From NCBI GenBank assembly GCA_963730185.1, contig CAVSQW010000017.1, positions 57,780 through 121,779 of the forward strand: a stretch of 64,000 bases of DNA. Reading direction: 5' to 3'. Origin of the DNA: an uncultured Gemmatimonadales bacterium (GTDB taxonomy: Bacteria > Gemmatimonadota > Gemmatimonadetes > Gemmatimonadales > GWC2-71-9). Of the stretch, positions 1-64,000 are shown piece after piece (within the stretch, counting starts at the first letter, position 1; every line of letters starts with the position of its first letter). Position numbers and translations under genes: made by a program. The notes beneath the pieces are model-generated. The model was not told where the DNA came from. It made no database searches and saw only the letters and a list, made by a program, of their open reading frames with translations.

Positions 1-764
1 CAGCGGCTCGGCTCGTAGGTCAGGAGGTCGACGTCGAAGGCCTGTTGCACCGGGGGCGGCACGACGAAGAGGTGCCCCTGCGCGAAGTAGCGGGCGTGGA
101 AGAGGTACGCGACTTCGTCTGGAACGTGCGGGAATCCCTGGTACGAGAGTCGATTCAGCATCACAGCCACAACCACCACGGCGAGCCCGAGGCCGATCTC
201 GAAGCGGCCGATCCGGGGGATCTCACTCGAGGGCTCCCGCTCCCCGGCCGGACCAAAGTGGCGTTCGATCCAGGTCCCCAATCGCTCGATGACGGGGTCG
301 GGGAGGGCGGTCGCCGCCAGCGCCAGGTTGGCGACCGCGGTCAGCTGCAGGAGCGATGCGACCACCAGCTCGGCGCCGAATGCCACCGGGTTCCGGGCGA
401 CCGTGGCCGAGGCCAGCACGGCGACCGCGGCGACGAGGGCCAGGCGCCCGGGGCTGCCGAGACGCCGGACCGCGGTGAGGGCCGCCCGGATCCTCGGCAC
501 CGCGAACCCGGCCACCAGCGCGATCCAGAGGGCCGTGATCAGGAGAGGGATCGGCGTGGTGTCGAACGTCGCCGAGAGCGGCCGGAGGTGCTGATAGGCC
601 ACCCGAGGGCCGGCCTCGATCAGCGGCAACGCGGCCGCCTGACCGACGATGAGGAGGCCGGCGAACGCGCCGGTTCGCCCGGCTCCGAGACGCCGGAGGC
701 CGGCGGCCACCGCCAGCCCGACAACGCCCGCGCTTCCCAGCAGCCACAGGTCGGTAGCGCTCAC
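1..764 (-). CDS. Multi-pass membrane glycosyltransferase-like protein (ArnT/GT39-like), runs off window start
   Basis: GTG at 764 overlaps the upstream stop (GTGA). Hand translation shows hydrophobic helices and YQGFPHVPDEVAYLFHARYFAQG, a DE motif typical of GT-C enzymes. Not in the ORF track. Confidence 0.65.
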   Translation of the reverse strand, partial: MSATDLWLLGSAGVVGLAVAAGLRRLGAGRTGAFAGLLIVGQAAALPLIEAGPRVAYQHLRPLSATFDTTPIPLLITALWIALVAGFAVPRIRAALTAVRRLGSPGRLALVAAVAVLASATVARNPVAFGAELVVASLLQLTAVANLALAATALPDPVIERLGTWIERHFGPAGEREPSSEIPRIGRFEIGLGLAVVVVAVMLNRLSYQGFPHVPDEVAYLFHARYFAQGHLFVVPPPVQQAFDVDLLTYEPSR

Positions 765-2569
765 TGGCGCGGCCTGGCGAGAGAGGCTCCCTGGGTCAGC
801 TGGCCGAGGCGGGCCCGGAGATCGGCGAGCGTTGGGGCTTCGGTGGCGTCGGTCGAGAGGTTCCGTCGCTGGAGGTAGTCGCTGTTTTCGTACAGTTCCT
901 CATGCCCGCGCCGGTCCACGAAGTACCAGAACCCGTCGTCGAGGACTCCGAACAACGGGCCCCAGTGCACTGGGAAGCTGGCCGGCTGGCTGGCCTCGCC
1001 GGTGACGTGGACCACGATCGGGTCAGGCAGGCTATCGGCATTGGGCCCGAACCGGGTCAGGAGCGACTGCCCGGGGAAGGGGCCGGCGTCTCCGTTTCCG
1101 GTGAACGCGGCGATGGTCGCCGCCAAGTCACGGAGGCTCACCGGTGTCGTGACGGTGACCCCCCGCGGCAATCCCGACGGGGCCGACAGAATCAAGGGCA
1201 CCTGCACCGACGGGCGATACAGGCTGTTCCCGTGCCGCATCAACTCGTGCTCGTAGAACTCCTCGCCATGGTCTGCCGTCACGATCACGAGGGTGTTGGC
1301 CAGCGCACCGCGCCGCTCCAGCTCGGCCAGCAGCCGGCCGACTTCGGCATCGGTTGCGGCGATCGCGGCTTCGTAGGCTCGGAGCTGGTGCTCGACTTGG
1401 GCGGAATCCCAGCCGGTCCACCGGAGCTGGGCCAGGTCGGGACGGCGGAGCGAGGACGGGACCTTGAGCAGCGAATCGTAGTGAGCCGGCGCTTCGTACG
1501 GGTCATGCGCGTCGAAGAAGTTCAGAAAGACGAAGAAGGGTCGGGGCCCTTTGTGGTCCAGCCAGTGCAGGAACTCCGCCGAGACCCGGGTCCCACTTTT
1601 TCGGGCGATGCCGTTCTCCCGGTGGATCAGCCGAAGCAGCCAGGGGATGCTCGTGAGGCGGGCGCCCAGGGCGCTGGCCCGAACGATCTCGGGGAAGGAG
1701 ATCGGATAGTCCTCGTAGTGCTGGAACCCGCGGGCCAGGCCCGACGTCGAGCTGGTGTTGGCCAGGTTGCCGGTGAATCCGGCCGTCACGAAGCCGCGGC
1801 TCGTGAGCACCTCGGCCAGCGTCGGATATTGGTCGGTCATGGGGTGATCCCAACCGCGGGCGACCTCGAAGGCCCAGCGGCCGGTCATGATGCTCTCATG
1901 GCTCGGCAAGGTCCAGGGCGCGGGCGAATAGGCTTCGGCGAACCGGACGCCGCGAGACGCCAGCTGGGTCAAGTTGGGCGAAGTGGGGCGATCGAGCCCA
2001 TACGCGCTCAGGCTCATGGCCCGGACGGTGTCCAGGATGATGAGCAGCACGTTGGGTGCCCCGGCACGGGCGGCGGGGAGGGTGGACCGGGCCCTCGCTT
2101 CCCGAATCCTCGGGAGCGCCTCGACGGCAACTCCCGCGATCAGGGTCGCCCCGGTCAAACCGACGGCCAGGCCGCGGACGAGCCGGAGAATCGCGTCCGG
2201 CCAGCGGCGGGCGATTCGACCGGCGACGACGCCGAGGCCGATACCGATTGCCAGCGCCGAGAGGGGGTGGAGGCCGGGGACGTCGAGAGCGACGCTGGTG
2301 GCCGGGAGCCAGGCGACCGCCGCTAAGAAGCCGGGGAACGTCCGCAGGGCCCGGATCCGCGCTCCCAGCAGCCAGGCCACCACGGCGACCGGCGCGATCA
2401 GTAGGAGCAAGCTCACCGGCGCCGTCCACACCACCCGCGGCGCTTGATGGACGTAGCGGTCGAAGAACAGGTAGGCCGCGCCGAGTCCCAGCGCACGGAC
2501 CAGGCCGCCGCCCACGGCCGAAGCCAGAGCGACGAACACGGCGTCCCGACCCCGCCACGGGGCGCTCAT
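761..2569 (-). CDS. Membrane-anchored sulfatase-like (alkaline phosphatase superfamily) protein
   Basis: N-terminal TM helices; PNVLLIILDTVR, WTLPSH, FFDAHDPY, TADHGEEF, HGNSLY motifs. Confidence 0.88.
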   Translation of the reverse strand: MSAPWRGRDAVFVALASAVGGGLVRALGLGAAYLFFDRYVHQAPRVVWTAPVSLLLLIAPVAVVAWLLGARIRALRTFPGFLAAVAWLPATSVALDVPGLHPLSALAIGIGLGVVAGRIARRWPDAILRLVRGLAVGLTGATLIAGVAVEALPRIREARARSTLPAARAGAPNVLLIILDTVRAMSLSAYGLDRPTSPNLTQLASRGVRFAEAYSPAPWTLPSHESIMTGRWAFEVARGWDHPMTDQYPTLAEVLTSRGFVTAGFTGNLANTSSTSGLARGFQHYEDYPISFPEIVRASALGARLTSIPWLLRLIHRENGIARKSGTRVSAEFLHWLDHKGPRPFFVFLNFFDAHDPYEAPAHYDSLLKVPSSLRRPDLAQLRWTGWDSAQVEHQLRAYEAAIAATDAEVGRLLAELERRGALANTLVIVTADHGEEFYEHELMRHGNSLYRPSVQVPLILSAPSGLPRGVTVTTPVSLRDLAATIAAFTGNGDAGPFPGQSLLTRFGPNADSLPDPIVVHVTGEASQPASFPVHWGPLFGVLDDGFWYFVDRRGHEELYENSDYLQRRNLSTDATEAPTLADLRARLGQLTQGASLARPRQ

Positions 2570-4401
2570 CGGCCGAGCCCTGACCCGGGCTCCCGTTGGT
2601 CGAGTCGACTCATGAGCAGGTGGAGGAGGGCCGCAGGTGCCGTCCCGACGAGGTCCGCAGACTCGCCGGGGTCTCGGTTCAGGTCGTAAAGCTCCATCAC
2701 CCCGTCACCCCGACGAATCAGGTGGCGCCCGTTCTCGATCACCGATCGCATGTCGCCTTTGCTAACGGGATACCAGGCCGGTAGGCGGGGGGCAAAGGTC
2801 ACGCTGCTGAAGAGCGGCTCCGTGGCGGCGGGCGACCCGGGGTCCCGGAGCGCGGTCATCAACGATGGCCCGGGGAAGGGTGCGCCCCGGATCCCCGCCA
2901 GCTCGGCGACCGTGGCCGCGATGCTCCGCGTCGAGACCGGCGCGTCGATCGTCACCTGCTGGGGCAAGTGCCCCGATTGCACCATCACCAAGGGAACCGC
3001 CAGGCTTTGGATATAGAGGCTGCTGCCATGCTCCGGGACACCGTGCTCATAAAACTCTTCGCCGTGGTCCGAGGTTACGATTACCACGGTGCGGTCGAGG
3101 ACACCCCGGGTCCGAAGGGAGTCGAGCAGCCGGCCCACGCTGGCGTCGAGATAGCGGATCGACGCGTCGTAGGCGGCGATCGCTCTCGCGACCTGCCCGG
3201 TGTCGATCGGGGTGCTCGAATCGGGGCGGGCCGGGAGGCTCCGGACATAGCTGCCGGGGTTCTCGAACCCGGCCATCGGAACCGGAGGACCGTAGGGGGT
3301 ATGGGCGTCGTAGAGGTTGAGGAACGCAAAGAACGGATGACGGCCGACCTGATCGAGCCAGGCCAGAAACGACGCCGAGATCTCGGGGGACCACTTTCGC
3401 TCGGCCGGGTCCGGCTCGCCGCCCCGCAGCGCCTCGGCCCATTTCACGAGGCTCGAAGCCAGGATTGGGCTTCGGAGCACCGCGTCCAGGTTGACAGGGT
3501 AATCCTCGAAGTGCACGAAGCCGCGATCCAGCCCCGAGGTTCGCCCGGCGAACCAGACGTTCCCGACGAATCCAGCCGTCGCGTACCCGGCCGAGCGCAG
3601 CACCTCCGCGAGGGTGGGGTAGGTGTCGTCGAGAGGGTGAAACCAGTCAGCCGACAGCCCGGCCGGATCCTGACCCGTGAAGATCGCGGCGTGGGCGGGC
3701 CGAGTCCACGGCGCCGGCGAGATCGCACGGGTAAACCGGACGCCACGCCGGGCGAATGCCTCGAGCGCCGGCGTCGTGGGCCGAGCATATCCATAGGCGC
3801 TGAGATTGGACGATCGAACGGCGTCGAGAACGATGAGCAGGACGTTGGGGGCGGTCGGCGCCGCGGCAGCGAGCGTCGCGATCCGCCGGCGTTCCAGCAG
3901 TCTTCGACCCAGCGTCCGGGCGCCGGCGATGACGGCGACGGCCGCGAGCAGCCCGAGGGACACCGCTTGGAGGAGCCGGCGGGACGGGACCGGCACGAAC
4001 CGCGACAGCTGGAAGCCGAGTCCCAGGGCGAGCGCTACGCTGGCGGCTGGGTGGAGCGAGTGCACCAGCAAGAGTCCGCTCAGGGCGGAGAGCACGATCG
4101 CGGTTCCGATCACCGACCGCCAGGCCGGTCGGCGACCTCGGAGTCGGGCGCCGAGCCCGACCAGCGCCACCACGCCGACGAAGAAGAGGGCCGTTCCGAG
4201 TGGCGTGGTCCAGACTCCTTCGGGCGACCCGAACGGCGCCTCGCCCAACACCAGTACATGGGCGATTCGGACGCCATATTGGGCGAATCCGGTGACCAGG
4301 CCGGCAGCGAGGCCGGTGAGCAGGGTCGCTTCGGCGTCGACCCGCGGGTTCCGCCGGGTCGGATCCTCGCTCAACTCGCGGCCGCCGCGGCGGTGAGACA
4401 C
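2566..4401 (-). CDS. Membrane-anchored sulfatase-like protein, paralog of 761..2569
   Basis: PNVLLIVLDAVR, WTRPAH, LYDAHTPY, TSDHGEEF, HGSSLY; same architecture; 4-nt overlap with the neighbour. Confidence 0.88.
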   Translation of the reverse strand: MSHRRGGRELSEDPTRRNPRVDAEATLLTGLAAGLVTGFAQYGVRIAHVLVLGEAPFGSPEGVWTTPLGTALFFVGVVALVGLGARLRGRRPAWRSVIGTAIVLSALSGLLLVHSLHPAASVALALGLGFQLSRFVPVPSRRLLQAVSLGLLAAVAVIAGARTLGRRLLERRRIATLAAAAPTAPNVLLIVLDAVRSSNLSAYGYARPTTPALEAFARRGVRFTRAISPAPWTRPAHAAIFTGQDPAGLSADWFHPLDDTYPTLAEVLRSAGYATAGFVGNVWFAGRTSGLDRGFVHFEDYPVNLDAVLRSPILASSLVKWAEALRGGEPDPAERKWSPEISASFLAWLDQVGRHPFFAFLNLYDAHTPYGPPVPMAGFENPGSYVRSLPARPDSSTPIDTGQVARAIAAYDASIRYLDASVGRLLDSLRTRGVLDRTVVIVTSDHGEEFYEHGVPEHGSSLYIQSLAVPLVMVQSGHLPQQVTIDAPVSTRSIAATVAELAGIRGAPFPGPSLMTALRDPGSPAATEPLFSSVTFAPRLPAWYPVSKGDMRSVIENGRHLIRRGDGVMELYDLNRDPGESADLVGTAPAALLHLLMSRLDQREPGSGLGR

Positions 4402-4600
4402 CTGAGCCCTCTCCCCTCGCTGAATGCCAGTCCCGGTTCCATCGCCGGTCCGATCCGATCCGGACCCCAGGCCCGATACGCTAATCGCTGTCGCCGAAGT
4501 AAGTTGACCGGCGCAGATTCAGTGCCAACCAGGGGCCGGCGGAGGGCCTCGGACCGGCCCGATTCTGGCGTGGCCCCGACTCGGGGTGGAAAGGTGACCG

Positions 4601-5722
4601 ATGAATGGGGGGAGCACCAGGCTGAACATCGCGCTCGTGACGGCTCCAGCCGGCGTCGGCGGCCTGGAGACCGTAGTGGCCGGCCTGGCCCTTGGTCTGG
4701 CCCGCCGGGGCAATCGGGTCGTCCTGCACGCGCTCGTCGAGCCCGCGCCCGCCGCGTTGCCGGCGGTCTTTGACCCCTTGCCGGCCGCGGGGGTTACGGT
4801 CGACGTTGTGCGTCTCCCACCGCGCCGGTATCGGGCTGAGGCAGAGCGGCTCCGGGACGCGTGGGGGCAACAGCGCCCGGCGGTCGTCCACAGCCACGGT
4901 TACCACGCCGACTGCGTGGCGTGGTGGGCCGCTCGGCGGCTGAACCTGCCGCTGGTCTCCACGTCGCACGGGTTCACGGGTGGTGACCTCAAGAATCGCC
5001 TGTACGAGCGGATCGACGGTTGGGTGCTGCGACGCTTCGATCGGGTGGTGGCTGTGTCCCGTCCGCTGGGCGACCGGCTTCTGGCTTCGGGCCTTACCAC
5101 CGATCGGATGGTGGTGATCCTGAATGGCCGGGCATCGGCTGGGGAGTCGGCGGACCGAGCCGGCGCGCGGCGTCGACTGGGGCTGCCCGATCGAGGCCGA
5201 GTGGCGGGCTGGATTGGACGCCTGAGCCTCGAGAAGGGGGCTGATGTGCTGATCGATGCCCTGGAGCATCTGCCGTCCGACCTGCATCTGTCGTTCGTGG
5301 GTGACGGGCCTCTTCAGGCCCCGCTCGAGCGTCGGGTGCTCGACCGGGGATGGGAGTCGCGGGTCCATTGGCATGGGCGGATCGAAGGCATCAACCGACT
5401 CTTGGCGGCGTTCGACCTCGTGGTACTGAGCTCCCGCACGGAGGGAACCCCGATGGTGCTGCTCGAAGCGATGGGTGCCGGCGTGCCCGTGGTGGCCACC
5501 GCGGTCGGCGGGGTGCCGGACGTCGTCTCGCCGGAGGAAGCCCGACTAGTGCCGTCGGAGCGTCCCGACTTGCTGGCGGCCGCGATGGTCGATGTGTTCG
5601 AACATCCAGCCGCGGCGGCGCGGCGCGCGGACGCCGCCCGGGCTCGGGTGGAATCGGAGTTTTCCGAGGCGCGCTGGCTCGACGCGTACGAAGCCCTGTA
5701 TCGGCGGGCTGCATGTCGCTGA
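4601..5722 (+). CDS. Glycosyltransferase family 4
   Basis: GRLSLEKGAD, SRTEGTPMVLLEAM, VATAVGG motifs. Confidence 0.92.
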   Translation: MNGGSTRLNIALVTAPAGVGGLETVVAGLALGLARRGNRVVLHALVEPAPAALPAVFDPLPAAGVTVDVVRLPPRRYRAEAERLRDAWGQQRPAVVHSHGYHADCVAWWAARRLNLPLVSTSHGFTGGDLKNRLYERIDGWVLRRFDRVVAVSRPLGDRLLASGLTTDRMVVILNGRASAGESADRAGARRRLGLPDRGRVAGWIGRLSLEKGADVLIDALEHLPSDLHLSFVGDGPLQAPLERRVLDRGWESRVHWHGRIEGINRLLAAFDLVVLSSRTEGTPMVLLEAMGAGVPVVATAVGGVPDVVSPEEARLVPSERPDLLAAAMVDVFEHPAAAARRADAARARVESEFSEARWLDAYEALYRRAACR

Positions 5723-6879
5723 TCGAGCTGGGCTGGGTCCTGTTCCTGCTACCGCCGGCGATGGTGGGCCTGGCCTACGTCGGCTACCCGCTCCTGCTGA
5801 TGGTGTTGCCCCGATCGCGCCGGCAAGTGCCCGGTACGGACCCGGCCGAGTGGCCCGAGCTCACCGTCTCGGTTCCGGTCTACAACGAGGCGGGAGCGAT
5901 CGGAGGGACGCTGGACAACCTGCTGGCGACGGACTATCCGGCAGACCGCCGTCACATCCTGGTGGTATCGGATGCCTCGACGGACGGCACCGACGAGATC
6001 GTGGCGGGGTACCGGGACCGAGGAGTCCGGCTGGTCCGCCTGCCCGAGCGGAGCGGAAAGACGGCCGCCGAGAACGAAGCCGGGCGGCATCTCGCCGGGC
6101 TGATCGTCGTCAACATCGACGCGACCATCCGGATTCCCGCCTCAGCCCTGAAGAACCTGGTGCGTGCGTTCCAGGACCCGACCGTGGGCGTCGCCTCGGG
6201 TCGAGACATCAGCATCGGTGACGAAGCCAAAGAGCAGAACAAGCATGAATCGACGTACGTTGGTTACGAGATGTGGGTTCGCCGACTCGAGACTGAGCGG
6301 GGATCGATCGTGGGAGCGAGCGGCTGTTTCTACGCGATCCGGCGCTCTCTGTTCGACGCCATCTTTCCAGAAGCCCTGAGTCGGGACTTCGCCTCGCCGT
6401 TGATCGCTCGCGAGCGCGGGTTCCGGTCGGTGTCGATCGACACCGCGGTCTGCTTTGTGCCTCGGACTCGGTCGCTCCGGGCCGAGTACCGTCGCAAGGT
6501 CCGGACGATGACGCGGGGCCTCGAAACGCTCTGGTTCAAGCGAGCGCTCTTGAATCCCTCTCGCTACGGCCGATTCGCGTTCTTCCTGGCGTCCCACAAG
6601 CTGGCTCGCTGGGTCATCTTTCTGACGCTGCCGCTCTCGGCGGTCGGGGGCCTGGCGTTGGCGGGCTCATCGGCCGCGGGCTCGGTTGCGGCCGGGCTGG
6701 TCGCGCTGGGGATCGCGCTTGGCGGGGCGGCGTACGGCTGGCCGGAGGGGCGACGCATGCCCCGGGCGGTGGCCATCGCGGGATTCGCCGCGAGCAGCAG
6801 CATCGCGGGCGCCGTCGCGTGGTACCAGGCCCTTCGGGGCGAGCTCAACCCGGTGTGGGAGCCGACCCGACGTCCCTGA
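5713..6879 (+). CDS. Glycosyltransferase family 2 with C-terminal TM helices
   Basis: VPVYNEA, SDASTDGT, GKTAAEN, GASGCFYAIRR; ATG at 5713 (MSLIELGW) overlaps the GT4 end. Confidence 0.9.
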   Translation: MSLIELGWVLFLLPPAMVGLAYVGYPLLLMVLPRSRRQVPGTDPAEWPELTVSVPVYNEAGAIGGTLDNLLATDYPADRRHILVVSDASTDGTDEIVAGYRDRGVRLVRLPERSGKTAAENEAGRHLAGLIVVNIDATIRIPASALKNLVRAFQDPTVGVASGRDISIGDEAKEQNKHESTYVGYEMWVRRLETERGSIVGASGCFYAIRRSLFDAIFPEALSRDFASPLIARERGFRSVSIDTAVCFVPRTRSLRAEYRRKVRTMTRGLETLWFKRALLNPSRYGRFAFFLASHKLARWVIFLTLPLSAVGGLALAGSSAAGSVAAGLVALGIALGGAAYGWPEGRRMPRAVAIAGFAASSSIAGAVAWYQALRGELNPVWEPTRRP

Positions 6880-6896
6880 ACCGGGCGGGTCGTCGC

Positions 6897-7535
6897 TCAG
6901 CTCGGTAGGATGCCGATCAACGCTCCATAGATGTCGACCGCGGCCCGTCGGGCCAGATCGTCGGCCGCGGCGGGATCGTCCCCGACCGGCACCACGATTC
7001 GTACCAGGGCTTCCTCCGAGCGGTGCCGAATGGCGGCGTCGCGCATCAGGTCGAGCTTGACCCGGTATTCGTTGGCGACGGTCCGGCCCCGTCCCTGGTA
7101 CCAGTAATAGACGATGGCCTGCTGATCGTCCTTGGCGATGACGAAGCGATTGACCCGAATGCCGGTCCCGCCGCCGGCGGGGAGGGTCTCCCGTCGCGAG
7201 GAGATCGGTTCCCAGCCAGCTCCCGGCAGGCAGTTCTTGGGGGAGTGAATGGTCTTGCCCTGCCGCTGGCTCGAGTAATACCCCACATAGATGAAGAGCC
7301 GCTGGCCGGCGCTTCCGCCGTAGACCCGATTGACGAACGAGCTGACACCGGCCACGCGGGCCTCGGCGTCACTGATCGGGACGTCGGTGCCGCTCAGACC
7401 CTCGAGGGATTGCGGCACCGTGGCCAGCGGCGCCGCGAGCGTCATGCTCCGCTGGGCCGAGATCGACAGATTGAGGAGGCAGCCGGCTCCGAGAATCACC
7501 GCGGGAATCCAGGCTCGCCGCTGCCGGTCAGTCAT
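6897..7535 (-). CDS. epsI: Exosortase-associated EpsI family protein
   Basis: YVGYYSSQRQGKTIHSPKNCLPGAGW, VYYWYQ, ALVRI; adjacent to exosortase. Confidence 0.9.
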   Translation of the reverse strand: MTDRQRRAWIPAVILGAGCLLNLSISAQRSMTLAAPLATVPQSLEGLSGTDVPISDAEARVAGVSSFVNRVYGGSAGQRLFIYVGYYSSQRQGKTIHSPKNCLPGAGWEPISSRRETLPAGGGTGIRVNRFVIAKDDQQAIVYYWYQGRGRTVANEYRVKLDLMRDAAIRHRSEEALVRIVVPVGDDPAAADDLARRAAVDIYGALIGILPS

Positions 7536-8436
7536 CGGTTGTCTCCGCGGTGGCCCGGGCCGGGGCCAGCCGGCCTTCGATTCCCGACAAGCCCCAGGCG
7601 AACACCCCGAGGATGGCGAACGCCACCAGGAAGAGCAGCCATCCCTCCGTCAGGTGCATGAAGCCCTCGCCCAGCTTGGGATCGACAAAGAAGACCAGAA
7701 AGCCGGTGAGGAAGACTCGAATGCCGTTCAGCACCACCGCGACCGGGATGGTCACGAGGAGGAGCGCGAATCGGCTCAGGGGAAAGCGGAGCCAGAGACC
7801 CCCGGCCAGCACGCCCAGACTCAGGAGCGCGGTGAGCGAGCGGAGCCCGCTGCACGCCTCGGTGACGAAGAGCCGATGGTTCGGGATGTTGATGATGTTT
7901 CCCTCCAGCGCCGCCGGCACGTGGCGAGCCCGAAGGAGGGCCGCGCCGATCCCCGAGGCGCGGAACTGCAGCGGCAGGGCAATCGAGTTGAGCAGGACCT
8001 CGGGGAGCGGGATCGACAGGAGGAACAGCACGAATGGAAGCCACCATCGTCGTAGGCGTCCGAGGCCCGACCCGTACACCACCAGGCCGGCCAGCGCGGC
8101 CACCATCGAGATCCGCATCGTGAAGAGCTCGGCGGCGAGACCGGCGGCGAGGCGAAGCAGCACGGCGCCGATCAGGATCACCGTCCCGAGCTTCGGCGCC
8201 GGGGTCGACTCGACGGGACCCCGGCTCTTCCAGGCCAGAAACACGGCGACCGGCGCCAGCAGCAATCCATGACCGGCGTCGGGGTTGTTCCACCAGTCGT
8301 CGAGGAGCAGGACGAAGGGCCGGGCGAACAGGATCGCGAAGGCCAGCGCCGCGGCGAGGGTCGGGAGGGCGGGACGGCGGAACCGCGCGGTGAGCGAGAG
8401 CCCTGGGGCCGACAGGGCCGGTTGGGCCACTACCAC
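7528..8436 (-). CDS. Exosortase (EpsH/Xrt family)
   Basis: Multi-TM; VTEACSGLRS (Cys), NGIRV (Arg), FMHLTEG (His) catalytic triad. Confidence 0.93.
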   Translation of the reverse strand: MVVAQPALSAPGLSLTARFRRPALPTLAAALAFAILFARPFVLLLDDWWNNPDAGHGLLLAPVAVFLAWKSRGPVESTPAPKLGTVILIGAVLLRLAAGLAAELFTMRISMVAALAGLVVYGSGLGRLRRWWLPFVLFLLSIPLPEVLLNSIALPLQFRASGIGAALLRARHVPAALEGNIINIPNHRLFVTEACSGLRSLTALLSLGVLAGGLWLRFPLSRFALLLVTIPVAVVLNGIRVFLTGFLVFFVDPKLGEGFMHLTEGWLLFLVAFAILGVFAWGLSGIEGRLAPARATAETTDD

Positions 8437-9194
8437 CCTCCCCGACGGAACAGGACCACCGGCGCCGTCTTGAGCATGATCATCAGGTCGGCCCAGAACC
8501 CCTGGCGCCTGATGTACTCGAGATCATAGGCCAGCTTGTGACGAACGTCGTCGACGCTCTGGTCGTAGTGGTGGCTGATCTGCGCCAGGCCGGTGATCCC
8601 CGGCCGGACTCGCTGGCGCAGAGGGTAATCCTCCACCTCGTCCGCCAGGCGAGCGAAGATGCTGGGCCGCTCGGGCCGCGGTCCGACCAGGTTCATATCG
8701 CCCCGGAGCACGTTGAAGAGCTGGGGCAGCTCGTCCAGCCGGGCCTGACGGAACAAGCGTCCGATCCAGGTGACCCGGGGATCGTTCTTCGAGGCCCAGA
8801 CGGGCTTCAGCGATCGCTCGGCATCGACCCGCATCGTGCGGAACTTGTAGATCACGAATGGGTGGCCGCCCAGGTCGCAGGTCCGATGGCGCCCCAGCCG
8901 AAGCTCGAGTTCATCGGGTAGGCGGCGGTTCAGGCCGATCCGCGTCTGGGTGTAGAACACCGGCCCGCGAGACGTCAGTTTGATGAGGATCGCCATCACC
9001 GCCATCAGCGGAAGCGCCAGGATCAGCATCGCCGCCGCGACCCCCACGTTGAGCCACCGTCGGGCGCCCTCCGGTGGCATCGCCTCCGACAGGGCGACGG
9101 CCTGCGAAGGCCGGGCGGCCGTGACCTCTGGGGGGGTGAGTAGCGACGGCGATCCGTTCACCATGCTCTGCGTTCCCGGTTCCATCGGCCTCAA
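8430..9194 (-). CDS. Priming sugar transferase (polyprenyl glycosylphosphotransferase)
   Basis: YKFRTM, RLDELPQLFNVLRGDMNLVGPRPE, RPGITGLAQI. Confidence 0.94.
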   Translation of the reverse strand: MRPMEPGTQSMVNGSPSLLTPPEVTAARPSQAVALSEAMPPEGARRWLNVGVAAAMLILALPLMAVMAILIKLTSRGPVFYTQTRIGLNRRLPDELELRLGRHRTCDLGGHPFVIYKFRTMRVDAERSLKPVWASKNDPRVTWIGRLFRQARLDELPQLFNVLRGDMNLVGPRPERPSIFARLADEVEDYPLRQRVRPGITGLAQISHHYDQSVDDVRHKLAYDLEYIRRQGFWADLMIMLKTAPVVLFRRGGW

Positions 9195-9991
9195 AAGATG
9201 CGGGTTGCCAGGTAGGTCAGGCTGAGCGCGAGCTGGACCGGCCAGAGCACGTTCCGCACGTTGAACCCGCCTCCAGCCTTCTTGCTCTTGCCCCCGACGA
9301 CGAGCTCGTCTCCGCCGTGGACATTCAATTGATCGAGGGACTCGCCGGATTCGATGGCCCGTTGAATGTCGTCGCCGACGATGATCGGCTTGCCCCCCCG
9401 CCGGACGATCGACTTCGACATGTCGACGCCTTGCCCCGGTCCACCGGCGTCCATGATCGCATCGCTGATCAGATTGTCGGCTGGGACGGTGTAGTAACCA
9501 GGCTTGCCGACCATGCCCATGATGGCCAACCGAATGTACGACCCCTGGACGGTAACCTGTGGATCCTTGACGTACTTGCCGATTTCGGTGGTCAGGTGCG
9601 TCGACAGCTCGGATCGGAGCACGCCCTGAAGAGACACCGGAGGAAGCGCGGGAAGGCTGAGGCTTCGGTCAGGCAGCACGGTGAACTTGCCGCTGAGCGC
9701 CGCCTCGCCCACCACCATGAGGTCGACCTGATCGCCAACCTGGAAATCGCCTTCGGCGAGTCGCTGGCGGACCATCGCGGCTTCCGCCTCGCGGGCCTTC
9801 CGGTACGACTTGCTGTACCCCGGCGAGGCGGCCGCCTGGTCGAGCTCGGTCAAGGCCGCTTCGAGCTCCGACCGGGTCGCCTGCGCTCGTCGAACGTCAA
9901 CTGGGGCGGCCTGAGCCAGCAGCGCCGGCGCAAAGGCCAGCCCGGCCAGCATCACCACCCCGAGATAGTGCCCGAATCCCTTCATATCCAT
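9191..9991 (-). CDS. Polysaccharide export protein (Wza-like, SLBB domain)
   Basis: Signal peptide; GDQVDL, GMVGKPGYY, AIMDAGG; locus context. Confidence 0.8.
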   Translation of the reverse strand: MDMKGFGHYLGVVMLAGLAFAPALLAQAAPVDVRRAQATRSELEAALTELDQAAASPGYSKSYRKAREAEAAMVRQRLAEGDFQVGDQVDLMVVGEAALSGKFTVLPDRSLSLPALPPVSLQGVLRSELSTHLTTEIGKYVKDPQVTVQGSYIRLAIMGMVGKPGYYTVPADNLISDAIMDAGGPGQGVDMSKSIVRRGGKPIIVGDDIQRAIESGESLDQLNVHGGDELVVGGKSKKAGGGFNVRNVLWPVQLALSLTYLATRIF

Positions 9992-10114
9992 CCTGCTCTG
10001 AATACTGGCTGGCCGATTGGACCAACCTCCAATGCTACCACCAAGAACGGGTAGCCAACTAGACCTGTCCAGACGTCGACAGACTGATGGACTCTGATCG
10101 CGCCCCCGGTCTGG

Positions 10115-10130
10115 TGCAGATTCCGAGCCC
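10115..10130 (-). promoter_or_regulatory. Candidate sigma-54 promoter for the wza-sugar transferase-exosortase-epsI operon
   Basis: Minus strand GGGCTCGGAATCTGCA = GG-N10-GC. Confidence 0.55.
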
Positions 10131-10394
10131 AGAGCCCGCCTTCCCCGCTTCCGCGGGCCAGGAGTAGCGGATTTCGCCGGACGGAGCGGGCGAATCGACC
10201 AAGAAACCCGCGCGGTGCCCGGGCGTAGCTTCGTGTCCGGCCAGAACTTTGCGTCCCTGATCTTGGGCCCCTTCGGCGAGAGCGCAGCGGGCTGCAGAAT
10301 AGTAACATTTGGCGCCCGAACTACTTACTGACCTCGGGTTTGGTGCGCTCTCGACGTCTTTCTCCGGCTCGGTCACCCAGAATGACTCCCACGG

Positions 10395-10453
10395 TGTCGT
10401 CTAAACGCAACAGTATGTTGATTCCGAGCAACTGTTGTAGAGGCTGCCGCACA
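10395..10453. promoter_or_regulatory. Three phased 18-bp TGT-N12-AC(A/T) sites (candidate enhancer)
   Basis: TGTCGTCTAAACGCAACA (10395), TGTTGATTCCGAGCAACT (10416), TGTAGAGGCTGCCGCACA (10436). Confidence 0.6.
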
Positions 10454-10478
10454 CGGTGCCGAGGGATCGAGGGGCCAC

Positions 10479-11396
10479 ATGAGTGATCCGATCCGATCTT
10501 CGCCGCGACCGATGACGGTGCTCGTTGCCAACGACCAAGAATGGACGGCCCGGTCATTGGAGACCATCCTCTCGGCCGACGGCTACTCGGTGGTCCGGGC
10601 CTTCACCGCGGCCCAGACTCGGGAAAAGGCCGCCGCGACCCGGCCGGATGCGTTCGTCCTCGACGTCCAGCTTCCCGACCTCGATGGGATGAGCCTCTGC
10701 CAGTCGCTCCGGCAGGACCCGCTGATTGGCCCGGCGGTGCCGATGCTGCTCACCACCGCCGGCCCCTCGGGCCGCCAGGAACGGATCGCCGCCTACCGGG
10801 CGGGTGCCTGGGAGTTCTTCGGACAGCCGTTCGACGGCGAGACCTTGCTGCTCCGACTTCAGGTGTATCTCGGCGCCAAGGCGGTCGTCGACGACCTCCG
10901 GGCGGAGAGCCTGCTCGACGATGCCACGGGACTCTACAGCCGTCGGGGTCTCCTCCGACGGGGCCGAGAGTTGGTGGCCGATGCGGCCCGTCGTCACGGA
11001 CGGCTGGCGTGCGTGGTGTTGCGCCCCGAGGTACCAGAGCTCGATGCGTCCCTGACAGCGGCCGAGGGACTGGCCCGGGGGATTGGCCAGTTCCTGCGGT
11101 CCTCGGGCCGGACCGCCGATGTGGTAGGCCGGGTTGGCCCACTGGAGTTCTGCGTCATGACCGCGGGTGCCGGTGACGACGACGTGCGGGGCTTGATTCG
11201 TCGCCTGAATGACGGGGCCGCTGAATCGCCGCTGCGAGACCTCCTTGGTTCCTCGCGGTTTGCCTTTCGGGCCGCGTTCTGCTCGCTGGCGGAGGACGAC
11301 GCGGGTCAGGCGGACCTCGAGATGGTGCTGGATCGAGCTACGGCGACCGTGCTCGGGATGGCCGGCGAATCACTGATCGCGACCGTGCCAGGCTGA
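10479..11396 (+). CDS. Response regulator receiver plus degenerate GGDEF domain
   Basis: REC: VLDVQLPDLDG; DATGLYSRR linker; GRVGPLEF in place of GGDEF. Confidence 0.82.
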   Translation: MSDPIRSSPRPMTVLVANDQEWTARSLETILSADGYSVVRAFTAAQTREKAAATRPDAFVLDVQLPDLDGMSLCQSLRQDPLIGPAVPMLLTTAGPSGRQERIAAYRAGAWEFFGQPFDGETLLLRLQVYLGAKAVVDDLRAESLLDDATGLYSRRGLLRRGRELVADAARRHGRLACVVLRPEVPELDASLTAAEGLARGIGQFLRSSGRTADVVGRVGPLEFCVMTAGAGDDDVRGLIRRLNDGAAESPLRDLLGSSRFAFRAAFCSLAEDDAGQADLEMVLDRATATVLGMAGESLIATVPG

Positions 11397-11426
11397 CCGA
11401 GTCGACGGCGAGGGGACCAAGACCAA

Positions 11427-11450
11427 ACGGGCCGGCGGATGCCGGCCCGT
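11427..11450. terminator. Hairpin between convergent genes
   Basis: ACGGGCCGGC-GGAT-GCCGGCCCGT, perfect 10-bp stem. Confidence 0.6.
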
Positions 11451-11476
11451 CGTGCGTTTCTAGGGCGGGGTAGCCG

Positions 11477-13903
11477 CTAGAGCGCAGAAGGCAGTGGGGG
11501 CTGAGGCCGTTCCACGGCCGACTCTTCGATGGTGGATTCGGGCTCGGAGGTGTACTCGTACGCGTAGTACTTGTACAGGCCGCGGCCGACCTCGATGTGG
11601 TTCAGGACGGCGCCGATCACGCGGGTCGGCAGCCGGGTCAACAAGCTGAGCTTTGCCTCGGCCAGCTGGCGATCGGTCTCACCGGATCGGAGGACCACGC
11701 ACACGGCGCCGGTGACGGTCCCGAGGATGAACGGATCGACCCCCGCCCCGAGTGGCGGGCTGTCGACGATGATCGCCTGGTAGCGGTTCCGGAGCGACAT
11801 GATGAGGTCGGTCATCCGGCTCGAGCCCAGGAGCTCGGGGCCCCGGGTCATCCGGCTGCCCGAGGGCAGCACGGTGAGTCGCTCGTGCGCGGTCGGCCGG
11901 AGGACGGCGCTGGGGTCGATGCCGGTGTCGAGGTAGTCGAGCAGGCCGGGGCGGCGGTCGACCTGGAAGGTGCGATACTGCTCACCGCGCCGGGTATCGC
12001 CGTCGATGAGCAGGGTCTCGTAGCCGGCCTCGGCGAACGACATCGCGAGATTCGCCGACACCAATGACTTGCCATCGCCTGGGCTCGGACTGGTGAAGGT
12101 GATGACGATGGGATCGTCCGGTGGGAACGAGTGGGTCAGGTTGAGTCGAATCGAGCGGAACGCCTCGACGATCTGCGCCGTCTCGGTCGGCGGCATGACA
12201 CCTTGCGGATCGCGCCGGATCACGGGCACCGCCCCGAGGATGGTCAGACCGAGGTCGTGGGTCGCCTGTTCCGGGTAGCGGAACCGCTTGTCGAGGCGGT
12301 CCAGCAGAATGGCGAGGGCGAGGGCGAACCCGATGCTGCCGACCACTCCGGTGAGGATGATCTTCGGCGCCGTATTGGACGACGGCCGGCTCGGGGTCTG
12401 GGCCCGATCGAGGACGGTGACGTCCGGGGTGGCGCTGAGCTCGGCCAGCCGGGAGTCGGTGAGCCGGTTCTGAAGGTTCTGGGTGAGGTTGATCTGCGAG
12501 TTGGCTTCCCGTTGGAGCGTCTCTTCCGTCAGCGTCCGCACCGGGATCTGCTTGAGCTCCTGCGACTCGTTGTCGATCTCCTGTTGGAGCGCGGCTTCCT
12601 GGTTTTTCAGCTGCTCGACCAATCGCTGCGCGTACTCCGGCACGGTCTTGTTGCGGAGCTCGTCCAGGTTTGCCACCAGGTCCTTGACGCCCTTGTACTC
12701 GTCGGTGTAGCGGAGCCGGAGGGCGCGAAGCTCACCATCGGCCTTGGCCACCTCGTCGAGCACCCCGACCAGCCCTGGCGCATTCTTGACCGCTGGGATG
12801 GTGTGGAAGGCGTCCACCGGGACCACGCCTTCCTCCCGCCCTCGCTTCAGCACCGACTCGATCGCCTGGCGGTCCTTCTGGATGGCCGCCAGGTTGAGGC
12901 GCTGCTGGAAATAGTTCGTCATCACCGACGGCTGGGTCTGCACCAGCCCGGAGGGAATGGGGTACGCGTTCTCCCGAGGCTGCGTGATGGTGCGAACGCG
13001 GTAGTCCTGCAAGGAGGTCTGCGACTGGCGCATCGCCGAGTCGGCGCTCCTGAGCTGGGCCTCGAGGTCGGCCGTGATCTTGACCAGCTTTTCCTTCTTG
13101 AGCCGGGCGGCCACCGCGACGAACTGATCGAGGATGGCGTTGAGCACGTTCGCGGTCTTCGCTGCCTCGGTGCCGGTTAGTGACACGATCATGAACGTGC
13201 CCGTTTCGCCGGGCATGGCTGCCCTCATGGCGTCCTGGATCTGGATCGCGGCGTCGCGGGGCGACTGCACCGTGAAGCTGACCGTCCGCGCCTTTCCTAG
13301 GGCGCTGGCCGGCGGAGCCCAGAGGAAGCCCTGTCTGAGCCCGATGGAATCGCCGACGGTCCCGCTGTCGACCGCGATGCCCTGGGCCGAGAGCAGCGCA
13401 TATCGCCGTCCGGTCGCGTCGATCCGGAGGCGGAAGCGACCGGCGTAGATCCGGTCGGCGATGTCGAACCCGGCGAAGGCGGCGGAATCGGCCGGAGCAA
13501 CGGTCAGATAGGAGCGGGTCTGCCGGACCACCGGGTCGAGGACCGCGAAGCTGCGAATCAGTTGGATCCAGGAGTCGTCCTGCAGCAGCCCGGCGGGGCG
13601 GATGGGCCCGTTCTTGCCGCCACCGGTTTCGACGTAGATCGTGCCGCTGACGCGGTAGGCGGGGTCAATGAAGCGGGTCGCGGCGACGCTGCCGGCCGCG
13701 CCGAGGATCGCGATGGCGATGACCATCCACTTGTACCGGAACACGGCGCTGATCAGCCGGCTGATCTGGAGGCCCCCGCCCCCGCCCCCGTCCTCGCCTT
13801 CGGGCCCTTGCAGACCGCCGTAAGACATTGCGGGTTCGAGGGCCCCGGGCGGTACCGTGGCCAGTTGGTTACCGGCTTCTCCAGGCGGCAGTCGTTCGAT
13901 CAT
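11477..13903 (-). CDS. wzc: Wzc-type polysaccharide co-polymerase/tyrosine autokinase
   Basis: Two TM segments, coiled coil, Walker A SPSPGDGKS, IDGDTR, VDSPP, Tyr-rich tail YKYYAYEY; GAGGA RBS before ATG 13903. Confidence 0.92.
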   Translation of the reverse strand: MIERLPPGEAGNQLATVPPGALEPAMSYGGLQGPEGEDGGGGGGLQISRLISAVFRYKWMVIAIAILGAAGSVAATRFIDPAYRVSGTIYVETGGGKNGPIRPAGLLQDDSWIQLIRSFAVLDPVVRQTRSYLTVAPADSAAFAGFDIADRIYAGRFRLRIDATGRRYALLSAQGIAVDSGTVGDSIGLRQGFLWAPPASALGKARTVSFTVQSPRDAAIQIQDAMRAAMPGETGTFMIVSLTGTEAAKTANVLNAILDQFVAVAARLKKEKLVKITADLEAQLRSADSAMRQSQTSLQDYRVRTITQPRENAYPIPSGLVQTQPSVMTNYFQQRLNLAAIQKDRQAIESVLKRGREEGVVPVDAFHTIPAVKNAPGLVGVLDEVAKADGELRALRLRYTDEYKGVKDLVANLDELRNKTVPEYAQRLVEQLKNQEAALQQEIDNESQELKQIPVRTLTEETLQREANSQINLTQNLQNRLTDSRLAELSATPDVTVLDRAQTPSRPSSNTAPKIILTGVVGSIGFALALAILLDRLDKRFRYPEQATHDLGLTILGAVPVIRRDPQGVMPPTETAQIVEAFRSIRLNLTHSFPPDDPIVITFTSPSPGDGKSLVSANLAMSFAEAGYETLLIDGDTRRGEQYRTFQVDRRPGLLDYLDTGIDPSAVLRPTAHERLTVLPSGSRMTRGPELLGSSRMTDLIMSLRNRYQAIIVDSPPLGAGVDPFILGTVTGAVCVVLRSGETDRQLAEAKLSLLTRLPTRVIGAVLNHIEVGRGLYKYYAYEYTSEPESTIEESAVERPQPPLPSAL

Positions 13904-13967
13904 CGATTCCTCAACCAGGGCCTCACCACGATCGCGCCCGTCAACGAGCGCACGGTTCCGGGCCAGA

Positions 13968-13983
13968 TGCAAGGCCGATACCC
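13968..13983 (-). promoter_or_regulatory. Candidate sigma-54 promoter for wzc
   Basis: Minus strand GGGTATCGGCCTTGCA = GG-N10-GC with TTGCA. Confidence 0.62.
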
Positions 13984-14085
13984 AGCCGATAGCGACGGCG
14001 CCACCCGATCGAGGGTAGCCCGGCCGGGACCAGCCCGGCTATCTCAAGGTGCGGCTAGTTCGAGAAATATGGTAGTAGGCATCAA

Positions 14086-14125
14086 TGTTGCGTAGTGCCA
14101 ACAGTAGTGTAGTATAGAAGCATCA
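14086..14125. promoter_or_regulatory. Two phased 18-bp enhancer-like sites
   Basis: TGTTGCGTAGTGCCAACA (14086) and TGTAGTATAGAAGCATCA (14108), 22 bp apart. Confidence 0.6.
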
Positions 14126-14193
14126 CGGCCGGGCGTGCCGAACGGAGGGCGAAAGTGTTGCTGGATTCAAGCCGCGATGTCGTGGACAGCGTG

Positions 14194-14209
14194 CGGCACA
14201 CTTTTAGCC
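14194..14209 (+). promoter_or_regulatory. Candidate sigma-54 promoter for the regulator-kinase-wecB operon
   Basis: CGGCACACTTTTAGCC = GGCAC-N7-GC. Confidence 0.5.
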
Positions 14210-14234
14210 AACCGTCGAGGCGGAACAGCGCTCA

Positions 14235-15800
14235 GTGGAATCGCATCGACAGGCACGGACGATGGCAACACCCGGTGGGGCGGGCATGACCAAAGCCGAG
14301 GGGGCGGGGGGGCGCGACTCGGGTCCGATCCGGGATCCGCTCTCCATTCCGGGCGACGTCAAAGCCAGCATCAAGATCCTGGTGGTCGACGACGAACGGA
14401 CCTTGCGGGAGAGCTGCGCCAGCGTGCTGCAGATGGACGGGTACTCCGTGACCCTGGCGGGTCGCGGGGAGGAGGCCCTCGACTACGTCCGGAACCGCCG
14501 GTTCGACATCGTGCTGGTGGACCTGTATATGTCGCAGGTCTCCGGCCTGGAGATCCTGCGGGCGGCGCTCGAGATCAACCGCGACACGATCGTGGTGGTC
14601 ATGACGGGGAACCCCAGCGTGACCACGAGCATCGAGGCGCTCCGGGCGGGGGCGTGGGACTATCTGCCCAAGCCGTTCTCGGCCACCCACCTCCAAGTGC
14701 TGGTCGGACGGGCCTCCCATGCCGTGATGGTGGCCCGGGAAGCCAGCGACCTCCGGCAGCAGCTCCTCCATCAGCACAGTCATAGCGATGAGATCGCGCT
14801 GATCGGGATTTCGCCCCTCTTCCGGAAAGCGGTGGAGCTGGCCCGGAAGGTGGCGCCGACCGACGCCTCGGTGTTCATCAGCGGAGAGAGCGGCACGGGC
14901 AAGGAAGTCATCGCCCAGTTCATTCACCAGAACAGCCGCCGGAGCCGGAAGCTGCTGGTGCCGATCAACTGCGCCGCGCTGCCGGAGCCGCTCCTCGAGT
15001 CGGAGATGTTCGGCCACCGGAAGGGTGCCTTCACCGGGGCGGATCGCGACAAGCCCGGTCTGCTCGAGACGGCCAACGGGGGCACGCTCTTCCTGGACGA
15101 GCTCACCGAGATGCCGCTCCCGCTCCAGGCCAAGCTGCTCCGGGTCATCCAGGACGGCGTGGTCCGGCGGGTCGGCTCCGAGACGCAGGACGCCCAGGTG
15201 GACGTGCGGTTCATCTCGGCGACCAATCGCGATCCGCAGCAGGCGGTCGCGGACGGCATGCTCCGGGGCGATCTCTACTACCGGCTCCGGGTGGTGCCGA
15301 TTGCCCTGCCGCCGCTTCGCAAGCGGCCGGACGACATCTCCCTGCTCGCGAACCACTTCCTGACCGTCTACTGGAGCCGTCACCGGGGCATGGCGGACCG
15401 GAGCCCGCGGCTCAGCGACGAATGTCTGGCCTATCTCCGGTCGCGCCCCTGGCGCGGCAACGTCCGCGAGCTCCAGAACGTGATCGAGCACGTCGCGGTG
15501 CTGGCGGAGCCCGATCAGATGCTCAAGCCGGAGGACATCCCGGTGTATGACGATGGCGACGAGGCGGTCCGCGAGCCCGAGTCCGGCATGGTGCTGCCGA
15601 TGACGGACGAGGCCTACCATCCCGCCAAGGAGCGGGTGATCGCCCAATTCGAGCGGGATTACCTGACCCGGCTGGTCTCACGGGCCGGTGGCAACATGTC
15701 GAAGGCGGCGCGGCTGGCGAGCGTGGACCGGACGACCCTCTATCGCCTGATGGACAAGCACCAGGTGCTTCGGAGCGGGCGCGGGGAGTCGGACGGGTGA
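14235..15800 (+). CDS. Sigma-54-dependent response regulator (NtrC family)
   Basis: REC domain, GESGTGKE, GAFTGA, WRGNVREL, Fis-type HTH; start codon uncertain (14235/14262/14286). Confidence 0.95.
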   Translation: MESHRQARTMATPGGAGMTKAEGAGGRDSGPIRDPLSIPGDVKASIKILVVDDERTLRESCASVLQMDGYSVTLAGRGEEALDYVRNRRFDIVLVDLYMSQVSGLEILRAALEINRDTIVVVMTGNPSVTTSIEALRAGAWDYLPKPFSATHLQVLVGRASHAVMVAREASDLRQQLLHQHSHSDEIALIGISPLFRKAVELARKVAPTDASVFISGESGTGKEVIAQFIHQNSRRSRKLLVPINCAALPEPLLESEMFGHRKGAFTGADRDKPGLLETANGGTLFLDELTEMPLPLQAKLLRVIQDGVVRRVGSETQDAQVDVRFISATNRDPQQAVADGMLRGDLYYRLRVVPIALPPLRKRPDDISLLANHFLTVYWSRHRGMADRSPRLSDECLAYLRSRPWRGNVRELQNVIEHVAVLAEPDQMLKPEDIPVYDDGDEAVREPESGMVLPMTDEAYHPAKERVIAQFERDYLTRLVSRAGGNMSKAARLASVDRTTLYRLMDKHQVLRSGRGESDG

Positions 15801-16873
15801 TGAGCGCCGGGTTGGACCAGGGTCTGGCGACCCTGCTCGAGGAGGCGACCCGCCGGGTCGCGAGCGGCTGGACCTCGGTGCGGGAGGACGCGGCCTCGGC
15901 CGAAGAGGTCGGCGCCCTGGCCGCCGACCTGGCCCGGGCCGTGGTGGCTCGGGTCGGGGCCGACGAACCGGGCCCGGTGCCGGCCCGATCGCAGCTCGCC
16001 CGGCGAGTTCTGGGTGAGCTCCGCCGCCTCTTCATCCTGCTGGTGCAGGAGCGGGCCGTGGCCGTGGAGGCCCCCACCTTGGTCCGGATGCTGGTGGGCT
16101 TCGAAGAGGTGGCCGCGGACCTCGAGCCGGCCTGGGACCAGCGCTTTACCGACCGACTCTCCGGACCGGACGGACTGGAGCTGGTGGTCGAGGTGGCCCA
16201 CGACCTTCGGTCGCCGCTCACCTCGATTCTCTTTCTGGCGGAAACCCTGCAGCGCGGCCGGAGCGGCGAGGTGACCCCGCTGCAGGAGCGACAGCTCGGC
16301 CTGATCTACAGCGCCGCCTTCGGGCTCAGCTCGGTGGCGAGTGACGTGATCGAGCTGGCCCGCGGCGGCGACCGGCTGGTCGACCTCGAGCCGTTGCCGT
16401 TCTCGGTGGCCGACATCTTCGAGTCGGTCCGCGACATCGTGCTGCCGATTGCCGAGGAGAAGGGGCTCGAGGTCCGGATCACGGTGCCCGAGCGGACCTC
16501 GCGGATCGGGCACCCGGTGGGCCTCAGCCGGGTGCTGCTCAACCTCACGACCAACGCGCTCAAGTTCACCGATCAGGGCTACGTGGAAATGCACGCGGCC
16601 GAGGCGGACGACGGCGTCCTGCAGTTCACCGTGCGCGACACCGGGCGGGGGATTCCGCCCTCGTCGATGGCGATGCTCTTCGAGCCGTTCCGGCGCCGCC
16701 AGAAGGACCGCGACTACGCTTTCTCCGGGTCCGGGCTCGGGCTCTCCATTTGCCGGAAGCTGGTGGAGGCGATGGGGGGTGAGCTGCAGGTGGAGACCGG
16801 CCAGACCGGGACCCGCTTCTTCTTCGGCCTCGCGCTCCCCGAGGTGGATTCGGGCGCAATGCTTGGCGGATGA
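15797..16873 (+). CDS. Cytoplasmic sensor histidine kinase
   Basis: AHDLRSPL H-box, NLTTNALKFT, DTGRGI, GSGLGL; no TM segment. Confidence 0.92.
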   Translation: MMSAGLDQGLATLLEEATRRVASGWTSVREDAASAEEVGALAADLARAVVARVGADEPGPVPARSQLARRVLGELRRLFILLVQERAVAVEAPTLVRMLVGFEEVAADLEPAWDQRFTDRLSGPDGLELVVEVAHDLRSPLTSILFLAETLQRGRSGEVTPLQERQLGLIYSAAFGLSSVASDVIELARGGDRLVDLEPLPFSVADIFESVRDIVLPIAEEKGLEVRITVPERTSRIGHPVGLSRVLLNLTTNALKFTDQGYVEMHAAEADDGVLQFTVRDTGRGIPPSSMAMLFEPFRRRQKDRDYAFSGSGLGLSICRKLVEAMGGELQVETGQTGTRFFFGLALPEVDSGAMLGG

Positions 16874-16877
16874 CCCC

Positions 16878-18008
16878 ATGACCACGTTGCTGCACGTCGT
16901 CGGTGCCCGGCCCAATTTCATGAAGGCGGCGCCGGTGCTGGATGCGCTCGGGGCCCGATCCGGGGTGCGTCAGCTGCTGGTCCACACCGGCCAGCATTAC
17001 GACCACGCCATGAGCGACGCCTTCTTCGAGGATCTCGGCCTCCCCACGCCGGACGTCAATCTCGGGGTGGGATCGGGCACCCACGCGGAGCAGACCGCCC
17101 GGATCATGCTGGGCTTCGAGCCGGTGCTCGACGAGCATCGCCCCGAGTGGGTGATCGTCTACGGCGACGTGAACTCGACCGTGGCCTGTGCCTTGGTCGC
17201 GGCCAAGAAAGGCGTCCGGATCGCGCACGTGGAGGCGGGCCTCCGGAGCCGCGACTGGACCATGCCCGAAGAGGTGAACCGGGTGGTAACCGACCGGCTG
17301 GCCGATCTGCTGCTCACCCCGAGCCGGGACGCCGACGAAAACCTGCTGGCGGAGGGCGTGCCGGCCCAGCGGATCCGGTTCACGGGCAACGTGATGGTCG
17401 ACACCCTCTTCCGCCTCCTGGCCAAGGCCCGGCGGCTGGAAATGGCGGCCAGCCTCGGCCTCACCCCGGGGGGCTATGCCGTGGTGACCCTGCACCGGCC
17501 GTCCAATGTCGACGAGCGGGCGCCGCTGGCGGAGTTGATCGGGGGGCTGGACGATCTGAGCCGCCGGATGCCGGTCTGCTTCGCCGTGCATCCTCGGACC
17601 CGGCGACGGATGGCGGAGTTCGGGGTGGCGCCGGCGTCGGATGCGGTCCGGCTGGTCGACCCGCTCGGCTACCTGGAGATGGTGAGTCTGGTGGACCAGT
17701 CCGCCCTGGTTCTCACCGATTCGGGTGGTCTGCAAGAAGAGACGACCGCATTGGGCATCCCCTGCCTGACCGCTCGGCCGAACACGGAGCGCCCGGTCAC
17801 CATTACCGAGGGAACCAACCGACTGGTGTCGTCGTCGCGCGCCGCGATCGGCGCGGCGGTCGAGGTGGCCTTGGCCCCGTCATCCGGTCGCCGGGCCGGA
17901 CGGCCCCGACCCGAGGGTTGGGATGGGCAGGCCGGCGTTCGGGTGGCGGCCGCCCTCCTCGACGAGGACGTTCCCGCGGTCGGTCTCCCGCTCCCGGCGC
18001 CCGCCTAA
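16878..18008 (+). CDS. wecB: UDP-N-acetylglucosamine 2-epimerase (non-hydrolysing)
   Basis: GARPNFMK, HTGQHYD, HVEAGLRS, TDSGGLQEE. Confidence 0.96.
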   Translation: MTTLLHVVGARPNFMKAAPVLDALGARSGVRQLLVHTGQHYDHAMSDAFFEDLGLPTPDVNLGVGSGTHAEQTARIMLGFEPVLDEHRPEWVIVYGDVNSTVACALVAAKKGVRIAHVEAGLRSRDWTMPEEVNRVVTDRLADLLLTPSRDADENLLAEGVPAQRIRFTGNVMVDTLFRLLAKARRLEMAASLGLTPGGYAVVTLHRPSNVDERAPLAELIGGLDDLSRRMPVCFAVHPRTRRRMAEFGVAPASDAVRLVDPLGYLEMVSLVDQSALVLTDSGGLQEETTALGIPCLTARPNTERPVTITEGTNRLVSSSRAAIGAAVEVALAPSSGRRAGRPRPEGWDGQAGVRVAAALLDEDVPAVGLPLPAPA

Positions 18009-18985
18009 CCGTCCATCGAATCGAGCAGGGCCGCGGTCCGGTCGATGCCCTCGCGCGGCGCGACGGTCGGCCGCCATTCGAGGGTCCGCTCCAGCCGGGC
18101 CACGGCCACGGGCTGGTGGCTCATCTCCTCCGCCAGTTGGGGCAGATCGCCGAACCCGAGCCGTTCGGGGGCGATGCCGAGGGCGGAGGCCCCGATCTCG
18201 ATGAAGTGGCGAACCGGGGTCAGCACCCCGGTCGCGAGATTGAGGACCGGCGGCACCCGGGCTTCGGAGCACCCGAGCCGGACCATTCCCTCCGTGACGT
18301 CTCCCACGAACGTGAAGTCCCGGGTCTGGTCACCGGCGGAGAACGCGATTCGCTCCGAGCTCTTCCGGCCCGCCAACAGGGTCGGCAGCAATCGGCCCGG
18401 ATGCTCGCCCGGTCCGTAGGCCGTGAAGATCCGCGCGACCGTGCCGGGAAGGCCCCGCTCCGCCGCCCCGACCACCCATCGGGTCCCGGCCAGCTTGGTC
18501 CGGCCGTAATCGGTGGTGGGAGCGGGAGGGGTTTCTTCCCGGAGATCGCCACCCACCGCGCCGTACTCCAACGCCGAGCCGGCGTGCACCAAGGCCAGCC
18601 CGGTCCAGGCCGGGTCCCGCCGGCGGGGAAGGGTCTCGGCGAGGCGGCGAGGCACGTCCTCGTTGAGGGCCCGAGCGAGCGACGGGTCACGCTCCCCGCG
18701 GTCGATGCCGTACCCCGCCAGATTGAACACCACGGCCGGCCGGACCTCGGCCAGCAGGTGCTCGAGATCGGCCTCGCGGCCGAGGTCGAGGGGGACGATC
18801 TCCCCGTGAGCGCCATATCGGTCGAGCGTGGGGCGCCCGGTGGCGAACTCGCGGACGGCGAGCCAGGTTCGGGCGCCGGTGGGCGCGAGGTGCCGAGCCA
18901 CCCAGCGGCCGATGAATCCGGAGGCTCCGAGCACGACGATCCGGGCCCCGAGGTAGGGTCCGAGGTGGTTTGGGGTCGGGGTCAT
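18005..18985 (-). CDS. NAD-dependent epimerase/dehydratase
   Basis: GASGFIG, YGRTK, YGPGE, RDFTFVGD. Confidence 0.9.
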   Translation of the reverse strand: MTPTPNHLGPYLGARIVVLGASGFIGRWVARHLAPTGARTWLAVREFATGRPTLDRYGAHGEIVPLDLGREADLEHLLAEVRPAVVFNLAGYGIDRGERDPSLARALNEDVPRRLAETLPRRRDPAWTGLALVHAGSALEYGAVGGDLREETPPAPTTDYGRTKLAGTRWVVGAAERGLPGTVARIFTAYGPGEHPGRLLPTLLAGRKSSERIAFSAGDQTRDFTFVGDVTEGMVRLGCSEARVPPVLNLATGVLTPVRHFIEIGASALGIAPERLGFGDLPQLAEEMSHQPVAVARLERTLEWRPTVAPREGIDRTAALLDSMDG

Positions 18986-19235
18986 GCCCGGTCTCCGATG
19001 GGGTCTCGCATGGGGCTCCCGAGCCGGGGGGGCTCCCCCCCTGCTACCGGAAATGGTTGTAGTGCCTTAGTTTACTGCCGCGTACCGCAGACGGGGAGCG
19101 GCACTGGGCCGCCCCCGACATATCTCCCTCAAGCGCCCCGATCGGGGTTCCCGAGCCGAATCCCCGCGACCGTAAGGACGGTGCGGTGAGCGGCGGGAAC
19201 TCAAGCCTTTCGGGGCTCGTGGAGCCAACGACGAC

Positions 19236-20924
19236 GTGACCAGTCCCGCCTCGCGGGCCGGCCGACAGGCCGTACCCGCCCCTACAGCCGCCCATTCGAT
19301 TCATGCGCCGCACGCGGCCCTCCTGATCGACTTCGACAACGTGACCCTGGGGATTCGCTCCGATCTCACCAAGGAGCTCAAGCCCCTCCTCAACAGCGAC
19401 ATCATCCGCGGCAAGGTCGCGGTGCAGCGGGCCTACGCCGACTGGCGCCGGTATCCGCAGTACATCGTGCCGCTGTCCGGAGTCGTTCGATCGATCTGAT
19501 CTTCGCCACGGCGGTGGGATCGAACAAGAAGAACGCGACCGACATCCGACTCGCGATCGACGCGATCGAGCTGGTGTTCACCCGGCCCGAGATCGGCACC
19601 TTCATCCTGCTTTCGGGCGACAGTGACTTCTCCTCGCTGGTGATCAAGCTCAAGGAATACGGCAAGTACGTCATCGGCGTCGGGATCCGGGAGTCGGCCA
19701 GCGATCTCCTGATCCAGAACTGCGACGAGTACTACTCCTACAGCGAGCTGGCCGGTCTCCACAAGGAGAGCGACACGCCGTCGGCTCAGCGCGACCCCTG
19801 GGAGCTGGTCCGCGAGGCCGTGGCCCAGATGGCCCGCCAGGGCGACGTGATGCGGTCCGATCGGCTGAAGCAGGTCATGCAGCAGATCGACCCGAACTTC
19901 GACGAGCGAAACGCCAGCTTCAGTCGGTTCAGCAAGTTCGTCGCCGAAGCGGCCAACCGCTCGCTGCTCAAGCTGGCCAAGCTCGACAACGGGCAGTTCG
20001 AGGTGGCGCCCATGGACGGGGCTGCGCCGTCGGCACCGGAGGCGAAGGGCGAGCCGGAGGAGGGCGGTCGAGGCCGGGGCCGGAGCCGCCGGGGACGGGG
20101 AGACCGGGATCGTGATCGTGATCGGGACCGCGATCGAGGGCAGCGGGGTGGGGGACGTCGGGCCGAGGAGGCCCCGAAGGCGGCGGCCGAGCGCCCAGCG
20201 GCCGAGCGCCCGCGGCGGCGCCAGGCGCCCGACCGCCTGACGCTTGGAGCGGCGTTCGAGCTGATGACCCGAAGCTCTGGAGGAGCTGGGCAAGCCGGTG
20301 GATCACGAGAGCTTGCGGGCCCGGATGGCGGCGCTTCACGGACGCGAGGACGGGTTGCTCGAGCCGAGCCGGTTCGGTCGGCTGCTCCGCCAGGCGAACG
20401 ACGCGGAGATCGCCGACGTGCGGAAGGTTGGCGACGACGAGTACGAGGTGGCGATGCCGCGCGACCGGGCTCGCGTCCGAGCCGCGTCGGCGCCGGCGAG
20501 TCAGGCCCGCCCCGCCGCCGAGGCCCCGACCGAGACGCCGACTTCTGGCGCGGAGAACGGTGAGCCTGCGGCCGACGAGGCGGGCGACGGCGATCCCGGG
20601 GCCGGGCGGACCTCGACCCTGCGATTCCGCCGTGGCTCGCGAGGCGGCGCCGTCAAGGCGCAGGACATTCCGCTGATCGGCGTGGTGGACATGGAGCCCG
20701 AGGAGGCGCCGGCGCCGGCGGCGAAGCCCGAGCCGAAGACGCGGACCCGGCGGTCAGGCGCCAAACGAAAGTCGGCCCAGTCGAAGGCCAAGCCCGCGGC
20801 GTCGTCCGAGGCGGCCCCGGCCGACCCGCCGACCGAGGCGGCCACCACCCGGGATCCTGCCCCGGCCAAGAAGGCGACCAAGCCTCGGGCCCGCCGGGGG
20901 CGGGGCAAGGCCAAGCCGTCCTGA
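19236..20924 (+). CDS. NYN (LabA/DUF88) domain protein with OST-HTH/LOTUS-like regions; apparent frameshifts near 19480-19514 and 20270
   Basis: LLIDFDNV, RAYADW, KNATDIRLAIDA, LSGDSDF, FDERNASFSRFSKF; split over three ORFs. Confidence 0.85.
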
Positions 20925-21493
20925 CCCGGCCACTCCCGGAACGATTCTTTCGCCGCCCCGCCGAGCTCGTTGCCCGAGAGCTCCTCGGGGCGGTGATCGT
21001 TTCCGACCTCGGTGGCGCCCGGGTCAGGGGGCGGATCGTGGAAACCGAGGCCTATCTCGGATCCGACGACCCGGCCTCGCATGCCTACCGAGGTCGTCGC
21101 CATCCGGGCAACGAGTCGCTCTACCTCGCCCCGGGGCACTGGTACGTGTATCGCTCCTACGGGATCCACTGGTGCGCCAATCTGGTCGCCGCCCCACCGG
21201 GACGGGGCGGGGCGGTGCTGCTCCGGGGCCTCGAGGTGCTCGAGGGCCGGGAGGTGGTCGCCCGCCGGCGGCCCGGGGTGCGGGAAGCGCTGTGGACCGA
21301 CGGCCCAGGCAAGCTCTGCCAGGCGCTGGCGATCGATCGCGGGCTGGACGGGTACAAGATGAGAGCCTCGCCGGTCACGATCTGGCCGGGCGAGGCTCCC
21401 GAGGAGGGCTCGATTGCGGTGACGCCAAGGATCGGCCTCACCAAGGCGGCCGATTGGCCGCTGCGCTATCTGGTCAGTACCCGCCGCCCTTGA
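20921..21493 (+). CDS. mpg: DNA-3-methyladenine glycosylase
   Basis: FFRRPAELVARELLG upstream of the called start; GRIVETEAY, YVYRSYGIHWC, GPGKLCQAL, TPRIG; start uncertain. Confidence 0.92.
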   Translation: MTRPLPERFFRRPAELVARELLGAVIVSDLGGARVRGRIVETEAYLGSDDPASHAYRGRRHPGNESLYLAPGHWYVYRSYGIHWCANLVAAPPGRGGAVLLRGLEVLEGREVVARRRPGVREALWTDGPGKLCQALAIDRGLDGYKMRASPVTIWPGEAPEEGSIAVTPRIGLTKAADWPLRYLVSTRRP

Positions 21494-22136
21494 CGCCTTC
21501 CTTGGCGCTGCCGAGCGAGAATCGAAGGCCGCCGGTCAGGGCGTGCGTCGCGCCCCGGAGCAGGTGGCCCGCCGCAGGCGATGTGCTCAGCTGATACTGT
21601 CCGAACGCCATCACCCGGCCGATTCTGAACTGGACGCCGGCCACCAGCGAGGCGAAGCCGTCGGTCGATCGCTGGTCAGCCGCGGTCTTGGCGGTGGCCG
21701 CGGCGATCGGCGAGGTGAAGAACCCCTGCGGCTGCGGGTCGACGACCTGAATCAGGCCGAACCCGAGGCCGAAGTACGGCTGGGTGTTTCCCCGAATCGG
21801 ATAGCCGACGAGGGTGGCGGAGTAGCGTCGGATCATGTCGAACTGAACGCCGCGTACGCCGGCGTTGGCCGTGTTGTCCGCGTAGCCGCTCACCTCGTTG
21901 CTACCGAACGCCTGATCGACCGAGACGAGGAGGCCGGTTCGCTTGGCCACCACCAGGAGCTGGCCCCCAGCGGTCGGAACCCAGGCCCTGGTCTGGGACG
22001 GGGTTTCGAACCCCAGGACGCCGCCGGCGCCGCCGACGTACCAGCGGAAGGAGTCGTCCCACTGCTGGGCCGAGGCCGCGGTCCAGCTCAGGGCCAGGCC
22101 GAGGGCGGCGACAGAAAGGACTCGGGTAACGCGCAT
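21474..22136 (-). CDS. Secreted outer-membrane beta-barrel-like protein
   Basis: GGAGG RBS, signal peptide ending AASA-Q, amphipathic strands (QPYFGLGFG, GGLRFSL). Confidence 0.7.
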   Translation of the reverse strand: MRVTRVLSVAALGLALSWTAASAQQWDDSFRWYVGGAGGVLGFETPSQTRAWVPTAGGQLLVVAKRTGLLVSVDQAFGSNEVSGYADNTANAGVRGVQFDMIRRYSATLVGYPIRGNTQPYFGLGFGLIQVVDPQPQGFFTSPIAAATAKTAADQRSTDGFASLVAGVQFRIGRVMAFGQYQLSTSPAAGHLLRGATHALTGGLRFSLGSAKEGVKGGGY

Positions 22137-22430
22137 GAACAGCCTCCGTCGAGACAGTCGCACCTGCATAGAGGGCGGAGTGTGACCCCCCGTCCTTAGG
22201 CAAACCCCGTGCTCAGGCCACTTTCTGCATCGGCTGACCAGAAGTTAGACGGTGTTCACCTGGTTCCGGAGCCGAAGATCTCGCCATAAGTGTAATGGTT
22301 ACATTGCCTTGTAGTGAAGTCCCCTGGTCGGCAATCGACCGTGCCGCCCGGCTGGTCGAGAAACGGCCGGACCGTGTGGCCCGGGCGGACCCGGGTTTTT
22401 TCTGGGGTCTTGGGGAGTTCCGCCAGACCC

Positions 22431-23630
22431 CTAGATCAGTCCCAACTGCCGTCCGACCTTGGCGAAGGCCCGGAGGGCCTCGTCCAGGTCGTCCCGGGAG
22501 TGGGCGCCGGAGATCTGGCAGCGCACCCGGGCCGTGCCCTGAGGCACCACGGGGTATCCGAAACCGGTCACGAAGACCCCCTCGTCCAAGAGCAGCTCGC
22601 TCATCCGAATGGCGTGGGCAGTCTCGCCGATGATCACCGGGACGATCGGGGTCTCCCCCTCCAGCGGCTTGAAGCCCAGCTCGGCCAGAGCTCCCCGGAA
22701 GTAGCGGGTGTTGTCCTGGAGCTTCCGGACCCGCTCCGGATGGGCCTCGACGTAGTGGATGGCGGCCAGGCCGGCGGCGGCCACGGCCGCGGGGAGGGCG
22801 TTGGTGAAGAGCTGGGGCCGGGCCCGCTGGATCAGGTAGTCGGTTACCGCGGGCGACCCCGCCACGAACCCGCCGGCACCGCCGGACAGCGCCTTCCCGA
22901 GGGTGGTGGTGATGACGTCGACCTCGCCGAGGAGACCGAAATGCTCGGCGGTGCCGCGGCCGGTCGCGCCCAGCACGCCGGTCGAGTGGCTGTCGTCCAC
23001 AACCAGTACGGCGCCGTGCTTCCGGCAGACGGTCAGGAGGTCGGGCAGGTTCACGATTGCACCCTCCATCGAGAACACGCCGTCGGTGATGACCATCTTG
23101 ACCTGGCGGTCGGACGCCGCGGCCAGCTTGGCGTCCAGGTCCTTCATGTCGTTGTGCTCGTAGACGCCGGTCTGGCACTTGGTAATCGACTTGGCCAGCC
23201 GGACACCGTCGATGATGGAAGCGTGATTGAGCCGGTCGCTGAGGACCAGGTCGTGCTCGGTCAGCACCGTGGCGGGGAGCGCCTCGTTGGCGTTCCAGCA
23301 GCTCATGAACGAGAGGGATGACTCGGTGCCGACGAACCGGGCCAGGGCGGCCTCGAGGTCGCGGTGGAGGGTGAGCGTGCCGCAGATGAATCGGACCGAG
23401 GCGGAGCCGGCGCCGAACTGGTCGAAGGCGGCCTTGCCGGCGGCGACGACCTCGGGCTGGTTGGAAAGGCCGAGGTAGTTGTTGGAGGAGAGAATGATGA
23501 CCTCACCCCGACCCTCCATCCTGACCCGGGCCGCCTGGGGACCCTCGAGGAAGTTGAGGCGCTTGTAGACGCCGTCCGTCCGGAATTGGGCGATCTCGTG
23601 GGTGAGGCGGGTGTCGAGAGCGTTGCTCAT
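22431..23630 (-). CDS. kbl: Glycine C-acetyltransferase (2-amino-3-ketobutyrate CoA ligase)
   Basis: SSNNYLGL, SVRFICGT, LNHASIIDG, DGVFSMEG, TLGKAL; ATGA coupling with tdh. Confidence 0.95.
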   Translation of the reverse strand: MSNALDTRLTHEIAQFRTDGVYKRLNFLEGPQAARVRMEGRGEVIILSSNNYLGLSNQPEVVAAGKAAFDQFGAGSASVRFICGTLTLHRDLEAALARFVGTESSLSFMSCWNANEALPATVLTEHDLVLSDRLNHASIIDGVRLAKSITKCQTGVYEHNDMKDLDAKLAAASDRQVKMVITDGVFSMEGAIVNLPDLLTVCRKHGAVLVVDDSHSTGVLGATGRGTAEHFGLLGEVDVITTTLGKALSGGAGGFVAGSPAVTDYLIQRARPQLFTNALPAAVAAAGLAAIHYVEAHPERVRKLQDNTRYFRGALAELGFKPLEGETPIVPVIIGETAHAIRMSELLLDEGVFVTGFGYPVVPQGTARVRCQISGAHSRDDLDEALRAFAKVGRQLGLI

Positions 23631-24670
23631 GACGCGATCTCCAGAATGACTTTGCCGGCCCGACCGTCCTTGATGACCGCGATCGCGTCGGCGATCGCCT
23701 CGATCGGGAAGCGGTGGGTCACGACGGGGGTGGGGTCGAACTGTCCGCTCCGGATCAGCCGCCCCATCGTGTTCCAGGTCGAGTACATCTTGCGGCCGGT
23801 CACGCCGTAGAGGGTGAGCCCCTTGAAGATCACTTCCTTCGCGAAATCCACCTCGGTGCTCCGGCTCGGGGTGCCGAGCATGTTGACGCGGCCGCCGAGT
23901 CGGGCGGCGGCGAAGGCCTGGGCATGGCCGGCCGGGTGGCCGCTCATTTCGCAGACCAGGTCGGCGCCGTTGCCGTGGGTGGCGTCGAGGACCCGGGCGA
24001 CGACATCGTCGCGGTTCGGGTTGAGAGTGAGCTGGGCGCCCATCGTCCGAGCCAGCTCGAGCCGCATCTCGTTGGTGTCGCTGGCCACGACGACCGAGGC
24101 CCCGGCGGCCTGGGCGATGCCCACCGCGAAAAGGCCGATCGGGCCGCAGCCCAGCACGAAGACGGTGCTGCCCGGCAGCTCGACGCCTTCGAGCACGGTA
24201 TGGACCGCGTTCCCGATCGGATCCATGATGGCGCCCACGTCGACCGGGATGCCGTGGAGCTTCATCACGTTCGACACCGGCATCGCGATGTAGTCGGCGA
24301 AGGCGCCGTCCCGATCGACGCCGATGATCCGGGTCCGCTTGCAGAGATGCGAGTAGCCGGTCCGGCACTGGAGGCAGTGCCCGCAGACGATGTGGCCCTC
24401 GGCGGTGACCAGGTCGCCGACTTGGAGGATGCCGGCGGCGCGGGCGTCTTCGCCCAGCTCCACGATCTCGCCGGCGAACTCGTGCCCGATCACCACCGGC
24501 GGCTCCATCCGGCCGCTGGCCCAGCGATCCCACTCCCAGATGTGGAGGTCGGTGCCGCAGACGCCGGCGGCGTGCACCTTGATCAGCACGTCGGCGGGAC
24601 CCGCCGCGGGCATGGGCACGTCCTCCAGAGTCATGCCGACCCCAGGTTTCGTCTTGACGATCGCTCGCAT
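23627..24670 (-). CDS. tdh: L-threonine 3-dehydrogenase
   Basis: CGTDLHI, GHEFAG, AEGHIVCGHCLQC, GCGPIG; paired with kbl. Confidence 0.95.
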   Translation of the reverse strand: MRAIVKTKPGVGMTLEDVPMPAAGPADVLIKVHAAGVCGTDLHIWEWDRWASGRMEPPVVIGHEFAGEIVELGEDARAAGILQVGDLVTAEGHIVCGHCLQCRTGYSHLCKRTRIIGVDRDGAFADYIAMPVSNVMKLHGIPVDVGAIMDPIGNAVHTVLEGVELPGSTVFVLGCGPIGLFAVGIAQAAGASVVVASDTNEMRLELARTMGAQLTLNPNRDDVVARVLDATHGNGADLVCEMSGHPAGHAQAFAAARLGGRVNMLGTPSRSTEVDFAKEVIFKGLTLYGVTGRKMYSTWNTMGRLIRSGQFDPTPVVTHRFPIEAIADAIAVIKDGRAGKVILEIAS

Positions 24671-24674
24671 GCTT

Positions 24675-24895
24675 GGGTAGGGAGTGGGGAGTAGTGAGTG
24701 GGGAGTAGTAAGTCGGGAGCAGGGAGTGAGTTGGGAGTCGTGAGTAGGGGAATGTAGCGGGATCATGCCGAGATTGTGACGTCGGGACGAGCCCCGGCGG
24801 GGGAGTGGGCAGGAGGACAGTGATCGCCGTGGCAGTACCCTACTCCCGATTCCCTACTCCCTCCCTATTCCCTATTCCCAATTCCCTACTCCCAA
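24675..24895. repeat. Two inverted arrays of degenerate heptamer tandem repeats
   Basis: (GGGAGTR/GTGAGTR)n at ~24675-24755 and (CCCTAYT)n at ~24838-24895. Confidence 0.75.
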
Positions 24896-27806
24896 TCTTC
24901 ACTGCGCAGACCTTGAACTCCGCGATCTTCGCGTAGGGATCGAGCGCCGGGTTGGTGAGCAGGTTGGCGGCGGCCTCGCGGAAGTGCATCGGAATGAACA
25001 CCTGGCCGGCGGCCTGGCGATTCGAGACCCGGACGCCGATCAGGATCGAGGCCCGGCGGGAGGCCACCTCCACCGTGTCGCCGTCGGCGACACCCAGCGC
25101 CGCCGCGTCGGACGCGGCCATCTCCACCACCGGGACGGGCTCCCGCGAATCGAGTCCGCGGGACCGGCGGGTCATGGTACCGGTGTGCCAGTGGACCATC
25201 TGACGCCCGGTGTTGAGGAAGAACGGGTACTCGTCGTCGGGCAACTCCGCGGCCGGGAGGAACTCCACCGGCACGAACAGGGCCCGACCGTCCGGGGTCG
25301 GGAAGCGCTCGGCGAAGAGAAACGCGGTGCCCGTCGAGTCGGGGGTGGGGACCGGGTACTGAACGGCGCCCTCGCGGCGGAGCTTCTGGTGCGACACCCC
25401 CCGCCAGTTCGGGGTAACCCGGGCGATCTCGTCCATCGCCTCCTCGGCGGTCCGGTACGGGGTGGCCAGCCCCAGCCGCTCGCTCATCTCGATCAGGATA
25501 TCGAGGTCCTTGCGGGCACTCCCCGGGAGCGAGACCGCGGTTTCGGTGAGTTGGATGTGCCGATCGGTGTTGACGTAGGTGCCCTCCTTCTCGGCGAAGG
25601 ACGAGCCGGGGAGCACCACGTCCGCCCAGCGGGCGGTCTCGGTCAGGAAGAGGTCGTGCACCACCAGGAACTCGAGCTTCCGGACCCATTCCTCCGCCTT
25701 CGAGACGTTGGGGTCGGAGAGGACCGGGTTCTCGCCCATGATGTACATCGCCCGGACCGGGCTTCCCGCCTTGACGATCTCGGTGACCATCAGGCCTTCG
25801 TCGAGCGAGAGCGATTCCGGGGGCACCCCCCAGGCGGCCGCGTACTCGGCCCGAATCTGGGGGTCCTTCACCGAACGGTAGTCCGTGTACACGAACGGGA
25901 TCGCGCCCACGTCGCTCGCGCCCTGGACGTTGTTCTGTCCCCGAATCGGGAGCATCGCGCTGCCCCACCGGCCCACCATCCCGCAGGCCAGCATCAGATT
26001 GAGCAGGCTTGCCACGATGTCGGTGCCGGTGGAGTGCTGGGTGAGGCCCATCGCCCAGAGGGTCGAGGTATTGGGGCCCCGGGCGTAGAGCTCCGCCGCC
26101 CGGCGGATGGTCTCGGCCGGGATGCCGGTGATTCTGGACGTGAGCTCGAGCGAGTACGGGGCCACCGCCGCCTTCACGGTCTCGAACTCGCGGGTCCGGT
26201 CGGCGACGAATCGTTCGTCCACCAGGCCGGCCGCGATGATGTGCGCCAGCATCCCGTTGAACAGGGCGACGTCGGTGCCGGGCAGCATCTGGAGGTGGAC
26301 GTCGGCCCGGGCGGCCAGCTCGGTCCGGCGCACGTCGGCGACGACCAGCTTGGCGCCCCGGGCGTGGGCCCGTTTGATCAGGGCGCCGAAGACCGGGTGC
26401 GACTCGGTGGTATTGGCGCCCGCGATGAAGATCACGTCGCAGGCTTCCTCGATCTCGCGCATCGAGCCGGAAGCGGCCGAGGTGGCGAGCGCCCGACTCA
26501 TGGCGGCGACCGAGGTGGAATGACAGAGCCGGGTGCAGTGGTCGACGTTGTTGGTTCGGAAGCCGCCCCGGACCATCCGCATCAGGGTGTAGTTCTCCTC
26601 GTTGGAGCACTTGGCCGAGGAGAAGGAGGCCAGGGCGTGGGGCCCGATCTCGTCGCGCACCCGGCGGAGCTCCTGGGCGGCCAGGCTCATGGCCTCGTCC
26701 CAGGTCGCGGGCCGGAACACGTCGTACCAGTCGGCCGGCGTGGCCACCCGGTCGCGGGCGTCGGCTTGGTCCTCGCGACGGGGCCCCATCATGAGGGGTT
26801 TCCCGACCTGCCGCTCCGGGGGCCGCGGCTTGCGGCCCTTGGCGCCCTGGGCCACGGTGTCCCAGGCGCCGGTCCGATAGCGGGGGCGTTCGCCGGTCCA
26901 GACCCACCGGTCGCCTCTTTGCTCCCATCCGATCCGGATCAGGGGAGTCGTGAGCCGGTCGCGGTGTTGGGGGAAGTCGTAGCCGAAGCGGCCCTTGATG
27001 CAGGTCGACCCCTGGTTGGGGGTCCGTTCCTCGATCCAGGGCGAGGTGACCCGCATGACCCGGTCGTCCTTGACGTGGACGTTGATCTGGCAGCCGACGC
27101 CGCAGTACGGACAGACCGACCGGGCCACCGTGTCCGGCGCCGCCAGCTGCTCGGGCGAGAACTGGCGGCGGGGCAGGACTTCGAAGATCGCATCGGTGGG
27201 GCAGACCCGGACGCACTCCCCGCACCAGGTGCACCCGGCGTGGTCGGGATCGCCGTCGCCACCCACGATGATCCGGGTTTCCGCCCCCCGTTCCGCGACG
27301 TCGAGCACGCCGACCTCCTGGATATCCTCGCAGGCCCGGACACACCGGGTGCAGAGGATGCAGAGGCTCATGTCGTGCTGGATCATCACGTCGCCGGGGC
27401 GCTCGTCGCCGCCCCTGAGGCCGAGGTCGGAGCGGGAGCGGGGGACGACGTCGTTCTCGACGACGTACCGCTCGAACTCGTTGCGGGGATTGGCGCGGCC
27501 GCCGTTGCCCAGGTGCTCGGCCGGATATCGCTCGAGGAGCAGGCCCAGGACGCTCTGGCGGTTCGCGACGCACTCCGGCGAGTCCGTCTTCACCACCATC
27601 CCGTCGGCGGCTGGGGTAAAGCAGGCCGGCGTGAGTTTGGGATTGCCCTCGACCGCGACCAGGCAGACGCGGCAGTTGGCCACGACCGGGAGCTTCGGGT
27701 ACCAGCAAAGGGTCGGAATCTCGACGCCGTGCTCGCGGGCCGCTTCGAGAATCGTCTGACCCGGCTTGAACTCAACGGCGGTGCCGTTGATCGTGAAATG
27801 CGGCAT
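24840..27806 (-). CDS. fdhF: Formate dehydrogenase alpha subunit (Mo/W-bisPGD, N-terminal Fe-S domains)
   Basis: 2Fe-2S domain, CILCTRCVRAC/CTWCGECVRVCP, CPYCGVGC, RLCHSTS (Cys ligand), RGQNNVQG. Confidence 0.92.
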   Translation of the reverse strand: MPHFTINGTAVEFKPGQTILEAAREHGVEIPTLCWYPKLPVVANCRVCLVAVEGNPKLTPACFTPAADGMVVKTDSPECVANRQSVLGLLLERYPAEHLGNGGRANPRNEFERYVVENDVVPRSRSDLGLRGGDERPGDVMIQHDMSLCILCTRCVRACEDIQEVGVLDVAERGAETRIIVGGDGDPDHAGCTWCGECVRVCPTDAIFEVLPRRQFSPEQLAAPDTVARSVCPYCGVGCQINVHVKDDRVMRVTSPWIEERTPNQGSTCIKGRFGYDFPQHRDRLTTPLIRIGWEQRGDRWVWTGERPRYRTGAWDTVAQGAKGRKPRPPERQVGKPLMMGPRREDQADARDRVATPADWYDVFRPATWDEAMSLAAQELRRVRDEIGPHALASFSSAKCSNEENYTLMRMVRGGFRTNNVDHCTRLCHSTSVAAMSRALATSAASGSMREIEEACDVIFIAGANTTESHPVFGALIKRAHARGAKLVVADVRRTELAARADVHLQMLPGTDVALFNGMLAHIIAAGLVDERFVADRTREFETVKAAVAPYSLELTSRITGIPAETIRRAAELYARGPNTSTLWAMGLTQHSTGTDIVASLLNLMLACGMVGRWGSAMLPIRGQNNVQGASDVGAIPFVYTDYRSVKDPQIRAEYAAAWGVPPESLSLDEGLMVTEIVKAGSPVRAMYIMGENPVLSDPNVSKAEEWVRKLEFLVVHDLFLTETARWADVVLPGSSFAEKEGTYVNTDRHIQLTETAVSLPGSARKDLDILIEMSERLGLATPYRTAEEAMDEIARVTPNWRGVSHQKLRREGAVQYPVPTPDSTGTAFLFAERFPTPDGRALFVPVEFLPAAELPDDEYPFFLNTGRQMVHWHTGTMTRRSRGLDSREPVPVVEMAASDAAALGVADGDTVEVASRRASILIGVRVSNRQAAGQVFIPMHFREAAANLLTNPALDPYAKIAEFKVCAVKIGSRELGIGNREGVGNRE

Positions 27807-27874
27807 CTCGTCCCCGGCCGAACGTTACGTCGAGTTTAGGCCGGGAACGAGAGGTCGCGCAAGGCGGTGAGGCC

Positions 27875-28042
27875 CTAAGGGTTATCGTGATCGCGCGGGA
27901 CCCGGCGGTGCCAGGGGTCGCGCTCCGGTTCGCGTTCCACGCTCCAGAGATACGCCCAGAAACGGGTCGCGCTGGTGTGAGAGAGGCCCGGCTGAATGAC
28001 GATCCCGACCGGGTGGCGGGTTCCAGAGAGTGATTCCGGCAT
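27875..28042 (-). CDS. Small hypothetical protein (55 aa)
   Basis: GGGAGG RBS just before ATG; fills the intergenic gap on the same strand as its neighbours. Confidence 0.5.
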   Translation of the reverse strand: MPESLSGTRHPVGIVIQPGLSHTSATRFWAYLWSVEREPERDPWHRRVPRDHDNP

Positions 28043-28112
28043 GGCGACCTCCCGTCGCGTTGTCCCTACATGGCAACCACGCATGGAAAGGGACGACACC
28101 CGACCGAGGTTG

Positions 28113-28994
28113 CTACACAGCCGGGCGGGCCGCGGCGGGGTGGGACAGGTCGCGGGCTGGCGGGCCGGCCAGCAGCACGCCTCGGAGCCCAGCTCCCTTT
28201 TGGCTGCCCTTGGTGTCGGGAAGGGGGAGACGGACCCAGTCGGGATAGTGATGAAGGCACCCTTCGGCCGCCGATCCGGGACGTCCCGACACGACCGCGT
28301 GGACTCCTTCGGCGGTGGTCAGGGTCTGGACCCGACCGAGCAGGGTGCGCTGGCGTTCCTTCGGGAGGGCTTCGACGACACCCGCGTCGACCACGACCAA
28401 GTGGACCGGGGCCAGCGGGGGCAGCCACTGGCCCAGGGCTACCACGTAGACGGAGCACCGGGCTCCAAGAGACTCGGAGGCCAGAATGTCTTCGACCTTG
28501 TCGGCGGTGGCCGAGTCCTCGAAGAGGCAGATGACTTCGATATCGTGCGCCGCCAGGAGGTAGGTGGCCCGTTCGGCGCCGGAACCGACGACCAAGGCCC
28601 GGTCGCCCGGCTCGAGCCGGGGCAGCACCACGGCGACCGGATCGGTTCGGTCGATCTGCCAGTGGTTCGGGTCGCGCTGGGCCCGCCGGAGGGGCTGGAT
28701 CCGGGACCGCCAGCGCCGGAGGGTCGGCAGATTGAGCCGCCGCTTGATGTGCTCGTCCACGGTTTCCTGCATGAGCACTTCGGTGAGGAGCAGCTGGTCA
28801 CTGGTGCCGCCCTGGAGCTCGTGGGCCGCCTCATCGCCCAACCTGAGCAGCTCGCCTCGGGAGAGGGAGTTCTTGTAGTCCTCGATCCGCTGCATGATGT
28901 ACTCGTGGTACTGCTGCTTGATGGAGGGCAGCGAACGCTTCCGGCGCGGTGCGCCGCGCCGGAACTGCAGGTCGAGGTCTTCGGCGGTCAGCAC
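28113..28994 (-). CDS. Hypothetical protein with degenerate SAM-methyltransferase-like C-terminal fold
   Basis: RALVVGSG resembles motif I; clear promoter upstream. Confidence 0.65.
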   Translation of the reverse strand: MLTAEDLDLQFRRGAPRRKRSLPSIKQQYHEYIMQRIEDYKNSLSRGELLRLGDEAAHELQGGTSDQLLLTEVLMQETVDEHIKRRLNLPTLRRWRSRIQPLRRAQRDPNHWQIDRTDPVAVVLPRLEPGDRALVVGSGAERATYLLAAHDIEVICLFEDSATADKVEDILASESLGARCSVYVVALGQWLPPLAPVHLVVVDAGVVEALPKERQRTLLGRVQTLTTAEGVHAVVSGRPGSAAEGCLHHYPDWVRLPLPDTKGSQKGAGLRGVLLAGPPARDLSHPAAARPAV

Positions 28995-29021
28995 GATGAT
29001 GGTCGAGGGACGTTGCCTTGC

Positions 29022-29050
29022 AGTATAACAGGGAGTGTTAGGCGCGCCAA
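29022..29050 (-). promoter_or_regulatory. Sigma-70-type promoter
   Basis: TTGGCG-N17-TATACT with extended TG. Confidence 0.65.
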
Positions 29051-29054
29051 CGGG

Positions 29055-30203
29055 TCAGTCCACGGCCAGCACCGCGCCCTTGAGGTAGCCGGTCTCGGGG
29101 ACGGTCAGGAGCTCGGGGTGGTCGACCCCCTGGGTCAGGTGTTCGCGCACCGTCACCCGGCGGCCGGCGTCGGCGGCGGCGTCGGCCAGCAGGGCGAGGA
29201 AATCCGGCCAGTGGAGGTGGAACGAGCAGGAGGCCGTGATCAGGATCCCCCCGGGTTGGACCAGGCGCATGGCGTGGAGGTTCACGTCCTTGTAGCCCCG
29301 GATGGCCTTGGGCAGGGCGGCCCGCGACTTGGCGAACGCGGGCGGGTCCACCACCACCAGATCGAACCGCTCGCCGGCCCGGCCCAGGTCGCGGAGAGCG
29401 TCGAAGGCATCGGCCTCGCGCCATTCGATGTTGTCGAGCCCGTTGAGCCGGGCGTTGGCGGCGCCCCGGGTCAGGGCCTCGGCGCTCACGTCGAGGGCCA
29501 GCACCTGGCCGGCCCGGGCGGCCAGGTGGAGGCTGAACGAGCCGTGGTAGCTGAAGCAATCGAGCCCGCGACCCCCGGGCGGCATCAGGGCGCCGGCCCG
29601 GAGCCGGGCGGGCCGCTGGTCGAGAAAGGCCCCGGTCTTCTGGCCGGTCCGGGGCGAGACCAGGTAGCGGATGCCGGCTTCCCGGACCTCGATTTCGTCG
29701 GGGACGGATCCGCTCGCCAGTTCGAGGTTTCGGGGGAGCCGCTCCCGCTGGCGGACGGCCACGTCGTTCCGGAGTAGTATTCCTTCCGGGGCGAGGACGT
29801 CTTCGATCGCGCCGATGACGTCGGGCCGGACCGATTCGAGGCCGGCGCTCAGCAGCTGCGCCACGATCCACCGATCGTACCGGTCGACCACCAGCGAAGG
29901 GAGCAGATCGCCCTCGGCGTGCACCACCCGGTAGGCGGTCGCGTCGATCCCCTCCCGGCGGCGGGCGGCGGCGGCGAGACGCTCCCGCCACCAGGCGCGG
30001 TCGATCGGCCGGTCCGGGTCGGGCTCGATCAGACGGAGGCGGATCTCGGACGCCGGAGAGTAGAGCGCCTGGCCGAGGGGGCGGCCGTTGCCCGCGGCCA
30101 CGGAGACGATGCGGGCCGGCCCCTCCTCGCGCTTCACGTCGCTGGCAAAGATCCAGGGATGGCCGCGCTTCCAGCGGTCCGCGCCGCGTTGGCTGACCCG
30201 CAC
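29055..30203 (-). CDS. rlmI: RlmI-type 23S rRNA methyltransferase
   Basis: GHPWIF PUA domain, GQKTGAFLDQR, DPPAFAK, SCS, PETGYLK. Confidence 0.88.
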   Translation of the reverse strand: MRVSQRGADRWKRGHPWIFASDVKREEGPARIVSVAAGNGRPLGQALYSPASEIRLRLIEPDPDRPIDRAWWRERLAAAARRREGIDATAYRVVHAEGDLLPSLVVDRYDRWIVAQLLSAGLESVRPDVIGAIEDVLAPEGILLRNDVAVRQRERLPRNLELASGSVPDEIEVREAGIRYLVSPRTGQKTGAFLDQRPARLRAGALMPPGGRGLDCFSYHGSFSLHLAARAGQVLALDVSAEALTRGAANARLNGLDNIEWREADAFDALRDLGRAGERFDLVVVDPPAFAKSRAALPKAIRGYKDVNLHAMRLVQPGGILITASCSFHLHWPDFLALLADAAADAGRRVTVREHLTQGVDHPELLTVPETGYLKGAVLAVD

Positions 30204-30251
30204 CTCGTTCGATCCGCTCAGGCCGGCGCTCCGGGTGGAAGGGAGATGTCG

Positions 30252-30875
30252 ATGGCTCGCAATCTAGCCGCCCACCTTCGCCTGATGGCGGTGACCGACG
30301 ACCGCGTGCTCGCGGGACGAGACCTGATCGCGGCCTCGGTGGCGGCCGTCGAGGGGGGCGCGACCGCGGTGCAGCTTCGGCTCAAGGACGCCCCGCCCCG
30401 GGAGCTGGTCGGACTGGCTCGGGAGCTGGTCCGGCGGCTGCCGGTGCCGGTGCTGATCAACGATCGGCTCGACGTGGCGCTCGCCGCCGGGGCCGGTGGC
30501 GTCCATCTGGGTGGGGACGACCTGCCGGTCGCTCGGGCGCGCGCCCTGGTGCCGCCGGGCTTCGTGATCGGGGCGTCGGTGGGGGACGAGGGGGAGGCCG
30601 CCCGGGTGGCTGGAGCGGACTACTGGGGCGTCGGACCCTGGCGGATGACCGGCACCAAGGCGGATGCCGGTGCGGCCCTGGGCCCGGCCGGATTCAGGCG
30701 GATCGGGGCATTGGCCGGCTTGGTGCCCTGCGTGGCGATCGGAGGGGTCACGCCAGCCGACGTGCCGGACGTGCTGGGTGCGGGTGGGGTCGGGGTGGCG
30801 GTGGTGTCCGGCATCTTCGGCGGTCCCGACCCCGCGGCCGGGGCGCGCCGATACGCCGAGGCGCTAGCGGAGTAG
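30252..30875 (+). CDS. thiE: Thiamine phosphate synthase
   Basis: [31 protein letters not shown]. Confidence 0.93.
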
Positions 30876-31511
30876 CTTGGCGCCGGTGCCTTCCTGCACC
30901 TGCTCGAAGGTCCAGCCGGGCAGGAGCTCTACCAACTGGAGCCCCTTCGGGGTCACGTCGAGCACGCACCGCTCGGTGATGATCCGGTCGACGCACCCGA
31001 CCCCGGTGAGCGGAAGGTTGCACCGGGCCAGGATCTTGGGGCTCCCGTCGCGGGCGCAGTGCTCCATGATGATGATCACCCGGCGGGCCCCGGCCACGAG
31101 GTCCATCGCGCCGCCCATGCCTTTGACCATCTTGCCGGGGATCATCCAGTTGGCGAGGTCGCCCTGCTCGGAGACCTGCATCGCGCCCAGGATGCTCAGG
31201 GCGACGTGCCCGCCCCGGATCATCGCGAACGACATGGCGCTGTCGAAGTAGCTGGTCCCGGGGAGCTCGCTGACCGTCTCCTTGCCGGCGTTGATCAGGT
31301 CGGGGTCTTCCTCGCCCTCGAAGGGATAGGGCCCGACGCCGAGCATTCCGTTCTCCGACTGGAGCACCACGGTCACGCCGTCGGGGACGCAATCGGCGAT
31401 CATGGTCGGCATCCCGATGCCGAGATTCACGTAGTAGCCGGTCTGGTCGTTGAGCGTGAGCAGCTCCTGGGCCGCTCGCCGGACGATGGTCTGGCGGGTG
31501 TCGGCGCTCAT
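30864..31511 (-). CDS. scoB: 3-oxoacid CoA-transferase subunit B
   Basis: [22 protein letters not shown]. Confidence 0.94.
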
Positions 31512-32206
31512 CGCTTCCTCACGGTTCGGCGTTCGATCTGCTTGGTGGTGGTCGGCTGCTGCTGGAAGATCCGCTGGACGAAGATGGCGGGCGTGTGGAT
31601 CCCGTCGGGCGCGAGCTCGCCCGGCTCGACCAGGTGCTCCACCTCGGCGATCGTAACCCGTCCCGCCATGGCCATCATCGGGTTGAAGTTCCGGGACGTC
31701 TTCCGGAAGATCAGGTTGCCCTGGGTGTCGCCTTTCCAGGCTTTGACCAGGGCATAGTCGCCGACGATCCCCCGCTCCAGTACGTAGGTCCGCCCCTCGA
31801 ACTCGCGGGTCTCCTTGCCCTCGGCCACCACCGTGCCGAACCCGGTCGGGGTGTAGAACCCGGGGATGCCGGCGCCGCCGGCCCGGATCCGCTCCGAGAG
31901 GGTGCCCTGCGGGATCAGCTCGACCTCGAGCTCGCCCGAGAGCATCAGCTGCTCGAAGACCTCGTTCTCCCCCACGTAGCTCGACATCATCTTCCGGATC
32001 TGCTTGGTCTTGAGCAGATGGACGAGGCCGTGGTTCGAGGTGCCGGCGTTGTTGCTGACGACCGTGAGCCCGGTGGACCCGAGGTCGTGCACGGCGGTGA
32101 TACTCTCTTCGGGGACGCCGCAGAGTCCGAACCCGCCGACCAGGAGCGTGACGTCGCTCGGGATGTCGGCGCAGGCCGCTTTGGCGTTGGGGTAGACCTT
32201 GTTCAC
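31508..32206 (-). CDS. scoA: 3-oxoacid CoA-transferase subunit A
   Basis: [31 protein letters not shown]. Confidence 0.94.
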
Positions 32207-32330
32207 GACGGGAAGGCCCCCGGGTGGAGGTGAGGATGAGACGGACTCGCGGAAGATAGCGGGGCGGGGCGGGCCTTCAAGCCGATCCCGCCTCAGCGGC
32301 GGCGATCCGATCCGGAATCAGCGTCCCGCC

Positions 32331-33170
32331 TTACCCCGCCCGGCCGAGATAGGGCGCCACGATGGCGGCGGCGCGATCGAGGCCGGCCAGGTCGAGGCCG
32401 GTATCCGGCCCGAACTGCCGCACCAGGGCCTGGGTGGCCACGTTGCCGGTGGCGCCGGGTGCATAGGGGCAGCCGCCGATCCCGCCGGTACTCGCGTCGA
32501 ACACCCGGATGCCGAGCTCGGCCGCCGCGGCCGCGTTCTCAACCGCCCGACCGTAGGTGTCGTGGAGATGGAGCGCCAGCCGCTCTACCCCGAAGGCCGG
32601 AATCACGAGCTCGAGCACCCGCCGGACCTCGTCGGGCGTGGCCTTGCCGATGGTGTCGCCGATCGACAGCTCGGCGACCCCGAGGGCGATCAGCCGGCGG
32701 CTCACGTCGAGCACCGCCTCGGGCGCGATGGCGCCTTCGTAGGGGCAATGGAAGGCGGTCGACACGTACCCCCGCACGGGCACCGGCGCCGCCCGCACCA
32801 CCGGCCGGAACCGCTCGATCGACTCGGCGATGGTGGCATTGATGTTCTTCCGGGTGAACGTCTCGCTGGCGGCCGTGAACACGGCGATCTTGTCCACCCG
32901 GGCCGTCACCGCCCGCTCCAGCCCCTGCTCGTTCGGAACCAGCGCCATGTACCGGACACCCGGCCGGCGGGCGATGCGCCGAAAGACCTCCTCCGCGTCG
33001 GCCAGCTGGGGAACCCACTTGGGCGAGACGAACGACGACACCTCGATCTCGTCGAAGCCGCACCCCGACAAGGCGTCGATGAAGGCGACCTTCACCTCGG
33101 TGGGAATGGTGGCTTTCTCGTTCTGGAGCCCGTCGCGGGGTCCCATTTCGACGATCCGGATTCGGTTCAT
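32331..33170 (-). CDS. Hydroxymethylglutaryl-CoA lyase
   Basis: EMGPRDGLQNE, GDTIG, HLHDTYG, GGCPYAPGATGN. Confidence 0.95.
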   Translation of the reverse strand: MNRIRIVEMGPRDGLQNEKATIPTEVKVAFIDALSGCGFDEIEVSSFVSPKWVPQLADAEEVFRRIARRPGVRYMALVPNEQGLERAVTARVDKIAVFTAASETFTRKNINATIAESIERFRPVVRAAPVPVRGYVSTAFHCPYEGAIAPEAVLDVSRRLIALGVAELSIGDTIGKATPDEVRRVLELVIPAFGVERLALHLHDTYGRAVENAAAAAELGIRVFDASTGGIGGCPYAPGATGNVATQALVRQFGPDTGLDLAGLDRAAAIVAPYLGRAG

Positions 33171-34191
33171 CGGCTCGAGGAGGTGGAGTTCCGGGCGGCC
33201 GCGCGGCGGGCCTGACGCTGGAGGAGGCGGCTTTGGGCCACGGCCCGAAGGTGTTCGCCGTAGGTGCGGCTGAAAATGTGGCGGCCGTCGGGCCGGGCCA
33301 CGAAATAGAGGTAGGGCACCGGGGCGGGGTGGAGCGTCGCCTCGATGCTGGCCTGTCCGGGCGCCCCGACGGGTCCGGGGGGGAGGCCGGTCCGGAGATA
33401 GGTGTTGTAGGGCGAGTCGAAGCCGTAGTCCTTCTCGTAGAGCCGGGTCTTCCGGGCGCCGGTCGCCAGCTCGATCGCGTACTGCACCGTGGGGTCGGCT
33501 TGGAGTGGCATCCCGATCCGGAGCCGGTTGCGATAGACGGCGGCGACCAGCGGCCGGTCTTCGTCGACCTTTGCCTCGCCTTCGACGATCGACGCCAAGG
33601 TCACCACGTCCAGCCGGCTGAGTCCGGCCTCCGCGGCGAGCGAGTCCCAGGCCGGCTGCCACTCGCGCTGGAAGAGCTTGGCCATCTCGCGGACCAGCTC
33701 GCGGCCGCTGATCAGCCGGGAGACGAAGTAGGTCTCCGGCGCCAGGAAGCCCTCCAGGCTGGGCGCGTCGACGTCGAACTCCCGGAGCAAGGTCGAGTCG
33801 TGGGTCGCGGTCCGGATCGAGTCCGCCGCGATGCCGAGGTCCTTGGCGGCCAGCTCGGCCAGGTCGGCGATGGTCGAGCCCTCGGGGAGGGTGAACCGGG
33901 TGGTGGCCTCGCTGCCCGACGCCACGATCCGGAGCACGGCGAGGGAGGAGCTCCCCGGGGGAGCTCGTAGTACCCGGCCTTGAGCCGCCGGTCGTACCGG
34001 CCGAGGCGGGCCAGGAACGTGAACCAGGTGGGGTGGGTCACCAGGCCGTGGGCCACCAAGCTGTCGCGCATGGCGTGGAACCCCGCGCCCGGCGGCAGGA
34101 AGACCCGTTCCGCGGGCGCCCCCGGGCCCGGTCCAGCGCACCCGAGGGCAGCCCCGAGGAGGGCGGTCGGAATCGCGCGTCGCCAGCTCAC
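33167..34191 (-). CDS. mltG: Endolytic transglycosylase MltG (apparent frameshift near 33960)
   Basis: LKAGYY, TLPEG, LASIVEGE, LQADPT, SPYNTY, GLPPGP. Confidence 0.9.
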
Positions 34192-34629
34192 GGTCGAGGT
34201 CTTCTCGCCTCCATGAAATGCTGCAACAGCACCGCGGCGGCGAGGGCGTCCACGTCGCCCCTCCGCCCCCGGGTGGAGCCGCCCATCTCGCGGACCGTTC
34301 TGAGCGCCAGGGCCGACGACATCCGCTCGTCCCAGAGCGCCACCTCGAGGCCGGTCCGGCGGCCGACCGACTCGGCCAGGGCGGTCGCCTCGCCGGCGGC
34401 GGCCCCCTGGTCACCTTCGGGTGTGAGGGGCAAGTCCGATCACCACGCCGACGGGGCCGTGGGTGGCAACGTAGTCCAGCAGGACCGGCATCGGAAAGCG
34501 CTTGCCCCGCCGGCGCACGATGGTGCCAAGCGGGGTAGCAATCAGTTGGGTGGGGTCGCTCAGGGCGAGACCAATTCTGATCTCGCCCCAGTCGATTCCG
34601 AGGAGGCGTCCGGCGGTCGGAAGGGCCAC
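34188..34629 (-). CDS. ruvX: RuvX/YqgF pre-16S rRNA nuclease (apparent frameshift near 34432)
   Basis: LGIDWGEIRIGLALSD, then WDERMSS and VDALAAAVLLQ in a second frame. Confidence 0.9.
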
Positions 34630-34641
34630 CGGGCGGGAAAC

Positions 34642-35937
34642 CTATTGAGCCATCGTGGCGAAGAAGTCCTTGTTGGTCTTGGTGCGCTTCATCCGCTCCA
34701 ACAGGAACTCCATCGCCTCGACGGGCGGCATGTCGGCCAGGAAGTTCCGGAGCAGGTAGACCCGGTTGAGCTCGTCCTTGTCCATGAGGAGCTCTTCCTT
34801 CCGCGTGCTGGTCTTCTGAATGTCGATGGCCGGGTAGATCCGGCGATCGGCCAGCCGGCGATCGAGGACCATTTCGCTGTTGCCGGTGCCTTTGAACTCC
34901 TCGAAGATGACCTCGTCCATCCGGGAGCCGGTATCGATCAGCGCGGTGGCGATGATGGTGAGCGAGCCACCGCCCTCGATGTTCCGGGCCGCGCCGAAGA
35001 AGCGCTTGGGCTTCTGGAGCGCGTTGGCGTCCACGCCGCCCGAAAGGATCTTGCCGGAGTGGGGCACCACAACGTTGTGGGCCCGGGCCAGACGGGTGAT
35101 CGAGTCGAGCAGGATGACCACGTCGCGGCCATGCTCGACCAGGCGCTTGGCCTTTTCGATTACCATGTCGGCCACCTGGACGTGCCGGTCGGCCGGCTCG
35201 TCGAAGGTGGAGGCGATCACCTCGGCCTTCACGTTTTCCTGCATGTCGGTGACTTCTTCGGGGCGCTCGTCGATCAGGAGGACGATGAGCACGACCTCGG
35301 GGTGGTTCTCGCTGATCGCGTTGGCCAGCTTCTGGAGCAGGATCGTCTTGCCGGCCTTGGGGGGGGCGACGATCAGGCCGCGCTGGCCCTTGCCGATCGG
35401 GGCGAGCAGGTCGACCACGCGCATCGAGATGTCGCCCTTCTTGCTCTCCAGGCGAAGCCGGGCGTCCGGGTAGCGGGGCCGGAGGTTGTCGAACGCGATC
35501 CGGTGCTTGGTCTTTTCGGGCTCTTCGTAGTTGACGCTCTCGACTTTGAGCAGGGCGAGGTAGCGCTCGCCCTCCTTCGGGGGTCGGACCTGCCCCATGA
35601 CCGTGTCGCCGGTCCGGAGGTCGAAGCGCTTGATCTGGCTCGGGCTGACATAGATGTCGTCGGGCCCGTAGAGGTAGTTCCAGTCCTGACTCCGCAGAAA
35701 CCCGTAGCCTTCGGGCAGAATCTCGAGGACGCCCTCACCCCGGATGACGGTGTCCTTGTCGAGCAGACACTGCTCAATCCGGAAGATCAGGTCCTGCTTG
35801 CGCAGGCCTGAGTAGTTGGTGATGTTGAGTTCCTGCGCGAGCTCGTTGAGCTCGACGACGGATTTCTGCTTCAGTTCGGAGATGTCCACGGAGGGAACCT
35901 CTGCTTCGCCGCCCCGTGAGCGTGGACCGGCGGACAT
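34642..35937 (-). CDS. rho: Transcription termination factor Rho
   Basis: [37 protein letters not shown]. Confidence 0.99.
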
Positions 35938-36039
35938 TGGATGTTCGCTTGTCGGGTTTGAGGTGGAGACCCCGGAGTCCGGGGCAGGGGCACGCCCCTT
36001 GGATCGTTTTCGGGGATGACGTTTCGGTTGGATAGGCCT

Positions 36040-36069
36040 AACCTAGTCTGTTGCCCTGCTGGTCGTCAA
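36040..36069 (-). promoter_or_regulatory. Candidate sigma-70 promoter of rho
   Basis: TTGACG-N18-TAGGTT. Confidence 0.45.
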
Positions 36070-36077
36070 GAGGCTCA

Positions 36078-37211
36078 GTGAACGAATTCGATCAACTCTT
36101 TTCCGCCTGGCGGACCCTCGAGCTCGGGACCCGTGAGGCGATCGACGCGCTCGTCGCCGAGCCCCATCGGGGGCCTTCCCCGGAACTCCAGCGGCTTCTG
36201 GCCGGCTGGCAGGGGGCCCACTACTGGAGCGACCGGCGTGGCGGACGATTGATTCTAATACGCACCCGAGTAAAAGACGGTTCCCCCCGGTGGGGTTGGC
36301 ACATCCTGCTGCTCGGGCTGACCGTCGTCTTCTCCTTGGCGGCCGGGGCGGCGCTGGCCGGGGTCTGGTATCCGATCGAGTACCCCGGCTTCCTGGTCGG
36401 CTTCGCGCACGAGGTAGCGCAGTTCTTCGTGGGCCTGTTCCAGGGCGACTGGCGGTCGTTCCTGGTGGGCTGGTCGTTCGCCCTTCCCCTCCTCGGCATC
36501 CTGCTGGTCCACGAACTGGGACACTACCTGGCCGCCCGCCGTTACGCCATCGACACCTCGCCGCCCTATTTCATTCCGATGCCCCCGACCATCTCGCCGA
36601 TTGGGAGCTTCGGCGCGTTCATCCGGCTCCGGAGCCCCGTGCTCGACCGGCGGCAGCTCACCGACGTCGGGGCGGCGGGGCCGCTGGCCGGATTCGTGGT
36701 GGCGCTGGTGGTGCTGGTCTGGGGGTACCTCACTTCGGAACGGATTCCGTTCGAGCCGGGTTTCACCCGAAGTTACATCGTCTTCGCCGGCCGGACCCTG
36801 TTTCTGGGTGAGTCGCTGCTCACCCGCGCCCTTCGGGACTGGCTGCTGCCCGGCGATACGGCCGTCCACCTGAGCCTCCCGGCCTTCGCCGGGTGGGTCG
36901 GCTGCTACCTTACCGGGCTCAACCTGCTGCCGCTCAGCCAGCTCGACGGCGGCCACGTGCTCTACGGGATGCTGGGGCGGCGGCAGTCCACGGTGGCGCT
37001 GCTGACGATCCTGGGCCTCCTCTATCTGGCTCAGTTCTCGTGGAACTGGTATATCTGGGTGGCCCTGGCGCTCGTCATCGGCGGCGGTCGGTGGGCCCAC
37101 CCGCCGGTGGCGGTGGCCGGCCAGTCCATCCCTGCCAGTCGGGTGTGGGTGGCGGTCGCCTGTATCCTGGTGTTCGCTGCCACCTTCGTGCCAATTCCCT
37201 TTGTCGGGTAG
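36078..37211 (+). CDS. Site-2 protease (M50) family metalloprotease
   Basis: HELGH, GAAGPLAG, NLLPLSQLDGGH. Confidence 0.93.
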   Translation: MNEFDQLFSAWRTLELGTREAIDALVAEPHRGPSPELQRLLAGWQGAHYWSDRRGGRLILIRTRVKDGSPRWGWHILLLGLTVVFSLAAGAALAGVWYPIEYPGFLVGFAHEVAQFFVGLFQGDWRSFLVGWSFALPLLGILLVHELGHYLAARRYAIDTSPPYFIPMPPTISPIGSFGAFIRLRSPVLDRRQLTDVGAAGPLAGFVVALVVLVWGYLTSERIPFEPGFTRSYIVFAGRTLFLGESLLTRALRDWLLPGDTAVHLSLPAFAGWVGCYLTGLNLLPLSQLDGGHVLYGMLGRRQSTVALLTILGLLYLAQFSWNWYIWVALALVIGGGRWAHPPVAVAGQSIPASRVWVAVACILVFAATFVPIPFVG

Positions 37212-37218
37212 CCTTCCC

Positions 37219-37401
37219 ATGGACGACGGCCAGCGTTTGGCCAAGTTGCGGCACGACCTCGCCAATCCCCTCTCGGCGATTCTGGCGGAGATCCAACTCC
37301 TGCTGATGAGCCAGGGCGAGCTTGCGCCGGAGACGGTCGCCGCGCTCCGGACGATCGAGCAGCAGGCCATCCGGATGCGGACCCAGCTGCTCAGCTCCTG
37401 A
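37219..37401 (+). CDS. Stand-alone HisKA/DHp-domain microprotein (60 aa)
   Basis: RHDLANPLSAIL H-box plus second helix; no ATPase domain; clean stop. Confidence 0.75.
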   Translation: MDDGQRLAKLRHDLANPLSAILAEIQLLLMSQGELAPETVAALRTIEQQAIRMRTQLLSS

Positions 37402-37414
37402 GTGACGCCGGGCC

Positions 37415-39649
37415 TCAGTCCTCGATCCGGTTGCCTCGGGCCTGACCGTCGAGAACCTCCCGGATGCCTTGGGCCAGGTCCGTGACCCGGTAGGGCTTCT
37501 GGAGGAAGGCGTCGGCCCCCGACTGGAGGAGCCCTTCCACCACCTCGTTCAACTCGTATCCGCTCGAGATCAGGACCCGCATCCCGGGGCGGACCTCCTT
37601 GAGTATCGGGAACGCCTCCGCGCCGCCGGCCAACGGCATGCCCATGTCCAAGATGGCGAGGTGGATCGGGCCGGGATGATCGCGCGCGACCGCCACCGCA
37701 TCGAGCCCGTTGCGGGCGATCAAGACCCGGTAGCGGAGCCGCTGGAGAATGGCCCGGGTCACGTCCAGCACCGCCTCGTCGTCGTCGATCAGCAGGATGG
37801 TCTCGTCGCCGGTCGGCAACTGAGCTCGGGGCGGTCGGGTCGCGCGGGCCGGCCCGGCGACGGCGGCCAGCCAGATGGAGAACTTGGTCCCGCGATCTAC
37901 TTCGCTCTCGACTCCGATGAACCCATGGTGGTTCTTCACGATCCCATACGCCGCGGCCAGACCGAGGCCGCGGCCCTGGAACTTGGTGCTGAAGAAGGGT
38001 TCGAAAATCCGCGGCAGCGCCGCCGCCGGGATCCCGGTTCCGCTGTCCTCGACCTCGAGCAACACGTGCGGACCCGGTCCGAGGCCGGGTCGATCCACGA
38101 CGTCCTCGGCCGAGAGCTCCGCCCGGCGGGTCCGGACCGTCACCCGTCCCATCCCCTGGATCGCTTCGCCGGCATTGATGCAGAGGTTGGTGATGACCTG
38201 GCCAACCTGCACCGGATCCGCCTCGATGGCGGGTAGGTCCTGGTCCAGATCCTCTTCCAGCTGAATTCGAGGCGGCAGGGCGTGCTGGTGGAGATGCAAG
38301 GCCTGATGGATCACCTCATTGAGGCTGATGGCCGCCGTCTGATATTTCCCGCCCCGGGCGTACGCCAGGAGCTGCTGGGCCAGCGCTCCACCCCGTTTCG
38401 CGGCCTCGGCAATCTGGCCGAGCCGGGAGGGCGCGTCCGGGAAGCTCGGATCGGTGAGCAGCAGCTCGGCGTTGCCGAGGATGCTGGTCATCAGGTTGTT
38501 GAAGTCGTGGGCGACGCCCGCGGCCAGGGTCGCCGCCGCCTCCATCCGGGAGGCGGCCCGGAGAATCTCCTCGCTCCTGACCCGCTCGGTGATGTCCCGA
38601 GTGATGCAGATCAGGGTCGTTTGCCCGTCCGGCCCGGCGTCGGCCGCGTGGGCCGTCATCTCACAATGGACCGTTCCGCCGTCGGCCCGGGTCAGGCGGA
38701 ACGTCACCAGTCGCAGGACCTCGGTGGCGCCGGCCCGCTCGAGGGCGTGACTGACCGAGTTACGGTCTTCCTCGTGAACCAGTTCCTGGAGCGAGCGGCC
38801 CACCAGCGTCCGGGGAGGGATGCCGAGCAGGGTGAGGGCCGCCGGCGATGCGTAGATGATCCGGCCGTCCGGGGCCACCTGCGAGATCAGGTCCTGCGAT
38901 CCCTCGGCCAGCCGCCGGAAGCGGAGCTCGCTCGACTCGAGGGCCTGGGCCGCCTGGTGGTGGCGGGTGGTGTCGAGCGCCGCGAGCAGGGCGGTGTGGG
39001 CGGTTCCGTCGGCGCTCCGCTCGGGCACCACCGTGGCGTCGAACCACCACTCCCGCCCCGGGGTCCCGGTCCGGATCTCGAACCGCTGCGGCTCGCCGGT
39101 CCGAAGCACCTCTTCGACCACGGCGGACAGGGTGCGCGCGGCCTGGCTCGGGAGGCCGAACTCCTCGGGGCGGCGGCCGATCAGGGCGGCCCGAGGCCGG
39201 CCGGCGACCGTCGACGCGGGCGCGTTGGCGAAGACCACCCGGCGGTTGCGATCGAAGCGGAGGAGAGCCACGGGGAGCCGGTCGAGGGTGTCCTCGGGGT
39301 CGCTCCGAACCGGTTCGGGTTGGGGGCGGAAGGAGACCGCGGTCAGCCGTTGGGGGTCGAGCGGCACGCCCCGGAACGAGACTACCAAGCGTAAGGGATG
39401 GCCGTCGCGGTGACGGGCCACGACGGTGGTCGTCTTGGACAGGGCCGCGCCGCTGGCCGAGGCCGTAGCGCCCAGCCCCGGCACGAGCTCGTGCAACGGC
39501 CGTCCGACCAGCTCGCCTCTGGGATAGCCGAACAGGTGCTCCGCCGGCTGGTTCATGCCGACGATGCGCCGATCGCGATCGGCCACGATCGCGGGGTCCG
39601 GAACGTTTTCGAGAAGGGACACCAACGACTGGAGCCGCTCGTCGGCCAT
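37415..39649 (-). CDS. Multi-PAS hybrid histidine kinase (CckA-like)
   Basis: Three PAS domains, AHDFNNL, NLCINA, FEPFFSTK, GRGLGL, C-terminal REC. Confidence 0.94.
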   Translation of the reverse strand: MADERLQSLVSLLENVPDPAIVADRDRRIVGMNQPAEHLFGYPRGELVGRPLHELVPGLGATASASGAALSKTTTVVARHRDGHPLRLVVSFRGVPLDPQRLTAVSFRPQPEPVRSDPEDTLDRLPVALLRFDRNRRVVFANAPASTVAGRPRAALIGRRPEEFGLPSQAARTLSAVVEEVLRTGEPQRFEIRTGTPGREWWFDATVVPERSADGTAHTALLAALDTTRHHQAAQALESSELRFRRLAEGSQDLISQVAPDGRIIYASPAALTLLGIPPRTLVGRSLQELVHEEDRNSVSHALERAGATEVLRLVTFRLTRADGGTVHCEMTAHAADAGPDGQTTLICITRDITERVRSEEILRAASRMEAAATLAAGVAHDFNNLMTSILGNAELLLTDPSFPDAPSRLGQIAEAAKRGGALAQQLLAYARGGKYQTAAISLNEVIHQALHLHQHALPPRIQLEEDLDQDLPAIEADPVQVGQVITNLCINAGEAIQGMGRVTVRTRRAELSAEDVVDRPGLGPGPHVLLEVEDSGTGIPAAALPRIFEPFFSTKFQGRGLGLAAAYGIVKNHHGFIGVESEVDRGTKFSIWLAAVAGPARATRPPRAQLPTGDETILLIDDDEAVLDVTRAILQRLRYRVLIARNGLDAVAVARDHPGPIHLAILDMGMPLAGGAEAFPILKEVRPGMRVLISSGYELNEVVEGLLQSGADAFLQKPYRVTDLAQGIREVLDGQARGNRIED

Positions 39650-39808
39650 GGTCCCGCCTGCTCGGGGTCCGCCGATTTGCATACAGATGCAATCTCGACC
39701 GGGACGATTGGTTCGCGGTAGGGGCCATATGGCCCTACTGCTCGTCCAGTGGCGGCGACCCGACAGTCGGCCGCCAATATCGCGGCTACGTCGAGGCCGG
39801 GGCCCCGA

Positions 39809-41105
39809 TCAGACCGTCGCGAACGGCTCCTCGAGCGACGGGCTCTGTGGGGTGAACAGCTCGGCTCCGCTCTCGGTGATCAGCATGTCGTCTTCGAGCC
39901 GGATGCCGAACTCGCCGCGGATGTAGATCCCGGGCTCGTCGCTGAAGGTCATGCCCGGCGCGAGCGCCAGGGTGTTGCCGCGGACGAGGTAGGGCCACTC
40001 ATGGCCGTCCATGCCCATGCCGTGACCCACGCGGTGGGTGAAGTACTTGTAGTCGGGGCCGAAGCCGGCGTCGACGATCACCTGACGGGCGGCGGCGTCG
40101 ACCGCTTGGCATTCAAGGCCGGGTCGGGCAGTCCGGAGCGCGGTGGTCTGGGCCTTGTGTTCGATCTCGAAGACCTGCTTCATCCGGTCGGTGGCCTTGC
40201 CGAGGACGAACGTCCGGCTGATGTCCGACTGATAGCCATCGACCGGAACAGCCGCCGTCGATCAGCAGGATGGTGCCGGGCCGGACGACCTGGGGCTGCA
40301 CGGACCCGTGGGGCAGGGCCGAGTATTCGCCCGTCTGAACGCTGGCCCCGCCGGAGAATCCGAGCCGTTGGTGGGCCAACCGGACCAGCTCGCCGAAACG
40401 GGTCTGGGTCATGCCGTCTTCGAGCGCCCGATAGGCGGCCTCGTACGCCGCCAGGGTCACCTTGGCGGCCAGCCGCATCACGGCGATTTCCTGGGCCGAC
40501 TTGACGCCCCGACAGCCGGCGGTGATGGGCGTGGCGCTGGCCAGTCGGGCCGCCGGCATGGCGGCCCCGGTGCCGTCGCTGAAGACGTAGCGGACGGTTT
40601 CTTCGACGCCGATCGTTCCGGCGGCGGCGCCCAGCCCTCGGAGCCCCTCGGCGATCCGCTGATACGGGCTCTCGTGCTCCTCCCAGGTCAGCACCTCGGC
40701 CCCACCGGCGCCGAGCGGCCCGGCGCCGATCTGCTCCTCGGCGCGATCCCGCTCAAAGGCCGGACAGACGACGAAAGGCCGTCCCTTGGCCGGCAGGATG
40801 AGGGCGAACAGTCGCTCCGAGAGCCCCCACTGAATGTCGGTGAAGTACTTGAGCGAGGTGCCGCCGGTCAGCATCATCGCGCTCATCCCGCGCTCGGCCA
40901 GCATGCCCCGAGCGCGATCGAGCCGACCTTGCCGTTCGTCGTTGGTGATCGGCCGCACCTGGTCCTTCATGGACGTCAGCGCGGCGATGGAGGGAGGCAG
41001 GTCGGAGGAGGACGACTCAGCGGGGACCGGCTCGTGTTGGCAAGCCGCGAGGCTCCCGAGCGCGAGCGCGCCGGCGGAGCCCAGAAATTGGCGTCGGGAT
41101 GTCAT
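39809..41105 (-). CDS. Xaa-Pro (M24) peptidase, Tat lipoprotein (apparent frameshift near 40245)
   Basis: SRRQFL Tat motif, LAAC lipobox, HRVGHGMG, EPGIY, GIRLED. Confidence 0.9.
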
Positions 41106-41275
41106 GCGGAGAAGGTACGCTCCAGCCCCGGCGCGGGCCATCCCATGTCAGGGACAATCGATCTCAGGGCTGACGATGGTGTGTCGAGGGATGGATTGGG
41201 CCGGGTCAGTCGATGAGGGTCGAAGGACCCGGCGCGGGCTGGCCGCCGACCTGGAACGCTTGGGTGCGGTGTCGC

Positions 41276-43534
41276 TCAGAACGTGGCCCGGAGGGTGAGG
41301 GTCGGAATCGGCGGCACGTTCACGAGGCGCCGATAGCCGGTGGGTCGGCCGTTCTGATCGACGGCGAAGGTCCCGACTCCACGATCGCTGATCGGGGCGA
41401 CGGCCCCGAAGAGTAGATTGATCACCGACACGCCCACGATGAATCGGTCGTGCGCCGGACCACCGAACCCGACGGTGGCGCCGCCATCGATCCGGAAGGT
41501 GCCGCTGGTGCCGACACTGTTCTCGGCGCCGTACACGCGGAGTCCGAGCCGGGGGATCTGGGCCGGATCGAGGGGGCCCCCGGGAAGCTCCGACCGGACC
41601 GAGGCGACCTGGGGCGTGAGCGGCATTCCCGTGGCCGCGTCGAGCGCGCCGAAGAGCCGGATTCGGCCGAGCCGCGTCTGACCGAAGATCCGAAGCTGGT
41701 GCCGGCGATCCTGGGCCCAGCGAATCCAGTCCCCACCCCAGCTGCGCTCGGACACCGCGTAGGCGTAACTCAGCGACAGCGAGTGGGGACTGTCGGGTCC
41801 GCCGCGAAGGGCCAGCTGCGCCTCGACGCCCCGGGTGCGCGATCGCCCGAACCGAACGAACTCGAAGGGGTAGTACCGCTGGTCGGACTCGGGCCGGACC
41901 TCGCCGATGCCGCGGCCTCGGCTCAGATAGGCCGAGACCCGGAGCAGCAGCCGGTGGGCGAGGCGGGTCCGGACGTCGAGGCTCGCATGATCGACCTGGG
42001 CGACCGGGACGGTGTCGTTGGGAACGAACCAGAGCTCGAAGAAGTCCAGATCGGGCTCGCTCCGGGCGTCTGACAGGAGGTGGTACAGGCGACTGGCCCG
42101 CCCGGCGGCGGCGCTCAGCACGCTGCGGCCGCCGAGCGTCCATTGGAGCTGGAGCCGAGGCTCGAGGCTCACGATCGATCCGGCCAGGTCGGCCCGAAGC
42201 CCGGCCTCGAGCGCGACCCGGCCGATCCGGTGGGTGACGTCGAGCCAGGCTGCACCCTCGGGCCGACCAGCGGCGGTGTTGGCGGTCGGCGTCTGGGTGA
42301 CGCCGGATTCGGCCGCCGGGTCCACTCGGTTCTCTACCTGACGCCAGCCGACCGCGACGCCCAGGCCGATCCGGCTCCGGGGCGACAGCAGGTCGAGCTC
42401 GGCGGTCGTGGTGGCGCGGGTGAAGGTGTTCCGGAAGTCGGTCGGCGCGCCATACAGGCTCGGGACGTCGGCCCCCCGCTCGGCGAAGGTGGCCGCCGAT
42501 CCGGAGATCTCGAAGGTGGTCCGCTCCCGGTCGAGGAGCCGCCACCGGGTTCCCGCCATCAGGTTGTACCAGTCGAGGCTCTTTCGCTGGTTCGAGTTGA
42601 CCCGGTCCTGCGAGGCAAAGACCGTCACCCGTCCGGCGGGGCGATCGACCGGGCCCACCACCGCAGTGCCGTAGAGATCCTCGAAGTGGTAGGGGAAGGA
42701 CACGTCGGGCAGCAAATCGAGCGCTTTGAGGTGCAGGGTCCGGACGGCCCCGAAATACCGGAGGCCGGCGCCACCGCCGCCGCCGTAGGCCCCGATCGAT
42801 CCGAGGCTCAGACCGCCGCCGGCATGCCAACGGTCGACCCAGCCGCTCCGGCCGTCGATCTCGATGGCGCCGACGACCGAGCCACCCTCGGCCGCGGCGC
42901 CCGGTGCCGCGACTACCGAGACCTGCTCGGCCGCATCCGCCGGAAAGGACGAGAACACCCGACCCAAGTGATAGAGGTTCAGCACCTCGAACCCGTCGAT
43001 CCGGGTGGCGACTTCCTGGGCGTCGTAGCCGCGGATCATCGGCCGGGCCGAGAAGGGGCTGGTGAAGCTCACCCCGGGAATCAGGGCCAGCGATCGATAC
43101 ACGTCCGTCTCGACGGCGGGGGGGACCGATCGGGCCGCCTCCAGCGACATGACCCAGCGTCCCTGGGCCGAAAGGTCGAGGCTGGCCCCAGCGTCGGCCG
43201 CGACGATCAGGTCCGACACCACGGCCGGCGCCCGATCCAGGATCGCTCGGAGTGGGGCCGTCGGTTGGTCCCCGACCACCAGGGTGTCCGGCCGCCAGCC
43301 GATCGCGGTGATCACCAGGGTGTCCGGAAGCGGGTCGAGGGCCAGCCGAAACCGACCCAGGCCGTCGGTGGTGGCGGTCCGGCCCGCCCGGCGGGCGGCC
43401 ACCCGGGCTCCCGGAATCGGCGTCTCACCGACCGACCCCACCACCACCCCGCGAACGGTGGCCTGGGCCCGGACCGCCCGAGGCCCGACGGAGCCGAGAA
43501 CCACCAGGGCGAACAGGCCGCGGATCATTCCCAT
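41276..43534 (-). CDS. TonB-dependent receptor with N-terminal carboxypeptidase-regulatory-like domain
   Basis: PIPGARV..TTDGLGRF, IPGV/IRG plug, terminal Phe (LRATF). Confidence 0.85.
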   Translation of the reverse strand: MGMIRGLFALVVLGSVGPRAVRAQATVRGVVVGSVGETPIPGARVAARRAGRTATTDGLGRFRLALDPLPDTLVITAIGWRPDTLVVGDQPTAPLRAILDRAPAVVSDLIVAADAGASLDLSAQGRWVMSLEAARSVPPAVETDVYRSLALIPGVSFTSPFSARPMIRGYDAQEVATRIDGFEVLNLYHLGRVFSSFPADAAEQVSVVAAPGAAAEGGSVVGAIEIDGRSGWVDRWHAGGGLSLGSIGAYGGGGGAGLRYFGAVRTLHLKALDLLPDVSFPYHFEDLYGTAVVGPVDRPAGRVTVFASQDRVNSNQRKSLDWYNLMAGTRWRLLDRERTTFEISGSAATFAERGADVPSLYGAPTDFRNTFTRATTTAELDLLSPRSRIGLGVAVGWRQVENRVDPAAESGVTQTPTANTAAGRPEGAAWLDVTHRIGRVALEAGLRADLAGSIVSLEPRLQLQWTLGGRSVLSAAAGRASRLYHLLSDARSEPDLDFFELWFVPNDTVPVAQVDHASLDVRTRLAHRLLLRVSAYLSRGRGIGEVRPESDQRYYPFEFVRFGRSRTRGVEAQLALRGGPDSPHSLSLSYAYAVSERSWGGDWIRWAQDRRHQLRIFGQTRLGRIRLFGALDAATGMPLTPQVASVRSELPGGPLDPAQIPRLGLRVYGAENSVGTSGTFRIDGGATVGFGGPAHDRFIVGVSVINLLFGAVAPISDRGVGTFAVDQNGRPTGYRRLVNVPPIPTLTLRATF

Positions 43535-44229
43535 CGGATCACCCGCCGGACGGAAATCGCTCCACCGAGGTATCCGAACCCGCCTTCGACGTTGCTTCGC
43601 GGGATGTACTGCGGTGAGAAGAGGTACTCGTCGGCTTCCCGCGTGATCGCCGAGACCTCGAACGCGGCGATTCCGCGGGTCGCGGGCGGATCGACGAGCA
43701 GCTCGCCCGTGGTGGCCCGGCCGTTGGCGCCGAAATTGGTCCGAAATCGAGCTCCGCGGAGGTAGAAGGCGGTCGCGCCCACGGCGGTCCAGTGGAAGGG
43801 GACCAGCGTCGCGGCGCCGCCCGGCAGGACCAGTGTATCGGCCGGCAGGGCGATGTCGAACCGGGCGGGGACCACCGTCGCCGCGTGGATCGGGTTCCCG
43901 CGGATCGTGCCCGTCAACTCGTAGCGGGCCCCCCGTTCGATGCGAAGGATGGCCCGGAAGTACCCCGCGGAATCAAGGACCGGTGCCAGGTGGGCTCGAC
44001 CGGCAGGACCGGTCAGCGCCAGCGCGACCTGGCCGGCGGCGATCGGACCGCTCTCGGTCGGGAAGGCGCTGGGCGGGCTCGACCAGACCAGGCGGAAGAC
44101 CGTGGAGGTCGAGTCGGCGGTCAGGAGGCCCTCCACCACCGGCAGGGGCGGCGGCGGGTCGGGCAGGTCGACCACGGTGCGGCAGGCGGCGGGTGCGAGC
44201 AGGGCCAGGAGGGGGAACACACGGCGCAC
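43525..44229 (-). CDS. DUF4249-like lipoprotein
   Basis: Lipobox AAC, PVVEGLL, C-terminal SNVEGGFGYLG; coupled to the receptor. Confidence 0.75.
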   Translation of the reverse strand: MRRVFPLLALLAPAACRTVVDLPDPPPPLPVVEGLLTADSTSTVFRLVWSSPPSAFPTESGPIAAGQVALALTGPAGRAHLAPVLDSAGYFRAILRIERGARYELTGTIRGNPIHAATVVPARFDIALPADTLVLPGGAATLVPFHWTAVGATAFYLRGARFRTNFGANGRATTGELLVDPPATRGIAAFEVSAITREADEYLFSPQYIPRSNVEGGFGYLGGAISVRRVIRWE

Positions 44230-44383
44230 GGGACCTCGGTGGCGAGCGGTTGGACGGCCGTTCCGCGAGGTCAGCCCGATTCGCGGAGTTGCGCCATAAC
44301 CTGGCCGCCCATCCTCAACCGATCGTCAAATGCCGGTCCGGCCGGCCCGGCGCCGGACTGGGACCGGATCGCGCGACTGCGGG

Positions 44384-45268
44384 TCAGGCCTCCGGCGCGG
44401 CGGGGCGGGTCTCGATCACCAGGCTGCCACTTCGGACGTGGAGGTCGCGCTGGGGGAAGGGAATCTCGATTCCCTTGGCGGCGAGCGCGTCCCAGATCGC
44501 GAAGTTGAGGGCGCTGGCCAGCAGCTTCGGGGTGCTGATGAAGGCGCTGGTCCAGATCCGGAGCTCGAACAGCAGGGCGCTGTCGCCGAACTCGGTGAAG
44601 ATCACGTCCGGCTGGGGCTTGTCGGCCACGCCCTCGTGGTTCCGGGCAACCTCGAGCAGGGTGTCGCGGACGACCCGCGGATCCGACTGGTACGAGACCC
44701 CGACCGGCACCACGATCCGGACGCTCCCGCCGGTGAAGCTCCAGTTGGTCACCCGCTGGGTCACGAAGTCGTTGTTGGGGACGATGATCGCGATGTCGTC
44801 GTTGGTGACCACGGTGGTGGCGCGGCCTCCGATCCGCCGGACGGTGCCCAGCAGTCCGCCGATCTCGATCCGGTCGCCCACCTTGACCGGCTGCTCGAGG
44901 AGCAGGACCAGGCCGCTCACGAAGTTCCCGACCACGTTCTGGAGCCCGAAGCCGATGCCGACACCCAACGCGCCGCCGAGGACCGCGAGCGAGCTCAGGT
45001 CCACGCCCGTGGTCTGGAGCGCCACCAGAATGCCGAGCGCGACCAAGCCGTAGTAGGTGAGAGTGGCCGCCGCCTGAGCCGAGGCTGGTTTGATGCCTCG
45101 GGCCCGAAGACCTCGCTCGAGATAGCGGCGGACCAGCCGCCGGGTCAGCCAGAGGATGAGGACGGTGAGGACTAGAGTGAGGATCAGCTGTCCCCAGGTA
45201 ACGCTGGACCCGAACATGGGCGCGGAAAAGATCCTCTTCAGGTCGCTCACCAAGGGGACTTGCAGCAT
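44384..45268 (-). CDS. MscS mechanosensitive channel
   Basis: GVGIGFGLQNVVGNFVSG, KVGDRI, IEIPFPQRD. Confidence 0.94.
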   Translation of the reverse strand: MLQVPLVSDLKRIFSAPMFGSSVTWGQLILTLVLTVLILWLTRRLVRRYLERGLRARGIKPASAQAAATLTYYGLVALGILVALQTTGVDLSSLAVLGGALGVGIGFGLQNVVGNFVSGLVLLLEQPVKVGDRIEIGGLLGTVRRIGGRATTVVTNDDIAIIVPNNDFVTQRVTNWSFTGGSVRIVVPVGVSYQSDPRVVRDTLLEVARNHEGVADKPQPDVIFTEFGDSALLFELRIWTSAFISTPKLLASALNFAIWDALAAKGIEIPFPQRDLHVRSGSLVIETRPAAPEA

Positions 45269-45355
45269 TGCGGGTCCGGGGCTCGGGTGGGGAGGCCGAC
45301 GAGCCGGGCTCGCGCCCGGCCCGCTCCTGCCGTTGGTGCCAATATCGACCCGCCG

Positions 45356-46111
45356 TTACCCGAGGTCCAGCAGCGGTTCGGCCCGCCCCACCGCGTCCGC
45401 GACCTGTTCGAGCGACTCGGCGACGAAGAGCACGTCTTGGAGCCGGTCGATCGCGAAGGGCTGGCCGATGACGTCGTCGAGGTCGAATGGCCGGCGCTCG
45501 CATCCGGGCCCGAGCGCGTTCGCGGCGTCGCTGATCGAGGACACCAAGCCGCTGCCGTAGACCCGGACCTCGCCGGCTTCACGCACCAGCCCGAACTCCA
45601 CCGTGAACCAGAAGAGCCGGGCCAGGGCGGTGACCGCCGCGGGGTGGCGCGCTCGAGCCCCGAGCCGGCCGAAGCGGTGCAATAGGTCCGCGAATACGGG
45701 GTCGGAGTGGAGCGGGACGTGGCCGAATACGTCGTGGAAGATGTCGGGCTCCGGCAGGTAGTCGAGCCGCTCCGGCGGGCGGATGGTGATGGTGGTCGGG
45801 AAGCGGCGTCGGGCCAGCGAGCCGAAGAAGTCGGCGGCGGCGACAAAGCCGGCGACCGGCACCGCCTCCCAGCCGGTCAACGGCGCCAGCCGGCGGTTGA
45901 CCTCGACCAGGTCGGGGATTCGGTCGGGGGCGAGACCGATCCGCTCGATGCCCTCCAGCACGGCGCGGGCCCCGGTTCCGGCAAGGCCGGCCATCCGGCG
46001 GGCGTAGAGGCGGCGCCAGACGGCGTGGTCGAGACCGGTGTAGGCGTCCCACCGCTGCTCGGGAGGGGGCGCGCTCGGGCCGGCGGACGGCGGGGCATCG
46101 ACTCCAGACAT
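45356..46111 (-). CDS. phhA: Phenylalanine 4-monooxygenase
   Basis: DYLPEPDIFHDVFGHVP, LFWFTVEFGL, YGSGLVSS; GGAG RBS. Confidence 0.93.
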   Translation of the reverse strand: MSGVDAPPSAGPSAPPPEQRWDAYTGLDHAVWRRLYARRMAGLAGTGARAVLEGIERIGLAPDRIPDLVEVNRRLAPLTGWEAVPVAGFVAAADFFGSLARRRFPTTITIRPPERLDYLPEPDIFHDVFGHVPLHSDPVFADLLHRFGRLGARARHPAAVTALARLFWFTVEFGLVREAGEVRVYGSGLVSSISDAANALGPGCERRPFDLDDVIGQPFAIDRLQDVLFVAESLEQVADAVGRAEPLLDLG

Positions 46112-46138
46112 CGTCGGACTCCAGGGTGAGGGCACGAC

Positions 46139-46172
46139 AAAAAAGCGGCCCGTGGAGAATCCACGGACCGCT
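46139..46172 (-). terminator. Intrinsic terminator (attenuator) in the phhA leader
   Basis: AGCGGTCCGTGGA-TTC-TCCACGGGCCGC-TTTTTT, ending ~27 nt before the phhA ATG. Confidence 0.9.
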
Positions 46173-46194
46173 GGGACTTACCGGATCGGGAGTG

Positions 46195-46275
46195 CTAGCT
46201 CGGCACCCGCCTCCAGCCGCGGCCCGGGGAACGGGTCGCGTAGTAATACGAGCGGGCGGCGAGGTGAGCGATCAT
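46195..46275 (-). CDS. Tyr-rich attenuator leader peptide MIAHLAARSYYYATRSPGRGWRRVPS
   Basis: 26 codons plus TAG; TAT TAC TAC at 46248-46240; lies between promoter and terminator. Confidence 0.82.
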   Translation of the reverse strand: MIAHLAARSYYYATRSPGRGWRRVPS

Positions 46276-46282
46276 GGCGTCA

Positions 46283-46311
46283 AGAATGGCGGATCGGACC
46301 GGGTTCGGCAA
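46283..46311 (-). promoter_or_regulatory. Sigma-70-type promoter of the phhA leader
   Basis: TTGCCG-N17-CATTCT, 7 nt before the leader ATG. Confidence 0.65.
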
Positions 46312-46327
46312 GTCCGGCCGGGCCGGG

Positions 46328-46726
46328 TCACGGCCCGGAGTCGGCGGGGTCGGACGAAGGGTCGGCCAACCAGGAGCGGGCCGCGTCGGGGTCCGGAAAG
46401 ATCCGGAGCTCGGTCATGTCGCCGAGCATCTCGAGCATTCGCATCATCCCGTAGTTGCCCGGATCGGAGACGACGACGGCCCAGCGGCTGCCCCTGAGAT
46501 TCTGGCGCTCCTTGATGAACGTCGCGACGCCACGAACCAGCCCGGTCGGCGGCATCGAGAACCCGCGGCGGTCGCGGAAGAAGGCGAAGTCGGGCCGATA
46601 GCCCTCGTCCTGGAGCACTTCGTCGAGGGTGCGCACGAAGGCGTCGGGGTCCAGGCCGTCGGGGCCGACCAGGTCGACGATCCCGGCCTCGGGGTCGATG
46701 CGATAGGTCAGCGGCGCCCCGCTCAT
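46328..46726 (-). CDS. Hypothetical protein (SpoIIAA/STAS-SEC14-like)
   Basis: DRRG, RWAVVV, YGMMRM, IFPDPDAARSWL pattern. Confidence 0.65.
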   Translation of the reverse strand: MSGAPLTYRIDPEAGIVDLVGPDGLDPDAFVRTLDEVLQDEGYRPDFAFFRDRRGFSMPPTGLVRGVATFIKERQNLRGSRWAVVVSDPGNYGMMRMLEMLGDMTELRIFPDPDAARSWLADPSSDPADSGP

Positions 46727-46923
46727 GCGGGCGTCGCCTCGTCGCGGCCGGGCCGGTCGGGGATCGAAGTTCGCATCATTCGCGCAACCTAGTCGAGCCT
46801 CACGGCGAGCACTACCGCTCGCGCGTCTGAAACCCCGCCCGCGGCCCCGCCGTACGAGCCGACGGCCGTTCGGCCTCGGCTGCCGCGACCCATCTGGCAG
46901 GTCCTTCTCGATCGGAGCCCCAG

Positions 46924-48842
46924 ATGCGCGCCTCGCGGTTGCTTCGCCTGTCGTCCCTCCTCCTCTCGATCCCGCTGTTCGTCGCCCGGCCGAGCCCGCT
47001 CGCCGCCGCGGCCCCGCCGGACTCGTCGGCCCGGCGAGGACCGACCGACGCGGCGGAGCTCGAGGCCTTCCTCGACGGGGTGATGCGGGCCGAGCTCACC
47101 GACCGCCACATCGCCGGAGCCACGGTGGCCGTGGTCCGCGACGGTCGGCTCCTCCTCAGCAAGGGCTACGGCTACGCCGACGTGGCGAGCTCGGGCGCCG
47201 GTGGACCGGCCCGGACGCTCTTTCGGTCGGGTCGGTCAGCAAGCTCTTCACCTGGACGGCGGTGATGCAGCTGGTGGAGCAGGGCAAGCTCGACCTCGAC
47301 GCCGACGTCAACACCTATCTCGACTTCAAGATTCCCGACACCATCCCGAGCCCATCACCCTCCGCCACCTGCTCGACCCACACGGCCGGCTTCGAGGACG
47401 ACAATCGCGGCATGTAGGTCTACGACCCGGCCGAGCATCGCGCCGATCGGTGCCTGGCTCGCGACCCATCAGCCGGCCCGGGTCCGCCCGCCCGGCACCT
47501 ACTCCGTCGTACTCGAACTACGGCGCCGCGCTGGCGGGGTACATCGTCCAGCGGGTCTCCGGCCAACCGTTCGAGACCTACCTCGAGGAGCACCTGCTTG
47601 CGGCCGCTGGGCATGGACCACACCACCGGCCGCCAGCCGCTCCCGGCCGGCGCTCGCCGCCGACCCTCGGCTGGGCTACGCCTGGTCCGACGGGCGGTTG
47701 TGCCCCAGCCGTTCGAGCTGGTGAGCGGAGTGACACCGGCCGCGTCGATGAGCTCGACCGCCGCCGACATGGCCCGCTGGATGCTCGCCCACCTGAACGA
47801 CGGCGAGCTGGACGGCGCCCGGATCCTTTCGCCGGAGACCGCCGAGACGATGCAGGCCCATCAATTCGGCGGCGACCCGAGGATCACCGGATGGGGGTTC
47901 GGCTTCTACGAGCAATCGAGTCACGGCCTCCGGATCATCGGGCACGGCGGCGGCTCGGCCTGGTTCCACACCAACCTGTCGCTGATCCCGTCGGAGCGCC
48001 TCGGGCTCTTCGTCTCGTTCAACACCGAGACCGGCGCCCTCCTCGCGCTGGGGCGGTTCCTCGACCTCTTCCTCGATCACTACTACCCGGCCGCGGCGCC
48101 GCCCGCGGTGGCGATGGGCGGGCTCGAGCGGTTCGCCGGGACCTACCAGTTCAACCGGCGCTCGTTCACCTCCTTCCAGAAGGCGCTGACGCTCATGTCC
48201 GGGGTGCCGATCACCGCCCTCGGCGACTCGGCGCTGCTGGTCGGGCTGCCGTTCGGCGCGGCGCAGTACCTGCCGATCGACTCGATGCTCTTCGCCGAGA
48301 AGCACGGCTCGATGCGGCTGGCGTTCCGGGCGGATTCGAGCGGGCGGGTCACCCACGCCTTCTTGAGCCTCACGCCGTTCATGGTGCTCGACCGGCAGCC
48401 CTGGTACGCGCTCCCCCGGCTCCACCTGACCATCCTGATCGGCGGGCTCGCGGTGTTCGCGGGTGTCCTGCTCGGGGCGGTCAGCCGCTGGCTCCGGCGC
48501 CGGCGAGGGCTCGAGCCGGCCGCGCCTCCCCTGGCGGTCCGGGCACGGCGCCTGCTGGCGGGCGCCGCGGTCGCCAACCTGCTGTTCGCGATCCTCTTCG
48601 CCCTGGCGATGTCGGACCAGGTGTCGCTGATGTCGGACTCGCCCCGGCTGCTGGACGTGGCGCTGGCGCTGCCGTTGATCGGACTGGCGCTGGTGCTGGC
48701 CGGCGCCTGGACCGGAGCGCGGCTCGTGCGGGAGGGGGCCGGCACGGTCGGCGGGCGCTGGCGGCACTGGGCGGTGGTGGCGGTGGGGCTCGCCTTCGCG
48801 TGGTCGCTCTGGTTCTGGAACCTGCTGGGTGATAAGGGATGA
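46924..48842 (+). CDS. Serine hydrolase (beta-lactamase family) with C-terminal TM helices; several apparent frameshifts and a stop
   Basis: Signal peptide, GSVSKLF (SxxK), YSNYG, GHGGG spread over several frames. Confidence 0.8.
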
Positions 48843-48935
48843 AGGGATGGGGAGGGATGGGGGGAGATGGGAGGGTGGCCCCGCGCATCTCGCCCCATTC
48901 CCCCCCATCCCGCCCCATCCCTCCCCATCTTTCCC
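48834..48935. repeat. Inverted arrays of 10-nt repeats (GGGAGGGATG)n/(CATCCCTCCC)n
   Basis: About four G-rich units followed by five complementary C-rich units. Confidence 0.75.
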
Positions 48936-49024
48936 GCCGTCATCTACCCGTCATGCGGACGGAATAGCGTAATGGCGCGGGCATCGGTGCCCGCGCATCG
49001 TCTCACCCACCGAGGGGGGCACCC

Positions 49025-50043
49025 ATCCGGCACGCCGGCATTTCCGGTGGGCCGCTGCCCCTGGTCCTGATTGGCAGCGCCACTACGCTTCACGCGCAGT
49101 CACCCAACTACCACATCCTCGCCCGCCACGTGCTGGGCGGCGACGGCGGTTGGGACTACGTCACCGTCGACACCGCCGGCCGCCGGGTCTTCATCGCCCG
49201 CCAGAACCGGGTCATGGTCGTGGACCAGGAATCGGGCAAGCTCCTGGGCGAGATCCCGGGCCTCGACCGGGCCCATGGGGTCGCCTTCGCCTACGCCGCG
49301 GGGCACGGCTTTGCCACCTCGGGCGGTGACAGCACCGTGCTGATGTTCGATCTCAAGAGTCTCAAAGTCCTGGCCCGGACCACCGCGGCCGACGACGACG
49401 ACGCCCTGCTGTTCGATCCGGCCTCGGGCAAGATCGTCACCTTCAACGGCGACGCCCACTCGGCCAGCGTGATCGACCCGGTCAGTGGCCAGCGGATCGG
49501 CAACATCGACCTCGGGTCCAAGCCGGAGTCGGGCGCCACCGACGGCGCCGGCCACGTCTGGGTCAACCTCGAGGAGGCCGGCGAGATCGCCGAGGTCGAC
49601 GTGCCCGGCATGAAGGTGGTCCGGAAATGGTCGCTGGCGCCCTGCCAGTCGCCCACCGGCATGGCGATCGACGTCGCCCATCACCGGCTCTTCAGCGGCT
49701 GCCGGAACCGGATCATGGCCGTCTCCGACGCCGAGGCCGGAAAGCTGGTGGCCTCCGTGCCGATCGGCGGGGGGTGGACGGGAACGCCTTCGATCCGGCG
49801 GCGGGTTACGCCTTCAGCTCCAACGGCGAGGGATCGCTGACCGTGGTCGGCGAAGCCGGCGGAACGTTCTCGCCGGTCCAGACCCTCGAGACCATGCCCG
49901 GGGCCCGGACCGTGGGCTTCGATCCGCGAACCCACCGGCTCTACACCGTGAGCGCCAAGTTCGGGCCGGTGCCCGCGGGCGCCGGCCGCCGCCGGCCGCC
50001 GGTGCTGCCGGGGACCTTCACGCTGCTCGTGATCGGGCGCTGA
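49025..50043 (+). CDS. YncE-family beta-propeller protein (apparent frameshift near 49770; start reads ATC)
   Basis: GGDGGWDY, AHGVAF, PCQSPTGMAID, GARTVGFD; GAGGGG RBS before 49025. Confidence 0.8.
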
Positions 50044-50084
50044 GCGGCGCGCCGGCTCTTTTCCAGCTTTTCAGGGAGGACGAC

Positions 50085-50555
50085 ATGACGATCCACTGGT
50101 TCACCCCGCTCGCGACGGCCGCGGCCGTCCTGGTGCTCGCGTCCCCGGCGCGGGCCCAGGAGTCGAAGATCACCCGCGCCGACTTGCCCGCGGCGGTCGA
50201 GAAGACGGTGGCGACGGAGAGCCGGGGCGCCACCATCCGCGGCTTCAGCAAGGAGGTCGAGGGCGGGAAGACCTACTACGAGATGGAGCTGACCGTGAAC
50301 GGCCACGGGAAGGACGTGCTGATGGACGCGGCCGGCACGGTGGTCGAGGTGGAGGAGCAGGTGGCGCTCGACGCGCTGCCGGCGGCCGTCCGGACGGCCC
50401 TTCAGGCCAAGGCGGGCAAGGGGACCATCCGGCGGGTGGAGTCGCTCACCAAACACGGCACGCTGGTGGCGTACGAGGCCCAGGTGGTGACCGGCGGGAA
50501 GCGGTCGGAGGTGCAGGTGGGGCCGCACGGCGAGACGCTCGAGACGGAGCAGTAG
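50085..50555 (+). CDS. Secreted PepSY-like protein
   Basis: GGAGGA RBS, signal peptide, duplicated LPAAV..YE units. Confidence 0.78.
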   Translation: MTIHWFTPLATAAAVLVLASPARAQESKITRADLPAAVEKTVATESRGATIRGFSKEVEGGKTYYEMELTVNGHGKDVLMDAAGTVVEVEEQVALDALPAAVRTALQAKAGKGTIRRVESLTKHGTLVAYEAQVVTGGKRSEVQVGPHGETLETEQ

Positions 50556-51842
50556 CCGGCGGCGAACGGCGACACCGGCCGGGCGGCGACGACGGACCAA
50601 ACGATCGTCATCCAGGACGGCCGGATCGCGTCGATCGGCCGCTCGGCGACGACGCCGGTGCCCCCCGGCACGCTGATCATGGACCTGGCCGGCAAGTCGG
50701 TGATTCCCGGACTCGTGATGGTTCACGAGCACCTGCACTATCCGACCGGGCCGGGCGTGTCCGGGAATCTCACCCAGTCGTTCTCGCGCCTCTACCTCGC
50801 CGGGGGCGTGACGTCGATGCGCACGGCCAGCAACATGAACGGCATCGGGGAGATCAAGCTCAAGCAGGCGATCGACGCCGGCGCCCAGGCCGGCCCGTGG
50901 ATCGACGCCACGGCGCCCTATCTCGAAGGGCGCCCCGGCATCGGTCTGGGCCAGGTCTACGAGATCGAGGACGCCGCCGACGCGCGGCGCCAGATCGCGT
51001 ATTGGACGAGCCTGGGCGCGACCTCGCTCAAGGCGTACCTGCACCTGACCCGGGCCGAGCTGCGCGCGGTGGTCGACGAGGGCCATCGGCGCGGGATGAA
51101 GGTCACCGGCCACCTCTGCTCGGTGACCTACCGCGAAGCGGCCGATCTCGGAATCGACAACCTCGAGCACGGACTCTTCGCGGCCACGGATTTCGTCGCG
51201 GGCAAGCGGCCCGACGTCTGCCCGGGCACGGGACTTGAGGCCCTCGCGGCCCTCGATGCCGACGCCCCCGCGGTGAAGTCCCTCATCCGGTACCTGGTCG
51301 ACAAGCAGGTGGCGCTCACCTCGACGCTCACGGTGCTGGGAGATCTTTGCGCCCGGTCGGCCGCTCCCGCCGGGCCTCGAGGTGCTCGACCCGCTGCTCC
51401 GAGACCAGTTCCTCCGAACCAAGGCGGCCATCGATCGCGACACCGGATCGATCTTCGCGGCGCTCTACCCGAAGCTGGCGAAGTGGGACGCCGACTTCTT
51501 CCGGGCCGGCGGGCTGCTGCTGGCCGGCACGGACCCGAGCGGCGTCGGCGGCGTGATCGCGGGCTACTCGGATCAGCGCGAGCTCGAGCTGCTGGTCGAG
51601 GCGGGACTCACTCCGCTCGAAGCGATCCAGGTCGCCACCGCGAACGGCGCCGCGTTCCTCGGCGCGGAGCGCTCGTGGGCTCGATCGCCGCCGGCAAGCA
51701 GGCCGATCTGGTCGTGATCGACGGCGACCCGTCCGCGCACATCGAAGACGTGCGCAAGGTGAGCCTCGTCTTCAAGCAGGGGGTCGGGTACGACCCGGCG
51801 AAGCTGATCGCTTCCGTCAAGGGCCGGGTGGGGCTCTTCTAG
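50555..51842 (+). CDS. Amidohydrolase family protein, N-terminus missing, apparent frameshifts near 51340 and 51670
   Basis: VIPGLVMVHEHL, GHL, LEHG, LAGTD, GKQADLVVIDGDP. Confidence 0.8.
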
Positions 51843-51892
51843 CGGGCGGATGAACCGGCGCGCACGCCGGTCTGGCGCGGTGGCCCGCCGGC

Positions 51893-52443
51893 GTGACCGG
51901 ACTCCGCGCCGATCGGACAGCGCGCCCCGGGCCCGTGACCGGCCGGCCCGGGCGCGCGACCCTGCGGCGCAGGCTCGTGACCGCGTGGCCGGGAGCACAG
52001 GCCGGCGGGTCACGGCGGCGGCCGCTCCGGCGTGCGCGGCTGTCCGGCGCGCCTGGCCGTCTGACGGCGCCGCCTGCGCCCGGAGCATCGCGGCCGGCGC
52101 CGGTGACGGCTGGGCCCGGGCTCGTGACCGCGCCCCCGAGCGGGGTGACGGAGTCGCCGTCGACCTGGACCGCCGGGAATGGACCTGTGATCCCTCGCCA
52201 GAGACGAGTGACGGTGCGGCCGACGCGGGTGACCATCCGACGGAGGCTCGAGGTCGTCCGGTCCGGGCGGGTGACCATTCGACGGCGGCACGAGGCCGTC
52301 CGCCCCAGGCGGGTGACCATTCGACGTCGGCACGAGGCCGTCCGCCCCGGGCGGGAGACCATCCGGCGGAGGCATGAGGATGTCCGGCCGAGGTGGGTGA
52401 CAGCGGCGCCGTGAGACCTGACCGGCCGCCGGCGACTCGTGAC
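51893..52443. repeat. 21/42-nt periodic repeat array anchored on GTGAC
   Basis: GTGAC-like cores at exact multiples of 21 nt (51893, 51935, 51977, 52103, 52124, 52145, 52208, 52229, 52271, 52313, 52397, 52439). Confidence 0.88.
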
Positions 52444-52568
52444 CACGCCGCAAACGGCTTCAGACGGTGGGAAACGCCTCGTTTTGGAACGGCCGGTGGA
52501 TCGACGGCCTTAGCCACGGTACTGGGAATCGCTTCCGAGCGGCCTCGCAACTGGTCCAATCACAATTA

Positions 52569-52605
52569 CATAGTGTCCACGGTGTCCCCAAAATAGGACA
52601 CTATG
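52569..52605. promoter_or_regulatory. Perfect 10-bp inverted repeat, candidate operator
   Basis: CATAGTGTCC-N17-GGACACTATG in an AT-richer patch. Confidence 0.55.
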
Positions 52606-53281
52606 GATGGTTCAGGCCGGCCTCGAACAGACACGGTCAGACCGTCCAGTTTTCAGGCAGGGCGCGAGCCGTGACAAGTCGTCGAGGTGGGGGCGCCCGC
52701 GACGATCTGGAGCATCGCGATCCCCTCGGCGACGGTGGCCTGTCCGGCCCCCGGGCGGGCCGAGGTGGGGTCGGTCCGGCCGGCATTGCGGGCCGGCGCC
52801 GGGCGGCGCCGCGGCGGAACGCCGCCGGCGGGAGCGACGGACCTGCCTAACGCGGGTGCCGGCCCGGCGTCCGGGGGCGGCGCCTCTCGGAAGCGGCGGC
52901 CGTCCCGGATTCCGTGCCTAACGCCGGTCCGGTCGTCCCGAGCCGGCCGGGTGGGCTCCGGTGGGGTGGGCGGCGGGGCCGGGTCTCGACGGTTGCGGCC
53001 GGCCGCCGAGGCGGGCCGCGAAGCGCGGGGTTTCCGGGGCGGGGCCGAAGCGAGGCGCAAGGCCGGCGGGGCGGGAGCGAGCGGGCGGCGGCGCCCCGGT
53101 CCACCGGTGTACAAAGGCGAGGCACCGCCGGGTCAGGCGGGTGTCGTGGCATATCGGTCGCATAGGGGCCCCGGCACGTCGGCTCGGCGGTCGGGGTGCC
53201 GGGTCGACAACGACCAACGCACGTGGCCGGCGCCCCGACCGACCGAGCCAAAGGAGGCAGCACGCACCACAGGAGGGTCGT

Positions 53282-54040
53282 ATGAAACGCCGCATCCGCA
53301 GGAAATTCGAGATGGCGGACCGGGTCCTGGTGTTCAACCAGAACCATCCGTCCACGGACTCCGGCCTGGCGCCGCTGTTCGACGGGCTCGCCGAGCGGGT
53401 GGCCCACGCCACGGTCCTGGAGCAGGCCAACGAGGAGGCCCGGAGCCGCGGGCGGGCCGGGAACCTCCGGCGGGGCCAGCTCCGCCGCCGGCTCACCGCC
53501 GGCCTGCTCCGGCTCATTGCCCAGGTCGGCCAGGCCGCGGCCCAGGAGGATCCGTCGCTGGCCGGGCTCTTCCAGCCGGTCCTGTGGAAGACGCCGGGGC
53601 GGTCCTTCAGCGCGGCCGCCGAGGCCCTGGTGGCGGCCGCCAAGGACCACCTGGACCTCCTGACCCGGCACGGGTTCACCCAGGCCCTGCTGGACGAGGC
53701 GACCGCCATGGTCACCGAGTACGCCCAGCTGACGGCGCAGGCCTCCGCGGCCCAACAGGCCCGGATCCAGGCCGGCGCGGAGCTGGAGCGGGTGGGCGGG
53801 GAGATCGGCGATCTGGTGTCCCGGATCGACGGCCTCAACCAGCACCGGTTCGGAGACGATCCCGAGGTGATGGCCGCGTGGAGGAGCGCCCGGAACATCA
53901 TCGGGCCTTCTCGCCCGGCGCACGGGACCGAGCCGGAGGTCGTGAACCCGGCTCCGGACCCGAGCCCGGCACCGGCGAACGGTCCGACCCCGCCGGAGGC
54001 CGCGTCGGAAGGTGAGGGCGATGTCCGAGAGGCGGCCTAG
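53282..54040 (+). CDS. Hypothetical alpha-helical protein with Pro-rich tail
   Basis: GGAGGG RBS, MKRRIRRKFEMADRV start, high-GC3 codon use. Confidence 0.78.
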   Translation: MKRRIRRKFEMADRVLVFNQNHPSTDSGLAPLFDGLAERVAHATVLEQANEEARSRGRAGNLRRGQLRRRLTAGLLRLIAQVGQAAAQEDPSLAGLFQPVLWKTPGRSFSAAAEALVAAAKDHLDLLTRHGFTQALLDEATAMVTEYAQLTAQASAAQQARIQAGAELERVGGEIGDLVSRIDGLNQHRFGDDPEVMAAWRSARNIIGPSRPAHGTEPEVVNPAPDPSPAPANGPTPPEAASEGEGDVREAA

Positions 54041-54046
54041 GGTGAA

Positions 54047-54127
54047 GGACGAGGGGGGCGGAAGACACCGGGTATGGCCGTCCCGCCCCCCTCGTCCACA
54101 TCCCTCCCCATCTCCCCCCATCCCTCC
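54047..54127. repeat. 15-bp inverted repeat plus three CATCCCTCCC-type units
   Basis: GGACGAGGGGGGCGG...CCGCCCCCCTCGTCC; same decamer as 48834-48935. Confidence 0.65.
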
Positions 54128-54168
54128 AAACCCGCACCGTTCCTCCGCACTGAAAGGAGCTCCACCCC

Positions 54169-55182
54169 ATGCGCGCTCTCGTCCTCTCCGGCGGCAGCAT
54201 CAAAGGCGCGTTCCAGGCCGGCGCCGTCGACTACCTCCTCCGGGCCGGCTACCGGCCCGACATCATCACCGGCATCTCGGTGGGCTCTCTCAACGGCGGC
54301 TATCTCGTGAGCCGGGCCACGCGGGCGGCCCGGGCGTCGGGCGGGGCGGTGGACTGGCCCGCGGTGGGCGCCGAGCTGGTCCGGTTCTGGCGCGAGCGGA
54401 TCACCGGGCCGGACGTGCTGCTCCAGCGCCGAGGCGTGTTCGACCTGGCCCTGAGGCTGGTGGGCAAGAACTGGGGCGGCCTGGTGAGCATGGACCGCCT
54501 CTACGCCCTGGTCCGCTCCGAGCTTTCGGCCGACGACTTCCGGGACCCGCCGGTGCGCTCTGGGTTCGGGGCGGTGAGCCTCGACACCGGGCGGATCGTC
54601 TACGCCCCGGCCGATCCCGGCACGGCGGACCAGGTGGTGGAGTACATCGTGGCCAGCACCCAGGAGCCGGTGACGATGCCGCTCTTCGAAGTGGGCGGCG
54701 AGTGGTTCTACGACGGCGGGGTGCGGGACCTGGCGCCGCTCAAGCAGGCGATCCGGCTGGGCGCGACGGAGATCGTGTGCGTGGCGTGCCAGCCGGCGGA
54801 CGTGGGGCCGCTCGGGGCCGGGTTCAACCGGGGGGATCCGATGGCGCTGGTGGGGCGGGTGCTCGAGATCGTGGAGAACGAGCTGTTGAACGGGGACCTG
54901 GAGACGTTGGTGGAGACGAACCGGCTGTTGGTTGAGGCCGGGGAGGTGCGGGCGCTGAAGGGGAAGCGGGTGATTCCGTTGCTGGTGGTCCGGCCGGCGG
55001 AGAAGATCGAGGTGGAGGTGACCGGGTTCGGGCCGGGGGACATCGAGCGGATGGTGGGGTTGGGGGCGGAGCGGGCGGGGGAGGTGGTGGGGCGGGCGAG
55101 GGGGGATCGGGGGGATCCGGGGTATCCGGTGGCGGTGGGGCTTGAAGGGGCCGCGATGGTGAGGGTTCGGCCGGCCGCGTAG
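54169..55182 (+). CDS. Patatin-like phospholipase
   Basis: LSGGSIKG, GISVG, YDGG; AAGGAG RBS. Confidence 0.92.
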   Translation: MRALVLSGGSIKGAFQAGAVDYLLRAGYRPDIITGISVGSLNGGYLVSRATRAARASGGAVDWPAVGAELVRFWRERITGPDVLLQRRGVFDLALRLVGKNWGGLVSMDRLYALVRSELSADDFRDPPVRSGFGAVSLDTGRIVYAPADPGTADQVVEYIVASTQEPVTMPLFEVGGEWFYDGGVRDLAPLKQAIRLGATEIVCVACQPADVGPLGAGFNRGDPMALVGRVLEIVENELLNGDLETLVETNRLLVEAGEVRALKGKRVIPLLVVRPAEKIEVEVTGFGPGDIERMVGLGAERAGEVVGRARGDRGDPGYPVAVGLEGAAMVRVRPAA

Positions 55183-55529
55183 ATGCCCTGCCTGGGCATG
55201 GGCGCGGGGCGTCCCGTCCATGCCCACTCTCCTTCAGGACCGGCCATGGGCGCTTGTCCTTCTGACCGGGCCTCCGATTGGGAATCGGGATGGCTGGCTG
55301 ATGGTTGACGGGATTATCCCGCGGCGTCTGCAGCGATACCAGTTTGGGCTGCATTGTAGATCCAGACAACTGGGCGCGGGTTGGGCCAGGAATCGGGCGT
55401 TTCGGAGCGACCGCCGGGTAGGGGGCGCGCCGGTGTGCAGGGCTAGCAGATTGGACGGCGCGCAGGTAGGGTTATCGGGGTTAGGTGGCGAGCCGGGGGT
55501 GTCCCTGGCTGGTCCAATACCTGTTAGGC
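55179..55529 (+). mobile_element. attI-like integron platform, copy 1
   Basis: ~350-bp non-coding repeat ending GGTCCAATACCT-GTTAGGC; similarity to copy 2 ends at the GTTRRRY core. Confidence 0.7.
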
Positions 55530-55566
55530 GTCGCCAAAACCCGGCGAGCGCCGAAGAGGAGTGTAT

Positions 55567-55927
55567 ATGGCAAATGAAAGGCCACAACCCGACCCTGCAG
55601 TCACGCTGTTGGAGAAATTGCTGGTGCTGCAGCTATACTCAATGGGAGCGCCAGGACAAGATCGCGAAGATCGTGGGCAGGCAAAAGCTGTGGGTCAATG
55701 CGCTCCTGAAGGAACTCCACGGGCAGGGGAGCGACGCGAGGGGCGCGGACGCAAGCGGTGATCTCGGGCGAGCGGTTGACCTGCTCGAGGACATAAAGCG
55801 CTTGTTGATACTTCAGCTAATGGCCAGCGGTGTCGGTGCTACTCAGATCGCGACTGCCCTTGGTGTGAATAAGAGCACAGTGAGCCGCCTTGTTCCAATG
55901 AGAGCCGTCCAACGCAGGACTTCGTAG
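55567..55927 (+). CDS. Cassette gene(s) with two small HTH units (apparent frameshift near 55650)
   Basis: LLEKLLVLQLYSMGA-QDKIAKIVG and IKRLLILQLMASGVGATQIATALGVNKSTVSR. Confidence 0.65.
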
Positions 55928-55953
55928 TACGCAGAGGGAAAGGATGTCCGCGC

Positions 55954-56145
55954 ATGGCCAAACGCTCTTCTGACAAGACGGATGAAGTGATCATGCTCCT
56001 CAAGCATCTGCTGGCGATCGAGCTTTGGCGCGCGGGCGTGTCGCAGTCAGCCATAAGGACACGATTGGGACTCGGCATGAACGTCGTGAGTCAAATGCTC
56101 AAAGGTGTGAATCGGCATGTTGACACTCAGGTAAGGCCCGACTAG
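55954..56145 (+). CDS. Small HTH protein, paralog of the preceding units
   Basis: LLKHLLAIELWRAGVSQSAIRTRLGLGMNVVSQML; AAGGA RBS. Confidence 0.72.
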   Translation: MAKRSSDKTDEVIMLLKHLLAIELWRAGVSQSAIRTRLGLGMNVVSQMLKGVNRHVDTQVRPD

Positions 56146-56147
56146 TC

Positions 56148-57036
56148 GTGCCTCTCAGCGTCGCGGATGTACGTGCGAACCTAAATGAAACAATCCGCCA
56201 CGCCGCCAGAATAATCGGCAGGTCGGCGGCTCGACTCAAGGTCTTCGAGGAGATCTACAGGGGCAAGAAGAGATTCAAGACAGCAGCTGAGCTTTTGCCA
56301 AGGCAACGGGGCTAAGCCAAGTGCGCGTGCTCCAAGAGGGCGGCAAACTTGCTGGCAACGGGATCGTGGAGCAGACCAAGGTCGACAGGCGGACGGCCTA
56401 CAAGAAGAAGGATCCGACCTACATCCATCACAAGAACGTGATAGTCGGCCTCTTCAACAACCCCGGCGGGAAGAGCAAGTACCCGACGAAGCAGGAACCT
56501 CGCCCGCAAGGTGGCACCTCCACACATCGAATCGTGGTCGCGAAGTCCCTTCCGCAGCCGCAGATCATCACGATCGGCGACATTGCGTCATTCTCCGCTG
56601 CCGGAGTGAGCACAAAGCCAAACCTCGCCACCGTTCCCGAAGAGCGTATCAAACGCTTCCTAAAACTCGTCATCGGGGAAAAGGCTGAATTCAAGGACTG
56701 GGGCGGCGAAAAGAACGACCTCTTTACTAACAAGCTTCTCTTTCGCGGAAGGCACGGACCGCGGCGTTGGCCATTAAGGACGCGACGAAGGGAACACTTC
56801 TCCGAGGTGGGAAGAACGGGGACCAAATCGGGCGGTTGATGTCTTCCGATGCCGACATCTTCTTTGTGGTCTATCATAGCAAGATCGACCAGAATGTGCT
56901 GGAACAAATGCGAGCCTATGCGCTCGGCCGGTCGATGTCTGGTCGACAGACGTACTACGGGAGCATTGACGGTCAGGACTTGAGTAGCCTCGTGGCGGGA
57001 CACCCAGCCGCCTGGCGTCGCTCGGCCCGGGTCTAA
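56148..57036 (+). CDS. wHTH plus restriction-endonuclease-like protein (apparent frameshifts near 56295 and 56760)
   Basis: KTAAEL-AKATGLSQVRVLQEG wHTH; EERIK..DWGGEKNDLF..AIK..GKNGDQIGRL. Confidence 0.62.
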
Positions 57037-57054
57037 AGTGCGGCCCGCGGCGAC

Positions 57055-57122
57055 ACCTAACACAGAATTGGAACTGGCGAAGCCGCTTCGCAGCTTCGCA
57101 GTTCAATTCTAGTTCGTTAGGT
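57055..57122 (+). mobile_element. Integron attC site
   Basis: ACCTAAC-N5-ATTGGAAC-TGGCGAAGC...GCTTCGCA-GTTCAAT-...-GTTAGGT, with R''/L''/L'/R' boxes and unpaired bases. Confidence 0.9.
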
Positions 57123-57177
57123 CGCCCAGGAAGGGATCCAATTCGGCCTTCTCCGCAAGTTCCGAGCGGTCGTCGGC

Positions 57178-57606
57178 ATGGCGCTGAGCTGGGGCGTGGC
57201 CTGGGTTCCGCTCTCGCTGGCCACTGTCACCGGCCTGTCGCTGCTTGGGGGTCGGTGGCCTGACGTTGCTCTCCTCAGGGCTGCCGCGATGGGCGGCCTG
57301 TTGGCGGGCGCTGCGAGCGGTGCGCTGTTCGGGGGCCTGTTAGCGTGGACAGAGCGCGGACGCACAGCGGCTGGGCTATCGCCCAGGCGTGTTGCTGGAC
57401 TCGGCGTGCTTGCCGGACTGGCTCCGGCTGGCCTCTGGGTCCTGCAGGCCGTCCTCCGCCACCCGGAGGCAGGGCAGGCTCTTGGAATGATCCTTGTCGA
57501 AGTCGTTGGGATCACGGGCGTTCTTGGGGCGGCCTGCGCCGGCGGTCTCCTCTGGGCGGCTCGGCGAGCGCCCGCGTTGCCTGGCGAAAGGTCTGCCCGG
57601 AGTTGA
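57178..57606 (+). CDS. Small 4-TM membrane protein (cassette)
   Basis: Hydrophobic helices; follows attC; true start probably slightly upstream. Confidence 0.68.
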   Translation: MALSWGVAWVPLSLATVTGLSLLGGRWPDVALLRAAAMGGLLAGAASGALFGGLLAWTERGRTAAGLSPRRVAGLGVLAGLAPAGLWVLQAVLRHPEAGQALGMILVEVVGITGVLGAACAGGLLWAARRAPALPGERSARS

Positions 57607-57905
57607 CGACAGACCTACCCCGGTCTGGTTGACACCTCACACCCCCTGACATTCGGGGACAACCAATGGCTCGCGAACGTCGGTCGTATGGAGTACCAGG
57701 ACGAAGCGGTACGACCGTTCCTGGAGTGGTTGCGGCTCCGCCGCAAGCGCCTTCCCCGCTGAAGTCCGATCTCCTAGGCCGAGAGCCGCGGAATCCGGTG
57801 ACTATTCGCGCTCAGTCCCCTGTGTGGTACCGTGGTGGTCCCGGGGGCCACCGCCGACGGCGCCCGCGGTGACGAGAGCGCCCACCGCTTCGGGAATTCG
57901 CGGTG

Positions 57906-58630
57906 ATGCGGAGGCAGATCCTTGCGAGCACTGGCGATGGTCTCTTTGGTCGTTCTCACCCTCCTGGCGTTGGCCGATCTCTGGTTGTTCAGGCGGCATG
58001 TCCGGCGTCAGAAGCTGGGAGAGCCGGCTAAGGTACTACCGGCAGCTTTTTGCTCGAGCTGTGGATTCCGACCGTAGCCGTGCTCGGATGGATGCTCGCT
58101 TTCGGCGTGTCGCCGCGCACGATGGGCTCGGTTGGCTGCGGCTCGAAGCGGTGATCCTCCCTCGCTCTCTGTCGTTGGCGGTCGTTGCGCTGGCCGTGGC
58201 ACTGATCGCTTACGGCGTGTTGGACCTGCTTCGACTGCTCCGTAGCTCCTCGTACCGTGCCTCGGTCAACGAGAAGCCTGCGATCAGGGGCCGTTCCCTC
58301 GTCGTCGGCGCAATCATGCCGGCGACGCCTTCGCAGCGGCGGCTCTACGGAGTCGTGGCGGTGTCGGCGGGAGTTACCGAGAGATTCTGTATCGCGGGTT
58401 TCTCGTGTACGTGCTCGCGAGCGGGCTTCCGGCCCTTGGCATCTGGGGAAGCGTGCTGGTCTCCTCGGCGCTCTTCGCCCTCGGCCACCTCTATCAGGGG
58501 CCATCGGGCATGATCCGGACCTTCGTCATCGGTCTCATCCTGTGCCTGATTTATCTGTAAGTGGTACGCTGGTGCTCGGTATGTCGTCCATACGCTGATC
58601 GATGGCGTTGGCGCGGTACCCCACCCCTCG
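57906..58630 (+). pseudogene. CPBP/CAAX (Abi) intramembrane metalloprotease, heavily frameshifted
   Basis: Across frames: AGVTE-EILYRGFL, LFALGHLYQG, HTLID; bounds approximate. Confidence 0.7.
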
Positions 58631-58689
58631 GACGCGGCCCGTCCCGGGATCATTGGTCCTGCAAGTTCGGCGGCAAGGTAGGGGACGAG

Positions 58690-59080
58690 GGAGGCTGGCA
58701 TGTGCTGTTCAGCCTCTGCAGCGTCCTCTTGCTCCTAGCCGTCAGCGTCTGACGCACCGCGGCGCCAAACGGTCGCTCCGAGGTCTGGCCGTGATGTTCG
58801 CCGGCAGCGCGGTGGTCGGCTTGGTGCTCTGGAACGCGTTTCCGATGCGCATGCGCGGCGCCGAGCGGTCGCTCACCGACACGATGCACCTGATCCTGGC
58901 GACCAACCCGTTCGTGTTGCTGAGCTTGGTGGTCGCCATCGCGGCATTCTCGAATGCCGGGGCCTTGGACATGAGCCAACCCACACCGTGGCTGGGCCTG
59001 ACGGAGAGGGTGGCGCAGTACAGCTACGAGGTATGGCAAGTGGCGGTGGCATTGGCGCTGTTGAAGCGGCCGGGCCTGAC
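58690..59080 (+). pseudogene. DUF998-like membrane protein fragment
   Basis: FPMRMRG..TDTMHL and PTPWLGLTERV motifs; no start; bounds approximate. Confidence 0.5.
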
Positions 59081-59199
59081 TGAGCAGGCGGCTCGCGCCC
59101 TCCGCATCCTAGGCCGAGCCGGCCGCGCGCCGGCAATCCTCCCGCGCCTTGTTGCGGTTGCCACAGTCGGCCATGCTGCACCACCGCCGCCTGCGGGGG

Positions 59200-59549
59200 G
59201 TAGATGCCCCGCCTGGGCATGGGCGCGGGGCGTCCCGTCCATGCCCACTCCCCTTCAGGACCGGCCATGGGCGCTCTTTCTTCTGACGGGACCTCGGATT
59301 GGGAATCTGAACGGCCGGCTGATGTTTGACGAGATTATCCGGCGGCGGCTGCAGTGATACCGGTTTGGGCTGAATTGCAGATCAGACAAGTGGGCGCGGG
59401 TCGGGCCAGGGACCGCGGCAGTTTCGGAGCGGCCGGCTGGCAGGAGGCGCCGCTGTCCAGGGCTAGCAGATTAGACGGCGCGCAGGTAGGGTTATCGGGG
59501 TTAGGTGGCGAGCCGGGGGTGTCCTTGGCTGGTCCAATACCTGTTGGGC
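59200..59549 (+). mobile_element. attI-like integron platform, copy 2
   Basis: Diverged duplicate of 55179-55529 ending GGTCCAATACCT-GTTGGGC. Confidence 0.7.
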
Positions 59550-59570
59550 GGCCTACCCGAGCACCCAGTC

Positions 59571-60407
59571 ATGGCGATTTCCCTATCTGACGCCCTTGCG
59601 GAGTTGAGCCCCCGGTACTTCGCCGACTACGTCCGTGTTGTAGGCCTGGCGCGTGATTATGCGGCAGACACGCTGCGCGACGCCATGCGGGCAGATCCGA
59701 ACGATGTCCGCCGCCGGCTACACCTCATCAATCTGATCGCCCTTGAGTACGCAGCCTACGAGGACGCTGCGGCCCTGCTCAAGTCATGGCTCGACTGGCG
59801 CGGAGCGAAGTGTCCCAACCCGATCGAGAGCCTCATGCGGTATCGGCCGGGCGAAGCGCGCCTCGACCTGGTCCTCGACGAATACGGCATTGTTGATGGC
59901 GAAGGCCTCTTCGATGCCCTCGGCGCCGCCGAATGGCTGCCGACGGACTGGCCGACCTGGTTTCCGGATCTGAATCTGGAGAAGACCGTCCGGGTCGGAT
60001 GCCGTTCTTAGCCCACGACTGTCGCCTCAACCAGAAGCGCCACGGCGTCGCGGCCTACAACAAGATCAAGCACGGCCTGGTTGTTGTCCCGTCAGCTGCC
60101 CGATACAAGCCTGAAATGCCGGATGTGCCGGCAGCAATCTTCCCGACTCCAGGGACACAGGACGCAGCGCCGCCTCATCCCCTTACGATCTATGCCTTTC
60201 CCAGCGACGACCCGCATCTTGACGAGCGGGGAGAGGCTTGTTCATTTCGTCGGGCGCACCCTCCGCCTGCTCGCGGCTTTGTACCTCCTCGCGCGGTACC
60301 CCGAGGAGGTGCGGCGCCTGTGGAGCGCAGGTGGCCTCGGGCTGTTTCGAGCTCGCGAGTCGGCCGATCTCCTTGAATTGATAAGCGAGGTGACTCTGCG
60401 AAAGTAG
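59571..60407 (+). CDS. Cassette hypothetical protein with YNKIKHG motif (apparent frameshifts near 60000 and 60230)
   Basis: Single gene between the GTTGGGC core and attC; stop immediately before R''. Confidence 0.7.
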
Positions 60408-60409
60408 CC

Positions 60410-60554
60410 GCCCAACCCAGGCTTGGAGCTGGCGAGGCCGCCGACCATCTGGGCATGCCCGTGGCGTCGCCGGCCGGGCCGCCCCATGTTGTTGGGAGGC
60501 TGCGGCCCGGCCGGCACCTGAGCGGCCTCGCAGCTCAAGCCTAGGACGTTAGGC
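60410..60554 (+). mobile_element. Integron attC site (long type)
   Basis: GCCCAAC-N5-CTTGGAGC-TGGCGAGGCCGC...GCGGCCTCGCA-GCTCAAG-...-GTTAGGC. Confidence 0.88.
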
Positions 60555-60587
60555 GGCCCCGCACTACAGCGCATTCGGGAGACAGTT

Positions 60588-60779
60588 ATGGGCACAATCG
60601 ACTCCATGCACTACAGTCTCAGGTGTCCGAAGTGTGGAGCGACCGAATCCGTCAAAGCTGTTGACCGTGGTTCACCTTGGAGTGGGTCGGACTGGAGTGC
60701 CATCTCTACCGCGACGCGATTCGAGGTGATTAGCAACGGCGGTGGGGCAGTTGCGCCGGCAATTGCCTCAGCAATCTGT
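60588..60779 (+). CDS. Truncated small Zn-ribbon-like cassette protein
   Basis: GGAG RBS, CPKC motif; interrupted at the adapter-like junction. Confidence 0.55.
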
Positions 60780-60826
60780 AGCAATACGCCGCTGCCCTCT
60801 TGCTTGGTTCGGTTCGGTCTTTGTCT
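60780..60826. other. Probable nanopore adapter remnants (chimeric junction)
   Basis: AGCAATACG, then CCTCTTGCTTGGTTCGGTTCGGTCTTTGTCT, resembling CCTGTACTTCGTTCAGTTACGTATTGCT. Confidence 0.7.
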
Positions 60827-61361
60827 TCCAGTCGGTGATCCCGTCCACGTCGACGGCCGCCTCCGGCCGATCCGCGGCACGACGCGGTGGGTGGAGCCGT
60901 CGTACCCGGCGTCCGCGCCTCCCGCCCTCGGACGTTCGGACGTTCGGACGTTCGCGACGTTCGGACGTTCGGTCGCCGGTCCTCCCCGGGCCCCGGCTCA
61001 CCGTCCTCGTACCGCCCGCGGCGACGTACGGGAGGGAGCCGTTCCGCGGCCACGGACCCGGGCGACCGTCGGACAGACCGTGGGGCACCGCCGGCGTGCT
61101 GTCCGGTCGGTGAGCGACCGGCCGGCCGCGGACCGGGGCGCGAATCGCGCCCGTCCCGCGCGCACCCGCAGGGGCGCGCCCCGGGCGGCCGGGGGCCGGA
61201 GGGCGCGGCGACACCCTGTGAGCTGCCTCACCCGACGCTGCCGGCCCGGCACACGAAGTGCCTTGCCAGGGCCCTCCCGGCGCCTCCGACACAGGTCGCT
61301 GGCCGGATACGTCAGTAATCCGTCATTGCAGCCAGTGCGGCGTTCGATACAGGCTATCATC

Positions 61362-62378
61362 GTGCTGGAACGACGTGTTGTTGTGGTGGTGTACGCAGGC
61401 GCGATGGCCCTGGACATCACCGGTCCGATTGAAGTGTTCGATACGGCGAATCGGCTCCCTGGGCCCTTCGGGCACCCCCTACCGGGTCGACTTCGTCTCG
61501 TCCGACGCACCGCTGGTGCGCACGAGTTCGGGGGTGGTGATGGGGGCTTCGCCGCTGGAGGCGGGACAGGGGCCGATCGACACGCTCCTCGTCCCGGGCG
61601 GCTGGAGTCTCGACGACGCACTCCGGGACCGGGCGCTGGTGTCCTGGATCGGCAGGGCGGCGGCCCGGTCCCGCAGAGTCGCCTCCGTCTGCGGCGGATC
61701 CTTTCTGCTAGCCGAGGCAGGGCTCCTGGACGGCAGGCGCGCCACCACGCACTGGGCGTACAGCGAGGCGATGGCGTGCCGCTATCCGAAGGTGACGGTG
61801 GACGCCGAGCCGATCTTCGTCTGGGACGGCCCCTCGTGACCTCCGCAGGCGTGTCGACGGGCATCGACATGGCTCTGGCTCTGGTGGAGGCCGATCACGG
61901 GTCGACACTCGCTCTGGAGACGGCCCGGTTCCTGGTCCTGTTCCTCAAGCGGCACGGAGGGCAGTCCCAGTACAGTGCCGTCCTCGATGCCCAGTTGGCC
62001 GACCACCCGCCGATCCGGGCAGCGCAGGAGTGGATTCACGACCACCTGGACATCCGGCTGCCGGTGGCCGAGATCGCGCGGCAGGCCAACATGAGCCAGC
62101 GCAACTTCGCCCGGGTCTTCCGGCGCGAGGTGGGTATGACGCCGGGCCAGTACGTCGAGCGGACGCGCATCGCCCGCGCGCGCGACCTGCTGGAGACCAC
62201 CGAGATGACGATCGGCCAGATAGCCGGCCGCTGCGGGTTCCCCGCGACCGAGACGTTCTTCCGGTCCTTCGGACGCGCCCTGGGCCTCACCCCCACCGAG
62301 TACCGGCACCGCTTTCAGGTCATCTCGCCGTCCGGCCTCATCGACCGTCACCACGAGAGGGAGGGGAGCCCCGCATGA
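61362..62378 (+). CDS. GlxA-family (DJ-1 plus AraC) transcriptional regulator; apparent compensating frameshifts near 61460 and 61830
   Basis: LDITGPIEVF, SVCGGSFLLA, ATTHW, TSAGVSTGID, MSQRNFARVF. Confidence 0.9.
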   Translation: MLERRVVVVVYAGAMALDITGPIEVFDTANRLPGPFGHPLPGRLRLVRRTAGAHEFGGGDGGFAAGGGTGADRHAPRPGRLESRRRTPGPGAGVLDRQGGGPVPQSRLRLRRILSASRGRAPGRQARHHALGVQRGDGVPLSEGDGGRRADLRLGRPLVTSAGVSTGIDMALALVEADHGSTLALETARFLVLFLKRHGGQSQYSAVLDAQLADHPPIRAAQEWIHDHLDIRLPVAEIARQANMSQRNFARVFRREVGMTPGQYVERTRIARARDLLETTEMTIGQIAGRCGFPATETFFRSFGRALGLTPTEYRHRFQVISPSGLIDRHHEREGSPA

Positions 62379-64000
62379 CCACCACGGCCCCGCAGTCACG
62401 CGCAGCGGAACCTTTACGCCTGGTCGACCATCTGGCCTCGGAGCTCGCCGGGGCGGGCGTCACCCACCTGTTCGGCGTGGGGGGCGCGAACATCGAGGAC
62501 CTGTACGACGCCGTGCACCGCGGTGGCGCCATCCGGGGCGTCGTCGCCAAGCACGAGTTCTCCGCCGTCACCATGGCCGACGGATACGCGCGCACCACCG
62601 GGCGCCTCGGCGTCGTCGCCGCCACGTCGGGCGGCGGGGCGATGAACCTCGTGCCGGGCCTGGCGGAGGCCCATGCCTCGCGGGTGCCCGTACTGGCTCT
62701 GGTGGGCCAGCCGCCGACGGGTCAGGAGGGGCTCGGGGCGTTCCAGGACTCCAGCGGGAAGTCGGGCTCCTTCGACGCGAAGGAGATCTTCGCGCCGCTC
62801 TCCCGGTTCTGCGTGCGGGTCGACGACCCGCACGCGTTCGCGGAACTGCTGCCCCTGGCGGTCCGGGCGGCGCAGGCCGATCCCCGCGGACCGGCCGTGC
62901 TGCTGCTGCCCAAGGACGTGCAGCAGGCACGGATCCGGGTGCCCGGCCACGCCCCCGCCCCGCACCCGGGCGAACCCTCGACGGCTTCCGCGGCTCGGCT
63001 CGACGCCGTTGCCGTGAGCGCCGTGTCGAAGGCCCTGCGCCGGGCCGGTCGCGTCCTCGTCATCGCCGGTGAGGGCGTCGCCTCCGCCGACGCGCGGGAG
63101 GCTCTGGCCGAACTGGCCCGGCGCCTCGGAGCGTGGGTGGCGGTCACCCCGGACGCCAAGGACGTCTTCGACAACCGCGACCCCCGTTTCGCCGGGGTGG
63201 CCGGCGTGATGGGCCACGCCAACGTCGCGGACTGCCTGCGGCAGGCCGACCTGTGCCTGCTCGCCGGTACCCGGCTTCCGCTCCTGGCTCGCGGCGGCCT
63301 CGAAGGGGCCCTGGCCGGCACCGACGTCGTCTGCCTCGGGCCCGAACCGCCGTTCGTGGCAGGCGCCGCACTCGGTGGGAACCTGCGGGACGCGCTGCAC
63401 GCGGTGACCTCCGGGCTGCCGTCGCGCGCCCGCCCCTGCCCGCCGCACGCCGGCCCCCTTCCCACCCCCACGCCCCCTCCGCCCCCTCCGGCGCTCGGGG
63501 GAACCGTCCCCCAAGCCCGGGCGGTGGCCGCGGTGGAGGCGGCGCTCCCCGAGGACGCCCACGTCTTCGTGGACGCCGGCAACGCGGGGGCCGGCGCGAT
63601 CCACCTCCTTCCGGCACCGCGCCGCGGCCGCTTCGTGGTGGCGGTCGGCATGGGCGGCATGGGCTACACCTTCGGTGCCGGTATCGGTGCCGCGCTCGCC
63701 ACCGGCCGTCGTACCTACGTACTCGCCGGCGACGGGTCGTTCTACATGCACGGGATGGAGGTGCACACGGCCGTGGAGTACGGCGCACCCGTCACATTCG
63801 TGATCTTCAACAACAACGCCCACGCCATGTGCGCGCTGCGCGAGGAGTTCCTGCAGGGCGGGGTCCGCGACGACGACCTTTTCGCCCGGACCGACCTCGC
63901 CGCCGGAGCTGGCCGCCGCCTTCCCGTCCCTGCGGGCCACGGAAGCCACCGACGCGGCAGAGCTGCGCGCGGCGCTGCTGCGCGGCAACGCGGGCGGCGG
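62375..64000 (+). CDS. Thiamine-diphosphate-dependent enzyme (acetolactate synthase/acyloin synthase-like), runs off window end
   Basis: Hand translation: FGVGGANIEDL, KHEFSAVTMADGYAR, TSGGGAMN, GMGGMG, GDGSF..FNNN; ATGA coupling. Not in the ORF track. Confidence 0.9.
   Translation, partial: MTTTAPQSRAAEPLRLVDHLASELAGAGVTHLFGVGGANIEDLYDAVHRGGAIRGVVAKHEFSAVTMADGYARTTGRLGVVAATSGGGAMNLVPGLAEAHASRVPVLALVGQPPTGQEGLGAFQDSSGKSGSFDAKEIFAPLSRFCVRVDDPHAFAELLPLAVRAAQADPRGPAVLLLPKDVQQARIRVPGHAPAPHPGEPSTASAARLDAVAVSAVSKALRRAGRVLVIAGEGVASADAREALAELARRLGAWVAVTPDAKDVFDNRDPRFAGVAGVMGHANVADCLRQADLCLLAGTRLPLLARGGLEGALAGTDVVCLGPEPPFVAGAALGGNLRDALHAVTSGLPSRARPCPPHAGPLPTPTPPPPPPALGGTVPQARAVAAVEAALPEDAHVFVDAGNAGAGAIHLLPAPRRGRFVVAVGMGGMGYTFGAGIGAALATGRRTYVLAGDGSFYMHGMEVHTAVEYGAPVTFVIFNNNAHAMCALREEFLQGGVRDDDLFARTDLAAGAGRRLPVPAGHGSHRRGRAARGAAARQRGRR

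Follow-up and report, generated by a model that had tools for sequence, protein, structure and literature searches.

In an uncultured Gemmatimonadales bacterium, the gene phhA, which encodes a predicted phenylalanine 4-monooxygenase, is preceded by a short leader open reading frame (ORF) with three tandem Tyr codons and by three mutually exclusive RNA helices, one of them an intrinsic terminator. As judged from its sequence, this leader is very likely a ribosome-stalling transcription attenuator that senses Tyr-tRNA. A first-pass annotation of the same DNA had proposed a Tyr attenuator at this position, and the proposal is supported by the conservation of Tyr codons, by helices that travel with phhA among relatives and by the fact that no tyrA (prephenate dehydrogenase gene) was found in the genome. 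The elements located in the window (the whole 64,000-nucleotide stretch of DNA that was analysed) are, in the direction of transcription:

46306..46311, minus strand: predicted −35 hexamer TTGCCG, 17-nt spacer (looser promoter rule)
46283..46288, minus strand: predicted −10 hexamer CATTCT, 7 nt 5′ of the leader ATG (looser promoter rule)
46195..46275, minus strand: leader ORF of 26 codons plus stop, ATG at 46275, stop at 46197-46195, peptide MIAHLAARSYYYATRSPGRGWRRVPS
46240..46248, minus strand: putative Tyr control codons, three in tandem (TAT TAC TAC; read from the sequence)
46233..46239, minus strand: region 1 (GCGACCC), 5′ arm of the protector hairpin, abutting the 3′ side of the Tyr run (RNAalifold)
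46213..46229, minus strand: region 2, antiterminator arm, with core GGGCCGC at 46225-46219 (folding, permutation)
46139..46172, minus strand: intrinsic terminator, 13-pair stem (regions 3 and 4) plus U tract (terminator scan, covariation)
46119..46122, minus strand: Shine-Dalgarno-like GGAG of phhA, outside the terminator stem (upstream motif scan)
45356..46111, minus strand: phhA, predicted phenylalanine 4-monooxygenase, 251 aa, ATG at 46111 (profile match, iron-ligand motifs)

The leader ORF and its Tyr triplet were recovered exactly where the first-pass annotation had placed them (46275-46195, with the codons at 46248-46240); the annotation was equally correct that GGGCCGC, identical to the terminator 3′ arm, follows the Tyr codons by 14 nt (it begins at 46225), and that a 13-bp terminator with U tract is followed by the phhA ribosome-binding site (GGAG at 46122-46119). 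The terminator arms (46172-46160 and 46156-46144) form 9 G-C pairs around a loop of 3, with six T at 46144-46139. Region 2 has two possible partners, region 1 and the terminator 5′ arm; for pairing with the latter, the proposed core is shared while its extension differs, as folding favours TCC-C-CGGGCCGC with GCGGTCCG-T-GGA. This hairpin is the only terminator-like site in 45000-47200, where 0.7 would be expected by chance; a single such site in 2.2 kb is unremarkable, and its combination with a Tyr leader is not. Three Tyr within 6 codons are found in 14 of 8013 short Met-ORFs genome-wide (0.17%) vs 31 of the 37 leaders described below, and among the genome's 142 terminator-like hairpins, 21 of which are preceded by a short ORF, only the one before phhA has an ORF with at least three Tyr.

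Around the locus, the 132-aa ORF upstream of the leader (46328-46726, minus strand) has no Pfam or NCBIfam match, and an MscS-family channel gene (44384-45268, minus strand) lies on the same strand 87 nt 3′ of phhA. Elsewhere in the window a beta-lactamase-family (serine hydrolase) gene (46924-48842, plus strand) and an M24 peptidase gene (39809-41141, minus strand) are each split over several frames, which suggests frameshifts or sequencing errors; the FAH match on contig C2 of the same genome is likewise in four pieces.

Conservation was evaluated at 109 phhA loci (29 found in 61 related genomes, plus the best 80 of the 562 in a genome collection) using a script that sought a terminator and short ORFs and was blind to Tyr content; ambiguous starts were picked by hand, only identical duplicates were removed, and three Tyr ORFs with no detected terminator (L024, L025, L041) were included on visual inspection. 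Among Gemmatimonadota loci whose PhhA identity is at least 55%, a leader is present at 35 of 45 assessable loci (the window's own included) and absent at 10; left out of the 45 were two loci with too little upstream DNA and one duplicate. Below 55% identity, the Gemmatimonadota loci comprise 2 with a divergent Tyr leader, 3 whose leader is Tyr-free, 8 lacking a leader and 2 that are too short; outside the phylum a leader occurs at 2 of 44 assessable loci (L064, L070). Model R1 finds no leader near 10 close Gemmatimonadota copies, the Planctomycetota copies or most Acidobacteriota copies. Two loci with divergent PhhA (38%; L024 and L025, genomes G002 and G009) have a 23-codon leader in which Tyr occurs 2-3 times, and their hairpin is strong but its U tract poor.

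The 37 leaders are 23-43 codons long (median 27) and stop 21-33 nt 5′ of the terminator. Tyr occurs 2-6 times per leader and makes up 129 of 968 residues (13.3% vs 1.5% expected from base composition, or 8.9-fold) in a set of related, not independent, genomes, and both codons are used (TAC 70, TAT 59). In the same 968 residues Phe is depleted (8), Trp is at expectation (14) and Arg reaches 219 (22.6%, 1.7-fold). The Tyr conservation that the first-pass annotation had named as a check is thus borne out, with at least two Tyr in all 37. The sequence upstream of the leader falls into 32 unrelated groups among the 37 loci, and the window's upstream ORF was found at none of the other 36; since the upstream DNA is unrelated, the leader element travels with phhA.

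The 37 leader sequences were aligned (alignment A2), and covariation was assessed with shuffle and permutation tests that ignore relatedness. The terminator, 96.1% paired, has both sides changed in 6 of its 11 pairs (0/500 shuffles). The protector hairpin, formed by the seven bases past the Tyr run and the antiterminator core, has 88.7% of cells paired and 6 pairs, 3 of which are changed on both sides (covariation 0.218 vs 0.129 shuffled). The antiterminator, 87.4% paired, hardly varies among phhA leaders and exceeds shuffles on 1 of 5 measures. When 59 leaders of the wider family are considered, a leader's pairing to its own terminator arm is more stable than to the arms of other leaders (-19.0 vs -17.3 kcal/mol; 0/5000 permutations), an advantage that is weak within the 39 phhA leaders alone (387/5000 permutations). 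The covariation that the first-pass annotation had listed as a check is therefore present for terminator and protector within phhA leaders, whereas the antiterminator, weak there, covaries clearly only across the wider family. In one leader (L053), regions 2, 3 and 4 are altered together.

Folding with ribosome-masked segments, also proposed in the first-pass annotation, was run on truncated and on full-length RNA. On window RNA ending before arm 4 the antiterminator probability is 0 when no ribosome is present and 1.0 when the A site holds any of the Tyr codons, and the antiterminator disappears once the ribosome is 2-3 codons past the last Tyr (12-nt ribosome footprint); in this model a stall anywhere at codons 6-14 frees it. 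The same truncated RNA from other leaders behaves alike, in that a Tyr-codon stall raises the antiterminator to at least 0.5 in 36/36; with no ribosome, the antiterminator is below 0.2 and the protector dominant in only 12/36. (The zero obtained with the mask at the stop codon is trivial, because the whole leader is then masked.) In full-length RNA at equilibrium, however, the terminator forms despite the stalled ribosome, with a mean of 0.98 over the 36 leaders. The same script returns 0.62 and 0.86 for E. coli trpL, the latter value being the full-length terminator with a stalled ribosome, and since trpL behaves similarly the full-length equilibrium fold does not discriminate. Because the terminator wins at equilibrium, the switch would have to be kinetic, and we infer from these models that it operates co-transcriptionally, like the classical case.

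A strict sigma-70 scan finds no promoter upstream of the phhA leader and no promoter-like site in the 33 nt between hairpin and phhA ATG. A looser rule was applied together with a control of sampled genomic ATGs. It calls for a TTG-type hexamer, a spacer of 16-18 nt and an A..T hexamer that ends 4-9 nt before the ATG, a layout present in 26/39 leaders vs 85/17175 control ATGs (0.5%), and a Shine-Dalgarno-like word precedes the leader ATG in 0/39. From the promoter-like motif 4-9 nt before the ATG and the missing Shine-Dalgarno word it follows that the leader transcript is probably leaderless, starting at or a few bases from the ATG. At three loci (L037, L046, L122) the Tyr leader has no promoter motif and starts a few bases past the 3′ end of a tRNA-like sequence; these leaders may be co-transcribed with the tRNA gene.

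In the proposed mechanism, transcription would start at, or a few bases from, the leader ATG, and a ribosome would begin translation there without a leader sequence. When Tyr is ample the ribosome would cross region 2 as far as the stop codon, which lies 21-33 nt 5′ of the terminator, and the terminator would then form. When Tyr is scarce the ribosome would stall at the Tyr codons and cover region 1, freeing region 2 to capture the terminator 5′ arm before the 3′ arm is made, so that RNA polymerase would read into phhA. PhhA, with a PhhB-type enzyme encoded elsewhere, would then convert Phe, probably imported, to Tyr.

This physiological role depends on the nature of the enzyme and on the aromatic metabolism of the genome. 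The phhA product scores 282.6 bits against NCBIfam NF008877 (cut-off 247, passed) and 235.1 against TIGR01267 (under the cut-off of 264.75), and its iron-ligand motifs FHDVFGH and WFTVEFG (His-His-Glu) are intact; family score and iron ligands identify it as a putative bacterial phenylalanine 4-monooxygenase, its Phe specificity being predicted, and its nearest relatives are from Gemmatimonadota. In the source genome, which is 81.8% complete, neither prephenate dehydrogenase (tyrA), whose absence the first-pass annotation had proposed to check, nor prephenate dehydratase nor chorismate mutase of either type was found, and the genome does contain chorismate synthase, EPSP synthase, two DAHP synthases and a pterin dehydratase, as well as HppD and FAH (Tyr breakdown) and PaaZ. 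At this completeness missing genes may be unassembled; the absence of prephenate dehydratase is probably real, since only 3/22 genomes of the genus have one. Because tyrA, prephenate dehydratase and chorismate mutase were not found, PhhA is probably the genome's route to Tyr, and because Phe synthesis is not detectable in the genome it would convert imported Phe and not end a de novo pathway. In Dyella japonica phenylalanine hydroxylase has been shown genetically to be a Tyr source (PMC7311316, in the portion of text available).

Among genomes with a Tyr-leader phhA, 12/14 have no prephenate dehydrogenase over the cut-off, and the other two have a Tyr leader before that operon too; the comparison of 2/14 leader genomes with 5/10 no-leader genomes that have the enzyme involves a sample too small and too related for a test. 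Catabolic neighbours occur at 2/39 leader loci vs 13/60 without a leader, a weak difference as flank lengths differ. Three copies (L014, L017 and L020, in G021, G006 and G005, respectively) encode a PhhA without the first iron His, and L020 also lacks the second His and the Glu; their leaders keep the hairpins and have no Tyr codons, with Cys, Phe and Trp present. As the three genomes are close kin they count as one event. In a quick PhhA tree these copies lie on a long, weakly supported branch (2.45), making their nesting among leader-bearing PhhA unsure. The Cys-containing leader before a degenerate hydroxylase may represent regulatory re-wiring of a pseudo-enzyme. Of the 22 genomes in the genus, only these three have prephenate dehydratase, which lies behind a Phe/Tyr leader, and no tyrA was seen in them.

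Model R1 has matches in 33/150 genomes of the class, and 33 of the 47 matches listed were inspected. These include further phhA leaders (L119, L122, L126), Tyr-rich leaders before chorismate mutase-prephenate dehydrogenase (L149, L151) and before DAHP synthase operons with tyrA downstream (L148, L127/L150), Phe/Tyr leaders before DAHP synthase-prephenate dehydratase (L128, also L159-L161), and His-rich leaders before hisG, identified by Pfam for L131 and L155 and by similar N-termini only for L132, L136 and L152. One of these, L155 (G000:C6:230527-230676, minus strand), is an R1 match in the source genome itself, with a His-rich leader and terminator before hisG. A second leader of the same genome (L156, G000:C15 near 345102, minus strand), missed by R1 and found by a genome-wide hairpin survey, has Trp codons (WWWPW) and a terminator before a DAHP-synthase/glutamine-amidotransferase (trp-type) operon. 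By sequence, the source organism thus appears to use an attenuator-like layout for its His and Trp pathways too. The best case for the codons acting as the sensor is this match between codon type and downstream pathway.

Nine R1 matches (L137, L139, L141, L143, L145, L147, L153, L154, L158) consist of a terminator only and were rejected. A Cys-rich leader (CACMC) with terminator (L144:1464-1652, plus strand, G161) precedes a 319-aa ORF that matches nothing in Pfam at E 1e-6 and is a possible Cys attenuator; a Phe-rich leader of like layout (L130:1501-1654, plus strand, G140) precedes an ORF without a Pfam match, and a leader-like remnant (L157, G053:C21:248203-248331, minus strand) has three Tyr codons past a tRNA-like sequence and no clear start or target. 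Taken together, the balance leans slightly toward a single family of leaderless attenuators in Gemmatimonadota whose sensor codons (His, Trp, Phe/Tyr, Tyr and perhaps Cys) have been swapped per gene, with the Tyr version being a true attenuator that forms a Tyr regulon with tyrA operons and marks PhhA as a Tyr-making step.

Three other explanations were weighed. One is that the hairpin does no more than terminate the upstream gene (46726-46328) or damp phhA at a constant level, with the small ORF incidental: the upstream gene shares the strand, its end lies 52 nt from the leader ATG, no separate terminator-like site was detected for it, and the terminator is the equilibrium fold. This was also a doubt raised in the first-pass annotation, and it did not hold up, as hairpin and leader follow phhA and the upstream gene does not. 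The leader moreover has its own promoter motif, the Tyr enrichment and the three-way compensation would be purposeless, and phhA would be left with no other promoter-like site in the 33 nt between hairpin and ATG; this explanation is extremely improbable. A different proposal is a TnaC-like leader peptide: on sensing free Tyr or Phe it would arrest the ribosome, and phhA would be induced to serve Phe catabolism. PhhA is usually catabolic, HppD and FAH are encoded in the genome, and the distal peptide is Arg-rich and frequently T-G-R, all of which would fit. TnaC-like arrest peptides have a conserved peptide sequence near the arrest site, whereas the leader peptide is highly variable apart from Tyr, and its distal frame differs in at least 5/37 leaders (L004, L050, L052, L065, L067) that keep the RNA motif. 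The intrinsic terminator, the same layout with matching codons before biosynthetic operons, and the scarcity of catabolic neighbours (2/39 vs 13/60, with differing flank lengths) also argue against arrest by the peptide, leaving it highly improbable.

A real attenuator could instead respond to a broader signal (general translation slowing, or codons for Arg, Trp, Cys or Ser close to the Tyr run), to which Tyr would contribute little. Consistent with this are the Arg content (22.6% of leader residues, 1.7-fold), the many interrupted Tyr runs (YYRY, YCYWY, YAYSY), the modelled freeing of the antiterminator by a stall anywhere at codons 6-14, and aroR of C. glutamicum, which has a Tyr codon yet no Tyr response (PMC11802643, available text). 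However, Tyr is the sole strongly enriched residue (8.9-fold, at least two in all 37 leaders), most Arg codons lie, by inspection, in GC-rich helices past the switch point, and codon type tracks the downstream pathway, so that a broader signal is very improbable and sensing of Tyr-tRNA remains the preferred reading.

In layout the phhA leader belongs with the trpL/pheL/hisL class, as the first-pass annotation had recognised: a run of end-product codons lies in a short leader ORF (37/37 leaders with at least two Tyr, both codons used), an intrinsic terminator separates leader and first gene, and an antiterminator exclusive of the terminator is predicted to be free when a ribosome stalls at the control codons (36/36 on truncated RNA; 0/5000 across 59 leaders, weak within phhA leaders). 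With E. coli trpL-trpEDCBA, pheL-pheA and pheST (PMC11802643, as far as its available text goes) it shares end-product codons, antiterminator and terminator helices and a U tract, and with trpL its behaviour in the ribosome-mask script. A candidate protector hairpin of 6 pairs is conserved and covaries, yet dominates without a ribosome in only 12/36 leaders. Unlike trpL, pheL and pheST it has Tyr codons, a phenylalanine hydroxylase as target and an apparently leaderless start, and is found in Gemmatimonadota. The phhA leader matches no Rfam leader family (Trp, Phe, His, Leu, Thr) and no T-box at the gathering threshold. The C. glutamicum aroR-aroF attenuator (Neshat et al. 2014), a Phe-Tyr-Phe leader that responds to Phe and not to Tyr according to the same excerpt (PMC11802643), is likewise ribosome-mediated and has a Tyr codon before an aromatic-pathway gene, whereas phhA leaders are Phe-depleted and carry Tyr 2-6 times. 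Attenuation by tyrosyl-tRNA as an idea is found in a table entry for Shewanella aroF that cites Camakaris et al. 1980 (PMC2659441) and in a text that calls the tyr-tRNA attenuator of aroF 'hypothesized' (PMC8632094); unlike the phhA leader, this aroF-tyrA proposal is an E. coli hypothesis, and the available parts of both sources mention neither a Tyr-codon leader nor phhA. In mycobacteria, polycysteine leaderless sORF attenuators sense Cys and free a ribosome-binding site (bioRxiv 10.1101/834739, available text); these too are leaderless short ORFs at several loci with a codon run as amino-acid sensor, and the phhA leader differs in having an intrinsic terminator, with the phhA RBS outside it.

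Control of phhA is also known from the Pseudomonas phhABC catabolic operon, where, in agreement with the first-pass annotation, the sigma-54 activator PhhR (PMC1173090, in the part available) takes the place that leader RNA would have here; the same part refers to putative attenuators before tyrA and names no sensor. Tyrosine operons are regulated by T-boxes (PMC1262725, available portion), which also sense tRNA-Tyr and do so by binding the tRNA directly; none matched here. A Tyr-codon attenuator of phhA does not appear in the portions available of the literature searched, including PMC3082878 and PMC3458870, and the supplements of PMC8632094 and PMC2659441 could contain uORF candidates. No proven Tyr leader-peptide attenuator was found in the literature searched or in Rfam. 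An earlier prediction of a Tyr leader could be contained in RegPrecise or in subscription papers dealing with comparative prediction of attenuators.

A Tyr leader-peptide attenuator, if demonstrated, would fill a gap in the classical set, and the Tyr leader would be a possible part for a Tyr biosensor. Short and leaderless, with sensor codons that appear to have been swapped several times in nature, it would offer an easily tested model of regulatory re-targeting. For Gemmatimonadota, which are abundant and mostly uncultured, the leader would serve as a sequence-level marker separating phhA copies that likely make Tyr from those that break down Phe, a distinction that affects predictions of auxotrophy in this phylum.
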